A stretch of DNA of 14,424 nucleotides from Promethearchaeota archaeon (GCA_016839705.1 JAEOTR010000002.1:1-14424); one strand, 5' to 3'. Shown: positions 1 to 14,424, counted from the stretch's first letter. Notes: generated from the letters alone by a model not told the origin. Translations and numbers: made by a program.

Positions 1-116
1 CTCGCCTTTTTTAGAGAGAAATATTCCCCCGGCTTCGCGTTATCGTACGCATTTCTAACCATTTCAGAGATCGCTTCTACTTTTCTTTTATGTATTGCTA
101 GTTTTTCTTCGCTCAT
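1..116 (-). CDS. N-terminal fragment of a gene running off the left edge; probable partner subunit of the DUF2229 protein (CoA-activase/dehydratase-like)
   Basis: ATG at 116 gives an open frame to the window edge: MSEEKLAIHKRKVEAISEMVRNAYDNAKPGEYFSLKKA. It starts 17 nt after the stop of the co-oriented 134..1189 gene. The product is inferred from context only. Confidence 0.6.
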   Translation of the reverse strand, partial: MSEEKLAIHKRKVEAISEMVRNAYDNAKPGEYFSLKKA

Positions 117-133
117 GTCAAACACAGAATTTC

Positions 134-1189
134 CTAGGCTTTTATTGTTTCTTTATTTTTTGAATCTATAGCCAATTTCTTTTTCTTTCTTCGCGCCATT
201 TCTACAAAAGCTTCGATACGCGTTATCATGCCTGCCTCTCCAGAATGTTCATCCATGGTAATCTCTAAGAAAGGGAGTCCAACAACTTTCATATCACGCA
301 TGATCAGTTCCGAAATTAAACTATCAGGACCACATGCAAAACTTATAAGAAAAATTACTCCATCAATTTCTTTACGTCCTTTAGTCAGGAAATAACGAAT
401 TGCCGCCATTATTTCCTCTTCATGTTTCCAGTAGTTTCTAAGCCGCTTACTTATAATTACTGGCGCTTTGAAGATTGATTCGGGTAAATTCTCTATTGTT
501 AGAACCTCAACTCCCTGATCCACTAATTTCTTTTGAAAATCCAGGTTTATAAAGGTATCAAATATATTATAGGCATGACCTAAAAGCAAAAATTTAAGGT
601 CTCCTTTCTTTTTTCTTTTTGGTAGGGTGAAAGGTCTATTATTTTCAACCAGTCTTAAAGCGTGATTTACTGGAGCCCCATCTCTTAAAAATTTATGATA
701 AGCATCAAAATATTTTTGTGCTTCTCTATAAGCATTCAGAGATTGATTTTGAGTTCTACCCAATTCTTTCCCTAATTCTATAGCGGATGTAGCAATAGGA
801 AATTCCTTTACGTTTACTTCGAAATTTAGAATTTTAGGAACTGCTGGTAAAATCTTAATAATATCTGGAAGCGATAAAAATTTAGGACAGAAATACGATT
901 CTTTTACTTCTGCTACATATCTAGGTACAAAGACATAATCCAAATCTGGATGTTCTCTTATTAATTTTAACACCTGCCCATAATAAATCTTCACTGGTAT
1001 ACAAAGTTCCCCAAATCCATGAGTAACACCCTCTTCTACAATTTTCTTGTTGGTTGGGGGGCTTAAAACAATTTGAACCCTTAATTCATCAAGTAATTTT
1101 TTCCAAAAAGGATAATATCTGTAAAAATGAAGTGCTCTTGGAATTCCAACTTTAATATTTTTACTACTGAGCTCTTCTCTTGGTTCCAT
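134..1189 (-). CDS. Acyl-CoA dehydratase activase-related protein (DUF2229 plus HGD-D-like C-terminus), homologous to the reductase module of PlsA/Ger
   Basis: Family motifs KVGIPRAL..Y.YYPFW, LSPPTNK, ELCIPVKIYYG, FVPR, YFCPKFLSLPD, LLGHAYN, SFACGPDS and DEHSGEAGMITRIEAF; three motif cysteines; no ASKHA ATPase domain. Confidence 0.85.
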   Translation of the reverse strand: MEPREELSSKNIKVGIPRALHFYRYYPFWKKLLDELRVQIVLSPPTNKKIVEEGVTHGFGELCIPVKIYYGQVLKLIREHPDLDYVFVPRYVAEVKESYFCPKFLSLPDIIKILPAVPKILNFEVNVKEFPIATSAIELGKELGRTQNQSLNAYREAQKYFDAYHKFLRDGAPVNHALRLVENNRPFTLPKRKKKGDLKFLLLGHAYNIFDTFINLDFQKKLVDQGVEVLTIENLPESIFKAPVIISKRLRNYWKHEEEIMAAIRYFLTKGRKEIDGVIFLISFACGPDSLISELIMRDMKVVGLPFLEITMDEHSGEAGMITRIEAFVEMARRKKKKLAIDSKNKETIKA

Positions 1190-1198
1190 CTAGAAAAA

Positions 1199-1204
1199 TC
1201 CTCC
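1199..1204 (-). promoter_or_regulatory. Shine-Dalgarno-like GGAGGA for the DUF2229 gene
   Basis: TCCTCC on + (GGAGGA on -), 9 nt upstream of the ATG at 1189. Confidence 0.55.
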
Positions 1205-1327
1205 ATAAAAAATCATTTTTCAAGTATAATCTTTATAATGGATGAAATGATTTAAAGTCATATTATGAAGACCTATTCCTTTTTTCGAATCTAAAAATTC
1301 ATAAATATTGGATAAATTTTTGATTTA

Positions 1328-2950
1328 ATGGACGATTTTTTTCTTGGATTGGATTGTTCAACTCAGAGTTTTACTGTTATTATTATTAATTTTAATTCAA
1401 GAAGAGTAATTTATCGAAATAGTCTAAATTTTGACAAATCTTTACCCCAATATAACACCAACGATGGGATTATAACCTTTGAAGATGAAAAAGTAGTACA
1501 TTCACATCCTCTTATGTGGGTTGAAGGTTTAGAATTGTTGTTTCAGCAAATAATGGATGAAGGGATTCCAGTTTCTAATATAAAGGCGATTTCAGGCTCA
1601 GGACAACAACATGGAACAGTATATTTAAATAATTTATTTGAAAAATCTCTTAAAGAATTAGATTACTCAAAATCTTTAGTCTCCCAATTAAAAAGCTCAT
1701 TTTCTCGTCTAACAAGCCCAATCTGGATGGATTCAAGCACCACAAGAGAATGTAATGAAATTCGCAGAAAATTAGGAGGAATGAAACCAACTATAGAAAT
1801 GTTGGGTTCAAATACTTTTGAGCGATTCTCTGGTCCTCAAATCCGAAAATTTCATCTAGAAGAACCAGAGAATTATGATAAAACTTCAAAAATTCATCTT
1901 GTTAGTTCTTTTTTAGCCTCTCTTTTGTTAGGTACACACGCGCCTATCGATCACGGGGATGGTGCAGGTATGAATCTGATGAATATAAAAACTAAAGAAT
2001 GGGATGCACGAGCTTTAAATGCAACAGCTCCTAACCTAGAAGAAAAACTACCAAATCTTTCAAAATCTTATGAAATCATTGGAAAAATATCCTCATATTT
2101 TGTAGAAAAATATGGATTTAATCCTGACACAGAACTCGTAGCTTGGTCGGGGGATAACCCTAATAGTCTGATTGGCGTTGGTTTAATTAATAAGGGAAAA
2201 GTTGGGATAAGTCTTGGAACAAGTGATACTTATTTTGGTTATTTAGAAGAATTATACCTTGATTATAATGGTGAAGGTCATGTTTTCGGAGCACCGACTG
2301 GTGATTACATGAGCCTTATTTGCTTTAAAAACGGCTCTTTAGCAAGAGAAAAAATAAAAGATGAATTTGATCTTAATTGGAAAGAATTTTCTAAAGTTTT
2401 GAGAAAATCCCCTCCAGGAAATTATGGAAAAATCATGCTTCCCTACTTTTTTCCAGAAATTGTACCTATAGTATTAGATCCACATGTTTATCGATTTGGA
2501 TTAGATAAAGATGACTTAGAAGGAAACATACGAGGGATAATAGAGAGCCAATTCTTATCAATGCGAGTACACTCAGAATGGATCGAAGAGAGCCCAGAAG
2601 AAATCTATGCAACAGGAGGTGCTTCCATGAACAAAGACATGCTCCAGATACTAGCAAATGTTTTTAACACAAGAGTAAGACAATTTGAAATTACTGATTC
2701 AGCAACCCTAGGAGCAGCATTAAGATCAGCTAAGTCATTTTATGATCCTAGGAATCGAGAAAAGAACTGGAATGACATTGTAGGTAAATTCATAGATATT
2801 CAACAATGTACCATGATTAAACCACAAAAGAAATATAAGGACTTATATGACGATTTACTTAAAGTGTATCAGAAATGTGAGGATTTTATTCTTAATAAAG
2901 GCGAAAATCCCGAAAAAATTCGCAAAAATTTTATCAAAAAGTATTTTTAG
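1328..2950 (+). CDS. xylB: Xylulokinase, FGGY family, eukaryote (XYLB/XKS1)-type
   Basis: Motifs LGLDCSTQS, ISGSGQQHGTVY, SPIWMDSST, ERFSGPQIRK, LVSSFLASL, GMNL, GDNP, SLGTSDT, GHVF, CFKNGSLARE and ATGGAS, which match eukaryote-type D-xylulose kinases. Confidence 0.9.
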   Translation: MDDFFLGLDCSTQSFTVIIINFNSRRVIYRNSLNFDKSLPQYNTNDGIITFEDEKVVHSHPLMWVEGLELLFQQIMDEGIPVSNIKAISGSGQQHGTVYLNNLFEKSLKELDYSKSLVSQLKSSFSRLTSPIWMDSSTTRECNEIRRKLGGMKPTIEMLGSNTFERFSGPQIRKFHLEEPENYDKTSKIHLVSSFLASLLLGTHAPIDHGDGAGMNLMNIKTKEWDARALNATAPNLEEKLPNLSKSYEIIGKISSYFVEKYGFNPDTELVAWSGDNPNSLIGVGLINKGKVGISLGTSDTYFGYLEELYLDYNGEGHVFGAPTGDYMSLICFKNGSLAREKIKDEFDLNWKEFSKVLRKSPPGNYGKIMLPYFFPEIVPIVLDPHVYRFGLDKDDLEGNIRGIIESQFLSMRVHSEWIEESPEEIYATGGASMNKDMLQILANVFNTRVRQFEITDSATLGAALRSAKSFYDPRNREKNWNDIVGKFIDIQQCTMIKPQKKYKDLYDDLLKVYQKCEDFILNKGENPEKIRKNFIKKYF

Positions 2951-3004
2951 GCTTTTGAATGTATTGGGAATTATCTTAAAAGTATCCCCTCCTTAAATAG
3001 AAGG

Positions 3005-3014
3005 CTTTTTTTTG
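3005..3014 (+). terminator. Oligo-T terminator candidate for xylB
   Basis: Run of 8 T in the gap between convergent xylB and rpe, preceded by a weak CCTT..AAGG stem; archaeal intrinsic terminators are T-tracts. Confidence 0.45.
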
Positions 3015-3665
3015 TTATTCATCTTTATCAGAATATTTCATTGACTGGATAGCATAATCAGGATCATTTGCCTTTAATATTGCACTTGCGCTACTTAGTA
3101 TATCAGAATGGATCAATTTGGAATTTTCAGGATTTATCCCCCCGTCAACATCAATAAGAAATTTCAAATTATTTTCAAGTCTATAAGCCAATAATGAGTT
3201 AACTTTCTCGACTATTTCAAGAATAAATTTTTGACCTGACCAACCAGGATGTACTGACATTATTAAAACCAAATCAATATAATTTAAGAAAGGGAAGAGA
3301 TTGTCTAATTGTGTATTAGGATTTATTGCTAAACCAATTTTTTTATTCTTTCTTTTAACCTCATTTATAATATCATTTTTATCCCCTTCGGATTCATAAT
3401 GGAACACGAAAAAATCGATGTCGTCAATAACTTTCTCGATGTATTCAAGTGGTTTAAGAACCATCAAATGAGCTATAATCGGCGTGTCATATTTTGCCTT
3501 GAGATCCTTCAAGACATTTAAATTGATATTCACATTATTAACAAATTTGCCATCCATTATATCAACATGTATAAAGTCAAGTCCCTTTAAATCTTCAATG
3601 ATCTTGGGGTTAAAATCGTCTTTAGCATGTATTGAAACAGCGATCTTTTTCATTTTAGGTTTCAC
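3015..3665 (-). CDS. rpe: Ribulose-phosphate 3-epimerase (GTG start at 3665; alternative ATG at 3653)
   Basis: HVDIMDGKFV, HLM, FHYE, GLAINPNT, MSVHPGWSGQKF and DVDGGIN; the four metal ligands (H, D, H, D) are present. Confidence 0.93.
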   Translation of the reverse strand: MKPKMKKIAVSIHAKDDFNPKIIEDLKGLDFIHVDIMDGKFVNNVNINLNVLKDLKAKYDTPIIAHLMVLKPLEYIEKVIDDIDFFVFHYESEGDKNDIINEVKRKNKKIGLAINPNTQLDNLFPFLNYIDLVLIMSVHPGWSGQKFILEIVEKVNSLLAYRLENNLKFLIDVDGGINPENSKLIHSDILSSASAILKANDPDYAIQSMKYSDKDE

Positions 3666-3689
3666 AATTACAATATTGGAAGATTAGGA

Positions 3690-3697
3690 TTATAAAA
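3690..3697 (-). promoter_or_regulatory. Archaeal TATA box candidate for rpe
   Basis: TTTTATAA on the - strand at -25 to -32 from the GTG at 3665, the spacing expected for a leaderless transcript. Confidence 0.45.
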
Positions 3698-3749
3698 GAA
3701 AAAAATTGATTATTCCCTAATGGGTGAATTTTCTCTATTATTATATATT

Positions 3750-5426
3750 TCACGCATCAGGAATATTGTATAAAAGTAAATCTTTGATTTGAGCCATCAT
3801 ATTGTTAGTTAATCTTTTAAGTTCATCATAATCCGGCATTGGCTTATCCCAGTATTGTTGATGCTCCATAAACGGTGAACCTGCCTTTAGAATCTGACCT
3901 TTATAGAAACTTAGCATTTTAGCTTTCTTAGGATATGTTTTCTCGGTTCCGGTGATTCCAATAGGAATGATGGGTGCTTTAGTCTGAATTGCTAATCGCA
4001 TCGGACCCGTATGTCCTTCTAATAATTGACCATTCCCTGTGTTAGTAGTACCCTCTGGATAAGTAATAACTACCTTTCCCTGCTCAAGAAGTCCTCTGGC
4101 ATAAAGAAATGAATCTACATCGTGCATTCCTCGCTTTAATGGAAATGCGTGATGATTTCTAACCCACGCATTTACGAGTGGAATTTTAAAAAGTGATTGC
4201 TTTGCCATTTGGTAAGCAACACGTCTTGGTGGGTGATGGATTATGCATGCTGCTAGTATAAGTACATCCCATTCAGAATTGTGGCTTGGACATATAAGAG
4301 CAGGACCTGTTGCGGGGATATTTTTTCCAAAATCGATGACTTTATACGGCATCATGAGATCAGACCAATTACAAACTAATTCTCCTGAGAACGCATGTAT
4401 TGGCCGTTGAATTATCTCTCGCGCGTTAAATTCCTCTAAACTTCTTAAAAGAGCATACCAAGAATCATCAATAAGTTTAACAACACCTATTGCTTGATCT
4501 TTTAAATATTTCATGATATTAAATTTGGATTCTTTTGGAACTTCTTCAGGTGAACCGATTGAAAGCTCTTCATTCTCTTCTCTCCCATAAATACCCTCAC
4601 GTAATTCCCAAATGGTATTCCTTAGTTCATCAGTTAAACTTCTAATATCATTATAAGAAACAGAATTTATATCATAATCATCATAAAAAATAGGATCAGC
4701 AACTCGTACTTTGACCTGGGTTGGTTTCATTACTAGATTTCCTTTAGGGAGTGCGTTGCGTGAGCCAATAACTGCCATAGGGACAATGGGTACCTGCATT
4801 TCAATTGCTAGTCTTACTGCTCCAGTCTTAAATTCACCCAAAGTTCCATCCTTAGACCGTGTACCCTCTGGAAATATTCCTACCCATTCTCCACCACGGA
4901 TAATCTCTTTTGCCTTTTCCCACCCTCGTTCAGGATTTTCGCGATCAACTTTAAATGCTCCCAGATTATTAAAGAGTGTTTTCACAATCGGTGTCTTGAA
5001 ATTGTCTAATTTACTCATATAACGAATTCGACGATGACAAGCTGCTCCATAAAAGAAAGGATCGATGTGGGACTCGTGATTACCAACCAAGATGCCTGGT
5101 CCCCACTCCGGGAACATGTTCCCTTTTGGATATTCCGCTTTAAAGTTCCATAACGTTCGAGCAGCCCACTTTATATAAATGTATGCTGCCCACCATTGAA
5201 GTCGTCCTTCTATTTTCTTTATGTCTAATCGTTTGATTATATATCGATACAAGTCATTCAATGGATCAATAGGATTGAATTTCATAAATTTATACGTCCA
5301 ATCCTGATGACGTTTTTCATATTTTAGTTCTTCCTGCAATTTTTCTTCTGTGGATTTCTGTTGCTCCATTTCTTCGGCTAACTGATAACCTTTTTTTTCG
5401 GTTTTTTCAAGTACTACAATAATCAC
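3750..5426 (-). CDS. plsC: Tandem two-domain lysophospholipid/glycerolipid acyltransferase (PlsC/AGPAT family); start may be ATG 5369
   Basis: Domain 1 has NHESHID (HX4D, 5061-5078), AFKVDR, FPEGTRS (4854-4874) and VPIVP. Domain 2 has SHNSEWD (HX4D, 4266-4283), AFPLKR, YPEGTTN (4041-4061) and APIIP. Confidence 0.9.
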   Translation of the reverse strand: MIIVVLEKTEKKGYQLAEEMEQQKSTEEKLQEELKYEKRHQDWTYKFMKFNPIDPLNDLYRYIIKRLDIKKIEGRLQWWAAYIYIKWAARTLWNFKAEYPKGNMFPEWGPGILVGNHESHIDPFFYGAACHRRIRYMSKLDNFKTPIVKTLFNNLGAFKVDRENPERGWEKAKEIIRGGEWVGIFPEGTRSKDGTLGEFKTGAVRLAIEMQVPIVPMAVIGSRNALPKGNLVMKPTQVKVRVADPIFYDDYDINSVSYNDIRSLTDELRNTIWELREGIYGREENEELSIGSPEEVPKESKFNIMKYLKDQAIGVVKLIDDSWYALLRSLEEFNAREIIQRPIHAFSGELVCNWSDLMMPYKVIDFGKNIPATGPALICPSHNSEWDVLILAACIIHHPPRRVAYQMAKQSLFKIPLVNAWVRNHHAFPLKRGMHDVDSFLYARGLLEQGKVVITYPEGTTNTGNGQLLEGHTGPMRLAIQTKAPIIPIGITGTEKTYPKKAKMLSFYKGQILKAGSPFMEHQQYWDKPMPDYDELKRLTNNMMAQIKDLLLYNIPDA

Positions 5427-5528
5427 CCAAAATTATTAAAAAAAGCATTAAATCTTAATAAAAATACAATTTTTTCAGCTGAATTGTTTTACTAAAATAC
5501 CCTTTGATATAAAAAATTATTGATCAGT

Positions 5529-5585
5529 GTAATACTCAAAAAAGTATGATCTTTTTAATCATTTTGAAGGGTAAGTAATACTCAA
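5529..5585. repeat. 11-bp direct repeat GTAATACTCAA (5529-5539 and 5575-5585)
   Basis: Two exact copies 46 nt apart in the intergenic region between the thioesterase and acyltransferase genes. Confidence 0.6.
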
Positions 5586-5594
5586 TACTTTCTT

Positions 5595-6038
5595 TTATTT
5601 TAGGAAATATTCAAGGAAGGTTATCATATTCATTAATTGATTACTATTTAAGTCTAAAGCAAATCTCACGGCCTCTACTTTAGCTAATAATGAGTCATCT
5701 GATTCTTTAAATAATTCGTGGTTGAAGGTGATTGACGTTATCCCTATTTTTTTAACACTCGTTTTAACAATCACATAATCACCAAATTTAGCAGATCCTT
5801 CATATGTAATATTAACATGTTTTACACCACATGCAATCCCATCATGGATCATTTCCTCTATGGTATGATTATTTTTTAAAGAATTCATGAAACTAACAAA
5901 TCCATCATCGAAATATACCATATAGTTCTTAAAGTGGACTACACCCATCGCATCTGTATCATTAAATCTTACTTTTACTCTTGTTGTGTCTTTAGCATCC
6001 AACAATTTCTGTTTTAGGGCTAATTCAGCTTTATTCAT
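5595..6038 (-). CDS. Acyl-CoA thioesterase, hotdog fold (4HBT/YbgC/FadM family)
   Basis: VRFNDTDAMGVVHFKNYMVYFDDG signature, and ITY...AKFGD...V.T....IG.TSITF; 147 aa. Confidence 0.88.
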   Translation of the reverse strand: MNKAELALKQKLLDAKDTTRVKVRFNDTDAMGVVHFKNYMVYFDDGFVSFMNSLKNNHTIEEMIHDGIACGVKHVNITYEGSAKFGDYVIVKTSVKKIGITSITFNHELFKESDDSLLAKVEAVRFALDLNSNQLMNMITFLEYFLK

Positions 6039-6060
6039 ATTAGATATAAAAAATATACGA

Positions 6061-6070
6061 TTTTATAAAA
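6061..6070 (-). promoter_or_regulatory. Archaeal TATA box candidate for the thioesterase
   Basis: TTTTATAAAA at -23 to -32 from the ATG at 6038. Confidence 0.45.
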
Positions 6071-6071
6071 T

Positions 6072-6080
6072 AAAAAAAAA
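6072..6080 (-). terminator. Oligo-T terminator candidate for the surface-protein gene
   Basis: T9 tract on the - strand about 15 nt after the stop at 6096. Confidence 0.45.
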
Positions 6081-6095
6081 GAATAGATTTAGGTT

Positions 6096-8513
6096 TTATT
6101 TTTTCTTACGCACTTTTTTGACTATCAGACTAGAAACAAGGACAATCATCAACGACATAAAGAATAAGTCATATCCCGGGATTTCACCACCCAGCTCTTC
6201 CAACGAAATGTAAGCCATTGCTGATATTATGCACTTATTAAACATGTATGGTTCCATTTCTATAATTATCGTATTCGTGGCATTTAGGTAAGTTATATTA
6301 TCAGCATAAAATTCAGGAGGTGCTAAACTCCAATCAAGTGCTCCACTCATATTGAATGCATAGAAAAAGAAAACCATATTATCTAAATCTATTGATGGTG
6401 GAAGTACAATTGTCATTGTAATATTACCGCTTAAAAGTGTATAATTTTCATATAATTGGTCAAAGAAGGCTATTGGTGTACCGGCAGGTAATGAAACATT
6501 TACAGGATTCATAGGGAAGTAATTATAGATTAACGCTGCGCCTGTACCTGTAGCACCCACATCAACATCTACACTTACAGTTAAACCGGGGGTTGGAAAA
6601 TCCGTATTCGCCGTAAAGGAATTTGGGCCAATATTCAATGGTTTGTAAAATTTGGGATAGATGGACATATAATTCCATTCAGATCCAGGACCTGGGGTAT
6701 TACTCCACCCGTACATCATAGTAACTCTACCAGAAGTCTCATCAAAATGAAAATTTAGTTCTCTATTCAATGTAGTATTTTTAAGGACTACATGACCGCT
6801 GTCATATGAGATATCATCGTAAATATCACCAAAGAAATCAAAAATTATACTAAGCTCGGAGCTAGTTGTTCCTTCAGGCATTAATAGGGGTGCTCCGTGC
6901 TGAAATGACATAGGTGATATCGGCCAGTATATGTTTGCAATTACAAATTTAGTAACTGTATCAGGAATCCAAGATTGTGTGTCAACATCCCAAATTTCAA
7001 TTAAAGTTTCTATATAGGAGAAAAATTGAAATTCGGGTTGACCTGATGGTAAAGTTAATGACATTCCCATCATATTATAAAATTCAAACATCATGCTCAT
7101 ATTAACGTAATATGCATCAATTGCTACTACAGTAGCTTTAATATCACGGAATTCTTCACCATTATCTTTAAAGTAAATAATATCATCGACATCTACAGAC
7201 CAATCTACTAAAGTTTGCGCCTTTATTTCATAGAAGAAAACATTACCGCCTTGTAACATCAGATTATGCTGAACAATCCCGGTTGTTTTATCTATAATAG
7301 TTTTTACAAAGTCATTTCCTGTTGAATCTATAGCTAAGCTTTCAAAATGTCCATTTTCAGAATAGTATACCTCGTCAAAGGGAGCTCCCCATACACCCAG
7401 TGTATCATTATTCCACATGAATAAGAAATCATCCTTTTCAGCACTGATAGGATATAGAAAGTTAAATAGATTTGGTCCCGAATCAAAGTATTGGGGGTAA
7501 AAATTATTTGCATATCCTATAGGAATGCCCCATTCCACTTGAAAATATTCTGTCCCATCCCATAAGTATAGGTCTGCTAATACAACTTGAAATCCCATCT
7601 GAATCGGGTCTTCAGAGAATCCGTTTTTATGTTTTTCAACCATTACTTCAGTTATATCCGTAATATTTACCAATACTTCCATTGCTTCTCCCTCCCAATT
7701 AGACCCATCATACATGTTATAGGTGAAAGTGTCTCCAATATTAACTCCCCACTGAACTTCATCTATAGTATCATAGTCAAAGACCTGTGTCATTGTAGCG
7801 TTCACTAATATAGGACCTTCTCCCATTTCGACCTTTAAGTAGGCAGATCCTGTATTCAATGTTCCATTAGCATAATAAATTCCCTCAGAGTAAAAATGCT
7901 CTGTGTTATTGTAGAAAAAAATTCTATTTGAACTAGAAGTTGATTCATAATAATCAAAAGCATTAAAAGCACCAAATTGAGACATTGGATAGTAAAAAGT
8001 TTCATTTATTATCTCATCCAAAACGTCAACTTCTAAACCTTTTGAACCATTTATAGGTAGTAAAAAGGGCATACCGCCTTGCCCTGCTCTGATTCTATGA
8101 TTGATTGGATCCGAATTATTGTATCCAAATAGGGCAATTTCTGAAGATGGACCAAAAGCTACTAATTCCTTTGAAGTTACATTATAGTAATATTGGGTTG
8201 TATTTACTTGAGAACAATTGGTTGTTCCCAACCAATCAACTGTAACATTTTCTATAGAAGTAATATTGTAGATCCAGATAACTTTGAACTGACTAGTTAT
8301 TTCACCTGTTGATGCGTTTGCTAAAGTAAATTCACCTTCGAAATACATATGATCTCCTACATCAACATCCCAGTGCCATCCGTTGTCGGGATGCGGTTCC
8401 GGAATATACGGTCCACCTCTTACATTTATAATTAATGAACCAAGAATCATTACCGTTGGGAAAAGGATAAGGAAAATCAATAAAATACGTTTATCTCTTT
8501 TTAAAAACTTCAT
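6096..8513 (-). CDS. Secreted, C-terminally anchored surface glycoprotein with a Loki-CTERM-like sorting signal and three internal repeats
   Basis: Basic plus hydrophobic N-terminal signal (MKFLKRDKRILLIFLILFPTVMILGSLII); C-terminal IPGYDLFFMSLMIVLVSSLIVKKVRKKK; about 22 N-X-S/T sequons by hand count; recurring W-x-V-[DN]-[VI]-[GD]-D motif. Confidence 0.8.
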   Translation of the reverse strand: MKFLKRDKRILLIFLILFPTVMILGSLIINVRGGPYIPEPHPDNGWHWDVDVGDHMYFEGEFTLANASTGEITSQFKVIWIYNITSIENVTVDWLGTTNCSQVNTTQYYYNVTSKELVAFGPSSEIALFGYNNSDPINHRIRAGQGGMPFLLPINGSKGLEVDVLDEIINETFYYPMSQFGAFNAFDYYESTSSSNRIFFYNNTEHFYSEGIYYANGTLNTGSAYLKVEMGEGPILVNATMTQVFDYDTIDEVQWGVNIGDTFTYNMYDGSNWEGEAMEVLVNITDITEVMVEKHKNGFSEDPIQMGFQVVLADLYLWDGTEYFQVEWGIPIGYANNFYPQYFDSGPNLFNFLYPISAEKDDFLFMWNNDTLGVWGAPFDEVYYSENGHFESLAIDSTGNDFVKTIIDKTTGIVQHNLMLQGGNVFFYEIKAQTLVDWSVDVDDIIYFKDNGEEFRDIKATVVAIDAYYVNMSMMFEFYNMMGMSLTLPSGQPEFQFFSYIETLIEIWDVDTQSWIPDTVTKFVIANIYWPISPMSFQHGAPLLMPEGTTSSELSIIFDFFGDIYDDISYDSGHVVLKNTTLNRELNFHFDETSGRVTMMYGWSNTPGPGSEWNYMSIYPKFYKPLNIGPNSFTANTDFPTPGLTVSVDVDVGATGTGAALIYNYFPMNPVNVSLPAGTPIAFFDQLYENYTLLSGNITMTIVLPPSIDLDNMVFFFYAFNMSGALDWSLAPPEFYADNITYLNATNTIIIEMEPYMFNKCIISAMAYISLEELGGEIPGYDLFFMSLMIVLVSSLIVKKVRKKK

Positions 8514-8521
8514 AAGGTATC

Positions 8522-8550
8522 ATCTTAAGATTTTTTTTACAAATTTGTAA
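8522..8550. promoter_or_regulatory. Two perfect palindromes, ATCTTAAGAT (8522-8531) and TTACAAATTTGTAA (8537-8550); operator candidates
   Basis: Exact inverted repeats between a TATA-like TATATAAG (- strand, 8555-8562) and the ATG at 8513. Confidence 0.45.
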
Positions 8551-8728
8551 TATTCTTATATATCCTTAGATCGGATACAAATACTATAGAAGAATTTATT
8601 TTTATATTTATGGTCATTAAGAATTAACAAATCATCATATTTTCCGAGAATTAAATTTTAGCAAAATATATAATTTCTCAAGAAAATTAATACTAATAGT
8701 TCTAGTTCATCCAACGAATATTCAAATT

Positions 8729-8742
8729 AATCTTGCAAGATT
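8729..8742. promoter_or_regulatory. Perfect 14-bp palindrome AATCTTGCAAGATT; operator candidate
   Basis: Exact inverted repeat just upstream of the ROK gene start, with overlapping outer arms TTCAAA (8721-8726) and TTTGAA (8741-8746). Confidence 0.45.
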
Positions 8743-8749
8743 TGAAAGG

Positions 8750-9772
8750 GTGATCAAAATGGGTAAGAAATTCATTGCTGGAGTTGATATTGGGGCTACA
8801 TGGATACGTGTAGTTATTTGTGCGGAAGATTTAAAAAAAGAAAATATGAAGAAAAAAGTTTCTAAAACTCCAAAAAAAAAGCATTTCCGAGATACTAAAG
8901 TGAATAAATTATCGATTAGTAATTCAGTTTGCAAAATGTTATCAAATTTGCTTTCTGAAAATAAAATTTCATCTGAGGAACTGTTGGGAATAGGAATTGC
9001 ATCCTTTGGACCTTTAAATATAGACAAAGGAGAAATAGTTAACAATCTCACTTCGAAATTTAGAAGAATTCCAATAAAAGAACCTATAAAAAAGAGTTTC
9101 CCAGAGATCCCTTTATATATCATTAATGATTGCAATGCAGCTGTGTTAGGAATACATTACTTTGAAGCAGAAAATAATGAGAAAGATAATCTATTTTATA
9201 TAGCAATGTCTTCTGGAATAGGAGGGGGTGCTATTTGCAATGGCCAATTATTAAGAGGAAAAGAAGGTAACGCTGCTGAAGTAGGATTATGTTTAGTTGA
9301 ACCAAGAAATGATTTGTCACGAGGTTCCTGGACTACTTATAGTTCAGGTACGGGAGTAAAATTGAGAGCTATAAAAGAATTGAATGAAGGGAAATTAAGT
9401 GCACAGAAATTGTTGGAAATTGTTGACAATGACAATACAAAGATTACTGCAAAAAAAGTCTTCCAGGCAGCAAGAATGGGAGATCAATTATCTAGGAAAA
9501 TTGTTGATGATTGTGTTTTTTATACGAAAGTAGGCGTGGGTCTAATAAATAATTGTTATGATTGCTCATCTATTTATTTCGGGGGTGCGATGATGAATGA
9601 TAAAGATCAGATAATACCTTGTATACGTGAACAATTTGAAAAGGATCCAATTAAGTTTACCATAAACACACCTCCATTTATTAAGGTAACAAAATACATT
9701 GATGAGATTGGACTGATGGGTGCCTTAGCGTTTACCAAATATAATTTAGAAAAAAATCAAGTAGTTGAATAA
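8750..9772 (+). CDS. ROK-family sugar kinase (glucokinase-like) with a degenerate Zn/sugar-binding motif; start may be ATG 8759
   Basis: GVDIGAT, GIGIASFGPL, INDCNAA, SSGIGGG..NG.L.RG..GNAAEVG and IYFGGAMM; no N-terminal HTH. Confidence 0.85.
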   Translation: MIKMGKKFIAGVDIGATWIRVVICAEDLKKENMKKKVSKTPKKKHFRDTKVNKLSISNSVCKMLSNLLSENKISSEELLGIGIASFGPLNIDKGEIVNNLTSKFRRIPIKEPIKKSFPEIPLYIINDCNAAVLGIHYFEAENNEKDNLFYIAMSSGIGGGAICNGQLLRGKEGNAAEVGLCLVEPRNDLSRGSWTTYSSGTGVKLRAIKELNEGKLSAQKLLEIVDNDNTKITAKKVFQAARMGDQLSRKIVDDCVFYTKVGVGLINNCYDCSSIYFGGAMMNDKDQIIPCIREQFEKDPIKFTINTPPFIKVTKYIDEIGLMGALAFTKYNLEKNQVVE

Positions 9773-9819
9773 ATTAGAATTTTATCAAGATTGTTCTAAA
9801 AAAATAACTCAAAAGAGTT

Positions 9820-10548
9820 TTATAACATTTCTAATAATTCTTCTAATGAATTAATTAATAAATCAGGTTCATATCCCAATAAAATTTCTTTTTTACTTAC
9901 TCCGCTTGCTACGCCTATTGTCCATAATCCCGCATCATGTCCGGCGATTATATCGGAGGGCATATCCCCGATCATCAAAAATTCCTCTCTCTTTCGTCTT
10001 TCATATGTTTCTAAAGGTGGTTGAAGTGCTAAAGGATCTGGTTTTTGTACAGGAATTTTATCACTACCATATACTCCTTTAAAATATTTAGCAATATCTT
10101 CATTTTCTAAGTGTTCCATTATTGTTTCTGTCTTATTATGAGATACAATAAATAGATCAAAATCTTTAGCAATTTTTTTTAACAATGATTTTACGCCAGG
10201 TAATAAAGGTGCATCTTTTGAATATTCGAGATATTTTGAAAAAATCTTTACAGCGATTCTTAATTGTTTAAAGTAACTCAATGTATTTAAACTTGTAATG
10301 TGTTTGAATATTTCATAAGACTCAAGTAATATTTTTGGTAAAGGAAATCCTTGAATTGTTTCCAATAGAGCCCCAATTTCCTGAATCGTTGTTTCCATGT
10401 CTACATTAATATTTTGGTCTGCTAAAACTTCTTCAATTGATTTCTCGAGTATTTCCCTTATATCTAGAAGGGTACCATCAAAATCAAAAATTATCCCTTT
10501 AAGAGAATGAGATAAAAGTCGATTGTTTAATTCATTTGCTCTACTCAT
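9820..10548 (-). CDS. HAD-superfamily phosphatase (subfamily IA, phosphoglycolate-phosphatase-like)
   Basis: Motif I FDFDGTL, motif II VSHN, motif III KPDP and motif IV IGDMPSD. Confidence 0.88.
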   Translation of the reverse strand: MSRANELNNRLLSHSLKGIIFDFDGTLLDIREILEKSIEEVLADQNINVDMETTIQEIGALLETIQGFPLPKILLESYEIFKHITSLNTLSYFKQLRIAVKIFSKYLEYSKDAPLLPGVKSLLKKIAKDFDLFIVSHNKTETIMEHLENEDIAKYFKGVYGSDKIPVQKPDPLALQPPLETYERRKREEFLMIGDMPSDIIAGHDAGLWTIGVASGVSKKEILLGYEPDLLINSLEELLEML

Positions 10549-10622
10549 CGTTATTAGTTTTATACTAATTATCTAATATTTTAGTAAAGGGAAAAAGCTA
10601 TAAAAACTATTGTAGTATAAAT

Positions 10623-11309
10623 TTAAGAAGAATTTTGTCTCAAAGCCCCATATGCTTGAATGGAGTTACATATTAGGAGAGTGTAAATCATAAATTTCTG
10701 GCCAACCACGTAAATTAACAATCCCCCTAATGTGTAGCTATTTGGTGTAAAAAATAGAAAAAGAAAATAGATGCCTAAAATGAAAGCTGAGAATACAAGA
10801 ATAGTTGCATAAAAATTAGGATAATTTTCATTCTTAAATATTACAAAGGAGTATAATATTATACTAAAAAAAACGAGTGAAAAACCAATTACAACAAAAA
10901 AATCATGTAACCTGCCTGTAATATCTGAAGGAGTAAAGGCTATACCGACATAAGAGATTGCTGATATTACGCCTAAAATGGAACCTATATAACTAATCCT
11001 CCTTAAATTTTGATAATTTTTGAATAAGTTTGAGAATGCTACATAAAATGGGATTTGAGTAATACCCCATAGACTCAAAGTGATGGTAAAAAGCACAAAA
11101 GAGGTAATATTTTGAATTCCTGAATGAGCTACAGTTCGACCTAAATCGCTAAAATAATTCTGCCAGAATGTATAACCTGAAGAAAAAGGATCAACATAAG
11201 TTCCTCCTCTATAAAAAATCATAGCAATAGCCGTTAATATAACAAATTGTAAGCAACCAATAATACTTAAAATGTATATTATTTTTCTGGAGCTAAATTT
11301 GGTAAGCAT
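10623..11309 (-). CDS. Integral membrane protein, DUF998-like
   Basis: About six hydrophobic helices; Y.GG....GY.FWQNYFSDLG motif after TM1; His in GRLHDFF. Confidence 0.65.
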   Translation of the reverse strand: MLTKFSSRKIIYILSIIGCLQFVILTAIAMIFYRGGTYVDPFSSGYTFWQNYFSDLGRTVAHSGIQNITSFVLFTITLSLWGITQIPFYVAFSNLFKNYQNLRRISYIGSILGVISAISYVGIAFTPSDITGRLHDFFVVIGFSLVFFSIILYSFVIFKNENYPNFYATILVFSAFILGIYFLFLFFTPNSYTLGGLLIYVVGQKFMIYTLLICNSIQAYGALRQNSS

Positions 11310-11321
11310 TGCTGAAAATCA

Positions 11322-12518
11322 TCACATTTCCTTGAAATTTTTCAGAAAAATTAGATTAAAAAAGAATATTAGAAGTAAAATTATAGATAATGTTATATAG
11401 GCAATATTAACATTTATACCCCCAACTATCCCCAAAATTATCTGGGATATAAAAAAAAAAAGCCCGATGGAACTTTCTAAAATGCTACTATAAATAGATG
11501 TATTTTTTATTATGTTTAGAGTTAAAAATAATTTTGAGGCTGTTCCATATAAAATTCCATAGAAAAATCCAGAGAGCATAAAAAGAACAATGAAGATAAT
11601 ATAAAAATCACTTATAGTAAAAAAGATAAACATAAACGCATAAATCAATAATGTTAGCGATGTAAGAAGCTTTAATTTTTTAAAATTCGCTAAATTAGAT
11701 AAATACATTGCGAGTGATTGTGTTATTGTAGCAAACACCATAAGCAGGTATGTGCTCGAGGGTTGATACCCTAACATTTCAGACTTAATTGGATATAATA
11801 ATGTACCGTTTCCTGATGCAAATGAAAGACCAAGGACTAATAATAAGGGGAGGATAACAGGGATATACAAATTACTCACCTTTAACAATTTTTGATGATC
11901 TTCAAGTCCTTGTATTTCTATCTCAAATTTTTGACCATCCTGATCATCACGAATTGGCTCCTGAAAAAAGAAAATAGCTATGAAAACATTTAAAGCTAAG
12001 AAAATAGGATTGATATAAAACAGAAATCTTAGATCATTAATAAATGATAGAAAGACTGCTCCAAATATTAAACCAAAAACTCCCGCAATTCCCCATGAAA
12101 GGTTGAATCTAGCCAAAAACTTCTGATGATCAATCTCAGCATTATCAGAAATGCTTGCTTGTAGATTTGGGAAAAAAAAACCTAATATAAAACCCTCAAA
12201 CAGTCTTTCAATTAAAAAGATAAGAGGATCTAAAGTAATATAGAATATCAACTCAGCAATTGTAGCTCCAATCATCGCAATAATAACACAGTTTCTTCGA
12301 CCTAATATATCCGATAATTTATTCAAGATTAATGGGGAAATACTATAAGTTATCGTAAGAGCAGTAGATAATATACTAATGAATATTATTTCAACTCCCT
12401 GTTGGAGATAGTATATAGGTGCAGCCAGCATTATTATCGGACTACTGAGTGCAAAAATAAATACTAAGGATAATACTGGCCAAAATCGCCAATGATGTAC
12501 AGCAATTTCTTCGGTCAT
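11322..12518 (-). CDS. MFS transporter
   Basis: 398 aa with about 12 hydrophobic segments in two halves around a hydrophilic loop; motif A-like LSDILGRR; RLFEG in TM4. Confidence 0.85.
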   Translation of the reverse strand: MTEEIAVHHWRFWPVLSLVFIFALSSPIIMLAAPIYYLQQGVEIIFISILSTALTITYSISPLILNKLSDILGRRNCVIIAMIGATIAELIFYITLDPLIFLIERLFEGFILGFFFPNLQASISDNAEIDHQKFLARFNLSWGIAGVFGLIFGAVFLSFINDLRFLFYINPIFLALNVFIAIFFFQEPIRDDQDGQKFEIEIQGLEDHQKLLKVSNLYIPVILPLLLVLGLSFASGNGTLLYPIKSEMLGYQPSSTYLLMVFATITQSLAMYLSNLANFKKLKLLTSLTLLIYAFMFIFFTISDFYIIFIVLFMLSGFFYGILYGTASKLFLTLNIIKNTSIYSSILESSIGLFFFISQIILGIVGGINVNIAYITLSIILLLIFFFNLIFLKNFKEM

Positions 12519-12714
12519 TAGTTTAACTTATTCATATTAAAGTCAGTTTTTACTAGAATGATAAAGCTAAAAATGATTATTACATTTTAAAGTTGAATTA
12601 AAAAGGTGTCTAAATTGTTATTTGTTTCATTTCTTCACTTTAATGACAAAAAGAAAGATTAAATTAAAAGCTCAAATTGAATTTAACATAGTAATTAGGA
12701 AAAATTCGACTACA

Positions 12715-14139
12715 ATGGTAAAAATAGATTCAGAATTTTCTAACATTTACCTTCTCAAATCATTTTGGGCTTTATACTCATTAACAGGATTCTTTTCACT
12801 AGCTTTTAGTGGGATTTTTATCTTAGTTGTACCTTTATCATCATTATTTTGGCCTACTGAGCCTTATCATGCTCTTGAAATGGGATTTATGATTACATCA
12901 ATGTTCTGGACAAACTCCGTAGCAGGACTGTTATTTGGGCGACTAATAGATAAATTCAATCGGACCAAAATTTTACTATTGATCTCAATTATTCGTGGAA
13001 CCTGTATGATTTTTTTGAGTTTTACTATTGTCGGATTAGGAATGACTTCATGGATATATTTCTACATTTTTACATTTATAATAGGCATATCTGCTGGTGG
13101 GAATTATCCCACAATAGCATCTCTTTCAAATGATTTAATTCCCCTAAACTCTAGGTCTCGTTTTTTTGGAATACGGAATATTATTCGATCCATTTTTCGT
13201 TTAAATGGGTTCGTATTAACCGGATTATTAGTATTATTAGATGTATGGCGTCTTTTTTTTGTTTTTGTAGGGATAGGGATAATCTCTTTTGGTTTTTTAA
13301 TGTTTTTTACAATAAAAGAACCTAAAAGAGGAGCGTTACGCAGAGAACTTTCTGAAGTTCTTAAAGATGATGCAGTGTCGTATGATTTTCAATTAGATCT
13401 TAAAATGATGCGTAAAACGATATTCAGCAAGACTAACATAGTTGCCTTAGTTGAGGGAATATTTACAAGTGTATTTATGGGTAGTTTAACTATTTTATTC
13501 TTACCTTATATTCAAACTGAACCTCATAACTTCTCTCCTTTCGTCACAGGCTCATTTTTAGCATTCTTTGGATTAACCGTTGGGATATTTTTGAAACTTT
13601 TTCTTGCTAAATTATCAGATAAGTTATCTAAGAAGAATGACATGGTAAGAATATATTCTATTATAATTGCGTTGGCTGCGGGTACAACCACTTTTATACT
13701 GATTTTTTATATCCCTCTCCCACACTTTACAATAGATGAAGGGAAAAATCTTGCTCTTTTTTTTTCTTTCCCAATTATATGGGTTACAGGCATAATAGAG
13801 TCAGCTTCCTCCTCGATTTCTTCATTATATGAGATTAACCAACCACCAGTTTTACAACAAATTAATTTACCAGAAGCTCAAGGACAGGTCGTTTCTTTTA
13901 ATCGTTTATTAGAAGCGATAGGTTGGGGATCTGGACCATTGATAACCGGTATTTTTATTGCAATCTCTGGAAACAATTACCAGCTTGTTGCTCTCATCAT
14001 CGGGATTTTCGCAATTCCAGGAATAATTTTATGGGCAATAAGTATTAAATGGTATCAGAAAGATAAAAAAGTAATCTCAATGATCTTGGAAGAAAGAGCC
14101 GTTTTATTGAATCCAGATGCGAATCAGCAGAGTGAATGA
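12715..14139 (+). CDS. MFS transporter, possibly Spinster-like
   Basis: Motif A FGRLIDKFNR; ND.IP...RSRFFG; EPKRG after TM6; LSDKLSK in the second half. ATG 12715 is preferred over the TTG at 12622. Confidence 0.82.
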   Translation: MVKIDSEFSNIYLLKSFWALYSLTGFFSLAFSGIFILVVPLSSLFWPTEPYHALEMGFMITSMFWTNSVAGLLFGRLIDKFNRTKILLLISIIRGTCMIFLSFTIVGLGMTSWIYFYIFTFIIGISAGGNYPTIASLSNDLIPLNSRSRFFGIRNIIRSIFRLNGFVLTGLLVLLDVWRLFFVFVGIGIISFGFLMFFTIKEPKRGALRRELSEVLKDDAVSYDFQLDLKMMRKTIFSKTNIVALVEGIFTSVFMGSLTILFLPYIQTEPHNFSPFVTGSFLAFFGLTVGIFLKLFLAKLSDKLSKKNDMVRIYSIIIALAAGTTTFILIFYIPLPHFTIDEGKNLALFFSFPIIWVTGIIESASSSISSLYEINQPPVLQQINLPEAQGQVVSFNRLLEAIGWGSGPLITGIFIAISGNNYQLVALIIGIFAIPGIILWAISIKWYQKDKKVISMILEERAVLLNPDANQQSE

Positions 14140-14140
14140 T

Positions 14141-14424
14141 ATGAAGGAGTATGTGTTATTTAATCTTATTTTACTAGGTTTCGGATTTTCATCATTTTTG
14201 TTTTTTATTATCTTGTTATTTATAACTGCGGGATATGGCCAACATTTAAGTAAGAAATGGGGACCTTCTATAAATAACAAGCTTGGTTGGTTTATAATGG
14301 AGGTGCCAACAGTCATCATTTACCTTTTCTATTATCTTATAGGAAATCGAAAAGCTGATTTAGTTCCCTTAGTATTTATGTTTATATGGATGTTGCATTA
14401 CTTTCGACGCACGTTTATTTTTCC
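14141..14424 (+). CDS. Steroid 5-alpha-reductase family (SRD5A-like) NADPH-dependent reductase, truncated at the window edge
   Basis: Not in the ORF track. Translates MKEYVLFNLILLGFGFSSFLFFIILLFITAGYGQHLSKKWGPSINNKLGWFIMEVPTVIIYLFYYLIGNRKADLVPLVFMFIWMLHYFRRTFIF, with the SRD5A motifs YG.H, W..[MQ]E.P and HY..R; starts 1 nt after the MFS stop. Confidence 0.88.
   Translation, partial: MKEYVLFNLILLGFGFSSFLFFIILLFITAGYGQHLSKKWGPSINNKLGWFIMEVPTVIIYLFYYLIGNRKADLVPLVFMFIWMLHYFRRTFIF

Follow-up and report, generated by a model that had tools for sequence, protein, structure and literature searches.

Gene content of the locus

The window analysed here, a stretch of 14,424 nucleotides, is the whole of contig C78 of a Promethearchaeota genome assembly, and the assembly therefore holds nothing to the left of position 1. 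Next to position 1, the minus strand carries the open 5′ end of a gene (3–125), the first 41 codons of what is probably an 806-residue fusion protein, which start 8 nt past the stop codon of Red1, a stand-alone DUF2229 gene (134–1189, minus strand, 351 aa). Next come a XylB-like FGGY sugar kinase on the plus strand (1328–2950; FGGY_N and FGGY_C domains, TIGR01312 at 215 bits with a cut-off of 380) and, again on the minus strand, rpe for ribulose-phosphate 3-epimerase (3015–3665; PF00834, 148 bits), a tandem PlsC-type, LPAAT-like acyltransferase of 558 residues (3750–5426) and a YbgC/FadM-like 4HBT hotdog acyl-CoA thioesterase of 147 residues (5595–6038), whose 64.1 bits lie just below the NCBIfam cut-off of 68.7. 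Beyond a ROK kinase and a Loki-CTERM surface protein, which with the thioesterase separate it from PlsC, lies a HAD-IA phosphatase (9820–10548, minus strand), the first operon gene in relatives. All four minus-strand genes from which the initial annotation argued, namely the thioesterase, the double-PlsC protein, the DUF2229 gene and the truncated gene, are present. As described there, PlsC is separated from the DUF2229 gene by xylB and rpe, but xylB is read from the plus strand.

In other lineages the full operon comprises HAD, PlsC, Red1, Red2 and a BcrAD activase, and the window plausibly represents the front part of this conserved Lokiarchaeial set. In most relatives the tandem PlsC sits directly upstream of Red1 on the same strand. 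At 61 of 74 loci it ends ~24 nt before Red1, in any case within 60 nt, and at 8 more it is found within 600 nt, so that the synteny between DUF2229 and PlsC genes anticipated for Asgard genomes is indeed strongly conserved. In loci L121, L122 and L127, where the PlsC genes are split or single, the pairing survives at 45–48% identity, and HAD sits just upstream of PlsC in most of 80 related loci, the gap in relatives being 5–100 nt. The thioesterase, by comparison, adjoins PlsC in only 4 of the 80 (L045, L056, L057, L059), and must be regarded as a loose neighbour rather than as the member of the linked locus that it had been taken for. No homolog of the XylB-like kinase was found within 10 kb of Red1 in the 80 loci, and rpe is absent from all of them; the two genes represent a lineage-specific insertion between PlsC and Red1. 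Because xylB is read from the plus strand, no single transcript can span PlsC and the DUF2229 gene here, and with the operon broken in this way Red1 must be transcribed on its own.

The acyltransferase matches PF01553 twice (187.9 bits) and TIGR00530 with 161.8 bits (cut-off 102.95), this LPAAT-type domain exceeding the cut-off in both halves. Across 40 orthologs neither HX4D motif (H117/D122, H382/D387) varies, and the EGT blocks vary little or not at all. Judged by these motifs, both PlsC domains appear catalytically intact, and the protein is predicted to be an LPAAT-type acyltransferase. It holds the only PF01553 domains of the genome, and a search of the protein for hydrophobic segments of the membrane-span type found none. 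Red1 and PlsC are both under strong purifying selection, with dN/dS values of 0.03–0.04 and 0.07–0.08, respectively.

The putative DUF2229 reductase and its partners

Red1 covers positions 1–217 of the 218 in the DUF2229 profile (PF09989, 152.4 bits), and its HGD-D match (PF06050, 29.6 bits) is limited to the last ~60 residues, equivalent to profile positions 282–341 of 342. In the Pfam profile search it showed neither a full-length HGD-D match nor a PF01869 (BcrAD/BadFG activase) domain, and tblastn with Red1 missed all six canonical HGD-D genes that the genome has. The distance from the canonical HgdAB/HadBC dehydratases that had been suggested is borne out by these results. Three cysteines (C63, C101 and C286) are invariant in 69 Red1 sequences and are likely [4Fe-4S] ligands. 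The structure model (pLDDT 92.9) returned HadB/C, DCCP and BzdNO as its best Foldseek matches (probability 1.0, TM-score 0.5–0.56), which points to a HadB/HadC-type fold. Red1 is thus shown to be one predicted catalytic subunit of the benzoyl-CoA-reductase/2-hydroxyacyl-CoA-dehydratase superfamily, in its DUF2229 branch.

A tree places Red1 in a clade of split-subunit DUF2229 proteins, whose bacterial members come from Thermoanaerobacter, Omnitrophota and the locus L123, and have neither a PlsC neighbour nor a known role. The same genome encodes a fused BcrAD-BcrAD-DUF2229 (BBD-type) protein with a 462-residue partner on a second contig, C43 (15957–18914). Its DUF2229 domain is only ~25% identical to Red1 and forms a separate long branch, so that Red1 falls in a different, well supported clade from this protein, which served as the comparison partner and is not itself a validated PlsA/PlsR or Ger. 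The grouping of Red1 with the BBD form typical of validated Ger, as first envisaged, does not hold. The region thus holds two DUF2229 systems besides Red1 and its partners, the BBD-type protein with its 462-residue partner and the cassette described below. In one related locus (L124), all three follow PlsC on one strand within 14 kb. DUF2229 was likewise found in the Thermotoga, Bacteroides and Lactococcus control genomes.

Beyond position 1, another reductase subunit together with a BcrAD activase had been predicted. In relatives this is what is found, with the activase and Red2 directly 3′ of Red1 in at least 12 loci; in this genome, however, the cut gene opens another cassette, and both ancestral partners lie on C43. 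Red2 (C43:772–1956, 394 aa), the paralogous partner of Red1, is intact, and the activase (C43:3–758, ~341 aa, a single BcrAD domain encoded by a separate gene) is intact as far as the contig reaches. The two genes occupy the far end of C43, ~25 kb or more away. Over their full length Red2 and Red1 are paralogous (hhalign of Red2 against the Red1 family, probability 99.9%), and cysteines C49, C79 and C307 of Red2 are invariant. Modelling of the Red1/Red2 complex gave an ipSAE of 0.77, compared with 0.00 for the best of three controls; among solved complexes 58 of 80 reach this value, as do 2 of 110 mismatched pairs, and it may stem from likeness to the solved HadBC or BzdNO complexes. Contacts agree to at least 90% between runs, partner pLDDT is at least 87, and the cysteine motifs are located in the modelled interface.

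As judged by sequence identity, the gene at 3–125 is the start of an 806-residue fusion of a DHCR24-like FAD_binding_4 domain with DUF2229 and HGD-D (Red1′). Its 41 codons in the window match the beginning of the fusion in locus L075 at 100% identity, and there the gene is complete (L075:11820–14240, with FAD_binding_4, DUF2229 and HGD-D), and the encoded N-terminus is identical to those in L021 and L029. The remainder of the gene past these codons is absent from this assembly. The tight linkage that had been noted for the truncated gene stands, but its reading as a plain HGD-D partner has to be replaced by that of a fusion opening a separate cassette.

This cassette spans ~4.8 kb and holds three genes, for the fusion, a second activase (Act′) and a second Red2 (Red2′). 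One boundary lies at about window position 127, and the opposite one corresponds to the right-hand end of C43. There, the last gene of the cassette is directly followed by a degraded, partial second copy of the Red1 3′ end (134–246, minus strand, in the window), with window positions 182–246 matching C43:25606–25670 at 89% identity over 65 nt. Positions 1–127 are 94–100% identical in nucleotide sequence to relatives whose Red1 gene is only 73–79% identical. Because the cassette ends are 94–100% identical and flanking genes ~75% between species, the cassette has probably spread recently. In a further genome (G002), Red1 is truncated after 81 residues beside the cassette. The fusion is known in only three clusters at 90% identity.

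Proposed chemistry and its alternatives

By analogy with PlsA/PlsR and Ger, conversion of ester to ether lipids is in our view the best reading of the Red1, Red2, activase and PlsC set, and we assign it a probability of roughly one half. PlsC would make an O-acyl ester on a glycerol backbone, from which HAD would remove the phosphate. An activase dimer would, driven by ATP, push a low-potential electron into the iron–sulfur centre of Red1/Red2, and this centre would reduce the carbonyl of the PlsC-made ester. Uptake of a second electron and loss of water would then yield either a vinyl or an alkyl ether, by chemistry of the kind that has been proposed for bacterial PlsA/PlsR and demonstrated for Ger. 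The DHCR24-like flavin domain of Red1′ could saturate the vinyl ether. We count in favour of this reading the PlsC synteny, the enzyme class, the PlsC motifs, the precedent of the DUF2229 family and the flavin domain. Against it stand the bacterial members of the split clade, with their lack of a PlsC neighbour, the ~25% identity of Red1 to the BBD D-domain, the insertion that has broken the PlsC–Red1 coupling here, and the genome itself, in which a clear GpsA was looked for and not found. In addition, the published lipidome of a cultured relative contains only archaeal isoprenoid lipids in the account of Imachi 2020 that PMC13400652 relays, and PMC13400652 itself points out that the lipid method used may miss ester lipids.

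The full scheme, in which Lokiarchaeia make fatty-chain ethers from a PlsC/HAD acylglycerol, Red1/Red2/activase convert it to a vinyl ether and the flavin domain of Red1′ is the vinyl-ether saturase, is tentative and rather doubtful. If true, it would mean that close archaeal relatives of eukaryotes possess modular, laterally exchanged equipment for building non-isoprenoid ether membranes. The conserved pairing of acyltransferase and putative reductase offers a testable candidate route to such lipids.

The most serious alternative, unlikely but with real weight, is that Red1, Red2 and the activase act on a CoA thioester (hydroxyacyl-, enoyl- or another acyl-CoA) and that PlsC transfers an unusual chain, with no ester-to-ether step. 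CoA thioesters are the substrates of all solved relatives (HadBC, BzdNO, MbdON), bacterial split systems show no PlsC link, and genes of acyl-CoA metabolism occur nearby: the thioesterase in the window, an acyl-CoA dehydrogenase and an old-yellow-enzyme reductase on C43, and thiolases with a 3-hydroxyacyl-CoA dehydrogenase in locus L020. These neighbours are not conserved, however, whereas PlsC and HAD are, and the genome provides for such chemistry with distinct, canonical HGD-D/BcrAD clusters on contigs C92 and C56. Moreover, PlsA/PlsR and Ger, which were the only DUF2229 enzymes of characterised function in the papers searched, act on O-esters of glycerolipids (PMC13159169, PMC8788747).

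The operon might also make or remodel another acylated molecule, such as an amino lipid, a neutral storage lipid or an archaeal ether lipid that has been acylated to give a chimeric isoprenoid/acyl lipid, which the radical enzyme would tailor without forming an ether. Acyltransferases for lyso-ornithine lipids and others also belong to the PlsC family, and weak NCBIfam matches to them were obtained; the genome encodes a canonical archaeal GGGPS (179 bits) and no clear GpsA; chimeric lipids have in fact been proposed for Lokiarchaeota (PMC6737245). We consider this improbable, as the LPAAT-type TIGR00530 matches in both PlsC halves speak against it and another acceptor has no specific support.

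Very improbable is the view that the linkage in this genome is a relic, the genes having been uncoupled by the insertion of rpe/xylB and of the cassette, and that Red1 has ceased to act together with PlsC. The opposite-strand xylB, the distance to Red2 and the activase at the other end of C43 and the truncated Red1 of G002 would fit such decay, but Red1 and PlsC are intact at dN/dS values of 0.03–0.08, all invariant residues are retained, and Red2 and the activase show no damage within C43.

Finally, the contig is archaeal, from Promethearchaeota/Lokiarchaeia, as the initial annotation had supposed. A bacterial contaminant, for which one could cite the estimated bin contamination of 6.8% and the mostly bacterial PlsC and DUF2229 families, has a vanishingly small chance given the Loki-CTERM sorting signal on the neighbouring 805-residue protein, the 80 of 80 best related loci from Promethearchaeota-type or mis-labelled MAGs (the closed chromosome CP070831 included), a G+C content of 0.323 close to the ~0.31 typical of the other contigs, and Red1 orthologs in 45 of 54 same-family genomes.

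Comparison with known systems

Stand-alone uncharacterised FAD oxidoreductases aside, the fusion's FAD domain has its closest named relative in the delta-24 sterol reductase of the eukaryote Anaeramoeba, an enzyme of the DHCR24/DWF1 type that reduces C=C bonds; identity to it is 57% over the FAD part of the query. The closest solved structures are cytokinin dehydrogenase and DprE1. The domain differs from DHCR24/DWF1 in its fusion to a DUF2229 radical-enzyme domain, and in the two stand-alone FAD relatives checked no DUF2229 neighbour was seen.

With HadBC/HadI, HgdAB/HgdC and BzdNOPQ, the Red system shares the fold, heterodimeric catalytic subunits, Cys-bound clusters and an HgdC-type activase. 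It differs in that sequence similarity is confined to the last ~60 residues of Red1, and that no CoA-metabolism gene is conserved in the Asgard operon. Closer in sequence (38–40% identity) are the bacterial trios annotated as "acyl-CoA dehydratase activase-related protein" in Thermoanaerobacter and Omnitrophota, which likewise have a split Red1, a Red2 and sometimes an activase, an Omnitrophota-type sequence (P0128) being sister to the Asgard clade in the tree. Unlike the Asgard operon, they have no PlsC or HAD neighbour and no known function (PMC13274423).

Ger, known from Thermotoga maritima (Tmari_0479) and Desulfatibacillum alkenivorans (SHJ90043), turns sn-1 esters into saturated alkyl ethers in the absence of oxygen, and a BBD core of two PF01869 domains and PF09989 is common to all alkyl-ether producers (PMC13159169). 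Ger homologs have been reported from Lokiarchaeota and Heimdallarchaeota (PMC13159169), and the general idea of such homologs together with PlsC in Lokiarchaeota is already published (PMC13159169, PMC6737245). The Red system has domain families in common with Ger; however, in Ger a single polypeptide contains the BBD core, whereas Red1 is a D domain only, with no activase domain, and it is the BBD gene on C43 that has the Ger architecture here. By sequence, PlsA and Ger are indistinguishable, and the role of activase-less PlsA homologs has been called unclear (PMC13274423).

PlsA/PlsR is represented by Q8XL48/Q8XL47 of Clostridium perfringens and by single-gene PlsA in Enterococcus and Lactococcus, and is proposed to act through two one-electron reductions of the ester carbonyl followed by dehydration (PMC8788747, PMC12838417). 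The putative system described here is made up of three proteins (Red1 of 351, Red2 of 394 and the single-BcrAD activase of ~341 residues), with the activase outside the DUF2229 polypeptide and Red1 in the separate split-subunit clade, and its operon, in an archaeal host, opens with a HAD phosphatase and an acyltransferase. What it shares with PlsA/PlsR is the DUF2229 reductase domain, a second, paralogous reductase part, ATP-driven activation of the BcrAD/BadFG type, conserved [4Fe-4S] cysteines and anaerobic hosts.

Genes of the window and their order in relatives

The genome behind the window comprises 3.36 Mb in 97 contigs, with ~31% G+C; the window spans one of these contigs, C78, in full. 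The initial annotation's gene list for positions 1-6038 was correct, and each gene was located. On the minus strand lie a hotdog thioesterase of 147 aa (5595-6038), a 558-aa protein with two PlsC-type acyltransferase domains (3750-5426), Rpe (3015-3665) and the 351-aa DUF2229 protein Red1 (134-1189), the last 60 residues of which also match HGD-D. The 5' end of a further minus-strand gene (3-125, 41 codons) begins 8 nt beyond Red1 and runs off the contig edge. The genes of the layout proposed at first stand, with the orientation of xylB corrected: this FGGY/XylB-like kinase (1328-2950) is on the plus strand, opposite to PlsC and Red1. Because it is oppositely oriented between them, co-transcription of the PlsC and DUF2229 genes is impossible in this genome.

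To define the gene order in relatives, the window's proteins were compared by tblastn with 80 related loci, and the distance to PlsC was counted over the 74 with enough upstream DNA. In 61 of these 74, PlsC ends ~24 nt ahead of Red1 on the same strand; the distance is at most 600 nt in eight others and larger in three, and PlsC is missing or inverted in two. A HAD phosphatase usually sits directly ahead of PlsC in the 80 loci. Neither xylB nor rpe was found near Red1 in any of the 80 by tblastn, and the thioesterase adjoins in only four. Judged by this comparison, it is an insertion of rpe and xylB that breaks the PlsC-Red1 operon in this genome.

The order PlsC-Red1 is maintained as PlsC identity drops to 47%, counted over loci that are kin and not independent. 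At 45-48% identity the pairing is kept in three cases: locus L122 and the closed genome G026 carry two separate PlsC genes followed by Red1, its partner subunit Red2 and the activase Act, and locus L121 has a single PlsC, Red1, Act and a 435-aa protein. No PlsC was found beside the bacterial relatives of Red1 in Thermoanaerobacter, an Omnitrophota MAG and locus L123, where Red1 occurs with Red2, with or without Act. Two patterns are seen downstream. In more distant lineages Red1 is directly followed by Red2 (~394 aa) and Act (BcrAD/BadFG, ~341 aa); L071:9992-13548 and L127:6728-10226 are examples of such an unbroken operon. In this genus, a 985-aa protein with two BcrAD domains and one DUF2229 domain (hereafter BBD), together with a 462-aa partner, lies 1-6 kb past Red1.

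The interval between the HAD phosphatase and PlsC is a variable slot. It holds an 805-aa protein in the window (6096-8513), without a Pfam domain and with a C-terminal Loki-CTERM sorting signal near threshold, and large secreted proteins (InhA-like MAM, beta-helix or 916-aa) in relatives. Upstream of HAD-PlsC, four loci (L021, L024, L025 and L027) conserve Steroid_dh (PF02544), an SRD5A/TECR-like membrane C=C reductase, accompanied by a DUF998 membrane protein and an MFS transporter. The latter two are retained in the window (10623-12518); a Steroid_dh gene was not found in it up to the contig end.

Homologs of Red1 form more than 120 clusters at 81-92% identity, the named ones being from Promethearchaeota, and each of the 80 best loci, taken from species-representative genomes and including the closed chromosome CP070831, belongs to an Asgard MAG or to one with an evidently wrong label. 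From these identities and the Loki-CTERM signal on the neighbouring 805-aa protein, we conclude that the contig is archaeal. Of 251 genomes sampled across the phylum, 52 have an ortholog at E <= 1e-60: 45 of 54 in the same family, four of five in a second family of the order, one in another family of the class and one small genome in a distant family, with none in the remaining families sampled. A contig labelled 'Nanopelagicaceae bacterium' (L106, DATKTW010000084.1) carries the entire Asgard operon at 79% identity, and a Red1 that is 78% identical lies at G060:C6:497-1546, in a 1.7-Mb genome of a distant Asgard family; both the contig and the genome are probably mis-binned.

The two PF01553 domains of the 558-aa protein are the only ones in the genome. 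Their HX4D blocks are invariant in both domains across 40 orthologs and the EGT blocks invariant or nearly so, and the protein shows no clear membrane-spanning segment. The genome also encodes the archaeal GGGP synthase; a search of it for GpsA gave no clear candidate, only marginal Rossmann-type matches. Its sole PlsY match (PF02660; G000:C62:14688-15224) lies inside an open frame that, at 411 codons, is roughly double the normal size of PlsY and may represent a fusion.

Red1, Red2 and the remainder of the system

Three cysteines of Red1 (C63, C101 and C286) are invariant in 69 family members. Its AlphaFold model is confident (pLDDT 92.9), and the best structural matches are catalytic subunits of 2-hydroxyisocaproyl-CoA dehydratase, a double-cubane cluster protein and benzoyl-CoA reductases. 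Such matches would suit a CoA thioester as the substrate of Red1, Red2 and Act. The sequence likeness to them is confined to the last ~60 residues, and tblastn with Red1 did not find the canonical HGD-D genes of the genome (on contigs C92 and C56). We consider a CoA-thioester substrate rather unlikely. In the tree, from which validated PlsA, PlsR and Ger sequences are absent, the window's Red1, other Asgard Red1 sequences and the C-terminal domain of the fusion protein described below group together as a clade (SH-aLRT 97). An Omnitrophota-type sequence is sister to this clade (99), and the D-domain of BBD stands apart on a long branch of its own.

The remaining components are encoded on contig C43. 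At its left end lies Red2 (C43:772-1956, minus strand), followed by Act (C43:3-758, minus strand), which is cut at the contig edge. Red2 is a full-length paralog of Red1 (hhalign probability 99.9%) with invariant cysteines of its own. The modelled Red1-Red2 complex scored 0.77; the highest of three controls scored 0.00. Among solved complexes 58 of 80 attained the mark for such scores, as did two of 110 mismatched pairs. Contacts agree to at least 90% between runs, the partner pLDDT is at least 87, and the cysteine motifs lie in the interface. As HadBC-like complexes have already been solved, this model speaks for likeness, not for binding. C43 also carries BBD (C43:15957-18914) and its 462-aa partner (C43:14565-15953). 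The latter has no Pfam or NCBIfam match, reaches an hhalign probability of just 36% with Red2, and yielded a model too poor for a structural search (pLDDT 57.5). Its Atlas look-alikes, clusters named 'activator of 2-hydroxyglutaryl-CoA dehydratase family' (0.92), are a lead only.

A probable fusion cassette at the contig edge

The incomplete gene at 3-125 had been described as a truncated partner of Red1. The tight linkage stands, and the gene is probably an FAD-DUF2229 fusion opening a separate cassette. The 41 residues are identical to the N-terminus of a gene complete in locus L075, which encodes an 806-aa fusion of an FAD_binding_4 flavoprotein with DUF2229/HGD-D, its C-terminal part 41% identical to Red1. 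In L075, genes for another activase (343 aa) and another Red2-like protein (444 aa) come next. C43 ends on the right in an open frame of 102 codons that is cut by the edge, and its product shares 94% identity with the C-terminal 102 residues of this Red2-like protein. From this homology to both cassette ends we infer that the left end of the window and the right end of C43 belong to one cassette of ~4.8 kb. Its middle is absent from the assembly, and no exact k-mer overlap was found between the left end of the window and other contig ends. The short contig C40, with a BcrAD gene, was rejected as the missing neighbour: a membrane-protein gene precedes its BcrAD gene, which is 37% identical to the cassette's activase. 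Selenocysteine at an in-frame TGA of the fusion genes was likewise rejected: this TGA is where the fusion terminates, and it overlaps the start of the activase gene.

The cassette has probably spread recently and is shared among co-occurring species, a reading based on sequence comparison of its ends and flanks, the small number of clusters, the variable insertion site and the contig breaks. Between this genome and L075, L079 and L106, nucleotide identity is 73-79% for Red1 and 94-100% for the cassette ends (window 1-127 and G000:C43:25600-25987), the high-identity stretch being bordered at approximately window position 127 and C43:25671. The fusion forms only three clusters at 90% identity, one with 246 members, and its position varies by genome: immediately past Red1, in the gap between Red1 and Red2, or within Red2. 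The contigs of at least ten genomes of the genus stop inside the cassette, as expected for sequence common to co-occurring species. Locus L124 (G140:C38:74000-90500) carries on one strand, within 14 kb, PlsC, Red1, BBD, the 462-aa protein, the fusion, the cassette's activase and Red2-like genes, and Red2; the Red1-Red2 interval seems to collect DUF2229-type modules.

Past the cassette end on C43 lies a degraded second copy of the Red1 3' end (65 nt). At L079, extra partial copies of the Red1 3' half (~500 nt, 71-74% identical) flank the cassette on either side (L079:1653-2204 and L079:7240-7732). These flanking copies at L079 hint at integration through recombination within Red1-like sequence. 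In L029 of the same genus (G002:C21:60775-62889), Red1 ends after 81 residues, where the first gene of the cassette begins, through a genuine deletion or a chimeric assembly. In L075, a 1041-aa protein with LAGLIDADG homing-endonuclease domains (17034-20159), possibly a host protein with an intein, is encoded immediately past the cassette.

The nearest named relative of the flavin part is a eukaryotic delta-24 sterol reductase (57% identity over the query's FAD part), and the closest solved structures are cytokinin dehydrogenase and DprE1. Neither of two stand-alone FAD relatives examined (P0296 from Sigynarchaeota, P0355 from a deltaproteobacterium) has a DUF2229 neighbour.

Proposed chemistry and known systems

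In the conserved set, the only PlsC-type acyltransferase and a HAD phosphatase are joined to an ATP-activated iron-sulfur DUF2229 enzyme of three subunits. The window contains PlsC and Red1 as well as the opening codons of a second system, carried by the cassette. PlsA/PlsR act on sn-1 esters, which two one-electron reductions and a dehydration turn into vinyl ethers; the products of Ger are alkyl ethers (PMC8788747, PMC13159169). As these are the characterised DUF2229 enzymes in the literature searched, the most economical reading is that Red1, Red2 and Act would reduce a PlsC-made ester to an ether. The C=C-reductase-like flavin domain of the fusion would suit a saturating step. We give ester-to-ether chemistry a probability of about 0.5. 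It is made less certain by a Red1 clade without a characterised member, by the make-up of the tree, by activase-less PlsA homologs without a known role and the indistinguishability of PlsA and Ger by sequence (PMC13274423), and by a cultured relative that showed archaeal lipids only, as cited in PMC13400652. An operon that makes some other acylated product is improbable. That the linkage is a relic in this genome, where xylB and rpe interrupt it, is very improbable next to the PlsC motifs and the Red2 and Act genes found here.

The origin of eukaryotes, with their fatty-acyl lipids, from an archaeal host with isoprenoid ethers is a long-standing puzzle. Lokiarchaeotal PlsC and PlsY have been published (PMC6737245, PMC13400652), as have Ger homologs, the cultured strain included (PMC13159169); in the literature searched we found no description of an operon linking PlsC to such an enzyme, of its division into three subunits, or of its fusion with a flavoprotein. 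Should the function differ, the operon still provides substrate context for the large uncharacterised 'activase-related' DUF2229 family. PlsC and Ger homologs had been reported apart; at this locus, class-wide gene order ties the sole PlsC-type enzyme of the genome to a radical reductase of the PlsA/Ger family that is complete with its three subunits. As many as three of these systems are nested here, and one of them, with a fused flavoprotein resembling C=C reductases, is a cassette that has probably spread recently. The locus also indicates specific lipids to seek in cultured Asgard strains and yields a small set of genes suited to anaerobic expression in E. coli, the approach used for Ger.
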